A stretch of DNA of 64,000 nucleotides from assembly GCA_037308085.1 (NCBI GenBank), contig CP147779.1, forward strand, positions 736,001 through 800,000. The letters run 5' to 3'. The number at the start of each line of letters is the position of its first letter. The first letter of the stretch is position 1. Below are positions 1 to 64,000 of the stretch, piece by piece. The position numbers and the translations under genes are program-made. The notes below the pieces were generated by a model. It was not told the origin of the DNA and ran no database searches. It was given only the letters and a program-made list of their open reading frames with translations. Origin of the DNA: Promethearchaeati archaeon SRVP18_Atabeyarchaeia-1. GTDB lineage: Archaea; Asgardarchaeota; Atabeyarchaeia; Atabeyarchaeales; Atabeyarchaeaceae.

Positions 1-149
1 ATTCCATCCATATCAACGGGCTGGTATGAGTACTTGGATACGTGGGCGATGGTTAGTCCAGTCTTGTCGACTAAGATTACTTTCTTGATGCCGGCCTCGC
101 TTTTCATTACGTTGGTCAATACCCTATCGAATGCTTTTACATCCGACAT
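1..149 (-). CDS. Roadblock/LC7 domain protein (partial, runs off window start)
   Basis: Not in the ORF track. Translation from ATG 149 gives MSDVKAFDRVLTNVMKSEAGIKKVILVDKTGLTIAH, the roadblock G-I-x-x-V-I-L-V-D-x-x-G-L pattern; GGAGG upstream. Confidence 0.75.
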   Translation of the reverse strand, partial: MSDVKAFDRVLTNVMKSEAGIKKVILVDKTGLTIAHVSKYSYQPVDMDG

Positions 150-298
150 TTATACCCCTCCAGAGTCGATTGATCTATCTCTTCTTGTTAGTTTGGAGTC
201 TTTGTGAAGGGTTTGCCCTTAAATGATACTAACGAAGTTGGTCGTATTCCCGGGCATGAGTCTGTATACCATCAGCCTGTGTCAGTTTCTCTATCAGG

Positions 299-595
299 CT
301 ATTTCACCTTTTCGCGAAGGACGATGAGGACAGCTTCGTCTTCAGGGGCAACCAGAACCTCCTTGTTCTCCACATCGATAGTCAGAAACCTAAGCGGACC
401 TTCTCCAATCTCCTTCACTACGGATTTGGCCTTACCGACAAGTGAGGTTATCAGGGCAGCTATCTTCTCGGTTTTATCGCGATCCATCGTTGAGCTGATA
501 GGGAGCCCTTCCTTGCTTGTCACGATGACGCCTTTTACCCCTTCGTGCTTCGTAAGTGATTCAAGGGTCGTGTGGAACACTTTATCGTTGATCAT
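299..595 (-). CDS. Roadblock/LC7 domain protein
   Basis: 98 aa; [18 protein letters not shown]...IAALITSL motif. Confidence 0.85.
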
Positions 596-901
596 TTCTC
601 TTCATCTTCTTGAACTGTGATTTTCGCAACAGACTCTTTACTTCCAGATATAATTGACTTGATTATTATTAAAACGTATTGCATCGATTCAACATAACAG
701 TCAGAAACAACAATAAAAGGCTTGAAGATCACAATTGTGTTTCAGGACGGCTCGCCCCCCTTAGGCGTGGGAGAAGCTGTGGTGGCTAATGGCGGGGTAG
801 CTTCCTGCATATTTTGCGGACAAATGAGCCAACGATTGGCGGGGCTGAGTTTACAGGAATGATCTCCTATGGGAGTGAACGGTTAGACGGAGGCAAGAGT
901 C

Positions 902-1378
902 GTGGACGATGGGAGAAGTAGCTTCGACAAGATGTTAAGGCACATATGGAAGCATGATGTCAACAAGCTGAATGATCACCTTCCGGTCAAGACTGTTACC
1001 CTAGACGAGTTGCTGAAGCTGAAGGAACAGTTCCTGAAGACAAGAGACGGAAGCAATTTCTGGATTGACAGGAATGAGCTGACACGTGTCGCTACCCTAG
1101 TCCCCCTCGGGCTACATGGCAAATTGCATCTTCCAATCCTACTGATTCGAAGGATTGACTTGGGTGAGGGCATATTCAGCATAGGCGGCGGCAAGTTGGA
1201 AGCTTTCTTTGCAGCGACAATATTGGGGATGACACAGGAGTCCTTTGACCGCTATGAGGGCGCTGATATACAGCCGTACATTTATCGCCCTCAGGTTCAA
1301 GAGCTGAGAAGGAAGCTCAGAAGCCTATCCGTAATAGGTTTCGGTGGAGTCAATCAGGAAGATCTAGCGGAATTGTAG
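902..1378 (+). CDS. DUF61 (UPF0216) family protein
   Basis: LNDHLP...TL.ELL...RDG...I...EL and LPILL motifs. Confidence 0.7.
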   Translation: MDDGRSSFDKMLRHIWKHDVNKLNDHLPVKTVTLDELLKLKEQFLKTRDGSNFWIDRNELTRVATLVPLGLHGKLHLPILLIRRIDLGEGIFSIGGGKLEAFFAATILGMTQESFDRYEGADIQPYIYRPQVQELRRKLRSLSVIGFGGVNQEDLAEL

Positions 1379-1422
1379 ATTCTATAGGTGGGCAAGCAAT
1401 CAAGCATCTCATGTCCCTGGTT

Positions 1423-1791
1423 TAATCTCTTCCGCCGGCTTGCCCGCGGGCTTTCCGTTTCGTTTCCCCTAATATACCCGCCACTTGGTCGGTGGCCCTG
1501 GAAAGCCTGGTTACGGAAGTTGCGACTCCCGGTCTTCGCGCGCCACGCTTTTCCTACCTGCTCACCTCGCGAAGCGCGGTGTGTTACGCTGCCCGCATCG
1601 GTGCTCCGGAGCTACCGTCCGCCTTGGGAAACGAGGCTCAGGTTTTGCATTGGGCGCGCCACCCCGTGGCCTCGCCCAAAGATCCAAAGAATTATGCGTG
1701 GGAAAAGTATCTAAACATGCCATCTGGGCACTGGAGTCACCACAGTTCCTCCCACCCCTAGAGGGCACAGTCTTCCCTCCGACAGAATTGT
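1423..1791 (-). mobile_element. Non-autonomous IS200/IS605-type element carrying a structured RNA, no transposase or nuclease (copy 1)
   Basis: Alignable along its length with 48308-48676; subterminal hairpins at both ends; no conserved ORF. Confidence 0.65.
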
Positions 1792-1917
1792 GATGAAACT
1801 AGCCGGATTCCTATGTTATAGGCAAATTACTTAAATCTGCATGCCCTTTAGAGTACTTCACGAGCAGACTTGCGGTCTCAAGTCTATTTTCAAAGAAAAC
1901 CAAGCAGTGATATTAAG

Positions 1918-2901
1918 ATGGGAATATCTCTCGAGACACCTGATCCAGCTATCCGCGTTGCGGATTTGCTTAGGCAGGCTAGGTTTCAGGTCTCTGATAT
2001 TCATGGCTCGAGGTCTGCCTGCTTCGATATAGTGGCAAGAAAAAGCAATGTTGTCCTACTGCTAAAAGTACTTTCCAATATCGATAGTATGCAGGAAAAG
2101 CATGCCTTTCAGCTTAAACTTCTAAGCTATATTCTATCTGCATCTATGGTTCTCGTTGGAGAACGTACCCGCAAAGGAAAGGTCGAAGATGACGCCTTGT
2201 ATGAAAGACATGGGATTCCTGCTGTGAGCTACAATACACTGAGAGCGGCATTGTTGCGCAATATCTTCCCGGTGGTCTATGCTACGAGAGGAGGGTTCTA
2301 CGTTCACCTGGACGGTGACAGGATAAGAAAGGAGAGAGAAAAGTGGTCATTTTCGCTTGGAGCCTTGGCCGAATCTCTCGGCGTCTCAAGGCGCTCAATA
2401 TATGAGTACGAGCGGAACGGGATGGACAGCACGTTGGAGACAGCCCTAAGACTTGAAGAGCTGTTCAGCACGTCCATGACAATTCCGTTTGACATTCTAT
2501 CGTGCAATGCCGAAGGTGGGTCTCAAGTGGACGGCAGCATTGGCGGTCCTCTGGAAGATGAGCTTGAGGAGAATGTTAGCCGGGTTCTTTCCGACTTGGG
2601 ACTGAAGGTGGTCTGGTCTAGGGGTACGCCTTTCGATGCTATAACGTATACTCAACAAAAGAACAACGTCGTTGTCACAGGCGTAGGATATGTCTCCGAA
2701 AGAAGGGTTCAGAACAGAATACAGGCCGTTGGAAGTTTCTCAAGCGTCGTACGGTCACTCGCTATGTTCATACTTGATCGTCCGCGGTCAAGTCTTGTTG
2801 AGGGTGTTCCAGTTGTGAGCACGGACGAATTGGAATCCATGGACGATGCCTCGGAACTACTTAAGACAATTAGTATCCGGACGCGGCGGATTGTGCAGTA
2901 A
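1918..2901 (+). CDS. Archaeal XRE-HTH transcriptional regulator (COG1395-like)
   Basis: SACFDIVARK...LLKVLSNID N-domain, HTH SLGALAESLGVSRRSIYEYE, PFDA motif; ATG 1918 preferred over TTG 1870. Confidence 0.8.
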   Translation: MGISLETPDPAIRVADLLRQARFQVSDIHGSRSACFDIVARKSNVVLLLKVLSNIDSMQEKHAFQLKLLSYILSASMVLVGERTRKGKVEDDALYERHGIPAVSYNTLRAALLRNIFPVVYATRGGFYVHLDGDRIRKEREKWSFSLGALAESLGVSRRSIYEYERNGMDSTLETALRLEELFSTSMTIPFDILSCNAEGGSQVDGSIGGPLEDELEENVSRVLSDLGLKVVWSRGTPFDAITYTQQKNNVVVTGVGYVSERRVQNRIQAVGSFSSVVRSLAMFILDRPRSSLVEGVPVVSTDELESMDDASELLKTISIRTRRIVQ

Positions 2902-2942
2902 CAGATTCCCAAACGCAAAAACGAGGAAGCTGTTTCTCTAGG

Positions 2943-4154
2943 ATGTCTAGCCAAATTATCTCTGCAGTAGAAGGGGCTCTTGGCTGCCCTATTAGGAAAT
3001 ACGAAGAGGGTCGGATAAGTTTCTTTGCTCCTACACTCAAAGAAATAGTCTCAGCTTCCGACGTAGTCTTCTACAATCCTCGGATGGAGTTTCAGCGCGA
3101 TGTCTCGGTCTGTATTCTCAGGACATATCAGAAGATAACGGGCAGTAAGATGGATCTTTGTGAACCCCTCACAAGCTCTGGTGTCAGGGCAATTAGATGG
3201 GCTTGTGAGGTACCAGAAACTAGGAGCATAGTGGCTGGCGACATCAACCCCAAGGCAGCTTTACTCGCAAATGCCAATGCCAGCTTCAACAACGTTCTGG
3301 GAAAGATGGAAGTTTTCAGAGCTGATGCGAACCTAATGTTGGATACCTTCTCATTGAACGGACGACGTTTTGATGTGGTTGACGTAGATCCTTTTGGTTC
3401 TCCGGTTCGCTTCATCGATTCTGCCTTGAGAGTACTAAAAAGCAAAGGTGCATTGCTGTGCCTTACTGCAACAGATATGCAACCGCTTTGTGGAGTTCAT
3501 CAAGATGCGTGCCTCCGGAAGTATGGGGGGGTATCCCTCCGAACGGAATACTGCCACGAGATCGCGGTCAGGCTTCTGATAGGCGCGACGGTGCGGGTTG
3601 CGGTGGGGCATGACTTTGGGGTTGGGGTGGTCTTCTCTCACAGTTCTGATCATTACATACGGGCATATCTTCGGATGCGACGGAATGCTGTTGACGCTGA
3701 TACTAGTGTAAGAAAGATGGGTTTCATACTCCATTGCTTCAACTGTGGCAATAGAAGAGTCGTGCCGGCTCTTGCGGTCTGCGAGGGAGAATTAAAATGT
3801 GGGTTATGTGGCTCACAAATGAGAGTAGCAGGACCACTATGGTGCGGAGAGCTCTGGGAAAGAGGATTCGTCGATGTTGCGATGAGTGTGGCCGAGGGAG
3901 GGGCGGATGTGAAGAATAGAAGACTTATGAAGATGCTGAGCCTGATTGCATCAGAAGATGGCGGACCCCCAACCTACTACGACATACACAGTATCTCGGA
4001 TTCAGAGGGTACTAGTTCGCCCCCCACCTCAAGAATCATTGAGGAGCTTCGAAGCAGCGGGTATTTCGCTTCGGCGACACATTTCAGAGGAACCTGTGTG
4101 CGGACAGATGCAGATATAACAACGATTAAATCGCTTGTCAAGCAGTCGACCTAG
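2943..4154 (+). CDS. trm1: tRNA (guanine-26-N2)-dimethyltransferase
   Basis: VFYNPRM..RD, SGVRAIR, DVDPFGSP, LTATD, Zn-finger and GPLW motifs. Confidence 0.93.
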   Translation: MSSQIISAVEGALGCPIRKYEEGRISFFAPTLKEIVSASDVVFYNPRMEFQRDVSVCILRTYQKITGSKMDLCEPLTSSGVRAIRWACEVPETRSIVAGDINPKAALLANANASFNNVLGKMEVFRADANLMLDTFSLNGRRFDVVDVDPFGSPVRFIDSALRVLKSKGALLCLTATDMQPLCGVHQDACLRKYGGVSLRTEYCHEIAVRLLIGATVRVAVGHDFGVGVVFSHSSDHYIRAYLRMRRNAVDADTSVRKMGFILHCFNCGNRRVVPALAVCEGELKCGLCGSQMRVAGPLWCGELWERGFVDVAMSVAEGGADVKNRRLMKMLSLIASEDGGPPTYYDIHSISDSEGTSSPPTSRIIEELRSSGYFASATHFRGTCVRTDADITTIKSLVKQST

Positions 4155-4693
4155 GAAACTTGGGCTTGTCCGCCGCTCTCCCCGAGGTCGGTCGCTGGCT
4201 CTAAGAACGCCTTAAGCCAACCAGAGAGAAATGAACATGAACTTGGCGACACGACATTGCCAAGTCCACATCTTCCTGCGTCGTTGCAGAAGAAGCACGG
4301 GCAGTCCAGATCTCCCCAAGAGACCATGGCTGGCTTGATGCTGGGCGAGGTAAGCCTATAGGTCCATTTTCCGCCATAGAGTTCGCGCGATTTTCGGACC
4401 AGGCCCTGCTCTTCAAGCTTGGAGATCAGTTTTATCCCTTTGCGGTTGTCTACGCCGAGTTTCTTGAGCAAGTGAATTTGTAGAACGCCTCTGTCCCCTG
4501 CCTTCCTGATGGACTCTGCGGTTGCGAGTTCAATTTTCGAGCTCTCGCTCTCATTAGAAGTCGCGGGTATGTTTCGCGGCTTCCTAGTGGTTGTTCGTTG
4601 CACCTTCTGATGCGTTCTGCTTGGTTGCCTCGTTCTGTCGGTCTCCTTAGAATATGCGCCTGTTGGAGACTTGGCGTGGGAATTTGTTTTCAT
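4151..4693 (-). CDS. TFE beta subunit / archaeal RPC34 homolog (winged helix plus Fe-S cluster)
   Basis: wHTH GVLQ..L.K.LG...KLEEQGLVRK...GKWTY and C-terminal PCFFC..C..SP..C..L..W; located next to trm1 and tfb. Confidence 0.75.
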   Translation of the reverse strand: MKTNSHAKSPTGAYSKETDRTRQPSRTHQKVQRTTTRKPRNIPATSNESESSKIELATAESIRKAGDRGVLQIHLLKKLGVDNRKGIKLISKLEEQGLVRKSRELYGGKWTYRLTSPSIKPAMVSWGDLDCPCFFCNDAGRCGLGNVVSPSSCSFLSGWLKAFLEPATDLGESGGQAQVS

Positions 4694-5017
4694 AAGAAGA
4701 ATCCACTAGCAAAATCAATCTTGAAAGAGGAGTAGATAGGATAATGAAGTGTACTGTTGGCGATAAATAAGTTGTGATGATTCCCTTGGGCGGACGACGT
4801 CGCACGGCGCCTGCCTAAATGGGCGGATTTTGTAGTTGATGGGTGGTCTAGGCTGGAAATGTGTCCGCTGGGCCTGTGGGGGATGGATTTAAACCTGTTG
4901 ATTTCAAATGCCGTGGTTTGATACATCTCGGAGTGTGCTTTCCAGTTCTGGAAACCATAAACTTAATAAAGTTTTTGCGTAACTTTGAAGTTTGGTTCCA
5001 CGTTCGGTGGTGACTTC

Positions 5018-5314
5018 TTGAATAGACTTGGTAAACTTCTTCATATTTCTGCCAGTAGGAACCTGATTCTTCGTGCCGAAGCCACCCCATCTCTTGGAGT
5101 TCTTGTCTTGACAGGTGATGCAAAGGAAATCGGACGCGTCAGCGATGTTTTTGGTCCTAAGAACGCGCCGTACATATCGGTAAGGTCTTATTTTGAAACC
5201 TCGTATTTGCAGACTCTCATTGGGAGAGTCCTCTTCTATGAAGAGGGGAGAGGGGCAAGGGGAAGACGCACAGACATTGAATCAACACCTTTCAGGGGAA
5301 AGCGAGGAGGTTAG
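5018..5314 (+). CDS. gar1: H/ACA RNP component Gar1
   Basis: RLGKLLHI...IGRVSDVFGP..PYISV; directly upstream of tfb; GGTGGTGA RBS before TTG 5018. Confidence 0.85.
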   Translation: MNRLGKLLHISASRNLILRAEATPSLGVLVLTGDAKEIGRVSDVFGPKNAPYISVRSYFETSYLQTLIGRVLFYEEGRGARGRRTDIESTPFRGKRGG

Positions 5315-5320
5315 TCTTGT

Positions 5321-6271
5321 TTGAACAACAGCAAGGAAGTTCTTGAGAAGGATGTCAAAGAGAGGATGATGCCCGAACAAGCAATTCAATGTAGCGAGTG
5401 TGGAAATACAAAATTCATAAGGGACTATGAGAGAGCGGAATTGACTTGCATCAATTGTGGCTTGGTGATCAAGGATCGGATGATAGATACTGGGCCTGAA
5501 TGGAGAGCGTTTGATCACGAGCAGAGGGAAAAAAGAGCGAGGGCTGGAACTCCTACTACCTATACAATTCACGACAAAGGTCTATCTACAATGATTGACT
5601 GGAGAAACCGTGATAGCTTTGGGAAAGACTTGGCTCCAAGAAAGAGGGCTCAAATATACCGTTTGAGAAAGTGGCAAAGAAGGATCAGGGTCTCCGACGC
5701 AATGGAGAGAAACCTGGCGTTTGCTCTGTCAGAACTTGATCGAATGGCTTCACATCTGGGGCTCCCCAGAAATGTGAGAGAAGCTTCGGCTGTAATCTAC
5801 AGACGCGCTGTTGAACAGAAGCTAATCCGAGGAAGATCTATCGAAGGAGTTGCTGCAGCTGCGCTTTACGCTGCGTGTCGACAATGTAAGGTACCAAGGA
5901 CTTTGGACGAAATAACCGAGGTGTCGCGGGTAAGTAAGAAGGAGACTGGAAGAAGCTACCGATTTATAGCGAGAGAACTCAACATAGCTATTCCCCCGAC
6001 TAACCCCGTTGACTACATTCCAAGGTTTGCGAGCCAATTGAGCCTGTCAGGAGAGGCTCAATCTAAAGCGGTGGAGATACTCAAGCATGCTAGCATGAGG
6101 GGGTTGACATCAGGTCGTGGTCCCACAGGAGTTGCTGCCGCGGCTATCTACATAGCTAGCGTTGCTCTCAATGAGAGAAGAACCCAGCGTGATGTGGCCG
6201 AAGTTGCCAGAGTCACGGAGGTCACAGTGAGAAATAGATACAAGGAGCTAGTTGAGAAACTGAGCCTATGA
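5321..6271 (+). CDS. tfb: Transcription initiation factor IIB
   Basis: Zn ribbon, [11 protein letters not shown]-reader, two cyclin repeats, [12 protein letters not shown]. Confidence 0.97.
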
Positions 6272-6297
6272 CCCAGTTTCCGGAGATGGCTGCCCAG

Positions 6298-6690
6298 TCA
6301 TTTCCCCTTACTTTTCAGTAGTGTTGCATTTATTACCCCATGTTGACCTGGGCGACTGGTGACTAGAGCTTCCCCAATCTCGGTTCTTATTCTGGCTCCC
6401 TTTGAGATTATCTCCCGTCTCTGATAATCAATGCTGGCGGAATTTCCCAGAAACTGCAGTATCTTGACTTTTTTCGTATTATTGCTCTTGGGGTCAGTAA
6501 CGTTTGCAAACTCCTCTTGGAGCAACTTCACTTTCTCGTTGCCACCTCTTCCGACTTTGAATTCGATCTTCCTCTGACCTAGCTTAGTCTCAGCTGACTC
6601 CCCGCCGGCTTCGTAAGCTCTTTTGCTTCTTGCAAGCTTTATTGCCCCGCCTGTGTTCCTGCGTCCGGCACGACCTTGCCATTTACTCAA
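6298..6690 (-). CDS. rps8e: 30S ribosomal protein S8e
   Basis: WQGR...TGG...KRAYEAG; ALVTSRPGQHGVINA. Confidence 0.95.
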   Translation of the reverse strand: MSKWQGRAGRRNTGGAIKLARSKRAYEAGGESAETKLGQRKIEFKVGRGGNEKVKLLQEEFANVTDPKSNNTKKVKILQFLGNSASIDYQRREIISKGARIRTEIGEALVTSRPGQHGVINATLLKSKGK

Positions 6691-6789
6691 TTGAATTCAC
6701 CTCAGCAGACACGAACGTTTCCAGAATTTGAATCTTACGAGTGATTCAACACTCATTCAATGGATATTTTAAGGTATCGGGTTTCAGTC

Positions 6790-7033
6790 TACGCGGGCAT
6801 AGTTAGGTATGCGTCTGCGTACCAGTCGTATTCAACGTAGATCCAGGGCTTCACCGCATCATCCAGGTGCCTCACGAGTTCATCGACGCCACTCCGCCAC
6901 GCCCCCGTCAGGGCGTACCCGCCCACGAGGAGCGTAGGTAGGTGCCTATAGAGATAAGATCTCCATTGCGAGTGGCAACAAACGTTATCGTTGAAGCAGG
7001 AAGCCCTCAACCTATAGGGTGGGGGCACTCCAC
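6790..7033 (+). mobile_element. IS200/IS605 right-end / TnpB reRNA-like remnant without ORF
   Basis: TCGTTGAAGCAGGAAGCCC...TATAGGGTGGGGGCACTCCAC (6988-7033) resembles TnpB right ends; upstream hairpins; TATA-like TTTTAAG near 6766. Confidence 0.55.
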
Positions 7034-7108
7034 TAATACAGCATAATATATATGTTTCGGGAAACAATCGAGAGACAAGGCAGACCTGAAGAAAGGGAGC
7101 GAGGCGCA

Positions 7109-7405
7109 ATGAGAAAATCGGCAGAACTAATACTGTGGCCGAGTTACTTTGATTTGAACAAGACGAGAAAGGAAGGAAGAAAGGTTGGTCGTAGCTCGGC
7201 TGTAGAGCGTCCCACGATTGAAGAGCTGGTCAAAGCGGTGGAGATGCTTGGGATTAGCCACACCCCAGACAAATCCGCGGCTTATCCCAAATCTTGGTGG
7301 GAGAAGGCTGGTAGGGTCCTTGTTAGCAGAGTTGCGCCAAAGAGCAGGTTGATGGTCTCTGTTGCCAAGAACTTGAGAAAAATAAGGTCAAAGCCGACTT
7401 CCTAA
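7109..7405 (+). CDS. srp19: Signal recognition particle 19 kDa protein
   Basis: ILWPSYFD...RKEGRKV....AVERP, YPKSWW..GRV. Confidence 0.92.
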   Translation: MRKSAELILWPSYFDLNKTRKEGRKVGRSSAVERPTIEELVKAVEMLGISHTPDKSAAYPKSWWEKAGRVLVSRVAPKSRLMVSVAKNLRKIRSKPTS

Positions 7406-7420
7406 TCGGTTGCCCAGCTT

Positions 7421-8017
7421 TCAGAGGTCGCCCTGATTTGGAGTCTCGGTTTCTTCTTCTTCCAGCATCTGAACCGAGGTCTCTCCTTCCTCCTTAGCAC
7501 CAATTTTGACCAGCCTGCGGTGCAGCTGGACCTTAAGCTTGGCGAGATCTTCATCAAATCCGAAATACTCCGCAAACATCTTAGTGGTAGTGAGCGTGAC
7601 GCTCCTTCCTGAAGGCTCCTTTCTGATGAAGCCAAGACCGTCTAGTCTGTGGATATGCTCGTATGAGTGTGCGCCTCTTATGCCAATCACTTCAGACTGT
7701 CTTATTGGTTGTCGCAGAGCTATCAGGGCCAAAGTCTTCAGAGTTCCAAAACCGAGCAGGCCCCCAGGCGACAGGCGGGAAACTCTGCTCGAATACTGTG
7801 GTTTCAACTGAAGTGCATACCTTCCTCTGGAGGCCTCCACAATCTCAAGAGCGGTCTCTCTCTCCTTGTACTCCCTTATTAGGTCAGCCAAAAGCGATTC
7901 GGCTTCAGCTTTTCCCCCAGCTTTAGAGACTCTCTCAAGATCCTCCACTGCTAGGGGTCTTCCGGCAGCGTACAGTGCCGCCTCTATCAATGCCTTCTTA
8001 TCTAGTGGAGAACTCAC
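7421..8017 (-). CDS. scpB: SMC-Scp complex subunit ScpB
   Basis: IEAALYAAG.PL, LKTLALIA..QP....IRG, TT..F..YFG. Confidence 0.92.
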   Translation of the reverse strand: MSSPLDKKALIEAALYAAGRPLAVEDLERVSKAGGKAEAESLLADLIREYKERETALEIVEASRGRYALQLKPQYSSRVSRLSPGGLLGFGTLKTLALIALRQPIRQSEVIGIRGAHSYEHIHRLDGLGFIRKEPSGRSVTLTTTKMFAEYFGFDEDLAKLKVQLHRRLVKIGAKEEGETSVQMLEEEETETPNQGDL

Positions 8018-8688
8018 CTTGAAGACACTCCATCAATGAGTCTGATCATTATATCTCCGAACTCCTCTTCTTGCCACATACCTATCCTCCCTCGGTTAGC
8101 TAGATGGAGACAGCTCAGAAGCACTTTTACGACCTCCTTGCAAGTTCTTTCAAAGAGCAGTTGGGTGAACATTACCACAGGGTTAGTCGATGAGAGGTTC
8201 AGTATTCTTTGAAGAGTTTCATTGATGCTTTTCTCAACGTTTATCATGTCGGGTTCGAGTTCAAAAACCAATGGAGATACATAGGGTCCCAATTTTACTT
8301 CCTGCTTTTTGTTAGACTTCTCTTCCCCTTGAAGTAGCACTCTCTCTAATGCAACCAGAAGCTCGTCCAAAGTGACTTTTCTTGATGTTAGTCGCAGGGG
8401 CATCTCAAGAGGTGGTAGAACTAGCTCTTTCTCCTCTTCAGAGAGTTCGATGGACGGGTCAAGCTCGAGGAGCTGTTGCGTCTTCAGTTTAAGGATTATC
8501 GATGCAGACAGAAGCGCCCGTCCAGACACCCTGAAATCTATTACTCCTAGCTCGTACATCTTCTGCAAGAACGATGAAACCAAATAAGCGATGTCTATAT
8601 CCCAAGGAGAAAGTTTGCTTGCCTTTAACGAATCGAGAAGAAAAGACCATGGTGGCTGCAACCAGAATGGCAAGTTTTTCTCGTTCAA
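8014..8688 (-). CDS. scpA: Segregation/condensation protein A (kleisin)
   Basis: PWDIDI, GRALLSASI.LKLK, LHLA..G.I...QEE.FGDI; lies between smc and scpB. Confidence 0.92.
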   Translation of the reverse strand: MNEKNLPFWLQPPWSFLLDSLKASKLSPWDIDIAYLVSSFLQKMYELGVIDFRVSGRALLSASIILKLKTQQLLELDPSIELSEEEKELVLPPLEMPLRLTSRKVTLDELLVALERVLLQGEEKSNKKQEVKLGPYVSPLVFELEPDMINVEKSINETLQRILNLSSTNPVVMFTQLLFERTCKEVVKVLLSCLHLANRGRIGMWQEEEFGDIMIRLIDGVSSR

Positions 8689-8732
8689 GAGTTACACCCC
8701 GGGTCGTTTCCACTATTTAGAGTAGAGGCAAC

Positions 8733-11700
8733 TTATGACGCAATTGCCTTTGTGAAATCTTCGATATTTGCCGACACTATGTTGGATACGCCTGTCTCCC
8801 CGCTTTTTGAAATACCGATCAGCGAATCAGCCCTCGACATGACGGCCTGTTTCAGAGTGACTACTATGAATTGGGAGCTCTTTGACAGCTCCTTTAGAAG
8901 ATCCGCTACTCTGACAGCGTTCACTTCGTCCAGAAAGGCGTCAATCTCATCGAGTACGTAGAAAGGAGCAGGTTGATGCTTCTGGATCGCGAATATCAGC
9001 GCCAATGCGGTCAGAGACTTCTCCCCGCCAGACAGGGCTTCGATGTTGGAGACCTCCATGCCCGAGGTCTTGACTTTGATGGTAATGCCACCGAGCAAGG
9101 GCTGTTCGGAGTTCTCTATGACCAGCTCAGCTCGAATTGCTTGGGAGAGATAGTTGAATATTTCCCTGAAATTGTTGGATATGTCATTAAACGTCTCCAT
9201 GAATTTCCTAATTTTCTCTCTCTCAATCTTCTCCATAAACTCAAGAACAGAAGTCTTCTCCTGCAAGACCTTCTCTCTTTTTGCGACTATTTCATCGTAT
9301 CTGCCCTTAACTGAGTCATATTGTTCTATGGCCTTCATGTTGACATTTCCAAGCGCCAGCTGTTCCTCCCTGAGCATGTGTATCCTTTCAGACGTCACCT
9401 CGCCGTCAGCCTCTCCAGTTGAGGGCGACTGGAACTCAGGGAACTCCTGAATTCTCTTTTCCTCTGTGGCTATCTCGGATTCCAGATGCTCCTTGCGGAT
9501 ACTTAGGCCGTTTATGTCCATTTGCAGTGTGCTGATCTCCCTTCTAATTAGGCTCAGCTTCTTTGACACATCTCGCGCCGAGTTCTTGTTGTCAGTGAGC
9601 TCCTTCCTGAGGGAATCGACCTCATTTTTCATCTGTTCTTTTCCAGAGAGAGTTTTCTCCAGTTCTTCGTTCAAGGCTTCAAGCTGCGTCTGTTTCGCCT
9701 CAAGTTCAGCTTGAAGTGAAGGTGTAGTCGCCTTTACCTTATCAGTTAACTTCTTTACTTCATCGATCTGCGGAGTAAGCTGCTCAATCTTCCCCAGATT
9801 CTGGGCTATTGAGATCTCAGCCTTCTTGAGTTCGTTGTTTAGCTGAGCCAACTCACTCTCTTTTTTCCTTGCCAGTTCTCCGATCCTTGAGGCCTCAGAA
9901 GTGTCGAGCAATTCTCTTAGGTTTCTCTCTTGTGATGAGAGCTGAGAAAGGTCATCCTTAGTTTTCTCGAGGACGCCGGTTAGGCCCGCAAGTTCAGCAG
10001 AGAGTTCTTCTAGTCTCGTATTCTTTGAGTTCATCTCATTCTGGGCATTGGCAATGATCTCTTCTAATTCCCTAGCCTTGTTGCTCTTGTCGGTTAGCTG
10101 TACTCCTATGACTTCCAGCTTCTTCTCGTCGGCATTGATACCTTCCCCCAGATCTGACTTTAGTTTGGCAAGGTCCTGCAACTTGTGGGAGAGAGAATCC
10201 CTTGCATCACGGAATCCCTTCAATTCCTCTTCAAGTGTCGCTAGGCTCCGTTTCTCGGTGGTCAGTTTTCCTTTCACATAGAAGCCACCGGTTATCAGCC
10301 CCGTCGGTTCTATCATGTCGCCCTCCAGGGTTACTCTGCGCAGGTCCGTGTGTTTCAGAGAGCGTGCAACACGAAGATCCTCTACCACCAATGTTTTTGC
10401 AAATACGTAGTCGATTGCCGACTCGCATCTGCGATCGTAACTTATGAGATCCTTCGCTAGGCCTATCACTCCCTTTTGCCTCGGATATTCTTGAGGGGGC
10501 ACTCCCTTAATAGTGTCAAGCGGGAGAAATGATGCCCTACCAGTCTTTGTTTTCTTGAGAAGTTCAACTAGCCTCGCCGCATCGTCTTCGCTTCTAGTCA
10601 CAACATATGCCAGGCGAGAGCCCGCCGATGCCTCAATCGCGATTGAGTATTCGGCGGGAACTTGTATCAAGTCATCGATGGTGCCAAAGATACCTTCTGG
10701 GTTTTCTCGTTCCTTAAATTTCAGGATCTCTCTAATTGCTGCTCTTCTACCGTGGGAGAGATATAACTTGGCTTCTCTTAGGGCGTCCATTCTGGTTCTT
10801 ATCCGGATGAGCTCTTCCCTGACATTTCTTGTAGTTGCGTCCGTCTCCTGCAGTTGTCTCTCCACTGACAATATGTCATTGCTTGCGTGCTCGAGTTTCG
10901 GCCGAGATTCTGCAAGCCTACTGCCAGACTCCGCTTGATCTTTCTTAGATGAGACTATTTCATCTTTGATTGTCCTGAGATTCTTCTGAGATTCCTCTCT
11001 CAATTTGCCCAATTTCACGATTTCCTGCTCGCAATATGCTTCTTCTCTGATCAGGATCTGTTGCTTGGCAGTTGTTTTGGATAACTCCAAATTCAACGCA
11101 CTTTCTTCAAGCACTATCGAGTCGAGTCTTGTTCTCTTCTTGCCAAAGTCGGTGTCCAGGCCCGAGATCTTGTTTGAGAGCTCCTTTAGAATCCCGCTTG
11201 CATCTTCGATATTCTTGAGTAGCGATTTCTTCCTATCCTCCAGCAGTTTGACATCATTCATTGCATTCTCTGTGGCTCTCTTGAGGTTAGGTAACCTCTC
11301 TTCCAGAGACCTCAGTTGGTCTAGGTTGGATTTTGTCTTCTCTTGAATGAATTTGGAAGCGTTCTCACATTCAGATGTTTGTTGCCTCAGCTCGAGTGCC
11401 TTAACCTGAATTCCATCAAGGTCAGACTCCTTTTTCGCGAGTGCAGGCTCAATCTCGGTTGCTCTATTTGACAAATCGTCTGAAGCATTTGCTATGCTCG
11501 CATCGCTTTTCTCCAGTTCAGACAGTTGCTTTTTCCTTTCTTCCAGCCTCGTTGAGACTTCTTGCAGTGCCAACCTGTCCCTCGTCAGTTGCGCAAAGAT
11601 CAGAGATGCCTGCAAGTTTCTGATATCCTTTTCTGTCTGCTGCCACCTTACGGCGTCCGTTCTTTCTTTTTCAAGGCGGCCAAGTTCGTCCTTAGCAAGC

Positions 11701-12299
11701 TTCACTCTGTCTTCTATTCGTGATAGATTCTGGTTGACCTCTTCGAGTTCTTTGAGTGCTCTCTCTTTCTTCTCATCATAGGTTGCAATTCCAGCGATCT
11801 TCTCGATCAACTCTCTACGTTCCTCATGGTTCAATCTTATTATGCGGGATAACTCACCCTGCGGGACAATATTGTACCCCTCCGGATCTATCCCCACCAT
11901 GCTCAGGATATCGAGTATCTCAGTCCTCGTAGTGAGGCGACCGTTCAGGCGATACAATCCATGCCCTTCACGATCGACTTGCCTCGATATTACGATGTCA
12001 TCTGAGTCTATTGGGATCCTTCTATCAGAATTGTCACAGTGGAGAGTGACCCGAGCATATTCAGCTGCCTTCTCTGCGCCGGGAGATCCAGGATTATAGA
12101 TGAGATCGGAGAATGAACCTGCTCTGACAAACTTGGCGCTTAGTATCCCAAGCGTGAAGCATATTGCATCTAGAATGTTGCTCTTTCCGCTGCCGTTGGC
12201 GCCAACGACCGCTGTAAGCCCCTTTGAGAACCTTAGGCTGACAGTTTTCCTTCCGAACGACTTGAATCCTCTAAATACAATTCTTCTAAGATATACCAA
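8733..12299 (-). CDS. smc: Chromosome segregation protein SMC
   Basis: GANGSGKSN Walker A, hinge domain, LSGGEKSL signature, LDEIDA Walker B, long coiled coils. Confidence 0.97.
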   Translation of the reverse strand: MVYLRRIVFRGFKSFGRKTVSLRFSKGLTAVVGANGSGKSNILDAICFTLGILSAKFVRAGSFSDLIYNPGSPGAEKAAEYARVTLHCDNSDRRIPIDSDDIVISRQVDREGHGLYRLNGRLTTRTEILDILSMVGIDPEGYNIVPQGELSRIIRLNHEERRELIEKIAGIATYDEKKERALKELEEVNQNLSRIEDRVKLAKDELGRLEKERTDAVRWQQTEKDIRNLQASLIFAQLTRDRLALQEVSTRLEERKKQLSELEKSDASIANASDDLSNRATEIEPALAKKESDLDGIQVKALELRQQTSECENASKFIQEKTKSNLDQLRSLEERLPNLKRATENAMNDVKLLEDRKKSLLKNIEDASGILKELSNKISGLDTDFGKKRTRLDSIVLEESALNLELSKTTAKQQILIREEAYCEQEIVKLGKLREESQKNLRTIKDEIVSSKKDQAESGSRLAESRPKLEHASNDILSVERQLQETDATTRNVREELIRIRTRMDALREAKLYLSHGRRAAIREILKFKERENPEGIFGTIDDLIQVPAEYSIAIEASAGSRLAYVVTRSEDDAARLVELLKKTKTGRASFLPLDTIKGVPPQEYPRQKGVIGLAKDLISYDRRCESAIDYVFAKTLVVEDLRVARSLKHTDLRRVTLEGDMIEPTGLITGGFYVKGKLTTEKRSLATLEEELKGFRDARDSLSHKLQDLAKLKSDLGEGINADEKKLEVIGVQLTDKSNKARELEEIIANAQNEMNSKNTRLEELSAELAGLTGVLEKTKDDLSQLSSQERNLRELLDTSEASRIGELARKKESELAQLNNELKKAEISIAQNLGKIEQLTPQIDEVKKLTDKVKATTPSLQAELEAKQTQLEALNEELEKTLSGKEQMKNEVDSLRKELTDNKNSARDVSKKLSLIRREISTLQMDINGLSIRKEHLESEIATEEKRIQEFPEFQSPSTGEADGEVTSERIHMLREEQLALGNVNMKAIEQYDSVKGRYDEIVAKREKVLQEKTSVLEFMEKIEREKIRKFMETFNDISNNFREIFNYLSQAIRAELVIENSEQPLLGGITIKVKTSGMEVSNIEALSGGEKSLTALALIFAIQKHQPAPFYVLDEIDAFLDEVNAVRVADLLKELSKSSQFIVVTLKQAVMSRADSLIGISKSGETGVSNIVSANIEDFTKAIAS

Positions 12300-12528
12300 G
12301 ATGTTTTCCCCGCTTCGTTGGCATAAGACACATGTCGGTAGTAGAGAAAATTCTAGAGGAGATTAATCCTAACTCAGGCCGATGACTCCAAATCAGTTGG
12401 GCATTCCCCATTTCACTAGTACGTGGACATGTTTATCGATTCTGAAAACAGATTAGACTTCTGAGTTCATAAGGATAATGGGGTGTTAGCGAAAGAATCC
12501 CAAGATAATACTGTGCGGTTCTCCCCGA

Positions 12529-13209
12529 TCAGAATACTATCATCACGTGGGCCTTGTCATAGGGTTCGAGATGTACCACCTGCTTCACCTCAAACATCAA
12601 TCTAAGGGTTTCTGTCTCTCTCTTGAATATCTCAGAAGGCTCCTTGGTCACGTCCACGCTCCGCGCCTTTATAGCCAAGAAACCGTGACCACCTTCTTTC
12701 AGAAACATCTTTGCGTTCTTAGTCATTATTTCGCTCTGATTGGGCTGTGCTACATCTTGGTAAACCAGATCAACCTGATCCACTAACATCCGATATTTCT
12801 CGGGGAACCTAGCATCAGCAAGGATCGGGAGCATATTCTTCCGGTATTCGCATAGCGCCACAAGCTCGCGGATGACTCTAGGTGAGAATTCAACGCAGTA
12901 CACGAGCCCGTCCTCGCCTACTATGTCAGAAACATGACTTGCCGTAGTTCCTGAAGCAGCACCCAGATATAGAACTCTGGATCCTTGCTCTAGGGGGACT
13001 TTTTCGACTCCCTTTGTTATCGCTGCGGCTAGTTTGCTACGATACGTGTCCCAAACACGATATTCCTTCCCCGAGACTTGAATGAGCCTTTCGCCGTATA
13101 CCTTTCTTCCCGGCGTGAGATTGAGCGTAGCGAGTCTTTCTCCCCCACTTTGATCCTCGAGGGAGACCCACAAGACGTTATTGCATCCTTTGTACTCTCT
13201 TGTATCCAT
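12529..13209 (-). CDS. flpA: Fibrillarin-like rRNA/tRNA 2'-O-methyltransferase
   Basis: VYGE, RSKLAAA, VLYLGAASGTTASHVSD, YQDVAQP, LEPYDKAH. Confidence 0.96.
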   Translation of the reverse strand: MDTREYKGCNNVLWVSLEDQSGGERLATLNLTPGRKVYGERLIQVSGKEYRVWDTYRSKLAAAITKGVEKVPLEQGSRVLYLGAASGTTASHVSDIVGEDGLVYCVEFSPRVIRELVALCEYRKNMLPILADARFPEKYRMLVDQVDLVYQDVAQPNQSEIMTKNAKMFLKEGGHGFLAIKARSVDVTKEPSEIFKRETETLRLMFEVKQVVHLEPYDKAHVMIVF

Positions 13210-13242
13210 TATGCAACGCCTTCATTCTGGAGAAAAGGCTTC

Positions 13243-14496
13243 TCAGTACCTTCTCCTATCGCGTCTCTTCATGTCTTTCCCGAACCTCTCACGCTTGTAT
13301 TTCATGGGTTCTCCGTACTTTGGAGGTTCTTTGCGTGCAGTCGGTTTGGGATACTTCTTCTTTATGTCCTCGATCCGCCTGTCCAAAATATACTTCAATT
13401 CATCGGCCTGATACTCGCCTGAATAGGCGTCGATCCTCGCAGCGATGGAAAGCTTGCCAGCAAGCACACGTGCAACTTTCCCCCTCTGCCACCAAGAAGC
13501 TCTGTGGATAAATGGATGTTGGAATATGATCCCATGCTTAGGCGGGTTTGCACCTGTTTTGAGAGCTCGGAACAAGGCTTTTTCAGCCCCCAGCACTTGA
13601 ATTGTGCTGGCGGGAAGCCTTGAAAGCTCGTCCAGACCGCCAGCCAGACTCAACAGGCGAGCTCCAATCATGGAGCCGGCAAGCCCCGTCACATTCGGGG
13701 CGACCTCCTTCATGATGTTATCGACATACTGCTCGATTTCACTCCTAGCGTCATAAAGCTCCTTTATTATGGTGGCAAAGTTCCTTATTCTGGAAAGGTC
13801 GTAATCGGCTATTCTGGCGCCCATTGAGCTTTTAGCCTGCCTCTCAAGTTCCATGCGCATTGCGTCGGAGAATGTCGCCACACCACGCAGATTGTCCTGC
13901 GAATACTGGCTTCTGTCCCCAATCTTACTTATGAGCGCGGCATAGGTCTGGTGATTCTCTACGAGCCTGCTCAGTTCAGGAAAGTACAACCCGTACCATT
14001 CTCTTATCCTCGAGGCGAATAGGTTTAGGGTCTTATCAATATCGTCAGTAGATTCAATTGCCTGAACAATCAGCTTATCTCTTTTCTCAGCTGCTCCGCG
14101 TATCTTCTGCTTAGTCAACAAGATGTTGACCTGATACAATAACGAGTAAAAATCTTCAGGCGAGCTAACAAAGCCTGATTCTGTAGAGAAATCCACGATT
14201 CTTGACCTAAGCAGTCTGCCAGCTTGGCTTGGGGTCTCAACATGGGTGCGAACCCCGTACCTCTTCACAATATTATTGGCGAGTTGCTCGTCCTCCAAAA
14301 TGAATTCGTCAAAGCCTTTGTTTTGTATCTGCTCCACTAGTTTACCCAACTCGTCGATTATCTCGCCATCCTGAAGCCTCGTGACTTTCTTCGCTAATTC
14401 ATCTGGGTTTGGCTTGAAAACACTCTTACTCACTAGTTTGAGTGAGTCGTCAAATGCAAAAACGCCGACCAAGGACTCGACGATCAGTGCCTGCAA
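13243..14496 (-). CDS. nop5: C/D box RNP subunit Nop5 (aNop56/58)
   Basis: RIREWYG.YFPEL, LPASTIQVLGAEKALF, PPKHGIIFQHP, basic C-terminal tail. Confidence 0.96.
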   Translation of the reverse strand: MQALIVESLVGVFAFDDSLKLVSKSVFKPNPDELAKKVTRLQDGEIIDELGKLVEQIQNKGFDEFILEDEQLANNIVKRYGVRTHVETPSQAGRLLRSRIVDFSTESGFVSSPEDFYSLLYQVNILLTKQKIRGAAEKRDKLIVQAIESTDDIDKTLNLFASRIREWYGLYFPELSRLVENHQTYAALISKIGDRSQYSQDNLRGVATFSDAMRMELERQAKSSMGARIADYDLSRIRNFATIIKELYDARSEIEQYVDNIMKEVAPNVTGLAGSMIGARLLSLAGGLDELSRLPASTIQVLGAEKALFRALKTGANPPKHGIIFQHPFIHRASWWQRGKVARVLAGKLSIAARIDAYSGEYQADELKYILDRRIEDIKKKYPKPTARKEPPKYGEPMKYKRERFGKDMKRRDRRRY

Positions 14497-14760
14497 GCTT
14501 CCTTGTCCTCCGCCAAAGTTAAAGGGAAACAGACTGTCAGATGAATTGTATAGATGCAGGTGATTACATATAAAGGAATATGGGATGGTTACACTCTCTT
14601 AGGGAAGCATCTAGGTTGCTTCGCGCCTATGTCATCATGGGTGTCACTTTCTCTGCGGGGACACTATATGGGTTAAGAGAGCACAGAGAGGAGAGGCACA
14701 CCCAGAAAGGTAGGAGGCCCCATAAATCACCTCAATAGTCGCGCATCAAGGGAACCATAT

Positions 14761-16039
14761 ATGGAGGGCGAGGAGAGGCGAGAAGAGAACCATTGCAATT
14801 AAGTACCAACCTTCGGACAACATCCTCAGGTACCTCAAAGATATGAGGGAAGCCTTGAGAGAGGCTCTGGTTTGCGCATACGCCTTGGCTAAGGGTAGCA
14901 ACTTCTTTGTGCCTAGCCCAATTGTACTGAGAAGAAAGGTGAAACCCTGGTTCGATTCTCGTTATGATTACGCTAGGCACCACATTAACCCAGTCTGCAG
15001 GGCCGCTGTGGCTCTGCTTAGGTCGTATAGGAGAAGGCATGGGCGGTTAGCTTTGCCTCAGGTTAGGAGGCTCACCATGAGGATTGACTCCGAACTATTC
15101 CGCGTAGACTCGAATCGCGATGGAACTGTGGTTGTGCGGGTGACCTTGGAGCCCTTCACCTACGATGTCATTAGGTTCACCCCGCGCCACAGGAAGTGGA
15201 GCGAGTACAGCACTGGGAAAACGAGCGAGCTCCTGCTAACCGACAGGAAGCTTTGCATCACATTCATCGTGGGGGTTGAAGGCAGTAAGTCCCTTGGAGC
15301 GAGGCTTGCGGGTTTAGACCTCAACTTCCGAAGCGTAGACTCAACAGCCTTCAGCTGCGGCAGGTTGGAGCCGCCTTGCACAGAGCATTTCAGCAGGATT
15401 GTGCAGGTTCAGAACGACTTCTCGAGGAGGCGTAGGAGGCTTCAGCTGCACATCAGGAATCCACAGAAGAGGGCGGCTAAGCTCGGCGAGACAAGGGGCA
15501 GGCAGAGAAACAGATTTCAGAACGCGCTACAGAAGCTCTCAAACAGGATAGTCCGGGAGAATCCTGGCACCTCCTTCATCTTCGAGGACCTGAAAGGTAT
15601 ACGAAGAAACGGAGAGAGGCGAGTGAAGAGGAGCAGGAAGCTGAGGACGTACCTGAACCGCTGGCCCTACCGAATGCTTCAGAGGATGGTGGGGTACAAG
15701 AGTCGCTGCAGGACTCTATACGTTAGCCCGAGGGGGACCTCATCGAAGTGTCCCGTCTGCGGTGGAAATTTGAAGCACCCAGCTTGGGCCATATCAAGGT
15801 GCAGAACTTGTGGCGTGGACTACGACCGGGATAGGCTCGCCAGCTTGGCGATACTCCACCGTGGCCTGCGCCTATGCGGCCAACCGTTTGCCGTGAGTGC
15901 GGGCGCCTCTTGGCAGCGGATGAGGGATGAATACCTGTACGCCCCCGGAGAGCCTGAGGCTGGGGGAGCAGGTGGGACTGAAGAGGCTGCCAACGCCCCG
16001 AATAGAAACGCGTACTTCCACAAATTTCCGCGTTTCTAG
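14761..16039 (+). mobile_element. tnpB: TnpB (IS200/IS605 OrfB) RNA-guided nuclease gene without tnpA; N-terminus probably frameshifted
   Basis: RuvC-I GLDLN, RuvC-II FEDL, Zn finger TSSKCPVCG..CRTCG, RuvC-III DRDRLA; main ORF is 14843-16039 and its frame stays open upstream without a start codon. Confidence 0.85.
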
Positions 16040-16167
16040 AAACGGAAAAACCCAGCTAGTCTATTCGACTCCACAAAGGTTTAACTATATCGCTATGACC
16101 ATGATTAATTGGCTTGTTTATCTATTCTCTAGTTTGGGTATTCCTAATCCTAAGGAGGCGGATACTG

Positions 16168-17091
16168 ATGAGCTCGCCTGATGTCGAGGATGTCGATTTG
16201 TCGGTGAGGTTGGCTGGACTCAAGATGAGGAACCCGACAATGCTTGCCTCGGGGATTCTTGGCATGGGCAGGTTCACGCTGGAGAGAGTCGCCTCCGCTG
16301 GGGCTGGGGCAGTTGTCACCAAATCGATCGGTCCGAGACCCGAGAAGGGGTACCCTAATCCAACAATAGTTGAAGTAGAATCTGGTTATCTGAATGCCAT
16401 GGGGTTGCCCAACCCAGGCGTCGACGCATACGCGCGGGAGATACTGGAGTTGAAGGAACTGGTGACCGTTCCGATAGTTGGCAGCGTCTACGGAAATACG
16501 CCAGAGGAGTTTGCCGAGGTAGCGTCAAAACTCCAGAAGAGTGGCGCCATGGCAATAGAAGCGAATGTTTCATGCCCCCACGCGAAGGTTGGCTCCTTAG
16601 GTCAGGATCCTGATTGTGTTCGGGAGGTGACCCGCGCCATAAAAGATGCGATCAAGGTTCCGCTGTTCGTCAAATTGAATCCCAATGTGACTAGCATCAC
16701 TGAGATCGCCAGAGCCGCCGAAGAAGGTGGGTGTGATGCAATCACGGCAATCAATACAGTTAAGGGAATGGTGATTGATGTGGACGCACGCTTGCCGATT
16801 CTGGGTAACCGTTATGGCGGTCTCTCAGGACCTGCAATCAGGCCCATCGCGGTGAGATGCGTATATGAATTGTATGAGAAAATCCATGTTCCCCTGATAG
16901 GAGTAGGGGGTGTGGGCGGGTGGAGGGACGCAACCGAGTTTCTCCTCGCCGGGGCTTCATGTATCCAGGTTGGAACAGCGGTGACAAAAGGGCTATCAGT
17001 CTTCGACGAAATTGTGCGAGGGCTACGCGACTACATGAGAAAGAAGGGTCTCAGAACTCTGAAAGAAATCATAGGAAAGGCACACAGATAG
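16168..17091 (+). CDS. pyrD: Dihydroorotate dehydrogenase (family 1B) catalytic subunit
   Basis: NPTMLASG, VVTKS, NAMGLPNPG, NVSCPH, GGLSGPAI; GGAGG before ATG 16168. Confidence 0.95.
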   Translation: MSSPDVEDVDLSVRLAGLKMRNPTMLASGILGMGRFTLERVASAGAGAVVTKSIGPRPEKGYPNPTIVEVESGYLNAMGLPNPGVDAYAREILELKELVTVPIVGSVYGNTPEEFAEVASKLQKSGAMAIEANVSCPHAKVGSLGQDPDCVREVTRAIKDAIKVPLFVKLNPNVTSITEIARAAEEGGCDAITAINTVKGMVIDVDARLPILGNRYGGLSGPAIRPIAVRCVYELYEKIHVPLIGVGGVGGWRDATEFLLAGASCIQVGTAVTKGLSVFDEIVRGLRDYMRKKGLRTLKEIIGKAHR

Positions 17092-17100
17092 ATTGAAGGG

Positions 17101-17907
17101 TTGAGGCACAGGTTGAGCGCAATATCGAGGAATCGCCCAGCACTATGTGAAGTGAAGTCGATTGATGTCGAGGCAGAAGACACCAAGACCTTGAAGATTA
17201 GATGTGAATCCGACTTTTGGGGTGAGGCAAGACCTGGACAGTTTGTCATGGTCTGGATACCTGGCGTCGATGAGGTTCCAATGAGCATCTCTAACGTGGC
17301 AGAGGGAGAAGTGTGGATAACGGTCAAGGAAGTCGGCGAGGCAACCTCAGCCATTCATGGGATGACCAAAGGAGGAACCTTAGGGCTAAGAGGACCATAT
17401 GGAACGAGCTTCACCACGAATGCGAAAAGAGCTTTGGTCGTAGCGGGGGGAATAGGCGCTGCGCCGCTTCTGTTCTTAACGAGAAAGCTAGTCAATGCCG
17501 AGGGCAGGATCACCCTGGTGCTTGGCGCGAGAACTGCCGGAAAGGTCGTGCTTAGAAATGACTTTGGGAAGCTGCTTCGAACGCACAAAAATGCCCGGGA
17601 GTTGGTGACCACCGATGACGGGTCAGTGGGAGAGAAAGGATGTGCAAGCGACTTCGCGACAGCCCTAATTAGGGAAGAGAGGTTTGATCATGTCTACACA
17701 TGTGGCCCTGAGGGCATGATGCAAAAGATCATCAACGCCGCTCTTGGTTTGGGTGTTCATGTGGAGGCGAGCCTCGAAAGGTATATGCGATGTGGAATTG
17801 GGCTGTGCGGAAGCTGTTATGTTGGGAAGTATCTTGTATGCAAAGACGGACCAGTTTTCTCAAATGACATGTTAAAGGAGATAGTCAAACATCTCAAGAC
17901 AGAATGA
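17101..17907 (+). CDS. pyrK: Dihydroorotate dehydrogenase electron transfer subunit
   Basis: PGQFVMVWIPGVDEVPMS, RGPYG, GGIGAAP, CGIGLCGSC, VCKDGPVF. Confidence 0.93.
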   Translation: MRHRLSAISRNRPALCEVKSIDVEAEDTKTLKIRCESDFWGEARPGQFVMVWIPGVDEVPMSISNVAEGEVWITVKEVGEATSAIHGMTKGGTLGLRGPYGTSFTTNAKRALVVAGGIGAAPLLFLTRKLVNAEGRITLVLGARTAGKVVLRNDFGKLLRTHKNARELVTTDDGSVGEKGCASDFATALIREERFDHVYTCGPEGMMQKIINAALGLGVHVEASLERYMRCGIGLCGSCYVGKYLVCKDGPVFSNDMLKEIVKHLKTE

Positions 17908-17938
17908 TCTGGTTTGAATTTGAGGAGAGAAGGTTAGA

Positions 17939-18409
17939 ATGAGTCCAGTTCAAATGGCTGATATTGCCGCGAAGAGCGACGTGCCCAGAACTGCAATTTC
18001 CGTCGGGAGAATAACACTGAAGTCTGAGACCATAAAGAGGTTGAAAGGCAATTCTATCGAGAAAGGTGATGTCGTATCATGCGCACAAATCGCTGGAATT
18101 CTCTCAGCTAAGAAGACTCACGAGATCATACCGCTGTGCCATCCCGTACCAGTAACTAGTGTAGTTGTCAATATAGATATCGAAGACAATGACGTGATCG
18201 TGACCTCTGAAGTCTCGGCACTGGCCAAGACTGGCGTCGAGATGGAATCATTGACAGCAACCGCTGTGGCTCTTCTCACAGTATGGGACATGACTAAGAA
18301 GTACGAGAAGGATGAGGGAGGGCAATACCCCTCCACGAAGATAAGTGACATACGTGTTCTAAGCAAGATTAAGGGAGCGGGAAAAAAGAATGACTCACGT
18401 GGAACATAA
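17939..18409 (+). CDS. moaC: Cyclic pyranopterin monophosphate synthase MoaC
   Basis: KGDV...A.IAGI.SAKKT..IIPLCHP, TGVEME, WDM.K. Confidence 0.94.
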   Translation: MSPVQMADIAAKSDVPRTAISVGRITLKSETIKRLKGNSIEKGDVVSCAQIAGILSAKKTHEIIPLCHPVPVTSVVVNIDIEDNDVIVTSEVSALAKTGVEMESLTATAVALLTVWDMTKKYEKDEGGQYPSTKISDIRVLSKIKGAGKKNDSRGT

Positions 18410-18914
18410 AAGCAAGGTTCCGAGCAAAATAGGTTTTGCCATAGTCGTCGTGAGTGACTCGAGGTACAGGCAGTTCAAAGATGGAGTGAAGATTGAAGAT
18501 GAATCATCTCCAATCGCGGAGCGACTGATCAAGGAGAAGGGGTACGAGTTCCTGACCAAGGAAATAGTTCCTGACGATACCGCTAAGATTGTGGGGGTCC
18601 TCCTTAGGCTAGTTGGCTTGGAAGATTGTGACGTCATTCTCACGATAGGAGGCACGGGTCTCTCTGTGAGGGATGTCACCATAGAGTCGGTTCAAAAACT
18701 GTTGACGAAGGAGGTCGTGGGTTTCGGGGAGGTTTTCAGGAGTCTCAGCTTTCAAAGGATTGGTACCGCTTCCATCCTGAGTAGGGCTTCGGCAGGCGTC
18801 ATAAGAGACAAGCTCATTTTCTGCCTTCCGGGTTCTCCACAGTCCATCGAGCTGGGTCTGAGGGAGCTAATACTTCCCGAAGTAGGTCATATGCTTAGGC
18901 ATATCAGAGAATAA
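18390..18914 (+). CDS. moaB: Molybdopterin adenylyltransferase MoaB/MogA family
   Basis: VVSDSR, VPDD, GGTGLS.RDVT.E, GFGEVFR, SRA.AG, LPGSP. Confidence 0.9.
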   Translation: MTHVEHKSKVPSKIGFAIVVVSDSRYRQFKDGVKIEDESSPIAERLIKEKGYEFLTKEIVPDDTAKIVGVLLRLVGLEDCDVILTIGGTGLSVRDVTIESVQKLLTKEVVGFGEVFRSLSFQRIGTASILSRASAGVIRDKLIFCLPGSPQSIELGLRELILPEVGHMLRHIRE

Positions 18915-18950
18915 TGCTGCGGCAGGGAATCATGTAGTGGATTTGAGACA

Positions 18951-20186
18951 ATGGGCTTTCACGAGATTGAGAGAAAGATAAGTATTCAGAGTGCCCTTCA
19001 GCTCATCTACTCAAATACAAGCAGGCTGGGGGGTGAAGAGGTCGAAGTCACGGCTTCTCTTGGAAGAATAGTCGGATCAGAGATCAGGTCTTCGATAGAC
19101 GTGCCTCACTTTGATCGCTCAGCAATGGATGGTTTTGCAGTTGTCGCGGAAGATACTTTTGGATGCAGCCAACAGAAACCAGCCACGCTAGTGGTTGCAG
19201 GTGAATCCAGAATGGGTGAGAGCACAGAGATTGAGATCGTTGGGGCCCAATCGGTTGAGGTCGCTACTGGTTCACAGATACCCCGTGGTGCAGATGCCGT
19301 CGTTAAGATTGAGAACACCTCCAGGGTAGGCAATTCCATAAGAGTGTTCTCTCCGGTTACTCCAGGAGAGAACGTCTCCAAGGTTGGGGAGGATGTTAAG
19401 AGAGGAGATATACTAGTAGAATCCGGCGAGGTTGTTCGCCCGCAGGAAATATCGATTCTCCTTGCTTGTGGCATCCGAAGAATCATTGCTGCTAGGAGAC
19501 CACTTGTGGGTGTGATAGCAACTGGAAATGAACTATTGGAACCACAGGGCGTGCCTGTCCCGGGCAAAGTGTTTGACGTCAACTCTTACTCCTTGTCTGC
19601 TTATGTCCAGCAATATGGTGGCATACCTGTAAACATGGGCCTAGTCGAGGACTCCTTCGAAGAGTTGAAAGAGGCGCTTGGAGCAGCATCCACATGTGAT
19701 ATTGTGATTTTTACTGGGAGCACATCTGTGGGAAAGAAAGACATGTTGCCCGAGGTCGTTTCCTCCGTGGGCAAGATAGTATTCCGTGGCGTGTCGATGA
19801 GACCAGGTGGACCAACTGCATTCGGTTTGGTTAATGGAAAGCAGGTTTTCCTGCTACCAGGCTTTCCCGTTGCTGCGATGATATCGTTTGAAACTTTCGT
19901 AGGTCCCACAATGCGCAAGATGATGGGCGCAAAGATCCTAGACATAAGATTGCAGGTGCCAGCCGTTCTTGCAAGTAGAGTACCGTCGGCGCTCGGCAGA
20001 AGAGACATCGTGAGAGTGAGACTCGCTACTGCCGAGGATGGGATCAGAATCGCTTATCCTGTAAGGAGCGCTGGCTCAGGCATAATAAGCAGCATGACTA
20101 GGGCAGACGGAATAATAGAGATACCTGAAGAGATTGAAGGCCTTGAGAAAGGCTCAAACGTGATCGTGAAACTGTTCGTAAGATAG
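18951..20186 (+). CDS. moeA: Molybdopterin molybdotransferase MoeA (1)
   Basis: VPHFDRSAMDGFAV, TG..IP.GADAVV..E, ATGNEL, LPGFP. Confidence 0.93.
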   Translation: MGFHEIERKISIQSALQLIYSNTSRLGGEEVEVTASLGRIVGSEIRSSIDVPHFDRSAMDGFAVVAEDTFGCSQQKPATLVVAGESRMGESTEIEIVGAQSVEVATGSQIPRGADAVVKIENTSRVGNSIRVFSPVTPGENVSKVGEDVKRGDILVESGEVVRPQEISILLACGIRRIIAARRPLVGVIATGNELLEPQGVPVPGKVFDVNSYSLSAYVQQYGGIPVNMGLVEDSFEELKEALGAASTCDIVIFTGSTSVGKKDMLPEVVSSVGKIVFRGVSMRPGGPTAFGLVNGKQVFLLPGFPVAAMISFETFVGPTMRKMMGAKILDIRLQVPAVLASRVPSALGRRDIVRVRLATAEDGIRIAYPVRSAGSGIISSMTRADGIIEIPEEIEGLEKGSNVIVKLFVR

Positions 20187-20229
20187 GTCTATTTTCACCA
20201 TCTCGTGGTGAGACACAGGAGAATATCGT

Positions 20230-21525
20230 GTGAAGAAAGATGTCTTTTTCAAAATAACTGCGCTGGGAGACGCATTTACTCAACTACAGGAATTTGCAGT
20301 CCCGATATTAGATAGCGAGAGGGTTAGTACCAGAGACTCCTTGAACCGCATACTATCTGCGGACGTACGGTCGCCGACAAATGTGCCCCATTTCGAAAGG
20401 TCGTCAAGGGACGGATATGCTGTGAAATCGTCGGACACATTTGGCGCGGGCGAAGTCAAGCCCATTTTCCTCCAGGTGGTGGGTGAAGTCCTTGCAGGCG
20501 CCAAGGCAAACGGATTGATATCGAAAGGAGAATGCATGAGAATTTCAACAGGCGCCATTGTGCCAAGGGGTGCAGATAGCGTCGTAATGCTCGAATACAC
20601 CGAAGAAGAGGCGGATGGGGTTGGGGTTCATCGCCCCACATCGCCTGGCGAAAACATCATCAAGATCGGGAGTGACGTTAAGGCAGGTGATTACGTTTTT
20701 AGGCGGGGAAGAAAGCTCTCTGCATTTGACTCGGGGGCCCTCGCAGCTCTCGGTTTTTCAGAGATTAGTGTATTCAGAAGACCAAACGTATCGATCATGA
20801 GCACGGGAAACGAATTGCTCAGCGCTGGGCAAGAACTTGAAGAAGGAAAGGTCTATGACATCAACTCGGTGACGATCCACCAAGCAGTGATCGAATCGGG
20901 CGCTATCCCAATAGACCTTGGCATATTCCCGGATGATCCTATCCTTCTGGTGAGCGCGATTAACTCAGCATTAAGTTCGTCCGACGTTATTCTTGCGTCG
21001 GGCGGCACATCAAAGGGTCCTGGAGACCTCTTGCTGAGCGCCATCAAGGAACTTGGCGAACCAAGATTCCTAGTCCATGGGATAGCCATCAAGCCCGGAA
21101 AACCTACAATTCTTGCGTCCATAAAGGATAAACTACTTATCACATTGCCCGGATACCCGACGTCAGCCCTAGTCGTCTACTACGTCCTTGTCGATCCAAC
21201 AATCAGAAAGATGGCTCACGAAGCTCCTTACGCATACCAGAGGGTTAAGGCGCATACATCTACAAGGTTTTACTCCGAAATTGGACGAAAGGAGTTCAAG
21301 CCCTGCAGAATCACAAAGACCGATGCTGAAGGAATCCATGTAGAACCTTCGGTCACGGGCAGTGAAGCAATAAAAACGCTCATCGATGCTGATGGATTCA
21401 TAATCATTGATGAAGAAACCGAGTTCGTCAATGAGGGCCAAGAAGTCGAGTTCTATGTCTTCCCGCACAGACTAGGAGAGGTCAATCGCATTTCGGGTGG
21501 GCCACTTTGGAGAAACCCCGTGTAA
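20230..21525 (+). CDS. moeA: Molybdopterin molybdotransferase MoeA (2)
   Basis: VPHFERSSRDGYAV, STGNEL, SGGTSKG.GD, IKPGKPT, LPGYP. Confidence 0.93.
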   Translation: MKKDVFFKITALGDAFTQLQEFAVPILDSERVSTRDSLNRILSADVRSPTNVPHFERSSRDGYAVKSSDTFGAGEVKPIFLQVVGEVLAGAKANGLISKGECMRISTGAIVPRGADSVVMLEYTEEEADGVGVHRPTSPGENIIKIGSDVKAGDYVFRRGRKLSAFDSGALAALGFSEISVFRRPNVSIMSTGNELLSAGQELEEGKVYDINSVTIHQAVIESGAIPIDLGIFPDDPILLVSAINSALSSSDVILASGGTSKGPGDLLLSAIKELGEPRFLVHGIAIKPGKPTILASIKDKLLITLPGYPTSALVVYYVLVDPTIRKMAHEAPYAYQRVKAHTSTRFYSEIGRKEFKPCRITKTDAEGIHVEPSVTGSEAIKTLIDADGFIIIDEETEFVNEGQEVEFYVFPHRLGEVNRISGGPLWRNPV

Positions 21526-22016
21526 TATGCATCGTAGGACCTGGGAGACACGTTGGGAAAACTGCGGTTCTGACCGAGATTCTCAAAGAGATGAAGGCCA
21601 GAAAACTCTCCGTCGGTACGGTGAAACACATTGGCGAGCGATCATCCTTCAAACTGACAGCTGGCAAAGACACTACCAAGCACCTCGAGGCAGGGTCAGA
21701 TGTAACTCTAGCTGTCACATCATCGGAGATCATAGCCATCAGAAGAGATATTCCACTCACACTGGAATCCGCGCTTTCGCAAATGCCAGGAGAATTGGAC
21801 TATGTCTTGGCGGAAGGGTTCAGACGATCGCAATATCCGAAAATCGTCGTAACCAACTCGGAATCGGAAGATCTTCGAGGCATTGCAGGAGAAATAATAG
21901 CTCTAGTCGTCGATCACAGAAACATAGTTCGAGGCGGGGGAGCAGGTGAAGCAAGTCGGTTTGACGTAGGGTATCTGGTAGAACTGATCCTTGAATACTT
22001 CAAAAACCATCATTAG
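21507..22016 (+). CDS. mobB: Molybdopterin-guanine dinucleotide biosynthesis protein B
   Basis: G...VGKT, VGTVKH, GKDT.KHL.AG, DYVLAEGF. Confidence 0.88.
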   Translation: MEKPRVICIVGPGRHVGKTAVLTEILKEMKARKLSVGTVKHIGERSSFKLTAGKDTTKHLEAGSDVTLAVTSSEIIAIRRDIPLTLESALSQMPGELDYVLAEGFRRSQYPKIVVTNSESEDLRGIAGEIIALVVDHRNIVRGGGAGEASRFDVGYLVELILEYFKNHH

Positions 22017-22866
22017 CCGTTTTCCCCGAGTCTCCATTCTGGGTCTCGCCTGCCTTGCCAAGTCCCTTCAACGCATCGAGCATCATCCTTCTCAGTTCCA
22101 GCGCAGTGAGGGTCTTTGCCAGACTTGCTTGGGCCTTGCTCAGGGCGTACTCATCGATCTCAAAATCGAAACCATAGTCTATGTCCCATAGGATTAGATT
22201 CTCAGGAGGAGCAGAAGGAACCCCCCTCGGGGGAGGCGTATTCATTGGATCGAATAATCGTTGAACCTCAACTACCCCTAGTAGACCTGAAGCAACACAG
22301 ATCAGTGCTCCGACAATCTTTCTGACCATCCTCCTGAGGAAACTATCTCCTGTGACAGTAATAGAAATCAGCCCATCATTCAGTCTCACCATTGAGAGTT
22401 CAGATATGTCTCTCATCGAGCCGTCTTGGGGTGCTCGGTGGGCGAATCTTCTGAAGTCATGGACACCCAAGAAAAGCTTGCCAGCTTGCGCCATCAAACC
22501 CAAGTTGGATTCGCTCGTAATGCGCAGAAGATACTTGTATCGCCTTCTAAGCGCCAACCGAGGGTTAAATGAGCTAGGAACTCTGGCTCTCGCCCACACT
22601 CTAATCTCGTCACATAATGCTGAATTCAACTCAGCCGGCGTCAACTCTCTTTCTGCATTAACCGCAAAGACATTTCCTAATGCAGAGACAAATCTATCAG
22701 TTCTGCCGGCTGAAGCAAACCTAGCTTTGGAGGGATCTTGAGGCACGGCGCCCGTTTTGACCGAGGCCTTCATGAGCTCGTCTTCGACTGTCCTGACCCC
22801 ACGTTGCCTCTGAGAACCGTAGAATCCTGCTCCATCATAATAGACCTTATACGCATATCTTTCCAC
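22000..22866 (-). CDS. truA: tRNA pseudouridine(38-40) synthase
   Basis: YDGAGFYGSQRQ, AGRTD.FVSA.GN, G.HDF..F, SFLRRMVRKIVG. Confidence 0.93.
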   Translation of the reverse strand: MERYAYKVYYDGAGFYGSQRQRGVRTVEDELMKASVKTGAVPQDPSKARFASAGRTDRFVSALGNVFAVNAERELTPAELNSALCDEIRVWARARVPSSFNPRLALRRRYKYLLRITSESNLGLMAQAGKLFLGVHDFRRFAHRAPQDGSMRDISELSMVRLNDGLISITVTGDSFLRRMVRKIVGALICVASGLLGVVEVQRLFDPMNTPPPRGVPSAPPENLILWDIDYGFDFEIDEYALSKAQASLAKTLTALELRRMMLDALKGLGKAGETQNGDSGKTANDGF

Positions 22867-22886
22867 TTTCGCGGCCCCGCATCATT

Positions 22887-24266
22887 CTACAACAACCGGG
22901 TCTGCTTGTCTTCCTTGTCCTTCTCTTTGGGCTTCTGGCTCTTCTGGGGCTGGCTTTTCGGTTTCTCCGGCTTGATGAGTTTGACCTTTTTCCCCCCGGT
23001 TATGACTTCTAAGTCTTCTTCCGTCAGATCGAACCACTTAGCTATCTCAGTTGCCGACTTAGCATCGTTCTCAATTATAGTCTGTATGGTAGGAAGATAC
23101 TCTTGCAGAACTTCGTATGTCGATGCGTGGCACTTCGCTTTTAGCTTCAGACAAACCTCTTTCAGGGCGCTTCTCCTTGATCGCGTGTTGCTTAGCCCTC
23201 TAATATAATTCGGAAAGGAGTAATTCACATAACTCTTTGACGGCACTCTTCTCGCCAATGCCACACCAGCACTCATCAGCTGAAACACATAGGACAAAAG
23301 ACCCCAATCTTGGTATTTCCTAATTCTACCCAGAAAAATATCAGCTCTCGAAAGCGCGTCAAATGCTTGGGACAACTCATGGGGATCTGTGAACTCCCTT
23401 GGGATGTTTTCGTATACCCACTGGATCAGCATGTCGTAATCCATGTCCAAGGATTCAATCGACGATATTGCCTTGCTCATGCTTTCAGCGTGGAACATGG
23501 CTCTCAAACCGTCGAAGATGCTCTGTATCCTATCCCTGCGGAAAGAGAGGTTCTTAACATTGGCGAGTGTTAGCTCTTCTCTTCCCTCTGCGACAGCCTG
23601 CAGATCATTGATGGCGGATCTCAAATCGCCGCCTGAGTTGTCTGCAATGCTTCTTAGAGCTTCGGCGTCAGTCTTGATGCCTTCATTCCGACAAATCTTG
23701 CTTAACATATTCAGAATCGTGCTTGCGTGTATCCTCCTGACCTCGATCATGAGGCAGAGGCGGTGGAGGGGCCTAATCTTCGCATCCCATTTGTCATTTG
23801 CCGTCAAGATTATCGGACTCATAGTCTCTTTTACCGCTTCAACAATGGCTGAAACTCCGCCTCTATCCTCGTCTCCGCTCAGTCCGTCTACTTCGTCAAT
23901 CAAGAGGATCCTGCTCTTGGCGTTATTGAACAATGAGCCTAGTGTAGCCGACGAGCAAATGATCTTTCTAACAGTTTCTTTGTCACGCTTGTCACTGGCA
24001 TTCACTTCGACGACTTCATGCCCTGATTCACTCCCAATGGCGTAGATCATACTCGTCTTTCCAGTTCCAGTGGGACCTGACAACAATACTGCTCTCTTAT
24101 CAGGGATTATCCCTGCATCCCAGGCGGACAGCCAGTTTTCTATCTTGGCTATTCCGTCGCTGTTTCCCAGTACCTCGGATCTCTTCTTGGGTGAATACTT
24201 GTCAGCCCAAGTGATGTTACTTCTTGCGGCTGGAACTAGGGATTTATGGCTCATTGCGTACATCAC
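22887..24266 (-). CDS. rfcL: Replication factor C large subunit
   Basis: [35 protein letters not shown], acidic/basic tail ending in QTRLL (PIP-like). Confidence 0.94.
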
Positions 24267-25242
24267 TCTTGGGGGGAGTCATCTTGGTGCCAGCGCTGGC
24301 GAAGTGGGCCAGGAGCGTGCTGAGCTGAATCTCCTCGTTGGCGCCTTGGGTCAAACGGAAATCAATCTCTCCAATTGAATCAGTCAGCTTGATCTTCTCA
24401 GAATCAGGCACTTTAAGGCTAAAAATCTCCCTGTGAATTTGCTTGATAACATCAGTTCCAGAAAGACCGTAGTTTATGAGCAACCCGTGCAACATGTTCC
24501 TGGCTTCCAGGAAATTGCCGCTGAGAGCCAGCTCAAGCATCTTAAGAACCTCTTCAGGTCTAGCTCTGCTCGCGACCCTGTAGACAACCTCGTCACTGAC
24601 CGCCGCCCCCACAGCTGATGCTCCCTGCAGAGCATTTATCGCCCGCCTTAAGTCACCACTGGCAATATAGAGAATCGCTTTCAAGCCCGATTCTTCAAGT
24701 TTCACAGACTCCTTCTCGGCAATAAACCTCAACCTTTGAGCAATATCCTTTTCGTGTAAAGGCACAAAGCGAAAAACAGCGCACCGACTCTGGATGGGCT
24801 CAATTATCTTGCTGGAGTAGTTACAGAGAAGCGTGAATCTGGCATTTCTGGAATAACGCTCCATTGTTCGACGCAGTGCATTCTGAGCGTCCGACGTAAC
24901 TGCATCAGCCTCATCCAGCACAATAATCTTGAAGGGGACATCGCTCAACGCTATTGTTCTGGCGAAATCCTTTATCCTGGTTCTTACAACGTTTATGCCA
25001 CGCTCATCGCTGCTATTAAGTTCAAGTATGTTGCCCTCGGTTTTACCCTTATACAAGTCGTTGGCAAGTGCTAGTATTGCAGTAGTCTTACCCGTACCAG
25101 GCGGACCTGCAAAGAGCAGGTGTGGAACGTTCTTCTCCTTCACAAACATCTTCAGGCGTTCGACAATTTCCTTCTGGTTGGTTATCTCTGAGAGGTTCCG
25201 CGGTCGATACTTTTCTACCCATAACGGAGACTCGTCGCTCAT
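24244..25242 (-). CDS. rfcS: Replication factor C small subunit
   Basis: [34 protein letters not shown]; no intein. Confidence 0.96.
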
Positions 25243-25501
25243 TTGTCATAATCCCCCTGTTGATTCTGGTTGAAGATTGGTGATAGCGTCACATGTAAAC
25301 AAGCTACTCGGTACTCTGTCAAGATAGATGAAATGGAGCACATAATTAAGTCTTACCTCGGGGAGGACGCATATTTACGAGTCTGTGTGGGCGGTTCATT
25401 CTGAGAACTACAGAAATCGGGGTACGGCTGGTTAAAGGGGTGGCTAGGGAGGTTCTCATCAATTCCCTAGATAGATTTGGAAACGGTGAACGCCCAAGTC
25501 T

Positions 25502-26992
25502 TCACTCGTTGATCATAGATTTAGTGCGGAAGTCACCAACATGGTAGAACTTGGGGACGCAGAAGTAGGGGGTCCAGTATTTGGCGCCTGGCGGCCATCC
25601 ACTTGACTTCCTGCCTCCGAAGGGCAGGGTGATATCCTGGTACTGTGGGTCCTCGTTTATGAAAGCTATCGCCACGTCAATTCTCTTCACAATCTTCATG
25701 GCAAGGTCGGTGTCTTCACAGTATATGCCTGTGCGCATTCCGTACTGGGTATCATTTGCGAGCTGAACGGCTTCGTCAACCGTTTCGAACTCCAGTATGC
25801 TTCTGGCTGATCCAAACGATTCCTCCATCCACATGAAAGGTTTCTCAACCATGCTTTGCGACCGGACGTGCTTCTTGTCCAGTTTTATGAGGGTGGGGGG
25901 ATAAAATGGATCTTCACGTTTGCCTCCCATGAGAAGTTTTCCATCCTTCTTGACGGCGTCCTGAACCATGAAGTCTATGGTGTCGATGATCCTCTTGCTG
26001 CCCAGCGGTCCGATCTCGGTCTCTGGATCCATTGGATCTCCGATTTTCAGCTTCAACGCTTTCTCAACGATCTTGTCAGAGAGATCCTTTACTATGTCCT
26101 TGTGCGCCAGTATCCTCTTCATCGAGAAACATTGTTGTCCACTGTTCGTGAAGCTTCCTCTTACAACCATGTCAGCGACTTTGTCCACGTCGACATTATT
26201 CATGATTATTCCGGCGTCATTTCCAGCCATCTCGAAGAGTAGCAGCTTGAACTTGCCATTGATGAACAAGCCACCTTCGAAGAAGGGCAGTTTCGTCGCC
26301 GTCGACTCCATATATTTCCCGTAGTCTATCAAGAGTTTCTTGCCCACATGGCTACTGCCAATGAAGGCGAAACAGTCAATCAGGGGATTGGATATGAATT
26401 CGGTCGTTGCTTCATCCCCTGGCATCAGGCAGACTTCGGTGCTCTCGACTGCCGGCATTCCTTCCACTTCTGAGGCGATCTCGAGGACCTTGAGAGGTGT
26501 TAGGGGAACTGCGCTTGAAGGCTTGATTATCACACTGTCCCCAGCGAGCCACGATGCGCCCGCTATGTACATTGGGAGGCTCATGGGAGTGTTCCTAGGT
26601 GAAAGGCCAGCAACCAACCCGATGGGTTCATACGTCATTACGTTCTTTCCCGCGATTGCCTCGACTTCCTTATCCTTTATCATGTCCGCTTGAACGTCGC
26701 ACGTCAGATATCCGTGCTGTATCATTCCGCAGTCCCATTTAGCATATTTGTACGGCAACCCGCCTTCTTTGACTATGAGCTCCACAAGCTCCCTCTTGTG
26801 CATTCTAACTGATCTGCCGAGCCTTCTGATGAATTCTATGCGCTCACCTAAGTCGGTTTTCCTCATTTTCTCCTTGGCATCGCTAACCTTCCTAATCTTC
26901 TCTCTCAGAACATCGATGGTATCCGCCTGGACCTCCTGTATCACTTCGCCTGTGTACTTATTCGTCACTGATATGACAGATGAGCCAGCCAT
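25502..26992 (-). CDS. NAD(P)-dependent aldehyde dehydrogenase
   Basis: P.N.P, IIKPSS..P, FIGS..VG, catalytic E in EMAGND, C in GQQC, EESFG, PFGGRKSSG. Confidence 0.9.
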   Translation of the reverse strand: MAGSSVISVTNKYTGEVIQEVQADTIDVLREKIRKVSDAKEKMRKTDLGERIEFIRRLGRSVRMHKRELVELIVKEGGLPYKYAKWDCGMIQHGYLTCDVQADMIKDKEVEAIAGKNVMTYEPIGLVAGLSPRNTPMSLPMYIAGASWLAGDSVIIKPSSAVPLTPLKVLEIASEVEGMPAVESTEVCLMPGDEATTEFISNPLIDCFAFIGSSHVGKKLLIDYGKYMESTATKLPFFEGGLFINGKFKLLLFEMAGNDAGIIMNNVDVDKVADMVVRGSFTNSGQQCFSMKRILAHKDIVKDLSDKIVEKALKLKIGDPMDPETEIGPLGSKRIIDTIDFMVQDAVKKDGKLLMGGKREDPFYPPTLIKLDKKHVRSQSMVEKPFMWMEESFGSARSILEFETVDEAVQLANDTQYGMRTGIYCEDTDLAMKIVKRIDVAIAFINEDPQYQDITLPFGGRKSSGWPPGAKYWTPYFCVPKFYHVGDFRTKSMINE

Positions 26993-27301
26993 TGTGGAAA
27001 CCCCTTTCTAGCAGAGTGAGATTAAAGCAGGGTAGTAATCCGGATTCATTAGACGAGGAATGGTTCTGCTTCCAGCTCAGCCCTTGCGGAAAACACTGAG
27101 CAAGGATTCAGATTTGAGATTCCTTCGTTGGGCTCACGATAAAAATATGTCTCTACAACCCCCCCCTCATATTCGACAATAACCGAATTCCCGCCTGAGA
27201 ATATGCCAAAAACGAATACATCAACATTGACACGCAAGATCTGTTACTTCTGCGGTTGGCGTGTTTTTGGATGGAAGGCTTTTATGCGGAAGGAGGCTTA
27301 G

Positions 27302-27617
27302 TTTGGGCGCGCAAGCATTCAAAGCGATCAGGCAGAGCTGCACACCAATTACGTTAACCCATCCAAGACTTCTTCCCTCTGCGCGATATGTGGTTCACCA
27401 GTAACCGAATGTGCGGGGAGGAAGCTCTACTGCCCACGCTGCAACAGGCTCGTGGACAGGGATGAGAACGCGGCTTTGAACATCGCGGGCGCAGGGCTGT
27501 GGTTCAGCCTGAAGGGAGCGGCAAGTGAAGCAGCGAAGGGGAACCCCGAACACGGAAAGGCAATCCCCAGAGCAGATGCCACCCAGTTACCTCTTAAACC
27601 GAAGAGGTAACAGAACC
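27302..27617 (+). pseudogene. tnpB: tnpB C-terminal remnant (Zn ribbon plus RuvC-III) with right-end RNA
   Basis: Start-less frame YVNPSKTSSLCAICG...CPRCNRLVDRDENAALNI..., stop 27608-27610, terminal hairpin then CAGAACC. Confidence 0.8.
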
Positions 27618-27682
27618 AGACGCAACAAGGGTAATAAACAGTGGATAGTCGTAGAGCAAGAAGAAATCGGCGGTGTTCTTGA

Positions 27683-29086
27683 TTGGCGAGTTCGAGAGAG
27701 ATCTACAGCGAGCTTGTGAATATTGTCGGGACTGGAAATGTCAGTGATGACGAGATAATCCTTTACTCGTACAGTGAGGACTCCAGCCCATTTCCTTCAA
27801 AGAAACCCGCGGTCGTCGTGAGAGTAGGCGACACGGGCGAGGTATCACAGATCCTAAAGTTCGCCAACAAGACGAAAACTCCAGTCGTTCCGACGGGAGG
27901 AAGAAGTAGCATAAGTGGGGCTCCATTGCCAAGGGTTCCTGGTGCGATAATGCTGGATTTGACTAAGATGGACTTGGTCAAGGAAGTCGATGACGATACA
28001 CTCACCGTCACTACTCAGTGTGGCATGAGGTGGGCCCAACTGATACATGAGCTGTACCTGAAAGGTTACAAGCTTGGCTTCAGGGGGCCATATGGAGGGA
28101 ACGCTGGGACAATCGGTGGCTCGCTCAGCGTCAACACCGTCGGATGTGGCGCAAGCAAGTGGGGCGGGGCCTGCAATAGTGTAGTCAGTATCGAGGTCGT
28201 TCTGCCCACAGGCGAGGTAGTGAGAACTGGAAGTGCTTGGAGTCCGGTAGCCAAAAGATTCTCCAGATATGCAACTTTCAACGACCTCACTGGTCTCTTC
28301 TTGGGAGACCATGGAACCCTGGGTGTCAAGACTGAGGCTACACTCAAAATCTATCCGCTGCCAAAAGGAACCGCCTATGCTGATTATGGCTTCAGCAGAC
28401 TCAGTGACTGCGTGAGCGCATTCCACGAACTTCAGAAGCTGGGGATACCTGAAGAAATCATCATGCTGGGAGACAAGGCGTCGATCGGTCTGTTGGCCGA
28501 GACCTACCTTGAATCTTTCCCTGAGGTAGAATGCGTATTCGCAGTCGCAATCGAGGAGATTGACAGCGCTATCTCTGACCGAAAAAAGGCACTATGTGAC
28601 GAGGTGGCAAAGAAGCACGGCGGCAAAGCACTGGGATCATTTCTAACTAGAGCCCATTGGCTCGACATGTTCAACATGACTCAGCCACTCTTCGATTCTG
28701 GGTTCTGGTTCAACACCTGCCACATAAGACCAATTTCAACACTGCCTGAGATAATCGATGATGCCCTGAGGCTGTTTAAGAGAGAGAAAGTGAACGAGAA
28801 GGGAATGAAGTGGATTATAAGCGCCTTGGGGGTTGACAGATGTTACTCCACGGCTTGGATAACTCTGTTCGAAGGAGATCCAGCCAAGCGGAGCGAGCTC
28901 GAGAAGGTTTGGAACCAGCTCAAGGAAATGGAACTCGAAAGCGGTGGGGTTCCTTACTGGGCAGGTCCGCTCTGGGAGCCTCATGTATTGCCCAGAGTCG
29001 GTCAAGGGTTCTACTCCGTTCTGAAGAAGATTAAGAGCGTAATCGACCCGAATTCAATACTACATCCTTCAACATTCGGACTGTGA
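27683..29086 (+). CDS. FAD-binding oxidoreductase (GlcD/FAD-linked oxidase family)
   Basis: YSEDSS....PAVVV, PTGGRSS, TIGG, IEVVLPTG, G.HGTLGV.TE, IKSVIDPNSILHP. Confidence 0.85.
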   Translation: MASSREIYSELVNIVGTGNVSDDEIILYSYSEDSSPFPSKKPAVVVRVGDTGEVSQILKFANKTKTPVVPTGGRSSISGAPLPRVPGAIMLDLTKMDLVKEVDDDTLTVTTQCGMRWAQLIHELYLKGYKLGFRGPYGGNAGTIGGSLSVNTVGCGASKWGGACNSVVSIEVVLPTGEVVRTGSAWSPVAKRFSRYATFNDLTGLFLGDHGTLGVKTEATLKIYPLPKGTAYADYGFSRLSDCVSAFHELQKLGIPEEIIMLGDKASIGLLAETYLESFPEVECVFAVAIEEIDSAISDRKKALCDEVAKKHGGKALGSFLTRAHWLDMFNMTQPLFDSGFWFNTCHIRPISTLPEIIDDALRLFKREKVNEKGMKWIISALGVDRCYSTAWITLFEGDPAKRSELEKVWNQLKEMELESGGVPYWAGPLWEPHVLPRVGQGFYSVLKKIKSVIDPNSILHPSTFGL

Positions 29087-29098
29087 AGGTGAACTAAG

Positions 29099-30730
29099 TT
29101 GAACTACCCGTCGTTGGACAAATACCTCTCCCAGATGGAAAAGTGCGCGAAGTGCGGAGATTGCGCGTACGCGGTGAAATTGACGACCTCAAGGAAACCG
29201 ATATCGATGCCCTGCGCCGTCAGAAACGTTCTTGGATTTGAGGCCTATGATGCGCGAGGGAGAATAATTGTAATGAAGAATCTCTTGCAGGGAAAGATCG
29301 AAGCCGACGAGAAATTCCTAGATTGGCTATATACGTGCACTACTTGCGCAAACTGTAAGGAGACGTGTCTTGCCGTGCCTGACGGCATAGACACACCATC
29401 CATGGTGGAAGCGATGAGAAAGGATGCGGTCGCTCAAGGACTGACCCTAGACAAACATCTCACAATCAAGGGCTTCACCCAGAACCAGCATAATCCATAC
29501 GGGGAGCCGCATTCGAAGAGAAGGGAATTCCTTAGGACTGAAAAGTTGCCTAGCAAAGGCAAGGTAAGCTACTTCGTGGGTTGCACCACATCGTACAGAC
29601 AGCAGGATGTCGCAAGGGCCACAGTTAAGCTTTTGAAGCACGCTGGAGTTGATTTTGCTATGCTGGGGGACGAATGGTGCTGTGGCTCGGTGCATCTCAG
29701 ATTGGGATATGAGGAGCTTGCAAGAGAGGTAATGGAGCACAACTTGGATGAGATCGACAGGGCCGGTTCGGAGACTGTTGTCACAACGTGCTCGGGGTGC
29801 TACAGAGCATTAAAAGATGCTTATCGGAGCCTCGAGAGCAGTGAAGGCTCAAGAATAAAGATCCTTCACATAACGGAATTGCTTGACCAGCTAGCCGAGA
29901 AAGGGAAGATATCATTCTCGGCCAAGAAACTAGCTAGAGTGACTTACCACGACCCCTGCCACTTAGGGCGTCATGGCGGCGTCTATGAAGCCCCAAGAAG
30001 ACTTATTGAGAGAGTCAAGGGCGCTCAACTTGTGGAAATGAAGACGAACCGGAGCTACGCTCATTGCTGTGGCGCTGGTGGAGGAGTGAAGTCCACTCAC
30101 CCTAACCTTGCAACTCAGGTTGCCAGACAAAGGATCGGGGAAGCCCTCGAAGTCAACTCAGATCTACTCTTGACCGCGTGCCCATTCTGCAAGACAAATC
30201 TATCTGACGCGTCAAATGACCTCATTAGAGTCCAAGACGTGGTCGAATATCTTGCCGACAGCCTAAGCACAGCACCCGGTCCAAATGCGCTCCCTGTTCA
30301 GCAGTTGGGGGCAAGCGAACTCGGTGGCGCTGATTTCCAAGCTTATTTGGGGCGCCATCCTGAGATATTCGTAGATCTCGTCAAAGATTCAATTCTTGAC
30401 TTTGCCTACTTCAGGTCATGGAACTCTTTTGACAAAGGGGAAAAACCCATAGATGTATTCAATGTGAAGCGAACCGAAAGCGGGATCGAAATTAAGCTTG
30501 GTCGAGCTGAGAGAGCCGACGTGGCTCTGAACTTCTCACCCGACTCCGTCAGGGATTTGGTCGCAAGCGCCAACAGGGACGAGTATGCAAAGAAATTCGG
30601 CCGCTTCTATAACGAGCCTACCGAAGACAAGTGGATAGACTTCATACTGAACAAGAGTACCAAGACTCTGATAAGAATGGGCTATGGGAAATTCGCCAGA
30701 GAAGCAGGAATACTTCAAGAAGAAGAGTGA
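29099..30730 (+). CDS. (Fe-S)-binding CCG-domain protein (GlpC/HdrD-like) with extra C-terminal SCP2-like domain
   Basis: CAKCGDC, CTTCANC..TC, EWCCG, TYHDPCHLGR, HCCGAGGG, ACPFC; ~130-aa C-terminal extension. Confidence 0.85.
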   Translation: MNYPSLDKYLSQMEKCAKCGDCAYAVKLTTSRKPISMPCAVRNVLGFEAYDARGRIIVMKNLLQGKIEADEKFLDWLYTCTTCANCKETCLAVPDGIDTPSMVEAMRKDAVAQGLTLDKHLTIKGFTQNQHNPYGEPHSKRREFLRTEKLPSKGKVSYFVGCTTSYRQQDVARATVKLLKHAGVDFAMLGDEWCCGSVHLRLGYEELAREVMEHNLDEIDRAGSETVVTTCSGCYRALKDAYRSLESSEGSRIKILHITELLDQLAEKGKISFSAKKLARVTYHDPCHLGRHGGVYEAPRRLIERVKGAQLVEMKTNRSYAHCCGAGGGVKSTHPNLATQVARQRIGEALEVNSDLLLTACPFCKTNLSDASNDLIRVQDVVEYLADSLSTAPGPNALPVQQLGASELGGADFQAYLGRHPEIFVDLVKDSILDFAYFRSWNSFDKGEKPIDVFNVKRTESGIEIKLGRAERADVALNFSPDSVRDLVASANRDEYAKKFGRFYNEPTEDKWIDFILNKSTKTLIRMGYGKFAREAGILQEEE

Positions 30731-30812
30731 GCTACCAACCCTGAAGCGTGTGGGCTCGCCAGCTCGATTATTGCAGGAGCCGAGCCAAGCTGATACAAGG
30801 CTGGAACCCGAT
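30727..30812 (-). mobile_element. Short IS200/IS605 right-end remnant
   Basis: Minus strand GAGCCCACACGCTTCAGGGTTGGTAGCTCAC resembles the TnpB right-end hairpin followed by TCAC. Confidence 0.55.
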
Positions 30813-30815
30813 TTT

Positions 30816-31283
30816 CTATTTTGCATCAGGGCTGCTAATCTGCTCCATGAACCCATAACGATTCGCCCAATTTCTGTAGCCAACTCTCCAAAGTGCTAGC
30901 CGACTCTTGTTCACTTTGTAATCCAAATCCCAGGCGCCTGATCCTTCTTTCATAATCTTCGAGTAATTCGAGTAGTAGGTCTTAGCGTCAGGCGAGGATG
31001 ACATAAGTTCGACAATTGCTTCCTCCGTGAAGTAGAGAATCAAGTCAGGTGTTTCCGATGCCGCGCCGATACCAAGTTCCAAACGCCGTTCGCTGGTCTT
31101 CTTTAGGTGAAACAGGACTCTCTCATTACCATCAAGCGTGGGACTTCTGACATGGTACTCCCAAATTGCCCCGATACTGAGATCCATCATGAGATCGGGA
31201 TGACTGGGGTAGTACTCTTTCACCATCTTCAGTAGCTCTCCAGGCGTTGGAGTGGAAACATCTTTGCCTTTTGCCGGAGACAA
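30816..31283 (-). CDS. Hypothetical protein, homolog of the C-terminal (SCP2-like) domain of 29099-30730
   Basis: Colinear matches HPDLMMDL/HPEIFVDL, PDLILYF/ADVALNF, NKS..L.R.GY..A...G. Confidence 0.7.
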   Translation of the reverse strand: MSPAKGKDVSTPTPGELLKMVKEYYPSHPDLMMDLSIGAIWEYHVRSPTLDGNERVLFHLKKTSERRLELGIGAASETPDLILYFTEEAIVELMSSSPDAKTYYSNYSKIMKEGSGAWDLDYKVNKSRLALWRVGYRNWANRYGFMEQISSPDAK

Positions 31284-31389
31284 AACGGGGCACCACCTCT
31301 TGTTCAGGGAGTCACGCCTTACTCGAAAGCAGCATAAAAAAGAAAAAGAAAGTAGACAGCAGGCGCCTAATGACCTTACGGCATTAGGT

Positions 31390-31788
31390 TTACCTTACAG
31401 CCTCTAGGATGGTTCTGAACTTGATGGCGTCTGGGAGTGGTCCTTGGATTCTGAGTTGGCCACCCATGTAAGCAGAGGTAGCGTCAATCTCACCCTTCAG
31501 CATACCTGTGAATGTAGCTGTATCTGCCTCGAGGGTGATGTCTGCAGACGAGTGTGTTCCCGAAGTTGGACCGGCTGCCTTCTTGGCCTTGAACTCGACG
31601 TAGAATGGTGCCCCATCACTGACTGAAAACTGCATGATACGGTCCCAATCCTCAAGCTCAGCTTGGGCTGCCGAGGACTTGTTTATCTGACCGACTAGCC
31701 CACTCATCGCGTCCATAAGCGGTGAACCTTTTCCTGCTGGTTTTCCTGCTGGTTTTGCTGCTGCTGCTGCTGCTGGTTTCTTAGACAT
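31390..31788 (-). CDS. SCP2 sterol/lipid-binding domain protein
   Basis: ADITLEAD..TF.GML.GEIDATSAYMGGQLRIQG; Ala/Lys/Pro low-complexity N-terminus. Confidence 0.88.
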   Translation of the reverse strand: MSKKPAAAAAAKPAGKPAGKGSPLMDAMSGLVGQINKSSAAQAELEDWDRIMQFSVSDGAPFYVEFKAKKAAGPTSGTHSSADITLEADTATFTGMLKGEIDATSAYMGGQLRIQGPLPDAIKFRTILEAVR

Positions 31789-32110
31789 TTTACCTCGTTC
31801 CTCCTTATTCTACGAGAATAGAATCCCAGAATTCGTCTATAAATACGTATCTAGGCAATGAATAAAGGTTAAGCTTGTTCCTTATAAACTTGAGTATTGC
31901 TTCTTCCTCGGAAAATTTTATTCCGTGGCGGGCAGATCGCATGCGTCAGAGAGAGGGAGAGATTCTTCTGAACGAAAAGGAAACTCGGGTTTCATGAACT
32001 GGGTCAACGGGGCGAGACTGCGATCTTTTCCGCTGACACCAAGTTTAAGAACAAATACCACGGAACTAGGTCGCCCCGCAAATTGTGGGAAATCCGCTGA
32101 GGATCCTCGA

Positions 32111-33304
32111 CTATACGATCTTGGCTTTTTGCAGCTTCTTGATCTCCTCTCTACTCATTCCCAGAACCTGTGACAATAACTCGACGGTGTGCTCGCCGAG
32201 TTCAGGGGGTGCGCTTCTAATAGTCAAGGGCGTGTCTGAGAGCTTGATAGGGGTCCCGATCTGCTTTATTCTGCCGGCGACTGGGTGGTCAATCTCGATG
32301 AGCATCTGCCTGTGTAGCACTTGAGCGTCCTTGAAAACCTCCTCGATCGAGTTTACGGGTCCGCATGGGACATCAGCCGCGTTCAGTTCCTGGATCCACT
32401 CAGAGAGAGTCTTACCCCTGAACGTTTCTCTTAGGGTAGTGAATAGGCCAGGTTGCTCGACGGGATTCATGAAGTTTACCCTAGTAAGGTCTTTCCTGCC
32501 CAAGGCGATACAGAGGTTCTTCCAGAACCATTCTTCAAGGATCCCCAGTGTAAGGTATTTACCATCTTTTGTCTCGTAGACATTGTATGCTGCTAACCCC
32601 CCTGAAAGCATCATTCTACCTCGCTCGGGTGATCTGCCTTCCCCAAAGTACTCTGCGGCATGAATTGAAAGCCATGACACTATTCCATCCAGCATGGAGA
32701 CGTCTACGAATTGACCTTTCCCTGTCTTCGATCTAGACAAGAGAGCAGCCAATATTGATGTTGTAGCAAGCATTCCTCCAGCACCAATATCTGCGATCTG
32801 AACGCCAGGTATGACGGGTGGACCATTCTTTTCTCCTGTAATGCTGAGTATCCCTCCGTAGCCGATGTAGTCAATATCATGGCCCGAAAGGTTGCTGTAT
32901 GGCCCGTGTTGACCATAACCGGAAATGGCGCAATAGATTATCCGCGGATTGATGACCTTCAGCTGGTCATAGTCTATATTGAGCCGCTTCGCCACTCCGG
33001 GTCTGAAGCTCTCCAAGATCACGTCCGACTTTGGTACGAGCCTGAGGAAGATCTCTCTCCCCTCACCGGATTTGAGATCCAGCGTAAGGCTTTTCTTGTT
33101 GCGATTCAGAATCAGATAGCGGTAACTCTTTCCATGAACCAAGGGAGGAATCCAGCGGATATAATCCCCAAAGCCCGGCTCCTCAATCTTGATCACTTCT
33201 GCGCCAAGATCCGCCAACATCAGTGAGCAGAATGGACCGGGCAGCAATCGTGAAAGATCCAGTACTCTAACCCCATCAAGTGGCAACGACAACGCGATAG
33301 TCAC
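32111..33304 (-). CDS. CaiB/BaiF family III CoA-transferase (alpha-methylacyl-CoA racemase-like)
   Basis: PLDGVRVLDLSRLLPGP, LADLGAEVIKIE, NRNKKS, GHDI, PPELGEHT. Confidence 0.92.
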   Translation of the reverse strand: MTIALSLPLDGVRVLDLSRLLPGPFCSLMLADLGAEVIKIEEPGFGDYIRWIPPLVHGKSYRYLILNRNKKSLTLDLKSGEGREIFLRLVPKSDVILESFRPGVAKRLNIDYDQLKVINPRIIYCAISGYGQHGPYSNLSGHDIDYIGYGGILSITGEKNGPPVIPGVQIADIGAGGMLATTSILAALLSRSKTGKGQFVDVSMLDGIVSWLSIHAAEYFGEGRSPERGRMMLSGGLAAYNVYETKDGKYLTLGILEEWFWKNLCIALGRKDLTRVNFMNPVEQPGLFTTLRETFRGKTLSEWIQELNAADVPCGPVNSIEEVFKDAQVLHRQMLIEIDHPVAGRIKQIGTPIKLSDTPLTIRSAPPELGEHTVELLSQVLGMSREEIKKLQKAKIV

Positions 33305-33507
33305 CCTCGATATTCTGCAACATGAAGTCTGTTAGATATGGCATCCAGCCTATAGCATTTAACGAGATGTTTATTTATTTGTAGTTAGTGTTAGTTCTGA
33401 AATCAGTGTTTGCTGGATGCAGCTATTTAGTCTATCGCTGGTCAGTGTTTATTCATAAGGCATTTCAGACCATGTTGTCGTGTGCGAGGATTGTGGAGAG
33501 TGTAACC

Positions 33508-34527
33508 TTGAGCGTGTTCAAAATCCTTGAAGAAAAAGCGAAGGTGGTTGAGAATGAGTTGCAGCCATACATCCCCCTGAAAGAGCCTAAGGAACTCTAT
33601 GAACTGATGCGTGAGTACCCCTTAAGAGGAGGGAAACGCCTGAGACCCGCATTCTGTATGCTAAGTTGTGAAGCCTTCGGCGGAAAAATGGAACGCTCCA
33701 TCAGATCCGCCACAGCCTTGGAGGTTTTCCAGAATTGGGCATTGATACACGATGATATTGAGGACGACTCAGATTTGAGGAGGGGAAAACCATGCCTCCA
33801 TAGGATCTATGGTGTCCCTCTTGCAATAAACGCTGGAGACGGTCTCCATGTAAAGATGTGGGAGATGCTGTTTGACAACCGAAGTATCTTGGGAGACGAG
33901 TTGACCTTTCGCATATTGGACGAGTTCAAGCGATTGAGTATTGAGACTGTTGAAGGGCAAGCTATTGAGATCAACTGGGTCTCGTCGAAGAAGTACGACT
34001 TGATTGACGAAGACTACTATCGAATGGCTGGCAAGAAAACATCTTGGTACACGGTTACAACCCCCTTCAGGGTAGGCGCTATAATCGCAGGTGCGGACGA
34101 GCCCGTTATAGAAAGCATCACTGATTTCGGCTGGAAGCTGGGAATAGCCTTCCAGATCCAAGACGATTTACTCAACCTCGTCGGTGAAGAATCGAAGTAT
34201 GGCAAAGAAATCGCGGGAGACATAGCCGAAGGAAAGAGAACTCTGATGCTGATCAACCTCCTCAACACCTGCAAGAAAGATGAGAAGGCAAAAGTAATGA
34301 AGATACTAGACAAGGACCGCCACGCCAAGAAGGAGACCGAAATAAAGTACATACTGGAACTGATGCAAGAATACGGAAGCATTGAATTCGGAAAGAGGAA
34401 AGCCAGAGAATTTGCGTCGCAGAGCAAAACCGTCTTGAACGACCACATGGCACCCAAGTTCAGATCCGACTCAGCTGGGAAGACAATATCCCAGCTAGTT
34501 GATTTTGTAATAAACCGGGAATACTAA
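33508..34527 (+). CDS. Polyprenyl diphosphate synthase (GGPP synthase type)
   Basis: GGKRLRP, IHDDIED...RRG, AINAGD, GQ, KT, FQIQDD, DIAEGKRT; TTG 33508 is the likely start. Confidence 0.92.
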   Translation: MSVFKILEEKAKVVENELQPYIPLKEPKELYELMREYPLRGGKRLRPAFCMLSCEAFGGKMERSIRSATALEVFQNWALIHDDIEDDSDLRRGKPCLHRIYGVPLAINAGDGLHVKMWEMLFDNRSILGDELTFRILDEFKRLSIETVEGQAIEINWVSSKKYDLIDEDYYRMAGKKTSWYTVTTPFRVGAIIAGADEPVIESITDFGWKLGIAFQIQDDLLNLVGEESKYGKEIAGDIAEGKRTLMLINLLNTCKKDEKAKVMKILDKDRHAKKETEIKYILELMQEYGSIEFGKRKAREFASQSKTVLNDHMAPKFRSDSAGKTISQLVDFVINREY

Positions 34528-34596
34528 GAAAGAGAAGGGCAACTGGTTTAACGTCTCGAGGATCAGGAGTGCCATCTTCTGTCTCTTGTGAGGAGC

Positions 34597-35406
34597 CTAG
34601 TGGACGAACCACTGCCAGGCAACAGGAATTACGATTCCAAGCTGAAGCAGCATGAAGAATACTAGGAGTGTCGTCAATAGGGGAACTGTGAGATTGTCGA
34701 CGCCGAAAGGAGTTATGGCCTCAAGGATCATGGCAACAAAAGCCGCAATCAACGATATCTCAAGCATTAGTGGCAGGGTAAGCCCGACAGGCATAGCTAA
34801 AGATGGTTGAATCAATGGAACTATCGAATTGAAGTAGAACATGGTGGCCATCGCCGCAATAGTTCCAAAGACAAAGAGAGTTAATGAACCAACGACGCTC
34901 CGGCTACAGCCAAAGACTTCATACTGGGAACCGCTTCCGTATCGCTTCCCAATTAGGCATGCGAAGCCGTCGCCCCAGATCATTATCTCGATTCCGACTG
35001 CGCCCACGAAGAAGTAGAGATAATACGATCCATAGCCAAATACAGAAACTAGCAAACCGATTGAGATTATGTATAGGAGGGGTCCTATGATGTGTCCCTT
35101 TTTCCGATCCATGTCCCTAGCCATCGACTGAAACATGTCCCTAAAAGCCTTGACGCGACTCTTCGGAGTCAGGAGAAGGACAAAGACCGCTAGTGTCCAA
35201 GGAACCAAAGACACCACCCAAGAATGCTCGAAGAGGGGCCAAAAGAAAATAGCATTTCCAGCACCGATATGTACGATCTTCCTCGATATGTCAGATTTCC
35301 CCGCCTTACTTCTTTTTGAAAGGGCCGTCCCTAGCCCTATCACCGCGAAGACATAGCCGAACGCGATTACCGAAGCCAATATGTCATTTGGAAAGATACC
35401 GGACAA
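34597..35406 (-). CDS. Polyprenol/phytol (dolichol-type) kinase or cytidylyltransferase-family membrane protein
   Basis: SRKIVHI..G, WGDGFA.LIGKRYG, RS..GS, E.....GVDNL.VP; multiple TM segments; TTG 35406 follows GGAGG. Confidence 0.82.
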   Translation of the reverse strand: MSGIFPNDILASVIAFGYVFAVIGLGTALSKRSKAGKSDISRKIVHIGAGNAIFFWPLFEHSWVVSLVPWTLAVFVLLLTPKSRVKAFRDMFQSMARDMDRKKGHIIGPLLYIISIGLLVSVFGYGSYYLYFFVGAVGIEIMIWGDGFACLIGKRYGSGSQYEVFGCSRSVVGSLTLFVFGTIAAMATMFYFNSIVPLIQPSLAMPVGLTLPLMLEISLIAAFVAMILEAITPFGVDNLTVPLLTTLLVFFMLLQLGIVIPVAWQWFVH

Positions 35407-35731
35407 GCTTAGATCTTCCTCCTTCCATCGGCCCTTGACACATGCTAGTAGGTGCTGTGTGCATACAGTCACGTGCTTCATTGTTCTAAGTTATAATACT
35501 TGCTGATTGAATGAATCCCAATCATTCTCTGACATTTTTGTCTTATTCCGAGAACAAAAAGTATTTAAATTGATTTCCACAAGATAGGTAACTCAGTCTA
35601 CTGCTTCTTTCCAAGTTCCTCACGGGTCTTGGGAAGCAACATTGCCCTGGTTTTTCATCAATAGCATCGATGTCCGCACCCGTGTGGGTTCCGCCACATA
35701 GCGAGTGGATGGCAGTGGAAGGTGAGTTTCC

Positions 35732-36478
35732 GTGTCTAACTCGAGCATAAGCGAATACGAGGACTTGGCCCAAGGCATAGCGGGAGAGATAGCACTATCT
35801 GAGGGACCTGGAAGGATAATGAAGAAGTGGAGAGAGAAATTCCAAGTTCCGCAGAAGGAACTTGCTGACCACCTCGAGATTTCTCCCTCGGTCATAAGCG
35901 ACTATGAAAGCGGGAGAAGGACCTCTCCCAGAGTTGAGACAATAAGGAAGTTTGTCGACGCACTCCTGTTGCTTGATCAAAGAAGAGGAAGCCCAGTCTC
36001 CAGAGGGCTGAAGAGAATTGTTGGTACAGGAATTCCACCCGATATTTTGCTCGATCTCAGAAAGTTCCAAGCTCCCATCAAGGTGAGGGATTTCTGTGAG
36101 TACCTGCATGCCAGGATTGTTGCAGGCAAGGATTTTGCTGACAGAGAAGTATGGGGCTACACCGCAATAAACAGCGTTGCCGCCATACTCAGACTCGACG
36201 TCAAACAGCTCTTTGAATTGCAGAGGCAGACCTCTGGTCGCGCAGCCATATTCACCAACGTATCTACCGGAAGATCGCCTCTCGTTGCTATAAAAAGCAG
36301 TCAGATAGGCTTTCAGAACAGAGTGAACCCGACGCTAATTGTTCTACACGGTCTTGATCCAAACAGAGTGGATATCGTAGCCCTAAAGATATCCGAAACC
36401 GAACGCATCCCCCTGGCGGTGTCTACCATAAAGGGTGTAGACGAGCTAGTTAGAAGACTACGGACTTTCAATTCCTAG
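35732..36478 (+). CDS. XRE-HTH transcriptional regulator (COG1709-like), paralog 1
   Basis: IAGEIALS..PG..MKKWRE.F...Q..LA..L.ISPSVISDYESGRR.SP; STGRSPLVAIK. Confidence 0.88.
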   Translation: MSNSSISEYEDLAQGIAGEIALSEGPGRIMKKWREKFQVPQKELADHLEISPSVISDYESGRRTSPRVETIRKFVDALLLLDQRRGSPVSRGLKRIVGTGIPPDILLDLRKFQAPIKVRDFCEYLHARIVAGKDFADREVWGYTAINSVAAILRLDVKQLFELQRQTSGRAAIFTNVSTGRSPLVAIKSSQIGFQNRVNPTLIVLHGLDPNRVDIVALKISETERIPLAVSTIKGVDELVRRLRTFNS

Positions 36479-36503
36479 GAGGAGCTGCGTCAAACGTTTG
36501 CGT

Positions 36504-37064
36504 TCATGTCTGTTGCTTCCGAGAGATCAGGGAGTTTAATTCGGTCTCAATCTCCTTTGTGCGATTGAATGCTCGCGTCAGCGTAGAGTTCCTGCCATAT
36601 TTCCTGAACCACTTGTCATATCGTTCTCTCACCGTGGTTCTCCCATTCTCCGAAGTAGTCTTATCAGCATAGCAGACTATCTTCTCTTCCATCTTCATCG
36701 AAACGGGCTTCTCTTCATTCGATTCGGATTCTAGGTCAGACTTATCCGCGAGCACTCCGCAAAGAACGTGCGTTTCGGCGATTCTGGCAAGGCAATCCGG
36801 ATAGCCCAACTCACGTAGCATCTGCGCGCCAACCTTTCCATGCGCTATTCCATGCACCCTAGACCTTCCGATGTCATGAAGGAGGGCGCCGGCCTCAACC
36901 AAGGCAGTGTCGACGCTAACCCCGTTCTGACACATTCTCGTAGCGATTTCGAGCGAGGTTCTGGCCACAACCGTAGAGTGTTCTATGATCTTACTATCCA
37001 GACCCACTTTTCTAAGGAGGCGCAAGCAGCTCTCCCTACTCGGAATCCCACGCTTCAATTTCAT
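36504..37064 (-). CDS. HDIG-domain metal-dependent phosphohydrolase
   Basis: H.....GALLHDIGRS..HG..HG..GA, EEKIVCYADK. Confidence 0.85.
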   Translation of the reverse strand: MKLKRGIPSRESCLRLLRKVGLDSKIIEHSTVVARTSLEIATRMCQNGVSVDTALVEAGALLHDIGRSRVHGIAHGKVGAQMLRELGYPDCLARIAETHVLCGVLADKSDLESESNEEKPVSMKMEEKIVCYADKTTSENGRTTVRERYDKWFRKYGRNSTLTRAFNRTKEIETELNSLISRKQQT

Positions 37065-37115
37065 GCCCGCCCAATTACCATGAAGCAGTAATCAGAAATC
37101 AACTATTCCAGAACC

Positions 37116-38150
37116 CTATCTCGCTCTCCTACGCGGGATCTTTCCCCTTCTGTCTATAGTGGAGTCAATGTCCGCTCCGGTCCCCACAATTGCGACCGGT
37201 ACCTTGATCTTCTCCTCGATTTCCTTGATGAACGCTAATGCTTCTCTTGGAAGATCCTCCTCAGACTTTGCATCCTTGCACTGGGGGAATAATACGTCAA
37301 GTTTGGTTATCGCCACCTTCGTTGCCCCGTTAAGCATGGCGGCTCTTCGAGCTAAATCGAAGTTGAAGGGTGCTGCCCTTCTGAGTCTGCCCGTCACTGT
37401 CCCGTATTCAGTCCAGCCCCTCCTCTTGGTTTCATCCTCGTTCAGCTCTCCGGGGAGCTCTCCTGCACCCACACGAGTCACGAAGGACTTGAAGACAACC
37501 AACACATCATCAATACGAGTTGGACCAATGCCCACGTCTGCGCATGCCCCCGAAGCGCAGACATCCTTACTTGTGCAATATGGATAGGTCCCGTGAAACA
37601 AGGACAGAAATGTGCCCTGTGTTCCCTCAACTATGACAACATTCCCCTTGTCAAGGGCATCATTTGCCTCCTTAGAGGTATCCGCTAGAAATTCCTTCAA
37701 CTCGGGTATATCCCTGGCTAGTTTGGTCAACCTCAAAGCTCTGTCTGCATTGCAGGGCCCCGTACCACTCCCCGTCGTACCCACCTTTGATGACAGATGA
37801 GTGTCTTGCTTGTCCCGATCTATGTGCTGTCGCTCTATGATTGCACATTGCCTATCGACCCCTATCCTTCCCCTAACCTTCGTCTTCTCAATCTCATCAA
37901 AGAAAATGCTGGGGTCGACTAAGACTCCTGGCCCGATAAGGAGCCTCGCCTTTTCATACGGGAACCCGCTCGGAACCTGCCTGAGCCTGACAGTTGTTCC
38001 ACCCACGCTGAACGAGTGACCAGCATTCGTCCCCACACCGGCCCTAGCAACTATCGCAGGGCGATCTCTCACCGACAGGTAGGCAACAATCTTGCCCTTG
38101 CCCTCGTCACCAAAGAACCCCCCTACTATAACTGTGCAAGGCATCAGCAA
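37116..38150 (-). CDS. purA: Adenylosuccinate synthetase (short archaeal type)
   Basis: GGFFGDEGKGK, NAGH, GTTGSGTGP, EGTQG, GTYPY.TS, GTVTGR.RR, TKLD. Confidence 0.96.
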   Translation of the reverse strand: MLMPCTVIVGGFFGDEGKGKIVAYLSVRDRPAIVARAGVGTNAGHSFSVGGTTVRLRQVPSGFPYEKARLLIGPGVLVDPSIFFDEIEKTKVRGRIGVDRQCAIIERQHIDRDKQDTHLSSKVGTTGSGTGPCNADRALRLTKLARDIPELKEFLADTSKEANDALDKGNVVIVEGTQGTFLSLFHGTYPYCTSKDVCASGACADVGIGPTRIDDVLVVFKSFVTRVGAGELPGELNEDETKRRGWTEYGTVTGRLRRAAPFNFDLARRAAMLNGATKVAITKLDVLFPQCKDAKSEEDLPREALAFIKEIEEKIKVPVAIVGTGADIDSTIDRRGKIPRRRAR

Positions 38151-38706
38151 TTCACCTCAGCCGTCAAGACTCACGAGATACGCGTAAAGAAGAGCGGGAT
38201 AAGCTTGATCTATTCCCCTAATAAAACCTATCCAAGAACACCTAGGAGCCCTAGGCACGTTAAAATACGGATCCTGCCTCCTTACCTGATAGATGCCGGG
38301 CCATGAAATAGAGTTTTGATCTGATTACAAGGTCCAAAATGACGAAAAGGCATTAGGATGAGCCTGGCATCGCTTTCGTCACCGCCGTCGGCTTCAGGTT
38401 CTTCGAAGATTCAAAGATATGAAAGCATGGGCTTGAAGGTGCTGCCAGTGAGAAGAGATTCCCTCACAGAGATATCGCCGTTTCTCCTCTCACTAAGAAT
38501 CATGCAAATTGGTCGATTTGATTCAACGTTCGGGCGGAATTCCCAGAATGCGGATCTTGGCTGCGATTTGAGGCGATTGTTGGAGTGTAAATATGATTAA
38601 TCCCCAACATTGCCTTGACATCATGCCGCTTGTAGGAAGCACAAATTGCCATGGGGTTCTCCAAGTGATAATGGCAAGACCTGAAGAAAGAAGGAAGAAG
38701 CCAATT

Positions 38707-39738
38707 ATGAGGGTCCCAGTGGCAAGTGTCAACGGACAACCCTTGATGCCTACCACTCCCCAAAGAGCCAGAACACTACTAAGAGCCGGCATTGCTGAGA
38801 AGCGCTGGAACAAACTCGGACAATTCTACATTCAGATGCGGCAAGACATCGCATCAAACAGGCAGGGACTCTGCCTAGCGGTAGACACTGGAAGCAAGTG
38901 GGATGGCGTCGCTGTACTATCCACGATTGGAGTCATCACTAGTAGCATGCTCGTACTTCCCTTGGGGGTGGCAGAGAGACTTGACCGGCGACGAATGATA
39001 CGTCGAGCAAGACGTCACAGGAAGACACGCAGACGACCCCAACGATTTGACAATAGACGCAAACCTGAAGGATGGCTCGCACCAAGCCAGAAAGCCAAAG
39101 TAGACTTCCGAATAAGGATCGTCGATGAACTGTGCAAAATCTATCCTGCAACCCAGTTCGCGGTCGAAGACGTGCACTTCAACAAATACAAAAGGCGCTG
39201 GACAAGGCATGCTAACACCGCCGAGCAAGGCAAAACGATGTTCTACAGGCACCTAAGAAAACTCGGAAGGCTTACACTCTACGACGGATTCGAGACCGCA
39301 GAGTTCAGAAAGAGCCTGAAACTGCAGAAAAATGGAGTTAAGCGAGAACTAACTTGGGATACACATGCGATAGACGCCATTGCAATTGGTTGCAATGACA
39401 TTGGATGTGTCAATCCCTACCCACAAGAATTCTGGGTTTGGAGACGCTCCCAGCCTCCCAGACGACAACTCCAGCGAATTCAACCTAGAAAAGGCGGCAA
39501 CCGAGTACGTTACGGAGGAACTTGGAGCATCCCGCCATTCAAGAAAGGCGACGTGGTTCAGTACCGCGGCGGTCTTGCCAGGGTCGGAGGTTTCAGGGAC
39601 GGCCTAATTTCACTACACAACTTTGATCTAGATAACGAGCGCTTCACAACGAGAGCAAAGCCAGACGAGTGTAAACGACTCTTCAACCAACGAGTCTTCA
39701 GCAAATATGAAAGGCTTCAGTTAATCTTACCGCCGTAG
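38707..39738 (+). CDS. isrB: IsrB RNA-guided nickase (PLMP/RRXRR, split RuvC, no HNH)
   Basis: PLMPT, AVDTGSK (RuvC-I), bridge helix RR.IRRARR, GWLAPS, AVED (RuvC-II), THAIDA (RuvC-III); no HNH domain. Confidence 0.88.
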   Translation: MRVPVASVNGQPLMPTTPQRARTLLRAGIAEKRWNKLGQFYIQMRQDIASNRQGLCLAVDTGSKWDGVAVLSTIGVITSSMLVLPLGVAERLDRRRMIRRARRHRKTRRRPQRFDNRRKPEGWLAPSQKAKVDFRIRIVDELCKIYPATQFAVEDVHFNKYKRRWTRHANTAEQGKTMFYRHLRKLGRLTLYDGFETAEFRKSLKLQKNGVKRELTWDTHAIDAIAIGCNDIGCVNPYPQEFWVWRRSQPPRRQLQRIQPRKGGNRVRYGGTWSIPPFKKGDVVQYRGGLARVGGFRDGLISLHNFDLDNERFTTRAKPDECKRLFNQRVFSKYERLQLILPP

Positions 39739-39780
39739 CGCTGGGATCTCCTTGAGGTGGTTTGACAAAGCGTACAGCGA

Positions 39781-40018
39781 GTCAGTTACCCATGTATGAA
39801 GGACATGGGTTTGAGATGGTGGCATCAACGCAAGGGCTGACTAGCCTAAGGGGCAACTCAAGCCCCTCCCCGTGTCGGGCTATAAGAACGTACGAATGCG
39901 AGACCTAGTTCGTACCTCTTCGGGAGAACCACTGAATCCAATGGCTGCTGGAAACGGTAGCCTATGCCCGACTTGGCTTGGCGAAGGTCACTAAACCCGC
40001 AAGGGGGCGAATATCGCC
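39781..40018 (+). ncRNA. HEARO/omegaRNA scaffold downstream of isrB
   Basis: GTCAGTTACCC-hairpin start, CTGACTAGCC, GTCGGGC/GCCCGAC helix, GTACGAA..GACCTAGTTCGTAC hairpin whose loop is complementary to AGGTC in TTGGCGAAGGTC. Confidence 0.8.
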
Positions 40019-40181
40019 ACCAACTCTTCGAGATCCAAGCATGCTGTCAGATAACTCATAATATCTGCGACTCTCAGATAGCTAGGCTTACAATCGATCC
40101 CGGATTTTGACATGGCTACACAAGTGATGGTTTATGAGAAGGGATAAACTTAAATTGAACAAAGTACTTTTCATGGCTGAA

Positions 40182-40243
40182 ATGAGGAAACGACGGTCGT
40201 CTTGAGCGCCGCGCGGCGCAGTGATGAGGCGTACAGCCGCTGA
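40182..40243 (+). ncRNA. Box C/D guide sRNA (predicted 23S A-loop Um2552 guide)
   Basis: C ATGAGGA 40182-88, D' TTGA 40202-05, C' GTGATGA 40221-27, D CTGA 40240-43; two 12-13 nt guides; TATA-like CTTAAAT about 30 nt upstream. Confidence 0.75.
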
Positions 40244-40423
40244 TCTTTCCCGTCTATTGTCTCCCTGCCTCGAAGGCATTGTTGCTGGGGTATGATGTTT
40301 GGTGGGGGAGGTGGGAGACATCTTTTTATAGATCATAGCACACGAGAATATTGTTCTTGGTTCAGGGAGTTAGTGCTGCTTTATTTCTGTTTCATCATCG
40401 GTCCTACTTAGGAGTAGTTTCTG

Positions 40424-40489
40424 ATGAAAGGGAATACGAAGTATGTTTTCGTGACAGGGGGCAACAGAATCGGATTACACGTTACCTAG
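40424..40489 (+). pseudogene. pyrG N-terminal fragment (21 codons)
   Basis: MKGNTKYVFVTGG versus MRGNTKYIFVTGG of the intact pyrG downstream; has its own GGAG RBS. Confidence 0.7.
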
Positions 40490-40654
40490 AGGTTGTGTCG
40501 ACAGCGTTTTCAGCTTCTTCACGAAATGCGTTTAAGAGGAATGAAGACAGATCCTATCACACATGGTGGTATTATTGGTGAGAATCCTCTTTCGGAAATA
40601 AAGATCCTATTCAGTTATTCTTGAGTAATGAGAGACTCATCTTCAGGTGTAGCA

Positions 40655-42361
40655 ATGATGAGAGGCAATACCAAATACATTTTTGTAACAGGCGGTGTCA
40701 TGTCGGGGCTGGGGAAGGGGGTTAGCGCTGCCTCGATTGGGAAGATTATGCAGTTTAGGGGTTTTGATGTTGACGCCATTAAGATTGATCCCTACCTCAA
40801 CGTGGATCCGGGGACGCTGAACCCGGTGGAGCATGGGGAGGTCTTCATAACGGATAACGTTTGGGAGTTTAGGCCTGTTGAAGATATGATGCTCAGGATC
40901 TCGGAAATAGACCAGGATTTTGGCACCTACGAGAGGTTTCTTGGCAAGAGCATCGATCCATCCCACAACATAACTTCGGGGCAGGTTTATCTAACGGTTA
41001 TCATGAGGGAGAGGCGCGGTGACTTTCTCGGTAAGACTGTCCAGATCATTCCACACGTCACAGATGAGATAAAGAGTAGGCTTAGAAAAGTTGTTGAAGA
41101 GGACAAGCCTGACCTCCTTATCACCGAAGTCGGTGGAACCGTAGGCGATATAGAGTCCAGTCCTTATCTTGAAGCTATTAGACAGATCAGGTTGGAGGAG
41201 AAAAGGGAGAATGTTGTTCTGGTTCACGTGACCTTGGTGCCTTACCTTGAAACCGTGGGTCAATTGAAGTCGAAGCCTACGCAGCACAGCGTCAGGTTGT
41301 TGCAACAGGCGGGTTTGCAGCCCGACGTGATACTTGGCAGAGCCGTAGTGCCACTGACGACTGATGTCAAGCGGAAGATCAGCTTGTTCTGCAACGTCCA
41401 GCCTGAAGCCGTCATATCAAACCCAAATCTGGAAGTCGTGTATGAACTTCCAATACTATTCGAGAAGGAAGGGCTAGGCGATCATCTATGCAAAATACTC
41501 GATCTTCCCAAGAGACGAGTAGACAGCAGCCATTGGGCGAATGTGGTCAACCTTTACAAGAATGTGACACGAGAAGTATCCATCGCGATGCCAGGAAAAT
41601 ACGTCGCGATTCCAGACAGCTATGTCAGCATCAACGAGGCTTTAAGGCATGCTGGCGCGGCTTCCAGCGCGACCGCAAAGATCAACTGGATAGATACGGA
41701 GCTAATTGAGAAAGAGCCAGAGAAAAGGAAAGATCTTCTGAAATACGACGGAATCCTTGCGACGCCGGGATTTGGCGGGAGAGGCGTGGAAGGAATGATC
41801 TTGACTGCTCAGACGGCTCTGGAATTCGGGATGCCTTACCTAGGAATATGCTACGGCGCGCAAATGCTCTTCATCGCATTCTGCAGAACGGTGTTGGGCT
41901 TAAAGAATGCCAACACGACTGAAGTCGAGCCCGAGACACCGTTCCCCGTAGTTGACTTCCTTCCAGAACAGAAGCTAATAGATAGCAAGGGCGGGACGAT
42001 GAGGCTAGGAGGGCACGTTGTTAAAATAAAGAAAGGAACCAAACTCTACAGCGCCTACGGGAAAGACGCGGTTGTCGAACGGTTCAGGCACAGATATCAT
42101 CTAATAAGCGATTACATGCAGCAAGCGGAGAAAGCCGGGCTCGTAGTATCAGCTTATGATGAAACAGGCAAGATCATCAACGCTATCGAAATTGGAGGGA
42201 ACGCATGGATCTTGGGGGTTCAGTTTCACCCCGAGTTCACCAGCAGACCTGATAATCCGAACCCTCTTTACTCTGCGTTTATTAGGGCCGCGATAGAATG
42301 GAGAGACGGAGGGAAGAAGACCAATCCCCTCAAATTGGCCGAAGTAGGTTCAAGGCAATGA
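40655..42361 (+). CDS. pyrG: CTP synthase
   Basis: KYIFVTGGVMSGLGKG, KIDPYLNVDPGT, VQIIPH, KPTQHSV, GICYG, RFRHRY, QFHPE. Confidence 0.97.
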   Translation: MMRGNTKYIFVTGGVMSGLGKGVSAASIGKIMQFRGFDVDAIKIDPYLNVDPGTLNPVEHGEVFITDNVWEFRPVEDMMLRISEIDQDFGTYERFLGKSIDPSHNITSGQVYLTVIMRERRGDFLGKTVQIIPHVTDEIKSRLRKVVEEDKPDLLITEVGGTVGDIESSPYLEAIRQIRLEEKRENVVLVHVTLVPYLETVGQLKSKPTQHSVRLLQQAGLQPDVILGRAVVPLTTDVKRKISLFCNVQPEAVISNPNLEVVYELPILFEKEGLGDHLCKILDLPKRRVDSSHWANVVNLYKNVTREVSIAMPGKYVAIPDSYVSINEALRHAGAASSATAKINWIDTELIEKEPEKRKDLLKYDGILATPGFGGRGVEGMILTAQTALEFGMPYLGICYGAQMLFIAFCRTVLGLKNANTTEVEPETPFPVVDFLPEQKLIDSKGGTMRLGGHVVKIKKGTKLYSAYGKDAVVERFRHRYHLISDYMQQAEKAGLVVSAYDETGKIINAIEIGGNAWILGVQFHPEFTSRPDNPNPLYSAFIRAAIEWRDGGKKTNPLKLAEVGSRQ

Positions 42362-43539
42362 GTGGAAGGCAGGGTAGCAGGAATCCCTTTGAACTCGATG
42401 AGACTGTCAAGAGCATCGCATCAGAAATAAGGAGACTCGAAGAAGATAGAAGCAAGCTGGCTACAGCTCTCAGGGATGTAAGACGCAGTCTGGAATTCAC
42501 TATTCTCTCTCCGCAGATCATCAGGGACATTCTCGAAGAGAGGTTTTCTTACGAAGTCAAACGCACGGATCTTGTGGGACTTCGAGTCGCAGGAATAGAT
42601 GGAGGCATAGTGGCGCGATCGTACCAGAACATAGACCTAATACTCACTAGGGCAGTAGGAGCCATCTTTACCTATAGGCCGGGTGGCAAGCTTGAGGTTG
42701 GATACTTTCCGGAGGAAACACCTCTCCCAAGCATAATCTCAAATCTCATGCCTTCCTCGGTCTCAGATTTCGAGCTCAGAGCATCGATCGAGAGGATTAC
42801 TTGTGAGTTGCAGCTTGCCATAGCTTTGCAGGATTATGCCAAGGTTGACCTTATCATTCTCGACGGATCGATCGTGCCCCAGCTCAGCGACAGGCCCCCA
42901 TTTTACTCAACGCTAGGGAGTAGATACAGGAAAGTCGTGGACCTGTATGAAACGCTTTACAGACTGTGCATGGATACGGGGACGCTTCTGGCTGGCGTTG
43001 TAGAAGACAGCCGGAGCATAAGGTACATGCAAATCCTCGGTAGATTGCTCCCTCACCTGATAGAGAAAGTGCCATCACTTAAGAAGATCCTTGAATTCGA
43101 TTACAGGAGGGTCGTCCAGCAGACCAAGGACGCTGATCTTTTGGAGAAGGTGCTGGATCCGGGAGAGAGGACGTCGGTCTTCCACTACGCGGAGTCTGAC
43201 TCAGATTACTCAGCTTTTGGCGACTTTAGTAGCAAGACGTGGGCAGATCTCGTGAATGTTTTCTATCTTAGAACCGTGGAGTTCGACAAACCGATCAGGG
43301 TCGAATATTTGGGAACGGGATCCAACAAGGTTCTGACGGCTAGAAAGATAGCGTCGGCAATCTATCCTCTTTCATGTCATCATGCGCAATACGGTATCCC
43401 CTCAGTTCTGATTGAGGCGGATGCAAGGGCACACCTGCGTGACGGTGACATAGAGATAATATACGAGCAGCTTATCGAGAAAACTGGCAACCCTCTGATG
43501 CTAGCCAAGATTAGAAGGGAAAGGCGACCATTCTGGTAA
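42358..43539 (+). CDS. nurA: NurA-family nuclease
   Basis: AGIDGG, E...A, ILDGS, GVVEDS, YGIPSVLIEAD..A; overlaps the pyrG stop codon. Confidence 0.85.
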   Translation: MSGRQGSRNPFELDETVKSIASEIRRLEEDRSKLATALRDVRRSLEFTILSPQIIRDILEERFSYEVKRTDLVGLRVAGIDGGIVARSYQNIDLILTRAVGAIFTYRPGGKLEVGYFPEETPLPSIISNLMPSSVSDFELRASIERITCELQLAIALQDYAKVDLIILDGSIVPQLSDRPPFYSTLGSRYRKVVDLYETLYRLCMDTGTLLAGVVEDSRSIRYMQILGRLLPHLIEKVPSLKKILEFDYRRVVQQTKDADLLEKVLDPGERTSVFHYAESDSDYSAFGDFSSKTWADLVNVFYLRTVEFDKPIRVEYLGTGSNKVLTARKIASAIYPLSCHHAQYGIPSVLIEADARAHLRDGDIEIIYEQLIEKTGNPLMLAKIRRERRPFW

Positions 43540-43581
43540 TCCTAAAGGTTATCTATTCCCATCTGAATGATAAGGTGAAAA

Positions 43582-45102
43582 GTGAAGATGCAAGGAAAGG
43601 AAATCGGATCGGTGGTTTGCACTATTGATGGGCCAAGCTCAACAGAGTTTAGCTTCGTTGTGACAAGATCGACTGAGGGCGATGTACCAGTCAGGAGAGG
43701 ACAGCTCGTTGAGCTCAAGGGAGAAGAAGGGGAAGTCATAGGATCCGTAACTGAGATCCTGAAGACCAACAGGTACTTCGAGAGGGCTGAGGCTGTCAAG
43801 GAATTTGAGAGAAGCGCCCCAATTAGGACAATCTTTCCAGTTGACAGGTGGGAATATGTAATCGCAACTGCAAAATTGATGGGGGTGCGCAACAGTGCAA
43901 ACGGAAGATTCGTGAAGGCGGATTACCCACCAAGCCCCGGTGAAAAAGTCTACCTAGCTGAGGATGAACTGATATCCGACATTTTGGGTTTCGAACGCGA
44001 GGATGGGTTATACCTCGGAACGCTCTACCAGCACAGCACGAAAGTGAGCCTTAATCTCACGAGGCTTCTGCAGAAACATGCCGCCTTACTCGGAATCTCC
44101 GGCGGAGGGAAGTCGTATCTTGCCTCTGTGATGATCGAGGAGTTGCTCTCGCGAAGAAAGGAGCAGGGGCGTTTAGCCATAGTTGTCGTTGATGTTCACG
44201 GAGAGTACACTTCTCTTGCAGAGAAACCCAGTGAAACCAGCATTGAGGATTACTCGGGTAGGGTTACAGTCGTCAAGGGGAGTTACTTTGAAATCGCCGC
44301 GCGCCACCTGAGTCCGGTCCTGATGATGGAGCTCGCTCCTCAGATGTCGGTGATCCAAGCTAGGGAACTAAGCAGAATATTCGATGGCGTGAAGAAGAGG
44401 TCGATGGAGTCGAAACAGCCATTCTCCTTGCCAGACATAATCAAAGACGTGGAATCAGACGAACACATAAATCCAAGGAGCAAGGAGGCTTTACTGGGGT
44501 GGCTCTTTGACCTCGAGAGCCTGAAAATCGTCGGACGTGAAGAGAACCCTAGCCTCGACGACGCGTTGGCGCCTGGTAAAGCGGTGATAATTGATCTCAG
44601 CGACACCGTGAATCTGCGCAGGAAGCAGATTATCGTCACCTATCTCGCAACGAGGCTGTTCTCGCTGAGGAGAAGAGAAGAGGTTCCTCCCTTTGTGATG
44701 ATCCTAGAAGAGGCACACCAGTTTTGCCCTGAAGGAAGCAAGATCCGCGCGCCTTCGAGAGGGATCATTGAGACGATAGCGAGGGAAGGAAGGAAATTCT
44801 TTGCATCACTTGTCCTGATCAGCCAGAGGCCAGTAAGGCTATCAACAACAGTGTTATCACAGTGCAACACTCACATCGTGATGAGGGTTACAAACCCCTA
44901 TGACCTTCAGCATATCGGTGAGAGCAGTGAGGGTATTGATCGTCCTGCTCTCGACATTATCTCGTCCCTGCGGGCAGGGGAAGCGCTCATAGTGGGCTCA
45001 GCAGTGAATTTTCCGATCTTCATGTCAATAAGAAAAAGGAAGTCCAACGAGCCTCGGCTTTCAAGAAGCCTTGAAGAGGTTGCTAGGCGCTTCGATTCCT
45101 AG
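43582..45102 (+). CDS. herA: HerA-family helicase/ATPase
   Basis: HAS-barrel N-domain, KHAALLGISGGGKSY, D.HGEY, LEEAHQF, IAREGRKF, SQRP. Confidence 0.9.
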   Translation: MKMQGKEIGSVVCTIDGPSSTEFSFVVTRSTEGDVPVRRGQLVELKGEEGEVIGSVTEILKTNRYFERAEAVKEFERSAPIRTIFPVDRWEYVIATAKLMGVRNSANGRFVKADYPPSPGEKVYLAEDELISDILGFEREDGLYLGTLYQHSTKVSLNLTRLLQKHAALLGISGGGKSYLASVMIEELLSRRKEQGRLAIVVVDVHGEYTSLAEKPSETSIEDYSGRVTVVKGSYFEIAARHLSPVLMMELAPQMSVIQARELSRIFDGVKKRSMESKQPFSLPDIIKDVESDEHINPRSKEALLGWLFDLESLKIVGREENPSLDDALAPGKAVIIDLSDTVNLRRKQIIVTYLATRLFSLRRREEVPPFVMILEEAHQFCPEGSKIRAPSRGIIETIAREGRKFFASLVLISQRPVRLSTTVLSQCNTHIVMRVTNPYDLQHIGESSEGIDRPALDIISSLRAGEALIVGSAVNFPIFMSIRKRKSNEPRLSRSLEEVARRFDS

Positions 45103-45108
45103 TGCCTG

Positions 45109-45384
45109 CTAGCGAAATGCTATAATAACCCTGTCGACGGCGGGCTCGCAGATCTTACGTACACCGTGGACTCCGGGTTCGTAGCGGGCTTTCACTAAGC
45201 CAGCTTCTTCAAGAATCTTGATCTGCGCTGATATGTTTGCCTCAGTCTGGCTCAGAGTGAGTGCGATTCTGCTGACATCGATTCCTCTTCTCTGAAGCAG
45301 TTTCATTATCTCCCATCGTGTCGGAGATGCAAGGGCTTTGGCCAGTTTGGACACGTCATCGCCGCTGATCTCGATCTCGGACAT
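45109..45384 (-). CDS. ArsR-family HTH regulator
   Basis: KALASPTRWEIM.LL....VSRIA..L.QTEANISAQIKILEEAGLV. Confidence 0.82.
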   Translation of the reverse strand: MSEIEISGDDVSKLAKALASPTRWEIMKLLQRRGIDVSRIALTLSQTEANISAQIKILEEAGLVKARYEPGVHGVRKICEPAVDRVIIAFR

Positions 45385-45589
45385 TTTGCATCAACTCACT
45401 AGATTAGCTACAGCCTGAAACAGCGACCGCGTTGGCGGTTGTTCTGTTCTGCTATACATTTAGTCCTCTCACTATTTAATATTTGCTTTGTCTATACAAT
45501 GATCCCGGCGTTTCTATGCTTAAGAAAGTCTTTAAGCTTAGCAGCTCACTATTTTGCTCTTGATGGCGAGAGATGATTTCACCCAATTC

Positions 45590-46547
45590 ATGAAACCTCT
45601 AAGAAGGAGGTATCCAGAGATTCGCTCAGCAAGGATCTTCAGAACGATAGACGACATGGACACGAAGATACTTGGATCAATAGAGCTAGGGATGCGGAGA
45701 TTCGAGTTTGTTCCAATAGAAGAGTTGCTGAAGATGACTAGGCTTTCGAGGAACGACCTTGACTTCCGTCTTTCAAAGCTTCTCAAGAAGGAGTTGGCTA
45801 GACGCTGGGTTGGTTCGTACGTTGGCTTTGAAGTTAGTCAGGTTGGCTATGACTGCCTAGCGTTTCATGCGTTAGTCAAGGAGAACGTGCTGGAAGCTAT
45901 AGGTCCGCCCGTGGGCGTCGGGAAGGAATGCACATGCCGCCAACTACGGCCTGCAGAGTGGTCAGCAGTGCACTGAGTCTGACGTCTACAGGGTTTCATT
46001 GACCTCAGGGGAACCCGCAGTCATCAAGCTCCACAGACATGGCAGAACGAGTTTCCGAACTGTAAGGAGGACAAGGGGATATGTAGCTGACAGAAGGCAT
46101 ACATCCTGGCTGTATATCTCGAGACTGGCAGCGACAAGAGAATATTTGGGGCTTCAGAGGCTCTACCCTGCCGGGGTATCCGTTCCCAAACCCATTGCCC
46201 AGAACAGGCATGCTATTGTAATGGGGGTAATCGAAGGTAACTCACTGGCGGAGTGCCATGTCCTGCGCAGACCTTCCAGAATGCTAGATGAAATCATCGA
46301 GAATATTAAGAAGGCCTACATCAAGGCTGACATTATTCATGCAGATCTGAGCGAGTATAATGTTCTGGTGACGCCGAAACTCAAGACTCTAATTATCGAT
46401 TGGCCTCAATGGATTAGCTCAAACCATCCCAACTGGCGCTTCTACCTTGAGAGAGATCTGACGAACATACTGAATTTCTTCGAAAGAAAATTCGGAATAA
46501 GGAAGGAACTCTCAGAAGTTTTTGCTTACGTGACGTCTCCCAAGTGA
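45590..46547 (+). CDS. rio2: RIO2 serine/threonine kinase, interrupted by a 49-nt insertion (join 45590-45927, 45977-46547)
   Basis: N-terminal wHTH, GYDCLA, restored GVGKESDVY, KLHR.GRTSF, A.RE, IHADLSEYN, IIDWPQ; start codon uncertain. Confidence 0.88.
45928..45976 (+). other. Putative mRNA intron (BHB-like) in rio2
   Basis: Removing these 49 nt restores the frame and the conserved motif; TGCAC/GTGCA intron stem, 12-bp exon-exon helix, GA|A and GA|G junctions. Confidence 0.6.
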
Positions 46548-46611
46548 CATGCGTCAGCCAATCGGCTTCAGAATTGTCTGAGAGAAATACCGAGAAAACA
46601 ATTGTTAAAGG

Positions 46612-46937
46612 AACCGATGATTCCCCAGCCACTAACGCTTGCCACCATCCATAGGCTTACGCCTTACGCTCAGACAAGTTCTCTCTGTGAGGGGAATGTT
46701 AGGGTTCGGTTCCCACGCACGGTCTGTACCCCTTTTGGGTATGGCTTTATGCGCGCACCAACCATTATTTGAATGCGCTCTGCACTCATTTCCTGGCGAA
46801 TCGCCGGAAGGATTCGTGTCGAGTCCGTTCTAAGGGGTAGTTTCGACCATGCAGCTCCGGTGTTGCCTATCCCCTTGCTCCAGTTATCATCGATTCAAAC
46901 TGGTCCTCTTTAGGAAGGCTACCGTCCCTTCATCGCT
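46612..46937 (-). ncRNA. Unidentified ~325-nt structured RNA candidate
   Basis: TATA-like TTTTAA about 25 nt upstream, paired termini (CGATGA/TCATCG), several internal helices, no credible ORF. Confidence 0.4.
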
Positions 46938-47167
46938 AAGAACACTACAGGAACTGATTTGGTTAAAAGGACTACTCTCTACGAAGAGATGCAGAGCGTC
47001 AGATGATCCGTCTTGTTTTTCGTGGCTTCTTGGCAACCAAAGAGAGAAGGGCGATGGTAAGAATCGTTGCCTTCTCCCTGTTGGAAAACATGTCTCCTCG
47101 ATTCACACCGTTTATGACTATTCAAGATACCTTGGTTTTGGAATGATAGAAAAAGAAAGAAATGGAG

Positions 47168-48142
47168 TTAGGCTGGGCGTATGTTCGTCTGTTCTGTTCG
47201 AAGTGGGGTTGGTTGGTTCTCTTTTGGTTGTTTCTCTGTTCTGTGTTTCTCATAGTATACTCTCGTCCAGTAACCTCGCGTTGGTTTTTGAATACCGAGT
47301 CTATCACATCTTCTCGTTACCGCTCCATCTGTAACGTTGTACCTGGTAGCAATGTGTATCAAGGGCATTTCTTGCACTAATCGTTCTGGTTCTTCCTTCG
47401 TGATTGCTCTCCATTCACTCTGTAGTTCTCTTCTTCTTTGAATCTTCTCGGGTGTGTGAGCTTCAGCGGCTCTACGTGCTTTTTCCTTTGGATCACATGG
47501 AAACCATCGTTTTCTAGGCATGCTCTGAGTGTAGTTCTTCATCATCTCATTGAACAACCTGGCACCAAGGCACATGATGCATTCAGTTCCCTTTGTCTTT
47601 CGACCAAGTATCACTTCTTCGTCTGCGCGTCTATGAATCCTGTATCCCAGATCAAACCTATCTTTGACCTGTTCCACAAATCGGATGTTGCCAGACGTGA
47701 TCGCTGTCGTATGCTGTATTCCGTCGCCGTCATAGTAGCCTAGTAGAAAGGCGAGTTCCAGATCTCTGCGAGGCAACTTCGGATATTCAATTCGCTTTGA
47801 TTTTCTAGGGATAAGTCCATGTGTCAGAAGATCGTTGCCCATTTTTCTGCAGGCGAAGATAATCAGAGTTGATACCTTTCCGTTCTTCTCCGTCACGTGT
47901 TTCTTTTTGTCTTTGTTAAGCCCAAGGCAGTCGCAGTACTTTTCGATCGTTTCTTCGTCTTTTTGACTAAGCTTCATTACAATTTCCATTGCTCCAGTTC
48001 TAGAGTCTCTCTTGATGCAGCCGTCGGCGAAGAGAAATCCTAGCCAATATGCTTTCTCTTTCGTGTCTATTTTGCCAAAGTAATTGAGTTTCAGGTTCGG
48101 GTGGACTGTATTCGCTTTCCACTTCTCGTACCATCGCTCCAT
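47168..48142 (-). CDS. Free-standing double-motif LAGLIDADG endonuclease-like protein with C-terminal HTH
   Basis: KAYWLGFLFADG and FLLGYYDGDG motifs; IATRYNVT..AV.RRC.RLGI HTH; GGAGG before ATG 48142. Confidence 0.8.
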   Translation of the reverse strand: MERWYEKWKANTVHPNLKLNYFGKIDTKEKAYWLGFLFADGCIKRDSRTGAMEIVMKLSQKDEETIEKYCDCLGLNKDKKKHVTEKNGKVSTLIIFACRKMGNDLLTHGLIPRKSKRIEYPKLPRRDLELAFLLGYYDGDGIQHTTAITSGNIRFVEQVKDRFDLGYRIHRRADEEVILGRKTKGTECIMCLGARLFNEMMKNYTQSMPRKRWFPCDPKEKARRAAEAHTPEKIQRRRELQSEWRAITKEEPERLVQEMPLIHIATRYNVTDGAVTRRCDRLGIQKPTRGYWTRVYYEKHRTEKQPKENQPTPLRTEQTNIRPA

Positions 48143-48307
48143 CTGAACATTCTTCCTCCAGGTGCTCTTTGTCATATGGTTTTTCAGTCCCTTCTCTCTC
48201 TGCAACGTTCTACGAGTCACAGCGCCTGGGGAAAGGCTTCGCACAGTGAATACATCCTTTAATGTGCACATCACAGGAATGCTCGCTAGCTATGGTTGCT
48301 TTCTCAA

Positions 48308-48676
48308 CAGACTCTTCCCATGGCTTGAAGCTGGTGGGCTTTCCGTTTCGTTTGCTTCTTCTCCGCCCGTCGCCGGGTCGGTGGTTCCGGAAAGCCTATT
48401 GTGGAAGTTGCGGCTCCCGGGCTTTCGCGCGCCGCGCTTTTCCAGCCCGCTCACCTCGCCAGGCGTGGTGGGTTACGCTTCGCGTCTCGGTGCTCGGAGA
48501 CCACCATCCGCCCTGGGAAACAGAGACTCAGGCTCTTTGCATCGGGGGCGCCACCCCGCGCGGTCTCACCCCAAGGCCCAAAGAAATACGCGCAACGGAA
48601 GTATTTAAGCCAACCATCTGGCGGGCATGGTTCTTCCCACCCCTGAAGGGAGTGGGCTTCCCTGCGACAGAATTGT
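48308..48676 (-). mobile_element. Non-autonomous IS200/IS605-type element carrying a structured RNA (copy 2)
   Basis: Homologous to 1423-1791; left hairpin CCCACTCCCTTCAGGGGTGGG, internal TATA CTTAAATA, right hairpin CCCACCAGCTTCAAGCCATGGG. Confidence 0.7.
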
Positions 48677-48684
48677 AAAGCTGG

Positions 48685-49368
48685 TCACGTTCGCATCTCT
48701 CTTGAATCGCTGAAGACGATGCCGCTGGCACTCATTTCCCGCAGAACGCGGGGGACAATACCGTCGGGCGCTCCAACTGGTCGTGTGAGATCAATGACGA
48801 GGACAGAATCGAAGCCTAGCCTCTTTCCATCCATTGCGCTGTAGAAGACGCAGTAGTCCAGCGCAAGACCGCATAGGAATATTCGCTTGATCCCGACGGT
48901 GCGCAGGTACCCTGAAAGCCCAGTCTCGGTTTTCTTGTCGTTTTCAACGAAGGCTGAATAGCTGTCAATGTTTTGATTGGTTCCTTTGCGAATTATGAGC
49001 CGGGCGAATCTCGTATCTAAGGTGGGACTAAAGTCTGCTCCAGTTGTCCCACAAACGCAATGGTCTGGCCAAAGAATGGGACCGATTCCCTCAGCCGAAT
49101 ACGGCTCATAGGGCTTCTTCCCCTTATGTGCGCTGGCAAAAGACTCGTGATTGGGGGTATGCCAATCCTGAGTGAGGATAATGCTGCCACCTGCAGCATG
49201 AAACCTGTCAGCCAGCTGATTCACGCCGGGCACGATAAGATCCCCCTCCGCCACGGGCAGAGCACCACGAGGCATGAAGTCGTTCTGCACATCGACAATG
49301 ATCAGTGCATCATTAGGGCGGATTCCCATCGCCTTCTCAATTCGTACTTTTGAGACATCCACGGGCAT
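48685..49368 (-). CDS. pncA: Nicotinamidase/pyrazinamidase
   Basis: ALIIVDVQNDF.P.GAL, TQDWH...H, WPDHCV, IDSYSAF, GLALDYCV. Confidence 0.93.
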   Translation of the reverse strand: MPVDVSKVRIEKAMGIRPNDALIIVDVQNDFMPRGALPVAEGDLIVPGVNQLADRFHAAGGSIILTQDWHTPNHESFASAHKGKKPYEPYSAEGIGPILWPDHCVCGTTGADFSPTLDTRFARLIIRKGTNQNIDSYSAFVENDKKTETGLSGYLRTVGIKRIFLCGLALDYCVFYSAMDGKRLGFDSVLVIDLTRPVGAPDGIVPRVLREMSASGIVFSDSREMRT

Positions 49369-49509
49369 ACACTTCCAGTATCCATTCCAAGGATCAAGCC
49401 AAGCAACAAGTCATCGAAACAGAAGGAAACGAAAAGGGAATTTAAGATTTGTCCGGCAGAATTGGCAACAGAAGATCGGGGTGAAGGGTCTTCAGATAAG
49501 GCATCTTGT

Positions 49510-51180
49510 CTACCTTTCAGTTTGAAATGTTCCAATGTTAACCTCAAATGCTACAACTGGATATTCCAGTTCGAAGTTTGTGATCACTTCGGGATGAAGC
49601 TCACCGAGGACGGCTACCCTCTTGCCTCCCAGAAAACCCGCGGCGACCCTTCCTCGTATGAAACTTGGGTTCTCTATTGGCGCAAAAGATAGCTGACTTG
49701 TATCTCTGACGAACCCGCTCACGTAGGCTGTGAAAACAGATTTTATCTCTGCAAAACTGGCAGTCGGGTGTGTCGCGGCTGCGCCACAGTGCAGTTCTTG
49801 ACCTACGCCGGTCTCAGATCCCAGATTTGGGCAGCCCACATCCCCAACCTCAAATATTCTCTGAGGAAGCTTCTCATGCTTATTCGTTCTAAGTGTCTTA
49901 ACCAAGCCTGGCAACAGTGATTCTCTCAAGATGGTGTACTCGGAGCTCACCGGATTGCGTAGCTTGATCAGAGGAGTCCCCGCTGTCCTCATGTACTCGA
50001 AGTGCTCTATTTCGTTGGTCAATGTGAAGTTCATGATTTCCTGATACCCTAACCCAATCATTAGTCGCCTGCTGAAGGCTTCAAGTCGTCTCGAGGGATG
50101 CGTTTTTCCTATCGTTAAAGATGAGGGCAACTTGGGCCTTATTTTTGAGTATCCGTAACCTATGGCAACTTCCTCGGCTAGATCCACTTCGTGAAGCACA
50201 TCGACTCTGTAAGCAGGCACCAATACGCCTAGCTTGTCCTCGTCGATTTTCTTTACGCCGAATCGGGATTTTCTGAGGCACATTCCGATCTCGTCTTGTG
50301 AGAGTTGAAGTCCAAGTAACCTGTTGGCATAGGCAGATGAGAGTGATAATTCCATGGGCTCAAGAATCGGCGTGGTGGTTTTCTTCTCGCCTTCGGCCAC
50401 AATGATGGATTCTACTTTTCCTCCCATCTCGGCAAGCTGGGTGACGACCAAGTTTAATGCGCCGTTGACTGAGTTGTGGGACGTCCCGGTGACATCTATG
50501 AAGAGATTCCTGGTGTTCTCTGTGACTTGGGTCACAGTCCCATTGATTATGGGCGGGAAGGATAGAACTTGGTCGTTCCTGTCAACTATAATCGGGAATC
50601 TTGAGTGACCTTCGACTAGATGCTTGTATGCTATCCCTTTTGGATGGGTAGACAGGATCTCGTCTAGGTCTTCTGGCTTGTCTCCTCCGAGCGGGGTAAA
50701 CTTGATTGACTTTGGGTCGATGGCTTTGTACTTGAAAGGTGGGACCACTCTATCTAGATCGTGCAGTCCTATCGACGCTTTTCGCCGATCCCTCCCGATG
50801 GCCCAGTGGATGTCTTCTTGGGCAGCCATCAACTCCTCGATGTCGGAGCCAGATAGCCTGATGTCCCTGCAGATTGCGCCAACGATATCTGGTCTTACAC
50901 TCTTGACTGACTGCTCTACAACTAGGTAGACGTTCCCCTTTTTGACTTCATACTTGGGCAGTCCGACTTCTATCTCCTGCAATCCTTTGAGTGCCCTAGC
51001 GACTCCTTGCTGGCTGGAGAAATCAGGTCTGTTCGGATTGTACTCTATTCTGATCCAGTCTTGGCCTTCATCCTCGATCTCCACGCCGATCCAAGGCACT
51101 ATCTCCTCAAGCTGTTTCAGGCTGAGGGGCTTGCCGATTAGCGAGGACATCTTGTCGATAGCTAACTTGACTACTGGCAC
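49510..51180 (-). CDS. pheT: Phenylalanine--tRNA ligase beta subunit
   Basis: NPNRPD, GRDRRKASIGLHD, SFPPIING, VP.YR.D.LHEVD..EEVAIGYGY. Confidence 0.95.
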   Translation of the reverse strand: MPVVKLAIDKMSSLIGKPLSLKQLEEIVPWIGVEIEDEGQDWIRIEYNPNRPDFSSQQGVARALKGLQEIEVGLPKYEVKKGNVYLVVEQSVKSVRPDIVGAICRDIRLSGSDIEELMAAQEDIHWAIGRDRRKASIGLHDLDRVVPPFKYKAIDPKSIKFTPLGGDKPEDLDEILSTHPKGIAYKHLVEGHSRFPIIVDRNDQVLSFPPIINGTVTQVTENTRNLFIDVTGTSHNSVNGALNLVVTQLAEMGGKVESIIVAEGEKKTTTPILEPMELSLSSAYANRLLGLQLSQDEIGMCLRKSRFGVKKIDEDKLGVLVPAYRVDVLHEVDLAEEVAIGYGYSKIRPKLPSSLTIGKTHPSRRLEAFSRRLMIGLGYQEIMNFTLTNEIEHFEYMRTAGTPLIKLRNPVSSEYTILRESLLPGLVKTLRTNKHEKLPQRIFEVGDVGCPNLGSETGVGQELHCGAAATHPTASFAEIKSVFTAYVSGFVRDTSQLSFAPIENPSFIRGRVAAGFLGGKRVAVLGELHPEVITNFELEYPVVAFEVNIGTFQTER

Positions 51181-51194
51181 CTGTATGCACCTCT

Positions 51195-52757
51195 TTATCC
51201 CATGTCAGGAGCAGTTCTCAGCCAGTTCAACTCGTTCTTATACGGGGTTCGGATGTCGTCTGCCTCCGTTTTTGTCATAAAGAGTCTCTCGAGCCCCAGC
51301 CCCCATGCTAGCACCGGATGCTTGATTCCTAGGGGAAGCGTGACTTCTGGTCTGAAGATCCCCATGCCTCCAAGCTCTAACCATTTTCCAACAGTACGTG
51401 GCTTGCCGTCTTGATCAGTCAGCCTCCTCTCAACGTACGCGACGGCTTCGGCGCTGGGTTCGGTGTAGGGGAAGTAAGAGGGCCAGAATCGCACTTTCGG
51501 GAATCCAAGTCGGTTGTAGAACTCTTTGAGAATTCCCATCAAATCTGCCAGTGAGGCATCCTTGTCCATGATTATTCCTTCAATCTGATGGAACTCGGCT
51601 AGGTGTTTGTAATTGACTTTCTCATTTCTGTAGACCCGGTCGACAGAGAACACCTTGATTGGCGGGGTCGGATGTGAGGCGAGGTACTTGATGGTGGTGG
51701 CGGTCGTATGGGTTCTAAGTATCACTTGCTGTGCGATGTCTCTGCTCCACTTGTATCCCCATCCGGTCGACCCCGTCTCCCAGCCATCTTCATGTGTCTG
51801 TGCAATCCGTTTCACTATGGTCTGCTCAGGAAGCTTGGCCATAGAAGGCGTCGAGAGGTAGAATGTGTCATGCATCTCCCTAGCTGGGTGATCTTGGGGT
51901 TGAAACAGCGCGTCAAAGTTCCAGAATGCAGATTCAACCAGATTACCTTTGATCTCCTCGAAACCCAGCTCAAGAAAGATCTCTCTCACCTCTTCGATCA
52001 AGTTAGCGATTGGATGGATCTTCGCGATGGCCGTGGGTTCTGAAGGTGCCGAAACGTCGAATGGCTTGAAATTAGCCGTCTTCCAGTCGCCGGACCTGAT
52101 CATTTCTGGAGTGAGTTGCGTAACCTCCTCGGTCACGTCTACGCCGGCGCGTACAGCTTCAAGTCCATTGCTCGTGATCGCCAAAGTCCTCGTCTTGTAG
52201 GTTGTGACCTCCGCCAGCCTACGTTTTTGAAGCAATTCAGCCACTTCCTTCAACTCCTGCCTTAACGAGGAGATCGGCAATTCCCGCCTTTCAGATAATT
52301 CCCTGATCAACTCCTCATCTGCAGATCTCGAAGGTTTGGCTGTGGATTTGAGAAACAGCTTTCCAGCATCCTTGGTGGCCGTAGCCCAATTCTTTTTCCT
52401 AAGCCATCCTAGCGCTATAGTAGCTTCTCCATCTGTCAGAGGCAGCTCTTTCTTAAGTGCGCCGAACTCGCTGGCTCCGCCTTTTCTGATGAGATAATCT
52501 AAGATTATCCTTTCAGGAAGTCCAGCCTTCGAGCACTTAATGCCCTCTTCGGTGAGTTTTACTTGCTTTTCCTCTGATTCGAGAATCGCTACAAGATTCT
52601 TCTCAGATAGCGAAGTGGAGGCTCCGAATATGGTTGCCTGATCAAGTCTCAGGATATCTACGAGTTCACGAACAGTGATCTTCTTCTTTGCCTTTGCCAG
52701 AGCATCCAAGACGGATGCTTCAACTTGGCCCAAACTTAACGACTTAGATGATGGCAT
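51195..52757 (-). CDS. pheS: Phenylalanine--tRNA ligase alpha subunit
   Basis: WNFDALFQPQDHPAREMHDTF, LRTHTT, EFHQIEG, YFPYTEPS, AWGLGLER. Confidence 0.96.
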   Translation of the reverse strand: MPSSKSLSLGQVEASVLDALAKAKKKITVRELVDILRLDQATIFGASTSLSEKNLVAILESEEKQVKLTEEGIKCSKAGLPERIILDYLIRKGGASEFGALKKELPLTDGEATIALGWLRKKNWATATKDAGKLFLKSTAKPSRSADEELIRELSERRELPISSLRQELKEVAELLQKRRLAEVTTYKTRTLAITSNGLEAVRAGVDVTEEVTQLTPEMIRSGDWKTANFKPFDVSAPSEPTAIAKIHPIANLIEEVREIFLELGFEEIKGNLVESAFWNFDALFQPQDHPAREMHDTFYLSTPSMAKLPEQTIVKRIAQTHEDGWETGSTGWGYKWSRDIAQQVILRTHTTATTIKYLASHPTPPIKVFSVDRVYRNEKVNYKHLAEFHQIEGIIMDKDASLADLMGILKEFYNRLGFPKVRFWPSYFPYTEPSAEAVAYVERRLTDQDGKPRTVGKWLELGGMGIFRPEVTLPLGIKHPVLAWGLGLERLFMTKTEADDIRTPYKNELNWLRTAPDMG

Positions 52758-52967
52758 CGCACGTTTCTCCTCAAGGAGGAGACCTTGAGCAGAGAATTCC
52801 TTTAGGCAAGGCTCTAACCTTTCATCACAAAGGTTGACTAACCATCATTAAAACTCTTTGGTTAACGTATTCGCCCGCAAGAGCAGAGTCAAGTAGCGTT
52901 TACCTGCTCTAAGAGCTGATGCGGGATAAACCTTGGAGGCAGGTCTCCAATGCGAAGCTATCGGTCC

Positions 52968-53441
52968 CTATTTCTGTTTTCCCTCCATCTCCCTGAGCTT
53001 CGTTGACCTGATTGGATGCCCCTCCCTGTCTAGAACCATCTCGATGACAACGGGAAGAAGCGGGCGTAGACCTTTCTTCTTTCTTGCTTGGTTTATTTCT
53101 GGGACTACTGATGCAGTTTCCTTGCTGACTACAAGCGCTTCTATTCTCGCGTCATCTGCAGTGGTCCCGAATCGATCTGAGATGGGTACCAGCTCTGCTC
53201 TTTCAAGAAATCCTTCTGATGATAGGAACTTCTTAATGTCCCCGACCCTGCGCTCGTATGGGTATATGAGTTCTCTTCTGGCCTTTCCTCCGAGCAGTTT
53301 CTCTGTCGCCACGCCTATGACCACCTTCCTCCCAACCTGGAATGCTTTTCGGAGTAAGACCTTGTGTCCTTCATGCAGGCGGTCGAAGGTTCCTCCCACG
53401 GCGACGCAACTGAATAGGGGCATTTGGGCAAGCACCGGCAC
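52968..53441 (-). CDS. coaD: Phosphopantetheine adenylyltransferase (archaeal/eukaryotic type)
   Basis: VAVGGTFDRLHEGHK.LL, LVVS.ET, IN..R...GL.PL, I.ST.LR. Confidence 0.88.
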   Translation of the reverse strand: MPVLAQMPLFSCVAVGGTFDRLHEGHKVLLRKAFQVGRKVVIGVATEKLLGGKARRELIYPYERRVGDIKKFLSSEGFLERAELVPISDRFGTTADDARIEALVVSKETASVVPEINQARKKKGLRPLLPVVIEMVLDREGHPIRSTKLREMEGKQK

Positions 53442-53528
53442 AGAGTGTTTCTGTGAATGATTTATTTAAAAGGAAGATACCATAAAAGGATATTCTTAGT
53501 ACGTGGAACCCACAGGGTGTGGAGATCG

Positions 53529-54440
53529 ATGGGAAATAGCATGTTGTCCAGCAAGGAGCTGGAGGCCTACCGAAATGCAGGAAGAATCGCCTCGCTTGTC
53601 AGGAGAAGCATTGCGGAACTCGTTAAGCCAGGAGAGAAGATCTCAAGAGTATGTGTGCAGAGCGAGAATATGATCAGAAGAAAGGATGCAGTCCCAGCGT
53701 TTCCGACTAATGTTTCTGTGAACGATGTCACCGCTCACTACACTTCCCCGCCTGGCGACGAGACCGTGTTTCCCGAGAATGGGCTGGTCAAGGTCGACCT
53801 TGGAGCCTCGGTCGACGGCTACTTATCAGATACTGCCATAACAGTGGATCTCAGTGGCAGAGAAACTGCCATGGTAGGCGCAGCTGATAAAGCTCTAAAG
53901 GCTGCAATATCGGCTATCAAGGCAGGGGTTAGTGTTGGTGCAGTGGGAGGGGCAATAAGCAGAGTCATACTAGGCGCTGGGCTGAAACCCATATCGAACC
54001 TCACTGGACATAGTCTGGCTAGAAATGAGCTTCACTCAGGAACATCAGTTCCCAATATCCCGATGCAATTGGGACACGTGATGAGGGAGGGGGAGGTCTA
54101 CGCCATTGAACCCTTCGTGACAAAAAAGGAAGGGAAGGGTTTCGTGAAGGAGTCAAAGAACACGTACATATTCAGCTGCAACGCCGATGCATCCGACCTG
54201 GGCGCCAGCGATTCCCCCGAAAAAGCTGTTTTCGGCGAATTCAAGAAGAAGTTTGGCAATCTGCCTTTCGCGCTTCGATGGATCGATCATAATATTGATG
54301 AAAAGCCGTTCAAGAAGCTTCTGAAGGAAGGGTTCCTAGTAGGGTACCCAGTACTAGTGGAGGCAGGTGGGAAAATCGTCGCCCAAGCGGAACATACCGT
54401 GCTGGTGAAGAAATACGGTTGTGAGGTGCTAACCAGTTAG
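53529..54440 (+). CDS. map: Type II methionine aminopeptidase
   Basis: AFP.N.S.N..AHY, KVDLG..VDGY.SDTA, NLTGH, AIEPF, AQAEHTV. Confidence 0.95.
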   Translation: MGNSMLSSKELEAYRNAGRIASLVRRSIAELVKPGEKISRVCVQSENMIRRKDAVPAFPTNVSVNDVTAHYTSPPGDETVFPENGLVKVDLGASVDGYLSDTAITVDLSGRETAMVGAADKALKAAISAIKAGVSVGAVGGAISRVILGAGLKPISNLTGHSLARNELHSGTSVPNIPMQLGHVMREGEVYAIEPFVTKKEGKGFVKESKNTYIFSCNADASDLGASDSPEKAVFGEFKKKFGNLPFALRWIDHNIDEKPFKKLLKEGFLVGYPVLVEAGGKIVAQAEHTVLVKKYGCEVLTS

Positions 54441-54479
54441 ATCTGGGCTGATGAAAGCTCCCTTTTCAGGTGGGTACCA

Positions 54480-54875
54480 CTAAGACGGCGAGAGCTGGGT
54501 TTTCTGTGCCGGGACGGTGTATATCGATCTCACGAACATTTCGCCATCGCAGTCTTTGCATTTGCCAACATTCTTGTAAACATAGTCCCCCTTTAGGAAG
54601 TCTCTGACCTCAGTGTACTCACACTTGGAGCATTTCAAGACCGTTACAGTCCTGAATATTGGAGTTTGCCGGGGCGGGCTCCGAGCAGCACTTAGAAACG
54701 AGAAGAAAAGAGAGAACAAGAAGAAGCCCAGTATGAATGCAATGTAGTCTCCGGTCTCGATGCCCGCATAGAGGTAGGGAAGGCCAAAGAACAGGCAGAT
54801 TAGCCCTATTATGACGAAGATTATGCGGACGCCTCTGACGGCACCGCCAGATCTGGGTGGTTGGCTGTCGCTCAA
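54480..54875 (-). CDS. Membrane protein with C-terminal Zn ribbon
   Basis: Two TM segments then C..C...R.F..GDYV...G.C..C; co-oriented downstream of the DUF1512 gene. Confidence 0.7.
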   Translation of the reverse strand: MSDSQPPRSGGAVRGVRIIFVIIGLICLFFGLPYLYAGIETGDYIAFILGFFLFSLFFSFLSAARSPPRQTPIFRTVTVLKCSKCEYTEVRDFLKGDYVYKNVGKCKDCDGEMFVRSIYTVPAQKTQLSPS

Positions 54876-54895
54876 GGATATTGCCTCCGGGGAGT

Positions 54896-56038
54896 TTAGC
54901 CTACTCCAATAGTGTTCCCGATACCGGCGACGATGACCGTTGAGCCAGGCTTTGTTCTTTCTTTGATTATCTGTCTGATTCTATCTGAAACCTTGTCGGC
55001 AGCGTCGCTTATTTCCTTCTTCATTGGCGTGACTGCCTCTTCAATTGCTTCCTTAACTAGAATCGCGTCTATGGGTATCTTGTACTTCACGGCGGCTTCC
55101 TCAATCTTGTACTTCTCAGGACCAGGATCTCCTATTGCGGCTCCGACACCCTCAACAACGTCGCCGGTCGTTTCACCCTCAAGTTTACCCGCTGCGTCGA
55201 CCATGATTATCCTGGAGATCTCTCCCTTGAACTCTTCGACCATCTTGGCGATTGCTTCCCCTGGCTTACCAACGCGACTACCTGGTCCCTTCGCCCTAAC
55301 GAGGATCACATTTCTGTCCTCAATCTTGATTTGTGCGACAGTAACCTCCTTCGCAACATCCTCGTTAACAATCGGTTCTAAGCCGCTCTTCTTGTACGAA
55401 TCCACGATGCGGGCGGCGACGAGCGGTCCAAGTCCATCGCCGATAGGCTTGCCTACGGAGAAGGCTTTTAGCGCTTCGAAGTATGACTTGGCGATCCTCA
55501 TGATTTGTGCCAGCTGCATTTGCACCTGCATCGTGATCATCATGTTCTTCTCTTTCTTGCTGAGAAGGTAGTAGTGCCTGATAACCTTGAAGATAAAGTA
55601 GACGGCGCTAGCTGCTTCAATCGACCCTTCGAGGTTCGAGGCCTCGTCCTTGCTGGCAGCAGGAGCCATCCTTGCAACAGCATCCTCGTAGCTTGATTTT
55701 CTAACGTCCAGAATGTGATCCAACCTTTGGATTACCCCGGCTGGATCGAGGCTGACAGGCTCGATTGTCACAAATTCCAGCATTCCAGCAACCGCCTTGG
55801 ATGGATCCTCTGAAGGTTTGCCAACATCCTTCACAGACTTTGTGAGGATCTCCTTAGACTCTACCGACATCCTGTCAAGCTTGAAGAGAGCCTGCTCTAT
55901 CTGCTTCGTCATCCTCCACACCTGAAGAGCATTGCCATAGAAAATGATGAAGAAGAAGAAGACAAAATACAGCATGTTGATTACCAGGCCGAGCGTATTA
56001 TCACTCGAACCGAACAACTGCAGTGGCACCAATCCCAT
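54896..56038 (-). CDS. DUF1512 family protein
   Basis: P..LDP.G, PIGDGLGPLVA, KGPG..VG.PG, VDAA.KLEGE.TG, G.AIG.PGPEK, GIGNTIGVG. Confidence 0.85.
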   Translation of the reverse strand: MGLVPLQLFGSSDNTLGLVINMLYFVFFFFIIFYGNALQVWRMTKQIEQALFKLDRMSVESKEILTKSVKDVGKPSEDPSKAVAGMLEFVTIEPVSLDPAGVIQRLDHILDVRKSSYEDAVARMAPAASKDEASNLEGSIEAASAVYFIFKVIRHYYLLSKKEKNMMITMQVQMQLAQIMRIAKSYFEALKAFSVGKPIGDGLGPLVAARIVDSYKKSGLEPIVNEDVAKEVTVAQIKIEDRNVILVRAKGPGSRVGKPGEAIAKMVEEFKGEISRIIMVDAAGKLEGETTGDVVEGVGAAIGDPGPEKYKIEEAAVKYKIPIDAILVKEAIEEAVTPMKKEISDAADKVSDRIRQIIKERTKPGSTVIVAGIGNTIGVG

Positions 56039-56240
56039 ATTACTGGTCTCCTATCACAGTGTTGATCCTTCTCATTTACTCTCAAAGACTAGCATGATTT
56101 GACTCCAGCTTTTTATAAACTTGTGTGTTTAGGCAATCGAGAAGGCAAGGCATTCGGTCGATTCCCGCAACACCAGAAAGAATCCACGCGCAGCTCCCAC
56201 TACCAGCAACCCACGGATGAAATGCCCCGAGAAACAAAGA

Positions 56241-56418
56241 GTGGCAACAATCCGTGGTCGGAACGGGAACGGGTGTTACCCCTCGCCTATGACCGGCGGC
56301 GCACCGCCAGCCGTCCAAGCTTCCCGAGAGATCTCTCATCTCAGTACAACTTGCACCGCGCGAGGACTTAACTCTCACGGCCGAGGTTGGCACCTGGTCG
56401 GCTCTCACGTGTTGCCAC
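56241..56418 (-). rRNA. rrf: Circularly permuted 5S rRNA gene: 3' segment 56373-56304, 4-nt linker, 5' segment 56299-56251, flanked by a BHB-forming leader and trailer
   Basis: Rejoined sequence CCGCCGGUCAUAGGCGAGGGGUAACACCCGUUCCCGUUCCGACCACGGA|AGUUAAGUCCUCGC...GUACUG...CGGGAA...GGCUGGCGG has the 5S hallmarks and is 119 nt; 9-bp leader/trailer stem. Confidence 0.85.
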
Positions 56419-56448
56419 CAAAGGTACGTGTATTATCAAAGAATAGTT

Positions 56449-56456
56449 CTTATAAA
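56449..56456 (-). promoter_or_regulatory. TATA box for the permuted 5S rRNA gene
   Basis: TTTATAAG on the minus strand, about 30 nt upstream of the leader stem. Confidence 0.55.
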
Positions 56457-56776
56457 CTTAGCGATATCGGGTTCTGTTAACTTAGCGTGGGACGGGGAAG
56501 AGTGTTAAGCACATTGGGGTGGTACCGTCTCTATTCAGTGGATCCCCTATGGGCACGTAAGTTATAGGGAGAGTGTAGTGGGGGGCTCGAAAAGGAGAAT
56601 GCACAGGACGCGATCTTCTTAACTTGCGCGCAGGGTATAGAAGGTTGATCCAGGCTAAGTCAACAGAACCTAACATCATCCAGACGTAAATCAATCTGGG
56701 AACCTCTCAATCATGGCAAGTTCACGGGGGTATAGAGAAATGCTTAACTATCAGATTAATCGCAATCTAACTAGCA

Positions 56777-56982
56777 GGGGCTGTAGCCTAGCCTGGGTGG
56801 GCATCGGGCTCCAGTTATGTTGTATCCATTGAACGCGACCGTAATCGGGATGACGAGTTACTGGAGCGGCCCATACGGGAGAAACCCGAAGAGTGAATTG
56901 CTCGATGCGGGTTCACGCGGAAGTCGGGAGTTCAAAACTCCACGAGATCATGTCTCCTGGTCTGAGAGTCTCCCCAGCCCCA
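56777..56982 (+). tRNA. tRNA-Trp(CCA) with three introns (37/38: 56815-56883; 45/46: 56892-56922; 59/60: 56937-56968)
   Basis: Acceptor GGGGCTG/CAGCCCC-A, anticodon stem TCGGG/CCCGA, T arm GGGAG-TTCAAAT-CTCCC after splicing; each intron has a BHB or BHL-like motif. Confidence 0.85.
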
Positions 56983-57449
56983 CCTATTCCGCCGTTTTTC
57001 CGAAGTCAATGCGGATGAACGCATTGTGTGGCTCCTTTTGCAGAGTGGTAGGGGTGATATACTCGCGGTTTTACACAAGCTTTCCCTGCCATATCATTCT
57101 TCCACATTTCCTCTCGCCAAAATTGTTGACACGGAGTAGGTGGGTCAATCAGTTGTGAAAGGAATCAAAATACAGGATAATACTGCCAACTTTGGGAAAC
57201 GGTATGTGAATAACACATGGAAACGTCCTTGACCCAGCACACTCTTGAGCTCTAAATAGGATCGACCATTGACGCTACTGGTGAAAGGGAAGTAAAGACT
57301 TGCCTATCAGCATGTGGGGGAACTTCCACATCTTGGGTGCGGTAACTAGCCATTGTGAAGATGCTACTAGCAGTGACGAAGGGAATGGTGGCGCTGCTTT
57401 CAGAACCATCAACTCGACCAGGATCTTTCCCAGTGGCAAGCTCCAACTG

Positions 57450-58786
57450 ATGCCGAACACCTACGTTTTCGTTCTTTGCAGGTGCCGCAGACCTCTGATG
57501 CCAACAACTGCACCCAAAGCCAGGATTCTACTGAAACAGAACAGAGCAAAGGTTTTCCGTCTATATCCCTTCACGATACAGCTTAACTATGAGACCCATC
57601 ACCAGGCGCAACCTATGGAGATACGGATCGACTATGGTGCCAAGACGCATGGCATCGCTCTAGTACAGCAGTGCAAAACACAAGAGCGAGCAGTCTTTCT
57701 CGGTGAGGCGCAGCAACGAAAAGATGTCAAGAAGAAAATGGACATAAGGAGGGAAATGCGCAGACTGAGAAGATACAGGAACACTCGTTACAGAAAACCA
57801 CGGTTCAGCAACCGTAGACGACCAGAAGGCTGGGTGCCGCCAACTATAGCCCAAAGAGTCGAGTCAATCACAAGAATCGCGCGAACTCTAGAGAAGCTAA
57901 CTTCAATTACCAGCGTAGTAACTGAAATCGGCATGTTTGATGCACAGAAGATGAACGACCCAGAGATAGAGGGTATCGAATACCAGCAAGGTCCTGGTCA
58001 TGGCTCGAAAACAAGAAACAAGCGACCCTAGCGTACTTCAACTACATATGTCAATACTGTGGAGCAGAAAGGGGCATAATGACAGTAGACCATGTTATGC
58101 CGACAAGTAAGGGGGGCACAGACACCTGGAACAACCTAACATGTGCGTGCTTGGCCTGCAACAAGAAGAAGAACGACCGTACCCCAGAAGAAGCAAATAT
58201 GTAATACCCCAAAACGGTAAAACCAAGAGAAGCGCATTTCCTGAAGTTTTGTGCACTAATGCAATCAGGAAAAACCAGACTTGTCAACGAACTGAAGAAA
58301 CTTGCACCTACACAAACGGTATACGGCTGGCAGACAAAACGGAACCGGGAGACAGCAAATCTGCCGAAGACTCACTACTTCGATGCACTCTGCACGAGAA
58401 ACATAAACCAAAAACCAATTAGATTGACAGGCAATGTTTACTGGATCAGACTCAGGAGACGCAACATAAGGCGAACACATCTCGTGAATCCCATGAAAGG
58501 AGGGAAGAGGCAGCCTTACAACCAAAATAAGGAACTTCAAGGATATAGGAAAGGCGACCTAGTTCGAACTCCACACGGACTAGCATACATAGTAGGAATT
58601 CTGACCTCAGGACAGCTTCAATATCAGACCATCTACGGACAAATACAGAAAAGAATCCCCAAGCAAGTCAAGCTAGTCGAGAGCACAAGAGGTGTCCGCT
58701 TCTTTCCAATGAAGAAAGAAGCCCGAGCCAAGTATCGTTTTGGAGACCAAGCGAGGCCTTCAGAAACTAGGGTCAGTGATGCTTAA
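57450..58786 (+). pseudogene. iscB: iscB pseudogene (PLMP, RuvC, HNH); frameshift near 58005 and in-frame TAA at 58202-58204
   Basis: PLMPT, IDYGAK, bridge helix, GWVPP, TEIG.FD, then in the shifted frame CQYCG...VDHV.P.SKGG.D...NL..AC..CN..K, THYFDA. Confidence 0.88.
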
Positions 58787-58988
58787 TGAGGCGTTAGGCA
58801 TATGAACTATGTCTGGGAGGTTAGCTCAAATACCACCACGGAATGCATGCTCTAGTTCCGTGCTCTGGGAGTCTGGGTGAAGGAAAGCTTCCGCCAAGCC
58901 CAGGGTGCTCTACTCTCAGCGGCAACGTGAGAGCAACATCATCTAGACACACAGCTTCTCCCGACTTACCCGAAGAGCGACCTAACCC
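58694..58988 (+). ncRNA. HEARO/omegaRNA scaffold overlapping and downstream of the iscB 3' end
   Basis: ACTAGGGT/ACCC, GTCTGGGAG/CTCCCGAC, CACGGAA..GCTCTAGTTCCGTG hairpin with loop complementary to AGAGC in CCCGAAGAGC; 5' boundary uncertain. Confidence 0.72.
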
Positions 58989-59330
58989 CGCTGATGTGCA
59001 CGACAGGATCAGTGGGAGATATTACCTCTGCAAGGTACTGAGATCTGCATAAGAAGACCATCTTCCCCCAGCGTCCATAGTAGGTCTGTCACGATTCCCA
59101 GAACGGCTACACAGATCACGTAACAGGTGACAGAAGGAGCATGGAACTGTATCCGAGAATGTAATGACACGGAGGATCGGTGTCATGTACGCCTATCTGT
59201 AAAACGACTATGGAGGGTGATAAGCGCTCTGGCAAAGAGGTGGGTAGACAGCTTGGAACAGTGGAAATCTCGCTCGCAGCATGACCAGAAAGCTAAATAC
59301 ATAAACCAGAGCTACTGATAAGAGGAATAA

Positions 59331-59427
59331 GGGCGGGTAGTCTAGATTGGTATGATACAGACGGTGAAGTCCGTCGTCAATGTGGCTCGGGACCACGTGG
59401 TCGTGGGTTCAAATCCCACCTCGCCCA
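59331..59427 (+). tRNA. tRNA-Pro(CGG) with a 23-nt intron at 27/28 (59359-59381)
   Basis: GGGCGGG/CTCGCCC-A acceptor; BHB with TGAT/GTCA helix and AC|A, AT|G bulges; spliced anticodon arm CGTGG-CTCGGGA-CCACG; GTTCAAATC T loop. Confidence 0.9.
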
Positions 59428-59655
59428 TCCCTTTCTTGTGAAATGTTCTTGTCGGATTGTTAAAAAATCGAGTGGCCGTACGTTCACCTTTTTTAGAACG
59501 TGCGCCAGCTTGAGCTAATGGCTGATCAAGGTTCTCCATGCCCAGCAGTTCACGTGAGTGCGAGCTTCTATTGCAGAGACACTCTTCGCCTTGTTGTCTG
59601 GTTTCTCTATATGGTTAAGACGAGGACTAGGTAGCCTATAGAGGGGGTATCGAAT

Positions 59656-60564
59656 TTGGCAATGCTAGACTTCGATTCTTATTCTGTCAAAGCTACTGGG
59701 AAGAGACTGCAGCTAATTGAGCAAGTAAGAATGATTCCAGATATACCCAAGCGAGCATGTTTGGAGGTCACGCTACTCACCATGAACTATCGGTTGTATT
59801 TCCTGTCTTTGTTTCTTGGAACAAGAGTTCAGTTATTTCAACCTGTCACTGAAGGTGAACGTCTAGTCATGGGGTTCCTAGTAGACAAGGACGTTGAAGC
59901 TTCAGAATTAACAGAGTTTGACAAAACATTTGACAAAATGCTTCATATGCCCAGAGATTCGCTAGAGGGGTATCTCAATAGTTGTTCTGCCTTTCATTCT
60001 GCACTTACGCTATCAGAGTCCAACTACACGGTGGCGTTCGTTCTGCTGGTTATTGCAGTCGAGAGCCTATCCAATAGGGAATACCCTAAGAGTCATGGCC
60101 ATCTCAAACGCGGATTCAAAAAGTTCGTCAGACATTATCTTCTGGCAGACAGAGCATTTCTTCCTTTTGACTTGAAGAGGGCGCTCAACGGCGAACAAGA
60201 GGATACGCTTCTTCGGAGATTATTAGAATCGGTCTATAGTGAAATAAGATCAGGTTTTGTTCATCATGGAAGAGGTGACCCTATCGGCTCAATACTAGCT
60301 GATAGGGCTGGACTTGCCTACATAAGAATTGGTGAAGATCCACAATTATCTGAAAAAGAACAGCATAAATTTCTGAACCCTGGTCTAGGCTGGTTCAAGA
60401 GAATAGTGAGAGAAGTTCTACTCGAATTTCTCAGCAGGAAAGCAGGTAAGGAACACACTGACCTCCAACTATTGCTACTAGATAGGCTGACGACAAAATT
60501 GAAGGCTGGAAAGTCTATTGAGAAAGGTCAATCGTTAACACCCGCAGACTTAGAGCTGCAATGA
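59656..60564 (+). CDS. HEPN-domain (Apea-HEPN-like) protein
   Basis: LVIAVESL helix and YSEIRSGFVHHG R-x4-H motif; AT-richer than its neighbours. Confidence 0.6.
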   Translation: MAMLDFDSYSVKATGKRLQLIEQVRMIPDIPKRACLEVTLLTMNYRLYFLSLFLGTRVQLFQPVTEGERLVMGFLVDKDVEASELTEFDKTFDKMLHMPRDSLEGYLNSCSAFHSALTLSESNYTVAFVLLVIAVESLSNREYPKSHGHLKRGFKKFVRHYLLADRAFLPFDLKRALNGEQEDTLLRRLLESVYSEIRSGFVHHGRGDPIGSILADRAGLAYIRIGEDPQLSEKEQHKFLNPGLGWFKRIVREVLLEFLSRKAGKEHTDLQLLLLDRLTTKLKAGKSIEKGQSLTPADLELQ

Positions 60565-60619
60565 CCCTTGCATTAGACATTGTTCGTCTGAAGTTTTGGT
60601 GAGCGGGAAAGAAAAATCT

Positions 60620-60676
60620 GCCGCGTATCATACCAGTCTAGGTGAGCGTTAAGCTTCCTATCTAGACTACCCGCCC
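60620..60676 (-). tRNA. Orphan 5' half of a tRNA-Pro-like gene with a 24-nt D-loop intron (60659-60636)
   Basis: After splicing it reads GGGCGGGTAGTCTAGATTGGTATGATACGCGGC, identical to the tRNA-Pro(CGG) 5' half except for CGCGG; no 3' half follows. Confidence 0.65.
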
Positions 60677-60881
60677 TATACTCATGGGTCTAATTGAGGC
60701 TGGCTTGGCTAATAGGTATTTTCTTTGCCTTTCTCGAATTGCTCCTCAAGGTGTTACTGTCTTAATCGGAAATATTATAAAAAAGAGAAAAGATCAACTA
60801 TTACTCCTAGAAGAAGGCCTAATTGTCAATAACCTGTGTCGGTTATTCCGCTTCTGTGGAGAGGAAGGAGTGACTTCGGAG

Positions 60882-61592
60882 ATGAGTTCTTCACTTGGCA
60901 AGGGGAGATTGGCTCGGAGGATCGCGGGTGAGATATCGCTTTCGGACGATCCCGGCAAGACGATGCGTAAATGGAGAGAGATGTTTCACGTGAACCAGGC
61001 CGAGTTGTCTAATCATCTGAAGATCTCTCCTTCCGTTATAAGCGACTATGAAAGTGGGCGCAGAAAATCCCCCGGGACAAGGGCTATAAAGAGGTTCGTT
61101 GAATCGTTGCTTTACATAGACGAGGGAAGCGGGGGTGGCGTTAGGAATGCGTTTGAACGTTTTCTTAGCGTTGAGGTTCCGACTGACATAATTCTGGATA
61201 TAAAGGAGTTCAATTCACCCGTTAAGGGAAAGAGGATCCGTGAGGTTCTTCAGGCGAATGTTGTAGCCCACGAAGAGCTCCTTGACAGAGATCTTCTTGG
61301 GTACGCCATAATCGACAGTCTCGGGGCCTTAAACGAGCTTTCCGGAGAAGCCTTCGCCAAGTTGTTTTCTTCGATGGATCAGAGGGCCCTGGCGTTCACT
61401 CAGATCAGTACCGGCAGGTCTCCTCTGGTCGCCGTAAAAGTGAGCGAGAATAAGCCCAGCTTGGTTATTCTGCATGGCCGTGGGGACGTCGAGTACCTCG
61501 CTGTGGAGCTGGCTGAGCGAGAGGGAATACCGCTTCTGGTTTCCAAGTTGGAGTCAGCTGACGAGCTGGTGAGAAGACTTCGCGAGCTTTGA
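60882..61592 (+). CDS. XRE-HTH transcriptional regulator (COG1709-like), paralog 2
   Basis: IAGEISLS.DPG.TMRKWRE.F, ISPSVISDYESGRRKSPG, STGRSPLVAVK; start at 60882 or GTG 60870. Confidence 0.88.
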   Translation: MSSSLGKGRLARRIAGEISLSDDPGKTMRKWREMFHVNQAELSNHLKISPSVISDYESGRRKSPGTRAIKRFVESLLYIDEGSGGGVRNAFERFLSVEVPTDIILDIKEFNSPVKGKRIREVLQANVVAHEELLDRDLLGYAIIDSLGALNELSGEAFAKLFSSMDQRALAFTQISTGRSPLVAVKVSENKPSLVILHGRGDVEYLAVELAEREGIPLLVSKLESADELVRRLREL

Positions 61593-61858
61593 GTGTGTGT
61601 GAGAGAGATACATCTAGGTTAAACTTACGACACAGAAATTTGGAAATAGTCGAATAACTAATACTGCTATAATGAAAAGGTTTAAGAATGCCGTAGCCTA
61701 CCTTAACTAAATCCATTGTTGCTTGAATGTTCATTTCTATCTGGGTTTGTTTGCAGCAGTTTCAGCTATCCTCAGTCGTAATTGACCAGAACTGCGCCAT
61801 TCCTCTTTGCGGTGCGGGCGCACATTCGGAAGTGCCTTGGAGGGATATTTCTGTGATA

Positions 61859-62923
61859 ATGAAGCCAGTGGACCCAGTCGGTATCGTGGGTTGGGGTGGA
61901 TACATACCCCGTTACAGGCTCGCGGTGGAGGAAATCGCCAGAGTCTGGGGCAAGGATCCAAAAAGGTACAGGCAGGGTTTGTACGTCGATGAGAAGGCAA
62001 TAGCGGGTCCGGACGAAGACTCAGCTACGGTGGCAATAGAGGCTGCAAGGAACTGTGTATTACGGAGCAAGATCAATGTAAAGGAGATTGGCGCTGTATT
62101 CGTCGGCTCCGAGTCGAAGCCCTACGCAGTCAAGCCTAGTGGGACCATCGTGGCCGAGGCGATCGGCGCCACGCCGCTAGTATTAGCAGCTGATTTCGAA
62201 TTCGCCTGCAAAGCTGGAACCGAGGCTATCCAGTGCGGGATGGGGTTGGTCGGTTCGGGCATGATCAAGTACTCGTTGGCCATCGGGTCAGATGTCTCTC
62301 AGGGAGCCCCAGGAGACGACTTGGAGTTTACTGCAGCGGCTGGAGGAGCGGCCTACATGCTAGGGAGAGCTGGCGATAGCACAGTGGCGGACATCGAGGC
62401 ATCGTGCTCATTTGTGACCGACACTCCCGATTTCTGGAGAAGACAAGGGCAACCTTACCCGAGGCACGGTGAATCCTTCACGGGCACCCCTGCCTACTTC
62501 AAGCATGTCACCTCAGCTGGTAAGACACTTATGGATGAGCTTGGCTACAAGGCGAATGATTTCACCTACGCCGTGTTCCATCAGCCGAACGGCAAGTTTC
62601 CTGTTAGAGCGGCAAACAGCCTTGGCTTTACAATGGATAAGATAAAGCCCGGGCTCTTAGTAACGAAGATCGGCAATACATATTCTGGCTCTTCTCCGTT
62701 GGGGCTCGCTGCAACTCTCGATATCGCCAAACCAGGGGACAAGATTCTGGTTGTATCATATGGATCAGGTGCTGGCAGTGACGCTTTCTCGTTCATCGTG
62801 AAGGACGGGATCAATGAGCGGAAGGGGTTGGCTCCAGCGATCAAGGATTACATAAATAGAAGAGTAAGCGTGGATTACTCGACCTACGTCAAATGGTATA
62901 GAATGATAGTAGCGCCAACATGA
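61859..62923 (+). CDS. Hydroxymethylglutaryl-CoA synthase (archaeal)
   Basis: [59 protein letters not shown]. Confidence 0.94.
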
Positions 62924-62943
62924 GAATGTAGAGGTGTTCAGAG

Positions 62944-64000
62944 TTGAGGAAGGTAGTCGTTACTGGGGTAGGGATGACTAAGGTTGACCAGCATTTTGAC
63001 AAAGGGCTTAAAGAGATGTTCAAGGAAGCTTCCTCCAAGGCTCTTGAAGATTCTGGGAACCCTGTGCTAGACCATGTCTACGTTGCGAACGCGTATGCTG
63101 ACATGATATCCGGGCAGGCCGACCTAGGGCCTCTTCTAATGGATTACTGTAGTGCGGGTTGTATTCCCGTCACGCAAATTGGTGGCGCATGCGGCAGTGG
63201 TGGCTCCGCTATCGTGGACGGATTCGAAGCGGTAGCTTCAGGTAACTGCGATACCGTCATGGTAGCCGGCGTCGAAAAAATGAGTGATGTTCCAACCAAA
63301 GAAGCCACCGCTATACAATCTATATGTGAAGACCAGGAATATGAGGCCAACTTCGGTCTGACTTTGGCTGGGATCAACGCCATGGCTGCGCGAAGCTACA
63401 TGCAACAATACTCCGCCACTCGGGAGCAGTTTTCTCTGTTCTCTGTTCTGATGCACAAGAATGCCGTGAAGAATCCCTACGCATGCCTCCCGTTTGAGGT
63501 CACTACTGAGAAGGTGGCTGAATCATTTCCTGTTGCCGACCCATTGACTTTTCTCGATTCTTCGCCCCTGTGTGATGGTGCAGCTGCTGTGATAATCGCG
63601 TCGGCAGACGCAGTGCCGGAAACCAGTGGGCCAAGAGTTGAAGTCGCGGCTGTCAGTCAGTCCATCGACTGTGTCAGGATTGCTGAAAGAGAGTCTCTTC
63701 TATCGATGAGATCAACGGTTGCCGCTGCGGCTAGGGCCTACGAGTTGGCGAAGGTCAAGGCGACGGACATTGATGTATGTGAAATCCACGATTCCTTCAC
63801 CATTACGGGCTTCATTGCACTGGAGGACCTCTCATTTGTGGAGAGAGGCAAAACGGGGATCGCTGTTGAGGAAGGAATACTCGCGAAGGATGGCAGAATC
63901 CCCACCAACCCAAGTGGCGGTCTGAAGGCTCGCGGACACCCAGGCGGAGCAACGGGTATCTATCAACTTGCGGAGATTACTCTCCAACTCAGGGGAGAAG
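62944..64000 (+). CDS. Acetyl-CoA acetyltransferase (archaeal thiolase), partial, runs off window end
   Basis: Not in the ORF track. TTG 62944; VTGVGMT, GACGSG, AGVEKM, SP.CDGAAA, EIHDSF, NPSGGLKARGHP.GATG; follows HMG-CoA synthase. Confidence 0.9.
   Translation, partial: MRKVVVTGVGMTKVDQHFDKGLKEMFKEASSKALEDSGNPVLDHVYVANAYADMISGQADLGPLLMDYCSAGCIPVTQIGGACGSGGSAIVDGFEAVASGNCDTVMVAGVEKMSDVPTKEATAIQSICEDQEYEANFGLTLAGINAMAARSYMQQYSATREQFSLFSVLMHKNAVKNPYACLPFEVTTEKVAESFPVADPLTFLDSSPLCDGAAAVIIASADAVPETSGPRVEVAAVSQSIDCVRIAERESLLSMRSTVAAAARAYELAKVKATDIDVCEIHDSFTITGFIALEDLSFVERGKTGIAVEEGILAKDGRIPTNPSGGLKARGHPGGATGIYQLAEITLQLRGE

What the first reader, a model, noticed from the sequence alone, without database searches (positions are those of the whole stretch)
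45911..45993. Candidate mRNA intron in the RIO2 kinase P-loop
Seen: rio2 is split into two frames by a 49-nt insertion (45928-45976) exactly inside GVGK-E-SDVY. Removing it restores GVGKESDVY and a ~302-aa kinase with intact catalytic motifs and no other lesion. The insertion is a hairpin (TGCAC...GTGCA) containing the in-frame stop. The flanking exons pair over 12 bp (GTGGGCGTCGGG/TCTGACGTCTAC), and the junctions GA|A and GA|G fit cleavage after the second base of 3-nt bulges. Caveat: the central helix is only 2 bp (AG/CT), so it is not a canonical BHB. Established: archaeal mRNA introns are known mainly from cbf5. Inference: splicing may control a ribosome-maturation kinase in an organism whose tRNAs show a relaxed-specificity endonuclease.
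Basis: partly seen in the sequence, partly recalled or inferred. Interest (0 to 1): 0.82.

Follow-up and report, generated by a model that had tools for sequence, protein, structure and literature searches.

The report
tRNA-type intron splitting Asgard rio2
The only Rio2 kinase gene of this Asgard archaeon (Atabeyarchaeia) is interrupted inside its ATP-binding loop by a conserved 49-base insert that very probably has to be cut out of the mRNA by the tRNA-splicing enzymes, a kind of intron published for only one other archaeal coding sequence (cbf5).

Summary
The rio2 gene is split into two frames by 49 nt placed exactly between the codons of GVGKE and SDVY. Exon 1 aligns to human RIOK2 residues 16-106 and exon 2 to residues 107-288, with no gap.

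The insert is not a lesion. Thirteen distinct Atabeyarchaeia-clade sequences carry an insert at the same codon boundary. These are two complete genomes, one MAG and ten metagenome contigs. Insert lengths are 44-52 nt, in all three phases, and each one stops or shifts the frame.

Both exons are under strong purifying selection (dN/dS 0.04-0.2; synonymous sites saturated between deep lineages). This is the only Rio2 gene in the genome. The exon-exon, central and intron helices stay 95% paired, against 35-43% in slid controls, and some pairs covary.

The genome encodes a catalytic and a non-catalytic EndA paralogue of the crenarchaeal broad-specificity type, plus RtcB. I verified canonical bulge-helix-bulge (BHB) introns in two other coding genes, ahcY and gatE.

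The rio2 motif itself is not canonical. Its central helix has 2 of 4 Watson-Crick pairs here and 3 of 4 in most relatives.

No RNA data could be found, so splicing, the exact junction and any regulatory role remain inferred. This scan had already noted such introns in other genes of this and related genomes, but not in rio2.

The parts
45554..45928 (+). rio2 exon 1: winged-helix Rio2_N domain and the first half of the P-loop, ending ...GVGKE. The start codon is uncertain (TTG 45554, ATG 45563 or ATG 45590), giving a spliced protein of 302-314 aa.
   Evidence: Pfam Rio2_N 2.8e-19. Aligns to human RIOK2 residues 16-106. dN/dS is 0.07-0.2 among close relatives.
45929..45977 (+). 49-nt intron with the preferred boundaries GAA|U...AG|U. 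The alternative 45928-45976 encodes the same protein.
   Evidence: Same-site inserts of 44-52 nt occur in 13 distinct sequences. Only this junction keeps the invariant Glu in Atabeyarchaeia-2. Single copy in the genome.
45978..46547 (+). rio2 exon 2: SDVY... and the RIO kinase domain, with VIKLH Lys, HADLSEYN catalytic loop and IDWPQ metal-binding Asp. Includes the stop codon.
   Evidence: Pfam RIO1 5.8e-53. Aligns to human RIOK2 residues 107-288. dN/dS is 0.04-0.09. No ATG/GTG/TTG lies in frame before 45999.
45911..45922 (+). 5' strand of the exon-exon helix h (GUGGGCGUCGGG). It pairs with 45978-45989.
   Evidence: Present in the MFE fold. 96.8% of cells are paired in 13 sequences, with CG/UG/UA variation at one pair. 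12 of 12 positions pair here, against a mean of 7.5 of 12 in 134 intron-less genes.
45978..45989 (+). 3' strand of the exon-exon helix h (UCUGACGUCUAC).
45923..45926 (+). 5' strand of the central helix position (AAGG). A45924-U45974 and G45925-C45973 pair. A45923.G45975 and G45926.A45972 are purine-purine mismatches in this genome. In 10 of 13 relatives G-C forms at the 45926 position.
45972..45975 (+). 3' strand of the central helix position (ACUG here; CCUC or CCUG in most relatives).
45927..45929 (+). 5' bulge AAU, invariant in 13 sequences. The proposed cut follows its second base (45928|45929). In this genome U45929 can instead pair with A45972, which makes the bulge GAA (45926-45928).
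   Evidence: The cut position is inferred from the cbf5/BHB rule (PMC2738675).
45976..45978 (+). 3' bulge position AGU, with the proposed cut at 45977|45978. In the MFE fold U45978 is wobble-paired with G45922, so this side is a 1x3 internal loop rather than a clean 3-nt bulge.
45930..45971 (+). Intron hairpin. The stem h' is GCAC (45930-45933) with GUGC (45968-45971), plus an inner variable stem-loop.
   Evidence: 93.8% of cells are paired. Compensatory CG/UA/UG changes occur at the second pair and CG/UA at the fourth.
45974..45976 (+). In-frame TGA that ends translation of the unspliced message, giving a 140-aa product without a kinase domain.

Best explanation
**What it is.** The window comes from Atabeyarchaeia-1, a complete 2.81-Mb Asgard genome. 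Its single rio2 gene carries a 49-nt protein-spliced ('archaeal', tRNA-type) intron between the Glu and Ser codons of the P-loop GxGKES.

**Predicted RNA fold.** In the pre-mRNA, the codons for VGVG pair with the codons for SDVY in a 12-bp exon-exon helix. A short central helix and an intron hairpin follow. The two splice sites sit in unpaired stretches on opposite strands, which gives a relaxed bulge-helix-bulge arrangement.

**Proposed mechanism (inferred, not shown).** The heteromeric splicing endonuclease cuts at both sites. It consists of a catalytic alpha subunit and a non-catalytic beta paralogue of the crenarchaeal broad-specificity type. RtcB then joins the exons, which the long exon-exon helix holds together. 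The result is a 302-314-aa Rio2 with an intact P-loop.

**Consequence of not splicing.** Unspliced mRNA yields only a 140-aa N-terminal fragment.

**Origin.** The intron was gained at or before the last common ancestor of the sampled Atabeyarchaeia and has been kept since.

**Shown versus inferred.** Shown: the anatomy, conservation, selection, the enzyme genes, and sister introns in the same genome. Inferred: the cleavage and ligation, the exact junction, and the enzyme responsible.
For: 1. **Exact junction.** Exon 1 aligns to RIOK2 residues 16-106 and exon 2 to residues 107-288.
2. **Recurrence.** Thirteen distinct sequences have an insert at the same codon boundary. Lengths are 44, 45, 46, 48, 49 and 52 nt, so all three phases occur, and every one has a stop or a frameshift.
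3. **Clade-wide split gene calls.** Among 5.8 billion proteins, every relative at 71% identity or more is a truncated call with only the RIO domain (113-204 aa). Every relative at 59% or less is full length (266-318 aa, apart from one partial call of 206 aa on an 880-bp contig). In six of the seven contigs fetched, the gene calls are split; four upstream products match Rio2_N, and the seventh contig lists only the RIO-domain gene.
4. **Purifying selection on both exons.** dN/dS is 0.04-0.2, and pS is 0.74-0.87 between deep lineages.
5. **Structure conservation.** 95.4% of cells are paired versus 35-43% for slid partners. Pairs 27-69 (CG 7, UA 4, UG 1), 29-67 and 15-80 covary. RNAalifold finds the same structure independently.
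6. **Extra RNA-level constraint.**
   - Synonymous differences around the junction are 0.27, against 0.57 in the rest of the gene.
   - Of the seven sequences scored, six pair at 12 of 12 positions in the exon helix and one at 11; intron-less genes average 7.5 with a maximum of 11.
   - Random synonymous codon choice gives 12 of 12 in only 1% of trials.
7. **Single copy.** There is only one Rio2_N domain in the genome.
8. **Enzymes present.**
   - Two EndA paralogues score above the Pfam cut-off.
   - One carries the Tyr/His/Lys catalytic residues and is most similar to the Aeropyrum pernix alpha subunit (3p1z_B, 5e-46). The Crenarchaea-specific-loop Lys is aligned.
   - The other paralogue lacks the His.
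   - RtcB is present at 2e-175.
9. **Sister introns.** The same genome has canonical hBHBh' introns in ahcY (34 nt) and gatE (41 nt). Both have 4 of 4 central pairs and 3-nt bulges. The Pfam coordinates of the ahcY halves follow on across the break (PF05221, whose profile is itself interrupted by the NAD-binding domain), while gatE leaves 14 profile positions unaligned.
10. **Literature.**
   - 92-95% of tRNA genes in these genomes have introns, often at non-canonical positions (PMC11291895).
   - Many of those introns lack canonical BHBs (10.64898/2026.10.13.758758).
   - Heterotetrameric EndA cleaves relaxed motifs outside a tRNA context, as shown for cbf5 (PMC2738675).
Against: No spliced transcript, circular intron or junction peptide has been seen.

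The motif fails the strict BHB definition.
- The central helix has 2 of 4 standard pairs in this genome and 3 of 4 in 10 of 13 relatives.
- The 3' site lies in a 1x3 internal loop whose third base can wobble-pair.
- In the strict BHB register the exon helix is only 2 bp. The stable 12-bp helix is offset from that register by one base.

Covariation is limited. Only 3 pairs have changes on both sides. The sequences are related, and the exon helix is partly dictated by conserved amino acids.

The fold z-score of the single sequence is only -2.4.
Confidence: 0.8

Rival explanations
1. Translational bypassing (ribosome hopping, as in phage T4 gene 60). The ribosome takes off at the Glu codon, skips the structured 44-52 nt and lands before the Ser codon. 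No RNA cleavage would be needed.
For: The gap is about 50 nt, contains a hairpin and stops the frame. In this genome and three relatives a GAA or GAG codon precedes UCN, so take-off and landing codons could match.
Against: In 9 of 13 sequences the triplet before UCN is CAA, CAG, CAC or UAA, so no landing codon matches. There is no stop codon directly after the take-off codon. The conserved features are an exon-exon helix and opposed unpaired stretches, which bypassing does not require. The genome has clear canonical BHB introns in other coding genes.
Confidence: 0.04
2. The gene is genuinely split. A 140-aa winged-helix fragment and a separately initiated ~182-aa kinase fragment are made, and they work together or alone without any RNA joining.
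For: Gene callers annotate the locus this way in every relative. Both halves are under purifying selection.
Against: The break lies inside the P-loop GxGKES. The conserved codons SDVYRVS that follow the insert have no in-frame ATG/GTG/TTG before 45999, so they would not be translated, yet they are conserved. The tail that the insert would add to fragment 1 is not conserved in sequence or length. The RNA helices are conserved and covary. Synonymous sites around the break are unusually conserved.
Confidence: 0.07
3. The gene is a decaying pseudogene, or the insert is a mobile element (MITE) or an assembly artefact.
For: There is a frameshift with a premature stop in an otherwise recognisable gene. 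A GA repeat lies at both ends of the insert.
Against: dN/dS is 0.04-0.2 on both exons, with saturated synonymous divergence. This is the only Rio2 in the genome. The same site is interrupted in 13 independent assemblies from different samples. The 49-mer is single copy, with no hit longer than 13 nt elsewhere.
Confidence: 0.02

Closest known systems
cbf5 pre-mRNA intron of Crenarchaeota (Aeropyrum, Sulfolobales, Desulfurococcales; Watanabe 2002; Yokobori 2009, PMC2738675)
   Same: Both are short introns inside the coding sequence of an essential RNA/ribosome-biogenesis enzyme, placed within a catalytic motif. Both usually have an unconventional (relaxed) BHB. Both occur in hosts with a heterotetrameric EndA and many non-canonical tRNA introns. 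Both are clade-restricted, with gain and loss.
   Different: The gene (rio2) and the phylum (Asgard/Atabeyarchaeia) are different. The central helix is weaker, with 2-3 standard pairs. The exon-exon helix is unusually long at 12 bp. Splicing of cbf5 was shown by cDNA and in-vitro cleavage; here it is inferred.
Canonical hBHBh' introns in ahcY and gatE of the same genome (G000:C1:488226-488259 and 2219068-2219108)
   Same: Same genome, same size class (34-49 nt), coding-sequence location and frame-breaking effect. Presumably the same enzymes act on them.
   Different: Those two have 4 of 4 central pairs and clean 3-nt bulges. The rio2 intron does not, and it relies on a much longer exon helix.
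BHB intron in the 5' UTR of Haloferax volcanii HVO_1309 mRNA (Schwarz 2020, PMC7714728)
   Same: An mRNA substrate of the archaeal splicing endonuclease.
   Different: It lies in a UTR and does not interrupt the reading frame. Its motif is canonical and its enzyme is homodimeric.
Non-canonical tRNA introns of Atabeyarchaeia and Freyarchaeia (PMC11291895; 10.64898/2026.10.13.758758)
   Same: Same lineage and same presumed machinery. A large share of those introns also lack a canonical BHB.
   Different: The host RNA there is a tRNA, whose body helps to position the enzyme and hold the exons. Here the host is an mRNA.
IRE1/RtcB splicing of XBP1/HAC1 mRNA in eukaryotes
   Same: Non-spliceosomal, endonuclease-plus-RtcB removal of a short frame-shifting intron from an mRNA.
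   Different: A different endonuclease (IRE1) recognises twin stem-loops. That system is regulated by stress; no regulation is shown here.

Membership tests
Archaeal protein-spliced (EndA/RtcB) intron in a coding sequence | The insert interrupts the reading frame, and its precise removal restores a contiguous, conserved protein. | tested here: met
   Exon 1 aligns to RIOK2 16-106 and exon 2 to 107-288. GVGKE|SDVY matches the gap-free motif found in 134 intron-less genes.
Archaeal protein-spliced (EndA/RtcB) intron in a coding sequence | The insert is conserved at the same site in relatives while the exons stay under purifying selection. | tested here: met
   13 distinct sequences carry it. dN/dS is 0.04-0.2.
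Archaeal protein-spliced (EndA/RtcB) intron in a coding sequence | The spliced RNA exists in the cell. | not testable with these tools
   No RNA holder was listed, and no reads were laid from four metatranscriptome runs.
Archaeal protein-spliced (EndA/RtcB) intron in a coding sequence | The host encodes a splicing endonuclease and an RtcB ligase. | tested here: met
   Two PF01974 paralogues are present: alpha with catalytic residues and beta without. RtcB scores 2e-175.
Canonical bulge-helix-bulge (hBHBh') motif | A 4-bp central helix. | tested here: not met
   2 of 4 standard pairs in this genome and 3 of 4 in 10 of 13 relatives.
Canonical bulge-helix-bulge (hBHBh') motif | Two 3-nt bulges on opposite strands, each 3' of its central-helix strand. 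| tested here: inconclusive
   The 5' bulge AAU is clean and invariant. The 3' side is a 1x3 internal loop in the stable fold and becomes a 3-nt bulge only if the terminal G.U of the exon helix opens.
Canonical bulge-helix-bulge (hBHBh') motif | Flanking helices h (exon-exon) and h' (intron). | tested here: met
   h is 12 bp with 96.8% of cells paired. h' is 5 bp with 93.8% paired and shows compensatory changes.
Canonical bulge-helix-bulge (hBHBh') motif | Cleavage after the second nucleotide of each bulge gives the in-frame product. | tested here: inconclusive
   The rule holds for this genome with the 2-bp reading (GA|A, GA|G). For most relatives it holds only if an A.C or A.G mismatch is counted as the fourth central 'pair'. 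The actual cuts are unknown.
Relaxed BHB class (3 of 4 central pairs; preprint 10.64898/2026.10.13.758758) | [quoted passage not shown] | tested here: not met
   Met in 10 of 13 relatives. Not met in this genome or its two closest relatives, which have 2 of 4.
RIO2 kinase (Rio2_N + RIO domain) | An N-terminal winged helix, a P-loop GxGKES, a catalytic HxDLSxxN loop and a metal-binding IDxxQ. | tested here: met
   Pfam hits. The translation shows all these motifs. The PDB alignment is to RIOK2.

The most novel reading that the evidence does not exclude
The rio2 intron may be one visible piece of obligate, genome-wide mRNA splicing by the tRNA-splicing machinery in Atabeyarchaeia, relatives of the eukaryotic ancestor. 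Its degenerate motif would show that this enzyme can process an mRNA with only a 2-3-bp central helix, provided a long exon-exon clamp holds the substrate. That would be structure-guided mRNA splicing well beyond the BHB rule. Because the intron sits in the P-loop of a kinase that licenses small-subunit maturation, splicing efficiency could also couple ribosome production to the capacity of the RNA-splicing system.
Probability: 0.2. Interest if true: 0.85.

Novelty: new member of a known kind. Interest (0 to 1): 0.7.

Why it matters
**Rarity.** The papers searched report one coding-sequence intron of this type in Archaea (cbf5) and one in a 5' UTR. A conserved, frame-breaking intron in the single rio2 gene of an Asgard archaeon adds a new case. 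Together with the ahcY and gatE introns I verified in the same genome, it suggests that protein-dependent mRNA splicing may be routine in a lineage close to the origin of eukaryotes.

**Annotation.** Every public gene call for Rio2 in this clade is truncated or split. Proteome and pathway inferences for these genomes therefore miss or misdescribe the protein.

**Enzymology.** The motif departs clearly from the BHB rule. That makes it a good natural substrate for defining what the broad-specificity (alpha-beta)2 endonuclease really needs.

Tried and rejected
1. **RNA evidence.** The look-up of sequencing runs listed no RNA holder. Laying four metatranscriptome runs from the same studies gave zero reads or contigs. 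This says nothing about expression or splicing.

2. **Genome-wide scan for other coding-sequence introns.** I looked for a strict hBHBh' motif combined with an ORF-fusion criterion. It gave as many hits as decoys in which the ORF test was shifted by 1-2 nt (about 1,640 versus 1,560-1,680 sites). Tightening ORF length or helix length gave an excess of only 20-30 sites or none. The scan is uninformative, because adjacent genes mimic exon pairs. It did recover ahcY and gatE.

3. **Relaxed local scan around other leads.** I scanned around the earlier notes for rpl39e, pcm, valS, the RuBisCO-like protein and EndoQ. The scan was too noisy to confirm them, so they remain untested by me.

4. **A strict BHB for rio2.** I searched for one under every in-frame junction. 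None exists.

5. **MITE or repeat reading.** Rejected, because the insert is single copy.

6. **Pseudogene reading.** Rejected on dN/dS and on copy number.

7. **Ribosome hopping.** Considered unlikely, because most relatives lack a matching landing codon.

8. **Literature search for coding-gene BHB introns in Asgard.** It found only tRNA-intron papers. Absence from this library does not prove the finding is unpublished.

Full report
**What is there.** At window 45911-45993 the sequence reads GTGGGCGTCGGGAAGGAA, then TGCAC...GTGCA, then CTGAG, then TCTGACGTCTAC. The upstream frame (from 45554) carries a Rio2_N winged-helix domain (Pfam 2.8e-19). It ends ...GVGKE, runs on through 16 unrelated codons, and stops at TGA 45974-45976. 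The downstream frame (45978-46547) carries the RIO kinase domain (5.8e-53) and begins SDVYRV. Exon 1 aligns to human RIOK2 (6fdm_A) residues 16-106 and exon 2 to residues 107-288. Removing 49 nt therefore restores the protein without gaining or losing a residue. The spliced product is 302-314 aa, depending on the start codon. It contains the VIKLH lysine, the HADLSEYN catalytic loop and the IDWPQ metal-binding motif.

**Whose genome.** The window is G000:C1:736001-800000 of a closed 2,808,651-bp genome. Its nearest relatives are named Candidatus Atabeyarchaeum deiterrae (Atabeyarchaeia-2, CP147780) and a 'Promethearchaeati' MAG, LC30. The window therefore belongs to the Atabeyarchaeia class of Asgard archaea. 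By size and kinship it is the Atabeyarchaeia-1 complete genome of Valentin-Alvarado et al. 2024 (PMC11291895). That paper reports introns in 92-95% of tRNA genes, often at non-canonical positions.

**The insert is conserved, not a lesion.** In a first search of 40 relatives, only the two genomes of the same family showed short open frames at rio2 (194 and 224 aa). All other Asgard genomes had about 290-330 aa. Reading the DNA showed an insert at the identical codon boundary.

- Scans of species-representative genomes and of metagenome contigs added four more sequences.
- The protein database plus contig look-ups added six more.
- In total, 13 distinct sequences have an insert of 44, 45, 46, 48, 49 or 52 nt between GAA (Glu) and UCN (Ser).
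- All three length phases occur, and each insert stops or shifts the frame. The insert is therefore never an in-frame extension.
- Among 5.8 billion proteins, every relative at 71% identity or more is a truncated product with only the RIO domain (113-204 aa). Every relative at 59% or less is full length, apart from one partial call on an 880-bp contig. No intron-less allele was seen inside the clade, and no insert was seen outside it.

**The gene is functional.** Between the deep lineages, synonymous sites are saturated (pS 0.74-0.87), while dN is 0.10-0.26. Among the four closely related metagenome sequences, dN/dS is 0.07-0.20 for exon 1 and 0.04-0.09 for exon 2. The genome has a single Rio2_N domain, so there is no intact second copy. 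The codons SDVYRVS directly after the insert are conserved. They have no in-frame ATG, GTG or TTG upstream of 45999, so they can be translated only as a continuation of exon 1.

**RNA structure.** The minimum-free-energy fold and the independent RNAalifold consensus agree on four elements.

- A 12-bp exon-exon helix, 45911-45922 with 45978-45989.
- One unpaired A.
- A short central helix.
- An intron hairpin, with unpaired stretches on both strands.

On the 13-sequence alignment, 95.4% of cells form standard pairs, against 35-43% when partners are slid by 1-3 columns. Pair 27-69 appears as CG (7), UA (4) and UG (1). Pair 29-67 appears as CG and UA. Pair 15-80 in the exon helix appears as CG, UG and UA.

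The exon helix is partly a by-product of the amino acids. In 134 intron-less rio genes the same codons pair at 7.5 of 12 positions on average, with a maximum of 11. Random synonymous codons for VGVG/SDVY give 12 of 12 in only 1% of trials. Of the seven intron-bearing sequences scored, six have 12 of 12 and one has 11. Synonymous differences in the ten codons around the junction are 0.27, against 0.57 in the rest of the gene (Fisher p = 0.002; the pairs are not independent). This points to selection on the RNA as well as on the protein. The P-loop codons also seem pre-adapted to form the exon helix that such an intron needs.

**Where the cuts are.** Three junctions give the same length. All 168 contiguous P-loop motif matches in the loci fetched up to that point have Lys-Glu-Ser/Ala. 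In Atabeyarchaeia-2 only GAA|U...CAC|UCC keeps the Glu; the other two junctions give Asp. The junction common to all 13 sequences is therefore after GAA and before UCN, which makes the intron 45929-45977.

Under that reading the spacing matches a canonical BHB, with six nucleotides from the start of each central-helix strand to its cut. However, the four central positions are A.C or A.G, then A-U, then G-C, then G-C or G.A. One extra G also lies opposite the 3' site. That G wobble-pairs with the first exon-2 base in the stable 12-bp register.

In this genome and its two closest relatives the pair G-C at 45926/45972 is replaced by U45929-A45972. Only RNA data can decide between the two.

By strict criteria the motif is not a BHB. 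ahcY and gatE in the same genome are perfect hBHBh' motifs, with 4 of 4 central pairs and 3-nt bulges. The Pfam coordinates of the two ahcY halves follow on across the break within PF05221, whose profile is itself interrupted by the NAD-binding domain. For gatE, 14 profile positions at the break remain unaligned.

**Machinery.** The genome has two EndA paralogues.

- One is 209 aa, carries the catalytic Tyr/His/Lys, and is most similar to the Aeropyrum pernix alpha subunit (3p1z_B, 5e-46). The alignment is gap-free through the Crenarchaea-specific loop, including the Lys at A. pernix position 44. The role of that Lys is recalled from Hirata et al. 2011, not tested here.
- The other is 241 aa and lacks the His, as beta subunits do.
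- RtcB is present.

Heterotetrameric EndA is the type known to cut relaxed motifs outside tRNA, as demonstrated for cbf5 (PMC2738675; PMC12397907). In Atabeyarchaeia and Jordiarchaeia tRNA genes, only about 58% of annotated introns and 35% of missed introns sit at canonical BHBs (10.64898/2026.10.13.758758). A relaxed substrate therefore fits this lineage.

**Rivals.**

- *Ribosome hopping.* It needs matching take-off and landing codons. Nine of 13 sequences have CAA, CAG, CAC or UAA before UCN.
- *A genuinely split kinase.* It would leave the conserved SDVY untranslated and the P-loop broken. It also does not explain the conserved helices.
- *Pseudogene, MITE or artefact.* These are excluded by selection, by single-copy status and by 13 independent assemblies.

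**What is not shown.** No transcript evidence could be obtained. I found nothing for or against regulation.

**Novelty.** In the papers searched, BHB introns in archaeal mRNAs are reported for the cbf5 coding sequence and the HVO_1309 5' UTR only (PMC7714728; PMC2738675). The Asgard papers treat tRNA introns only. Earlier notes of this scan had flagged similar introns in other genes of this and related genomes. They had not flagged rio2. I checked two of those leads myself (ahcY, gatE) and could not check the others. The rio2 case is a new member of the cbf5-type class. It is notable for its position in the P-loop, its long exon clamp and its clearly sub-canonical motif.

Noticed in passing
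G000:C1:488226-488259 (locus L195:1227-1260): A 34-nt canonical hBHBh' intron in ahcY. The central helix is CCAG/CUGG and the bulges are UGU and ACA. Removal gives ...GHPSEVMDMSF, and the Pfam AdoHcyase coordinates continue across the break.
   Followed up: yes
G000:C1:2219068-2219108 (locus L196:569-609): A 41-nt canonical hBHBh' intron in gatE. The central helix is AGGC/GCCU, both bulges are AGA, and the intron stem is 9 bp. The GatB_N profile is split 2-30 and 45-276.
   Followed up: partly
window 47168-48274 (-): A free-standing 368-aa ORF with a LAGLIDADG_3 domain (1.9e-07) lies just downstream of rio2. In three relatives the downstream neighbour is an isochorismatase gene instead, so this may be an inserted homing-endonuclease-like gene.
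   Followed up: partly
window 59331-59427 (+): A 97-nt tRNA gene (Rfam 39.8 bits). ARAGORN cannot assign its anticodon, presumably because it is interrupted by introns, as published for this lineage.
   Followed up: no
window 45911-45989 and the P-loop codons of 134 intron-less rio genes (loci L005-L191): The codons for xGxG and S/A-x-V-Y are intrinsically complementary, with a mean of 7.5 of 12 positions pairing. The P-loop is therefore a ready-made site for the exon-exon helix of a BHB-type intron.
   Followed up: partly
window 45554-45600; L033, L112-L115 upstream of the conserved RRxPxIRS: The start codon of rio2 is unclear. Candidates here are TTG 45554, ATG 45563 and ATG 45590. Several relatives have no ATG upstream of the conserved N-terminus and probably use TTG or GTG.
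   Followed up: no
Public protein sets (P0001-P0015, P0114; loci L197-L203): All public gene calls for Rio2 in this clade are truncated or split into Rio2_N and RIO1 ORFs. This includes the NCBI product named RIO2 (191 aa) of Ca. Atabeyarchaeum deiterrae.
   Followed up: yes
window 45109-45384 (-) and 43582-45102 (+): An ArsR-type HTH gene lies divergently upstream of rio2, and this neighbour is conserved in relatives. A HerA-like DUF87 ATPase lies upstream of that.
   Followed up: partly

What the first reader, a model, noticed from the sequence alone, without database searches (positions are those of the whole stretch)
56241..56418. Circularly permuted 5S rRNA gene that would be rebuilt by BHB splicing
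Seen: the minus-strand order is TATA, leader GTGGCAACA, 5S 3' segment (56373-56304, starting AGUUAAGUCCUCGC), linker UGCG, 5S 5' segment (56299-56251, ending CCGACCACGGA), trailer TGTTGCCAC. The natural 5S ends (helix I, CCGCCGGUC/GGCUGGCGG) are joined by the 4-nt loop. Leader and trailer form a 9-bp stem next to a BHB-type motif (CACG/CGTG 4-bp helix, GA|U and AG|A 3-nt bulges). Cutting after the second bulge base and ligating recreates the conserved helix III junction ...CACGGA-AGUUAAG..., giving 119 nt of 5S in a 123-nt circle. Established: permuted tRNA genes (Thermofilum) and permuted SRP RNA (Thermoproteus) mature through BHB circularisation by the splicing endonuclease and RtcB. Inference: I know of no genomically permuted 5S gene; the ribosome may hold a covalently circular 5S, or one reopened at the loop. 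Standard 5S models may miss it or call it partial.
Basis: partly seen in the sequence, partly recalled or inferred. Interest (0 to 1): 0.95.

Follow-up and report, generated by a model that had tools for sequence, protein, structure and literature searches.

The report
Permuted, ring-forming Asgard 5S rRNA gene
This Asgard archaeon (Atabeyarchaeia-1) encodes its only 5S ribosomal RNA back half first, between tRNA-splicing-type cut signals and with an extra 30-nt intron at the joint, and environmental RNA contains the predicted cut-and-rejoined 123-nt form, which explains why standard tools find no 5S gene here.

Summary
On the minus strand, 56419-56240 holds a leader, the 5S 3' part, a UGCG cap on helix I, the 5S 5' part and a trailer. 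Rfam calls no 5S at gathering score. The complete 2,808,651-bp genome (Atabeyarchaeia-1, Asgard) has no colinear 5S and no DNA copy of the joined sequence. A covariance model of the permuted order scores 132.7 bits here. It scores at least 50 bits in 83 of 151 sampled Asgard genomes (19 of 27 families), but only 27-50 bits on ordinary 5S genes, including 151 Thermoproteota. Across 27 loci in 12 families, a 9-16 bp leader/trailer helix of unrelated sequence abuts a 3-nt bulge / 4-bp helix / 3-nt bulge motif. RNA contigs from four metatranscriptomes cover exactly 56251-56373. Three carry the joint 56373->56251 in 152-153-nt contigs, as expected for an unrolled 123-nt ring. Still unproven: that the closed ring, rather than a reopened form, sits in the ribosome. 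This scan has noted the same layout before on other Asgard DNA. I found no publication of it.

The parts
56449..56456 (-). TATA-like box TTTATAAG with conserved upstream GCTAAG; likely promoter of the stand-alone 5S precursor
   Evidence: Read. The word GCTARGTTTATAAGA is conserved in G001 and G002. A TATA-like word lies 20-50 nt upstream of the leader in 22 of 27 loci, median 30 nt (no shuffle control, low weight).
56410..56419 (-). Leader strand of the outer helix h (GGUGGCAACA)
   Evidence: Pairs with 56249-56240 over 10 bp. Cognate leader/trailer helices are 9-16 bp in 27 loci, against a mean of 1.2 bp for cross-family pairs.
56406..56409 (-). Central 4-bp helix, leader-adjacent copy (CGUG, H1); pairs with CACG 56256-56253
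   Evidence: Enforcing this pairing gives -83.4 kcal/mol, against an MFE of -83.7.
56403..56405 (-). 5' bulge of the first BHB (AGA); predicted cut between 56404 and 56403
   Evidence: BHB rule applied to the fold. This cut is inferred.
56374..56403 (-). Nested 30-nt intron with its own hairpin (GCCGA/UCGGC outer, AGGU/ACCU inner); its 3' end holds the second CGUG (56379-56376)
   Evidence: Absent from all RNA contigs, and the RNA joint skips it. A homologous 29-nt insert is present in G002 and absent in same-genus G001.
56373..56375 (-). 5' bulge of the 5S-adjacent BHB (AGA); cut between 56374 and 56373
   Evidence: RNA cover and the RNA joint begin exactly at 56373.
56304..56373 (-). 5S rRNA 3' part (3' strand of lower helix III, helix II 3' strand, helices V/IV, helix I 3' strand)
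   Evidence: Aligned to Rfam model positions about 51-120. Consensus fold with compensatory pairs.
56300..56303 (-). UGCG (UNCG-type) tetraloop joining the natural 5S ends
   Evidence: The cap is UNCG-type in 15 of 27 loci. RNA contigs run through it.
56251..56299 (-). 5S rRNA 5' part (helix I 5' strand, loop A, helix II 5' strand, helix III and loop C up to ...CACGGA)
   Evidence: Aligned to Rfam model positions 1-50. RNA cover ends exactly at 56251.
56250..56252 (-). 3' bulge (GAU); cut between 56251 and 56250. The preceding CACG (56256-56253) is the 3' strand of the central helix
56240..56249 (-). Trailer strand of the outer helix (UGUUGCCACU)
56230..56239 (-). T-rich tract (CTTTGTTTCT), a plausible archaeal terminator
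   Evidence: Read. T-rich stretches follow most trailers. This is an inference.

Best explanation
This is the genome's single, functional 5S rRNA gene, circularly permuted. It is transcribed from its own promoter as a precursor of about 190 nt. The precursor carries, in order: a leader, a 30-nt intron, 5S positions about 51-120, a UGCG cap that joins the natural ends of helix I, 5S positions 1-50, and a trailer. [quoted passage not shown] In this lineage the most stable BHB uses the leader-adjacent CGUG. The first product would therefore be a 153-nt ring in which the ligation itself creates a second, canonical BHB: CACG/CGUG, bulges GAA and AGA, and a 5-bp intron stem. Cutting this second BHB removes the 30-nt intron and gives a 123-nt RNA with the 5S helix III junction ...CACGGA-AGUUAAG... 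restored. Shown here: the gene order, its conservation, the covarying BHB, the absence of any other 5S gene, and the joined intron-free 123-nt form in RNA. Inferred: the enzymes, the order of the two steps, and that the closed ring itself (about 55% in my estimate) is the form built into the ribosome.
For: Rfam calls no 5S at gathering score and finds only two swapped halves below threshold. The complete one-contig genome has no other 5S match and no DNA copy of the junction with up to 1 mismatch, and has a single match to the permuted model. The rejoined sequence folds into the 5S three-way junction at -55.6 kcal/mol and aligns end to end with colinear Asgard 5S genes over 118-121 positions. 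The consensus fold of 13 permuted genes recovers helices I-V, with compensatory changes in 27 of 35 pairs. Permuted model R1 scores 132.7 bits here and at least 50 bits in 83 of 151 Asgard genomes. It scores 27-49 bits on 78 ordinary 5S loci, and at most 50.4 bits in 151 Thermoproteota, where those hits are normal 5S at 91-99 Rfam bits. BHB across 27 loci in 12 families: outer helix 9-16 bp, 24 distinct sequences, central helix 4 bp in 21 loci and 3 bp in 6, both bulges 3 nt. Cognate leader/trailer pairs average 12.0 bp against 1.2 bp for non-cognate pairs. RNA: cover is bounded at 56251-56373 in 4 runs. The joint 56373->56251 (goes back 123) is in 3 runs. The contigs are 152-153 nt (123+30) and include both the cap loop and the junction. 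One contig identical to the window over 56251-56328 continues into the 15 nt of the junction partner. Enzymes encoded: two endonuclease paralogues and one RtcB. Conformer energies are -83.4 for the leader-adjacent BHB and -75.6 for the 5S-adjacent one. Precedent: Thermoproteus permuted SRP RNA (PMC4731332). A capped helix I works in E. coli ribosomes (PMC7283268).
Against: The RNA evidence consists of assembled contigs, not reads. It gives no ends, no strand and no relative abundance, and there was no DNA-run control for the joined form (table 5b not given). The contigs show that both the junction and the cap loop occur in RNA, but they cannot exclude a reopened linear majority. Low-level circular forms of ordinary 5S exist in Halobacterium and Sulfolobus and were read as possible degradation products (PMC12558985). 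The inner helix of the first BHB is only 1 bp plus a stacked hairpin, so the motif is relaxed rather than strict. In the 153-nt ring, the second BHB is 7 kcal/mol above the MFE because it competes with helix III. No 153-nt intermediate was seen.
Confidence: 0.82

Rival explanations
1. The same gene and the same splicing, but the ring is only an intermediate. It is reopened, at the UGCG cap or elsewhere, so the ribosome holds a linear 5S. This is the classical view for archaeal 16S and 23S circular precursors.
For: [quoted passage not shown] Contigs cannot show ends or abundance.
Against: The cap is a stable UNCG-type tetraloop in 15 of 27 lineages and varies freely otherwise, which does not look like a conserved processing site. 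The assembled contigs run through the cap and the junction without a break. Engineered 5S with a 4-nt connector functions in E. coli (PMC7283268). Some archaea keep 23S circular in ribosomes (PMC12918454).
Confidence: 0.3
2. One-step maturation. In the primary transcript, CACG pairs with the 5S-adjacent CGUG (56379-56376). The endonuclease cuts at 56374/56373 and 56251/56250 at once, and the leader plus insert leave as one 5' fragment. The 30 nt are then spacer, not an intron.
For: The final product is identical to that of the two-step route, and no 153-nt intermediate was seen. The inner pairs GUU/GAC flank this site, as in G001, which lacks the insert.
Against: This conformer is about 8 kcal/mol less stable than the leader-adjacent one (-75.6 against -83.4). 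It puts a 30-nt branch opposite the 3' bulge, breaking the continuous outer helix that all 22 insert-free loci have. The insert duplicates the CGUG-ARA motif and carries a 5-bp stem exactly where an intron's inner helix should be, in both G000 and G002.
Confidence: 0.3
3. The RNA is cut at the bulges but not ligated. The ribosome would then use a linear, permuted 5S with ends in helix III, as in brown-algal mitochondria, where the product itself is permuted.
For: Permuted linear 5S molecules exist in stramenopile mitochondria (PMC4267664).
Against: RNA contigs from 3 runs join 56251 to 56373, and a fourth shows the same junction as a 15-nt overhang. The break would lie inside the conserved 3' strand of helix III. 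RtcB is encoded.
Confidence: 0.04
4. Pseudogene or assembly artefact, with the working 5S encoded elsewhere or missed.
For: None beyond the failure of the standard model.
Against: The genome is complete, curated and validated with long reads (PMC11291895), and has no other 5S signal. The layout is conserved with compensatory changes in dozens of independent assemblies and is present as processed RNA.
Confidence: 0.01

Closest known systems
Permuted, circularised SRP RNA of Thermoproteus tenax (Plagens et al. 2015, eLife, PMC4731332; abstract read)
   Same: An essential, universally conserved structural RNA whose gene is circularly permuted and escaped annotation. [quoted passage not shown] Ligation gives a circular, functional RNA.
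   Different: The RNA here is a ribosomal RNA. The trait is spread over most of a phylum (19 of 27 sampled families) rather than confined to one genus. This locus adds a nested intron at the permutation junction. Cleavage and protein binding were shown experimentally for SRP RNA and have not been shown here.
Circularly permuted tRNA genes (Cyanidioschyzon merolae, Soma et al. 2007, as cited in PMC4267664; Thermofilum pendens, from my own knowledge)
   Same: The 3' half is encoded before the 5' half, the natural ends are joined by a short linker, and a BHB forms from leader and trailer with a circular intermediate.
   Different: Permuted tRNAs are reopened at the linker by RNase P and tRNase Z to give a linear tRNA. 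No comparable end-processing signal is evident at the 5S cap.
Circular pre-16S/pre-23S rRNAs of archaea, circular 23S in ribosomes, and permuted 23S of Pyrococcus/Thermococcus (PMC12918454, PMC7758197, bioRxiv 10.64898/2026.03.23.713588)
   Same: A BHB in a processing stem, endonuclease cleavage and RtcB-type ligation of a ribosomal RNA. Evidence exists that a circular rRNA can stay in the ribosome.
   Different: Those genes are colinear and circularisation joins the natural ends. Here the natural ends are joined in the DNA and splicing repairs an internal break. The literature states explicitly that 5S is not processed this way (PMC12918454).
Permuted mitochondrial 5S rRNA of brown algae and other stramenopiles (Valach et al. 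2014, PMC4267664)
   Same: A 5S gene whose domain order departs from the universal one and which needs a dedicated covariance model to be found.
   Different: In the organelles, helix I is replaced by a terminal hairpin and the final RNA is itself permuted and linear. There is no BHB, no ligation and no restoration of the standard sequence.
Engineered cp5S rRNA in E. coli (Huang et al. 2020, PMC7283268)
   Same: Native 5S ends are linked by a 4-nt connector and new ends are opened elsewhere. Ribosomes can be functional.
   Different: It is artificial, opened in loop C or D and grafted into 23S. It is not a free ring.

Membership tests
5S rRNA (Rfam RF00001) | Reaches the family's gathering score (38 bits) on the genomic sequence | tested here: not met
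   There is no hit at gathering score. The two halves score 23.6 and 22.2 bits in swapped order. This is the expected result for a permuted gene, not evidence against homology.
5S rRNA (Rfam RF00001) | Rejoined sequence reaches the gathering score full length | not testable with these tools
   cmscan accepts only the window and stored loci. Substitutes used: the MFE fold gives the 5S Y shape, and the rejoined sequence aligns end to end with colinear Asgard 5S genes.
5S rRNA (Rfam RF00001) | Helices I-V of a three-way junction supported by covariation, with conserved loop motifs (CAUAG in loop A, GUUAAG, GUACUG, GGGAA) | tested here: met
   RNAalifold on 13 permuted genes gives 35 pairs, 27 with compensatory changes, and the invariant motifs are present.
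5S rRNA (Rfam RF00001) | Sole 5S source of the genome (functional necessity) | tested here: met
   No other match in the complete genome with Rfam or with R1, and no joined DNA copy.
Archaeal BHB splicing substrate | Two 3-nt bulges on opposite strands, separated by a 4-bp helix | tested here: met
   Window: CGUG/CACG with bulges AGA and GAU. Across 27 loci, both bulges are 3 nt and the central helix is 4 bp in 21 loci and 3 bp in 6.
Archaeal BHB splicing substrate | Flanking helices h and h' (strict hBHBh') | tested here: inconclusive
   The outer helix is strong (10 bp here, 9-16 bp elsewhere). The inner helix is 0-3 bp in most loci, and 1 bp plus a stacked hairpin for the first BHB here. 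The predicted second BHB has 5 bp (intron stem) and 3 bp. The motif is therefore a relaxed BHB, which needs a broad-specificity enzyme.
Archaeal BHB splicing substrate | Cleavage by the splicing endonuclease and ligation by RtcB | not testable with these tools
   The genes are present: two endonuclease paralogues (209 and 241 aa, N and C domains, 32% identical) and one RtcB. The product ends seen in RNA match the BHB rule exactly.
Permuted RNA genes matured by circularisation (tRNA, SRP RNA) | 3' part encoded before the 5' part, with the natural ends joined by a short linker | tested here: met
Permuted RNA genes matured by circularisation (tRNA, SRP RNA) | RNA in which the new ends are joined | tested here: met
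   The joint 56373->56251 is in 3 runs, with a 15-nt junction overhang in a fourth. Contigs of 123+30 nt hold both cap and junction. These are contig-level data only.
Permuted RNA genes matured by circularisation (tRNA, SRP RNA) | Covalently closed topology (RNase R resistance, divergent RT-PCR) and function of the ring | not testable with these tools

The most novel reading that the evidence does not exclude
The ribosomes of most Asgard archaea, the closest known relatives of eukaryotes, contain a covalently closed circular 5S rRNA made by the tRNA-splicing machinery. In Atabeyarchaeia its maturation needs two ordered splicing events, and the substrate of the second exists only after the first ligation has joined the two ends.
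Probability: 0.4. Interest if true: 0.92.

Novelty: new variant of a known kind. Interest (0 to 1): 0.86.

Why it matters
5S rRNA is universal, and its gene order was thought invariant outside a few organelles. Reviews and a 2026 study state that archaeal 5S, unlike 16S and 23S, is not matured through circularisation. Here the only 5S gene of a complete Asgard genome cannot give a 5S RNA without endonuclease cutting and ligation, and the same holds in most sampled Asgard families. This has three consequences. It makes the splicing endonuclease and RtcB essential for ribosome assembly in these organisms. It explains apparently missing 5S genes in Asgard genomes and gives a model (132.7 bits against 23.6) to annotate them. 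It also makes testable whether a ribosome can work with a ring-shaped 5S. The nested intron, present in two genera and absent in a same-genus relative, shows intron gain or loss at a site where splicing is already obligatory.

Tried and rejected
1) Scan of the named species collection with a pattern meant to require the permuted order. I reused the loci as a negative control.
I solved this by first obtaining handles.
3) Lack of RNA cover over the leader, insert and trailer is not evidence of absence. The data are contigs built from 31-mers, a 30-nt intron ring cannot be assembled at all, and rare precursors are dropped.
4) The summed contig depth falls from about 140 to about 14 along the molecule. 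It mixes several relatives, so I did not use it to judge ring against linear.
5) Borderline R1 hits at 45-50 bits in Thermoplasmata and Thermoproteota were checked and are normal 5S genes.
6) The TATA-word count has no shuffle control in AT-rich spacers, so I give it little weight.
7) I considered a tree of 5S sequences to ask whether the permutation arose once. I did not attempt it, because 120 nt cannot resolve phylum-level history.

Full report
WHAT IS THERE. Read on the minus strand, the stretch 56456-56230 contains the following parts in order:
- a TATA-like box (TTTATAAG, 56456-56449);
- a leader, GGUGGCAACA (56419-56410);
- CGUG (56409-56406);
- AGA (56405-56403);
- a hairpin-forming stretch ending in a second CGUG-AGA (56379-56373);
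- 70 nt that match the 3' part of 5S rRNA (56373-56304);
- UGCG (56303-56300);
- 49 nt that match the 5' part of 5S (56299-56251, ending CACGGA);
- U (56250);
- the trailer UGUUGCCACU (56249-56240);
- a T-rich tract.

STANDARD TOOLS MISS IT, AND THERE IS NO OTHER 5S. Rfam at gathering score finds only a tRNA in the whole window. In permissive mode it finds two adjacent RF00001 matches of 23.6 and 22.2 bits against a threshold of 38. The upstream match aligns well only to model positions about 51-120 and the downstream match only to 1-50. The window lies in a one-contig genome of 2,808,651 bp. In that genome these two half-matches are the only 5S signal. The joined sequence CCACGGAAGTTAAG does not occur as DNA even with one mismatch. 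The genome length equals that of the complete, long-read-validated genome 'Atabeyarchaeia-1' (Ca. Atabeyarchaeum deiterrae), an Asgard archaeon from wetland soil. For that genome, 92-95% of tRNA genes were reported to contain introns, often at non-canonical positions. The passages I retrieved list a 16S gene and tRNAs and say nothing about 5S (PMC11291895).

THE REJOINED SEQUENCE IS A 5S rRNA. Joining 56251 to 56373 gives 123 nt. Opened at the cap, it folds by itself into helix I, the II/III arm and the IV/V arm (-55.6 kcal/mol). It aligns end to end, over 118-121 positions and across the junction, with colinear 5S genes of other Asgard families at 53-63% identity. An alignment of 13 permuted genes from 9 families folds, in permuted order, into helix II closing a junction that holds the IV/V hairpin and a capped helix I, followed by the helix III hairpin. 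Of 35 pairs, 27 show compensatory changes.

IT IS A LINEAGE-WIDE STATE, NOT AN ACCIDENT. A covariance model of the permuted core (R1) scores 132.7 bits on this locus. In an even sample of 151 genomes of the phylum it scores at least 50 bits in 83 genomes from 19 of 27 families.
- Families f6, f10, f12 and f15, where Rfam finds ordinary colinear 5S genes at 49-85 bits, give only about 30-38 bits.
- Controls: 78 ordinary 5S loci from bacteria and other archaea score 27-49 bits.
- In 151 Thermoproteota genomes the maximum is 50.4 bits, and those top hits are normal 5S genes with 91-99 Rfam bits.
- The only named records that scored high are Ca. Jordarchaeum (120.4 bits) and a Heimdallarchaeota MAG (91.7 bits). 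Neither gets an Rfam 5S call.
- By coordinates and contig length, family f7 is Jordarchaeia and f18 is Freyarchaeia, whose contig of 3,576,204 bp matches the complete genome of PMC11291895.

THE FLANKS ARE A CONSERVED, COVARYING BHB. In all 27 loci examined (12 families), an ungapped leader/trailer helix of 9-16 bp abuts the core. There are 24 distinct helix sequences, and they are unrelated between families. Cognate pairs average 12.0 contiguous base pairs. Leaders paired with trailers of other families average 1.2, and 0.3% of those reach 9. Next to the helix, every locus has a 4-nt central helix (4 bp in 21 loci, 3 bp plus a mismatch in 6) and a 3-nt A/G-rich bulge on each strand.

Two registers exist. 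CGUG/CACG with the cut at GGA|AG occurs in f1, f2, f5, f7, f8, f14, f18 and f20. CCGA/UCGG with the cut at GGAA|G occurs in f16, f17 and f19. Both restore the same ...CGGAAGYUAAG... of helix III. The inner helix is weak (0-3 bp), so the motif is a relaxed BHB. The genome encodes two endonuclease paralogues (209 and 241 aa, both with N- and C-terminal domains, 32% identical) and one RtcB. A heteromeric enzyme would fit the known broad specificity of such endonucleases. That link is inference from established knowledge.

RNA. Four metatranscriptomes from four studies hold part of the stretch: peat 2018 (two runs, perhaps one campaign), sediment 2021 and sediment 2025. Laid on 56180-56480, their contigs cover 56251-56373 and nothing else. 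Three runs carry a joint '56373 -> 56251, goes back 123'. The contigs concerned are 152-153 nt long, that is 123 + 30, which is what a 31-mer assembler returns for a 123-nt cycle. One contig covers 56251-56373 completely, cap loop included, and then 56251-56273 again. Another reads 56301-56373 followed by 56251-56328.

The fourth run has a contig with no difference from the window over 56251-56328. It continues, before an adapter, into 15 nt that are the reverse complement of AGTTAAGTCCTCGCG, the exact junction partner. So RNA of this allele, or one indistinguishable over 93 nt, contains the cap loop and the spliced junction and lacks the 30-nt insert. Variant contigs carry a compensatory A-U to G-C change (56339/56329), a G001-like helix I, and junctions of relatives.

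The limits are these. These are contigs, so they show no ends, strand or abundance. No DNA-run control of the joined form was offered. Low-level circles of ordinary 5S have been reported in Halobacterium and Sulfolobus and were interpreted as possible degradation intermediates (PMC12558985). Here, however, the junction is not an optional by-product. Without it there is no 5S.

THE NESTED INTRON. G001 (same genus) has leader-CGUG-AAA-GUUAAG with no insert. This genome and G002 (the other genus of the family) have 30 and 29 extra nt between two CGUG-ARA copies. The two inserts have homologous shape: outer GCC(G)/(C)GGC, inner AGGU/ACCU and a tetraloop. Family f4 has inserts of 30-31 nt at the same place.

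Folding the 180-nt precursor gives -83.7 kcal/mol for the MFE. Enforcing the leader-adjacent CGUG to pair with CACG gives -83.4. This makes a 14-bp continuous outer-plus-central helix, a 3-nt bulge on each strand, and the insert's hairpin exactly in the inner-helix position. Enforcing the 5S-adjacent CGUG gives -75.6.

Cutting the favoured motif and ligating would give a 153-nt ring. In that ring the new junction GGA|A creates a strict BHB: CACG, bulge GAA, the 5-bp intron stem, CGUG, bulge AGA, and 3 bp GUU/GAC. Cutting this BHB yields the 123-nt form seen in RNA. I therefore favour two ordered steps (about 60-65%) over a single cut using the 5S-adjacent motif. The intermediate has not been observed, and in the ring the second BHB competes with helix III (-56.4 against -63.6).

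RING OR REOPENED. For a persistent ring:
- the cap is a UNCG-type tetraloop in 15 of 27 lineages and otherwise varies freely;
- the contigs are continuous through cap and junction;
- E. coli ribosomes tolerate 5S whose native ends are linked by a 4-nt connector (PMC7283268);
- some archaea keep 23S circular in ribosomes (PMC12918454).
Against: there is no measurement of topology or abundance. I put the ring as the ribosomal form at about 55%.

COMPARISON AND NOVELTY. The mechanism is that of the permuted SRP RNA of Thermoproteus (PMC4731332) and of permuted tRNA genes. The RNA class, the phylum-wide spread and the nested intron are new relative to those. Permuted 5S genes of stramenopile mitochondria (PMC4267664) are a different phenomenon. 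Full-text searches for permuted or circular archaeal 5S found nothing, and a 2026 paper from the same wetland system still states that 5S is not processed through circularisation. Subscription journals are not covered by the library. Earlier notes of this scan describe the same layout on other Asgard genomes and the nested intron on this window. I used them as leads only and re-derived every point above.

Noticed in passing
window 59331-59427 (+): A tRNA gene that Rfam aligns only with a 39-nt gap in the D/anticodon region, and for which ARAGORN cannot name an anticodon. It is probably a multi-intron tRNA of the kind reported for this genome.
   Followed up: no
window 56082-56408 (-), 56099-56371 (+), 56217-56480 (+): Open frames of 87-108 aa overlap the 5S gene. 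They are probably spurious and could be called as hypothetical proteins by gene finders that do not see the RNA gene.
   Followed up: no
L191 (G020:C158:18829-18985) and L193 (G137:C7:20114-20271): In family f9, permuted 5S genes carry further inserts at other sites: 31 nt in loop C of helix III (G020) and 32 nt in the helix I cap (G137). They may be additional small introns.
   Followed up: partly
G026, G073, G085, G005 (family f4); G110 (f25): Some genomes have two permuted 5S copies at distant loci. G110 has four identical copies on short contigs.
   Followed up: no
G010, G048, G131, G149 (family f9, genus g10): These nearly complete genomes score only 38-46 bits with the permuted model, and G010 had no Rfam 5S match at all. 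Their 5S genes remain unresolved and may be more divergent or more heavily interrupted.
   Followed up: no
27 loci: The permutation breakpoint differs by one nucleotide between lineages (GGA|AG against GGAA|G), with a matching shift of the central helix (CGUG/CACG against CCGA/UCGG). This may reflect drift of the BHB or more than one origin.
   Followed up: partly
window 56329 and 56339: Environmental RNA contigs carry both A>G at 56329 and T>C at 56339 (plus-strand letters). On the RNA this is a compensatory A-U to G-C change in helix IV/V of a close relative.
   Followed up: partly
L013-L016, L023 (downstream of the 5S trailer): In families f2 and f5, an intron-containing tRNA gene starting GGGGTCGTGG or GGGGCCGTGG follows the permuted 5S within about 10-100 nt. 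This suggests a conserved 5S-tRNA neighbourhood that is absent in this window.
   Followed up: no

Follow-up and report, generated by a model that had tools for sequence, protein, structure and literature searches.

An Asgard archaeon with a circularly permuted 5S rRNA gene and a probable BHB mini-intron at its rejoining point

The 5S rRNA gene of the Asgard archaeon Atabeyarchaeia-1 is circularly permuted, and exactly at the point where the two parts of the molecule are to be rejoined it carries 30 additional nucleotides which are probably a mini-intron of the BHB type. In the species group, mature 5S appears without these 30 nt. Very likely, BHB-type cleavage takes them out, with the inner one of two repeated acceptor half-sites as the place of the cut. 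Concerning the order of events, a ring-first pathway in two steps, in which a 153-nt ring still containing the insert would be closed before the insert is dropped, is probably the main route.

Layout and identification of the 5S rRNA gene

The window, which is the whole stretch of DNA analysed here (64,000 nt), is contained in DNA runs of freshwater-sediment and wetland metagenomes. According to the genome description, Atabeyarchaeia-1 is a complete Asgard genome of 2,808,651 bp from wetland soil (PMC11291895). The GTDB order comprises only this genome (G000), G001, and G002, of which G000 and G001 belong to one genus and G002 to the sister genus. A scan of metagenomes added L135, L136, and L137, so that six members of the clade could be compared.

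On the minus strand, the TATA-like box is followed by the leader, a first CGTG+AGA, a hairpin, a second CGTG+AGA, and the 3' part of the 5S, which starts at 56373 (AGTTAAGTCC...) and runs unbroken into the 5' part (...GGTCATAGG...CCGACCACGGA, last base 56251), behind which T + TGTTGCCAC (56250-56241) is found (Table 1). The arrangement is that of a permuted gene, with the 3' part upstream of the 5' part and a leader/trailer helix with a BHB. This helix covaries across lineages (GATAGCAGCACCG/CGGTGCTGCTATC, GGTAGTATCG/CGATACTACC, and GGTGCAACGCCG/CGGCGTTGCACC). The TATA-like box is predicted to act as promoter, and AAGTTTATAAGAA is kept in G001, G002, and L135-137.

Table 1. Predicted elements of the permuted 5S rRNA gene and of the insert at its rejoining point, in window coordinates and in the direction of transcription.
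Feature	Coordinates	Strand	Details
TATA-like box TTTATAAG, predicted promoter	56449..56456	minus	Upstream of the leader; read directly in the sequence
Leader strand GGTGGCAACA of outer helix h	56410..56419	minus	Partner is the trailer, 56249-56240; helix in the MFE structure
Outer acceptor half-site	56403..56409	minus	Predicted cut 56404/56403; H strand CGTG 56409-56406 and bulge AGA 56405-56403
Putative nested mini-intron, 30 nt	56374..56403	minus	A + hairpin GCCGA / 13-nt loop / TCGGC + CGTGAG
Inner acceptor half-site	56373..56379	minus	Predicted cut 56374/56373; H strand CGTG 56379-56376 and bulge AGA 56375-56373
Circularly permuted 5S rRNA body, 123 nt	56251..56373	minus	3' part from 56373; natural ends joined at ~56304-56299; 5' part ends at 56251
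Donor half-site	56250..56256	minus	Predicted cut 56251/56250; H strand CACG 56256-56253 and bulge GAT 56252-56250
Trailer strand TGTTGCCAC(T) of outer helix h	56240..56249	minus	Complement of the leader; T-rich tract after it; in the MFE structure

Standard 5S models miss the permuted gene, and Rfam does not give any 5S match at the gathering threshold. An E-value based Rfam scan yields two adjacent half matches to RF00001 with 23.6 and 22.2 bits. Beyond these two half matches of the permuted gene there is no other 5S signal in the whole 2,808,651-bp genome, and the circularly permuted gene is the sole 5S of this genome. The second half match pairs the trailer sequence GGTTGCTGGTAGTG (56198-56212, minus strand) with the 3' end of the 5S, while the real end is GGCTGGCGGTG. 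The trailer sequence may be the relic of a tandem duplicate behind the permutation, or the similarity may have arisen by chance.

Two other genes of the window were recorded. Directly downstream of the 5S gene, a DUF1512 protein of 380 aa (PF07431 + PF23542) is encoded at 54896-56038 on the minus strand. This neighbourhood is conserved, as the DUF1512 gene is the next gene downstream of the 5S in G000, G001, G002, and L135-137, and it is located nearby in the distant locus of H2M.176 (L025, 52% identity). A 97-nt tRNA gene with large inserts is found at 59331-59427 on the plus strand, which Rfam scores at 39.8 bits, passing over 39 nt in the D region; ARAGORN gives no anticodon for it. Its large inserts fit the heavy tRNA intron load published for the genome, which according to its description has introns in 92-95% of its tRNA genes, often at non-canonical sites (PMC11291895).

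The insert and its splice half-sites

The initial annotation of this DNA had placed the motif CGTGAGA twice on the minus strand (56409-56403 and 56379-56373), with a GCCGA/TCGGC hairpin between the copies and an intron of 30 nt (56403-56374). The coordinates of the motif are exact, the hairpin consists of GCCGA (56402-56398), a 13-nt loop, and TCGGC (56384-56380), and the intron string could be reproduced letter by letter. The full repeat comprises 8 nt, CGTGAGAG, at 56409-56402 and 56379-56372. In the 64 kb this 8-mer was counted six times on both strands together, compared to 2.8 expected occurrences, and the probability of finding two same-strand copies 30 nt apart is roughly 0.002 as estimated from the 64-kb counts. 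With these counts, chance does not account for the pair of copies. The stem of the hairpin is flush with both bulges. When the 23-nt core was shuffled 100,000 times, a flush stem of at least 5 bp arose in 416 cases (p ~0.004). The folding energy of the hairpin taken alone is not significant, neither in G000 (z -0.76) nor in G002 (z -1.81), where the construct reaches past the insert into the 5S body.

It had also been proposed that a new BHB is created when CACGGA, which ends at 56251, is joined to A56403. This could be confirmed, as the joined sequence reads CACG-GAA-GCCGA...TCGGC-CGTG-AGA-GTT. The junction after ligation contains a 4-bp helix, CACG/CGUG, and the 3-nt bulges GAA and AGA on opposite strands. 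Both bulges follow their helix strand on its 3' side, so that the layout is that of a BHB, and it is also found in G002. On the intron side, the flanking helix of this second BHB is GCCGA/UCGGC, flush with the bulges. On the exon side there is only GAC/GUU with 3 bp including one G.U, a relaxed form whose helix is the same in the insert-free relatives. The complete inner BHB motif exists only in the ligated form. EndA cuts a BHB after the second bulge base, and a cut at this base is the only one to result in CACGGA|AGUUAAG, the junction present in the RNA contigs and in the Rfam 5S consensus. When the 2.81-Mb genome was searched for other copies of the insert, only short matches at chance level were obtained. 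Since there is no second copy, nothing points to a family of mobile introns.

Transcript evidence

The RNA data are Logan contigs of four metatranscriptomes, and as assembled contigs they drop rare forms. The wetland run X12 (wetland metagenome, study P6) does not contain any matching contigs. In two peat runs and one sediment run, the contigs cover exactly 56251-56373 and nothing outside. Metatranscriptome contigs that are 98-100% identical to the 5S carry CACGGA|AGTTAAG without the insert. For example, record 14 of X19 matches 56251-56328 with 100% identity and goes on with AGTTAAGTCCTCGCG, the reverse complement of CGCGAGGACTTAACT, and so shows the junction 56251|56373. Record 9 of X18 (152 nt) extends from 56273 to 56251 and then from 56373 to 56251, and differs at two of 123 nt, at 56339 and 56329, in a compensatory way. 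In these RNA contigs, 56251 is directly joined to 56373. Within the limits of contig data, the 30 nt do not belong to the mature 5S, and their borders are exact and intron-like. The RNA donors may lack the insert in their DNA, although no insert-free relative closer than 91% to the 5S is known.

Cyclic contigs of 152-153 nt correspond to the 123 nt plus a wrap of k-1 and span the rejoined junction as well as the natural 5S ends. The 5S may remain circular, or the contigs may stem from a mixture of ring or precursor forms with mature ones. On its short side the wrap measures 15-23 nt, which is below the bridging threshold of 31 nt, and these sequences are contigs and not single reads. According to PMC12918454, circularisation is not known for 5S rRNAs. 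The intermediate junction CACGGA|AGCCGACC is not present in any of the contigs, loose ends included, given that contigs drop rare forms. The region 56374-56403, the leader, and the trailer are not covered by RNA contigs, whose gaps are no measure of absence.

Distribution of the insert and of the permutation

All six members of the clade have the 123-nt permuted 5S body and the same leader/trailer helix. The insert is a precise presence/absence polymorphism within this small clade. It is found in two of the six members, G000 and G002, and is absent from G001, L135, L136, and L137, in which the sequence reads leader-CGTG-A[A/G]A-GTTAAG without intervening bases. The homologous insert of G002 comprises 29 nt at the same site, is identical to that of G000 at 18 of the 23 core positions, and retains both half-sites, with CGTG+AGA as the inner one and CGTG+AAA as the outer one, where G000 has the bulge AGA. 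The hairpin of G002 is kept via a shifted register, with one base deleted and a C changed to G on the other arm, and its stem has 3 + 5 bp with a 2-nt bulge, whereas the stem of G000 has flush 5 bp with a short inner helix above. The number of insert-bearing sequences (n=2) does not allow statistical covariation for the insert. The trailer bulge GAU had been considered as a derived state tied to the insert and was dropped because it is also present in the insert-free G018.

In the tree of the syntenic downstream DUF1512 protein, G000 is placed next to the metagenome loci that are free of the insert (support 87/93), and below them the branching of G001 and G002 is not resolved. By this tree as well as by the GTDB genera, the insert is patchy in its distribution, which would be explained either by one gain and at least two precise losses, or by an exchange between the two wetland species that live together. 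Asgard tRNA introns are reported to be gained and lost in a similar way (bioRxiv 10.64898/2026.10.13.758758).

Permuted 5S genes without the insert are found in the Odinarchaeia and in at least seven other Asgard families. A pattern scan of genome contigs mostly yielded bacterial chance or tandem matches, and the archaeal loci alone were used. The distant permuted 5S of the Odinarchaeia (L038, L054, and L086) have a covarying leader/trailer helix and the same layout of 4-bp helix and bulges. Further distant permuted 5S with these features were identified in 'Ca. Asgardarchaeum abyssi' (L056), H2M.176 (L025), G009 (L009), G018 (L161), G037 (L011), G057 (L163), G083 (L145), and G099. The central 4-bp helix changes along with the 5S sequence and is CCAG/CTGG in G083 and CAGG/CCTG in G057 instead of CGTG/CACG. 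None of the distant Asgard permuted 5S inspected has an insert at the junction, the acceptor half-site adjoining the leader helix as judged by eye. L148 (G151) and L162 (G085), also judged by eye, apparently are 5S genes in ordinary order. The initial annotation had offered, as a second reading, that an intron in the 5S was older than the permutation and seeded it. This has to be given up because the permutation is much more widespread than the insert, and the insert is a later addition.

Another extra segment was noted within the 5' part of the permuted 5S of G099 (L147:1585-1700; also in G098, and in L146, cut by the contig end), where about 30 extra nt are found in loop C. It contains the repeated TCATTCCG and a palindrome, ATGAAG...CTTCAT. 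This segment is a candidate for a second kind of 5S mini-intron.

Processing of the permuted precursor

In constrained folding, in which the cost of a pairing is its excess over the free MFE, forcing the outer CGUG:CACG costs 0.3 kcal/mol in G000 and 0.5 kcal/mol in G002, and forcing the inner CGUG:CACG costs 8.1 and 8.8 kcal/mol, respectively. The insert-free relatives have a single BHB that is composed of helix h, CGUG/CACG with the bulges A[A/G]|A and GA|A, and the inner helix GUU/GA[C/U]. In G000 and G002 this ancestral BHB is split by the insert. The outer CGUG directly adjoins helix h, like the single site of the insert-free relatives, and the inner CGUG adjoins the 5S body, 30 nt from helix h. 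Pairing of the outer CGUG with CACG rebuilds the ancestral leader/trailer BHB on the side of helix h, and the insert hairpin replaces the inner helix. Because the outer pairing is about 8 kcal/mol cheaper and rebuilds the ancestral BHB, an outer cut that is followed by removal of a nested intron is the most economical explanation.

The genome encodes two tRNA_int_endo paralogues (EndA) and one RtcB, and cleavage by EndA and ligation by RtcB are predicted. The two paralogues fit a heteromeric endonuclease. According to the abstract of PMC5829648, the (alpha-beta)2 endonuclease is one of two types that cut non-canonical introns. In the proposed mechanism, the leader GGUGGCAACA would pair with the trailer, and the outer CGUG with the CACG at the end of the 5' part of the 5S, forming a BHB as in the insert-free relatives. 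EndA, with its two paralogues, would then cut AG|A (56404/56403) and GA|U (56251/56250), and RtcB would close a ring of 153 nt (152 nt in G002). In this ring, CACG would be located just 5' of the insert and could pair with the inner CGUG, with the hairpin as flanking helix and with the bulges GA|A and AG|A. A second round of cutting and ligation would drop the 30 nt and leave the 123-nt 5S with the universal junction CACGGA-AGUUAAG. When the second BHB is forced in the ring, the energy is 7-8 kcal/mol above the MFE of the ring, so that it is not favoured by the nearest-neighbour model. The recursive splicing in two steps that had been suggested at the beginning is supported in part, namely in its BHB geometry, in the insert-free RNA junction, and in the preference of about 8 kcal/mol for the outer motif, while the order of the steps stays conditional.

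The same final product, which is the sole form in the RNA contigs, would also be obtained in one step if the 30 nt were just additional leader. CACG would then pair with the inner CGUG already in the linear precursor, the hairpin and the outer motif would be looped out at a three-way junction, EndA would cleave AG|A at the inner site and GA|U at the trailer, and the 123 nt would result from a single ligation, so that the 153-nt ring would not be formed or would be a minor by-product only. It speaks for this route that on its exon side the inner bulge is still flanked by the native GUU/GAC, as in the insert-free relatives, and that broad-specificity endonucleases tolerate relaxed motifs, according to the abstract of PMC5829648. 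However, in both species the inner pairing is less favourable than the outer one, by about 8 kcal/mol. The outer motif together with the leader/trailer helix represents the ancestral substrate base for base, and it is difficult to see how it could escape cleavage. In addition, this route would leave the flush stem (p 0.004) without any role, as well as the fact that G002 has kept the stem, and we regard the one-step route as rather unlikely.

Processing could also require three cuts and only one ligation. After the outer and trailer cuts the RNA would refold, the inner bulge would be cut as a half-site, a linear 30-mer would be freed, and RtcB would join CACGGA>p to AGUUAAG, a sequential process without an intron-bearing ring. 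This is compatible with the same anatomy and energetics, and the absence of the intermediate junction among the contigs would weakly agree with it. However, archaeal EndA normally places its two active sites on two bulges, and the second cleavage would have no intact 5' bulge. None of the data single out this route, which seems improbable to us. It is hardly to be expected that the insert is retained, either as a small expansion segment in some or all mature 5S or as a neutral duplication scar that disables part of the transcripts. The hairpin is compact, and expansion segments are a known trait of rRNAs in Asgard archaea (Penev et al. 2020, as cited in PMC12918454). Against retention, RNA contigs of 98-100% identity show the insert-free junction, the gene is the sole 5S gene, the insertion point is located in the conserved stretch CGGA-AGUUAAG beside helix III, and the exact BHB geometry would become an unexplained coincidence.

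Comparison with known systems

The two-step route via a ring resembles what is known of Cyanidioschyzon merolae, whose permuted tRNA genes also have the 3' half before the 5' half, a leader/trailer BHB, and an additional BHB intron. For its tRNA-Gly, which is permuted and bears an intron, amplification yielded a circular intermediate from which the intron had not yet been removed, and processing is orderly and sequential (Soma et al. 2013, PMC3728597), which lends precedent to the ring-first order. In contrast, the RNA of C. merolae is a eukaryotic tRNA, its intron is within one half and off the junction, and both splice sites are already present in the linear precursor. In Atabeyarchaeia the RNA is a 5S rRNA, the putative intron adjoins the permutation junction, and its 5' splice site would arise only after the circularising ligation. 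Like the 5S, the SRP RNA of Thermoproteus tenax is an archaeal non-tRNA structural RNA with a permuted gene, and it is cut by the tRNA splicing endonuclease and ligated to a circle (Plagens et al. 2015, PMC4731332, abstract). It is, however, another RNA from another phylum, for which no extra intron at the junction is described.

Archaeal BHB introns occur in tRNA and in 16S/23S rRNA genes, and in Atabeyarchaeia and Freyarchaeia the tRNA load is heavy and patchy (PMC11291895; bioRxiv 10.64898/2026.10.13.758758). The 5S insert resembles these introns in its length of tens of nt, its BHB boundaries, and its patchiness among close relatives, between which such introns are repeatedly gained and lost. 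Most archaeal BHB introns do not belong to sequence families, and the 5S insert likewise is single-copy in the genome. The difference is that ordinary BHB introns bring a self-contained complementary pair, while the two H-strand copies of the 5S insert are direct repeats that share one partner. A search of the genome description (PMC11291895) gave no mention of 5S rRNA, and neither there nor in bioRxiv 10.64898/2026.10.13.758758 are 5S rRNA introns or introns at permutation junctions mentioned. Literature searches for permuted or intron-bearing archaeal 5S did not find anything. The present analysis contributes the distribution of the insert, its energetics, and its possible origin, and the two-step mechanism is what we infer.

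Possible origin of the insert

The insert is bounded by the direct 8-nt repeat and by terminal inverted repeats of 5 bp. In G000 it contains GGTGCCAAC, which is one base off the leader sequence GGTGGCAAC and in a nearly collinear position (leader-like GGTG[G/C]CAAC). A similarity of this extent between leader and insert was reached in 66 of 5000 shuffles and needs a 5-nt gap. In G002 there is no such similarity (1724 of 5000 shuffles). It could be possible that the insert originated from duplication of the acceptor half-site, or that it was a small insertion with target-site duplication. That a BHB intron was born here by duplication of a splice half-site, of which the 8-nt repeat, the inverted repeat, and the leader-like GGTG[G/C]CAAC are the traces, is a tentative and somewhat doubtful idea. 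Because the ligation delivers the shared donor strand (CACG and its bulge), a direct copy of the acceptor (CGUG and its bulge) is sufficient to make an insertion spliceable. An insertion just past the leader cut site that carries such a copy would become removable at once, and selection would then only need to add the hairpin. If true, the archaeal lineage nearest to the eukaryotes would offer a concrete path by which introns are gained de novo, and recursive splicing would be obligatory on this path.

Conclusions

So far, BHB splicing has been treated mostly as a matter of tRNAs. Here, an Asgard archaeon has a sole 5S gene whose parts are predicted to be put back in order by the splicing machinery, and this machinery is probably required a second time to remove an intron. 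The 5' splice site of this intron is absent until the first ligation has occurred. If the order of the steps is confirmed, this would be an unusually clean natural case of recursive splicing in which a splice site is created by ligation, and it would show that a small duplication is able to turn into an intron.
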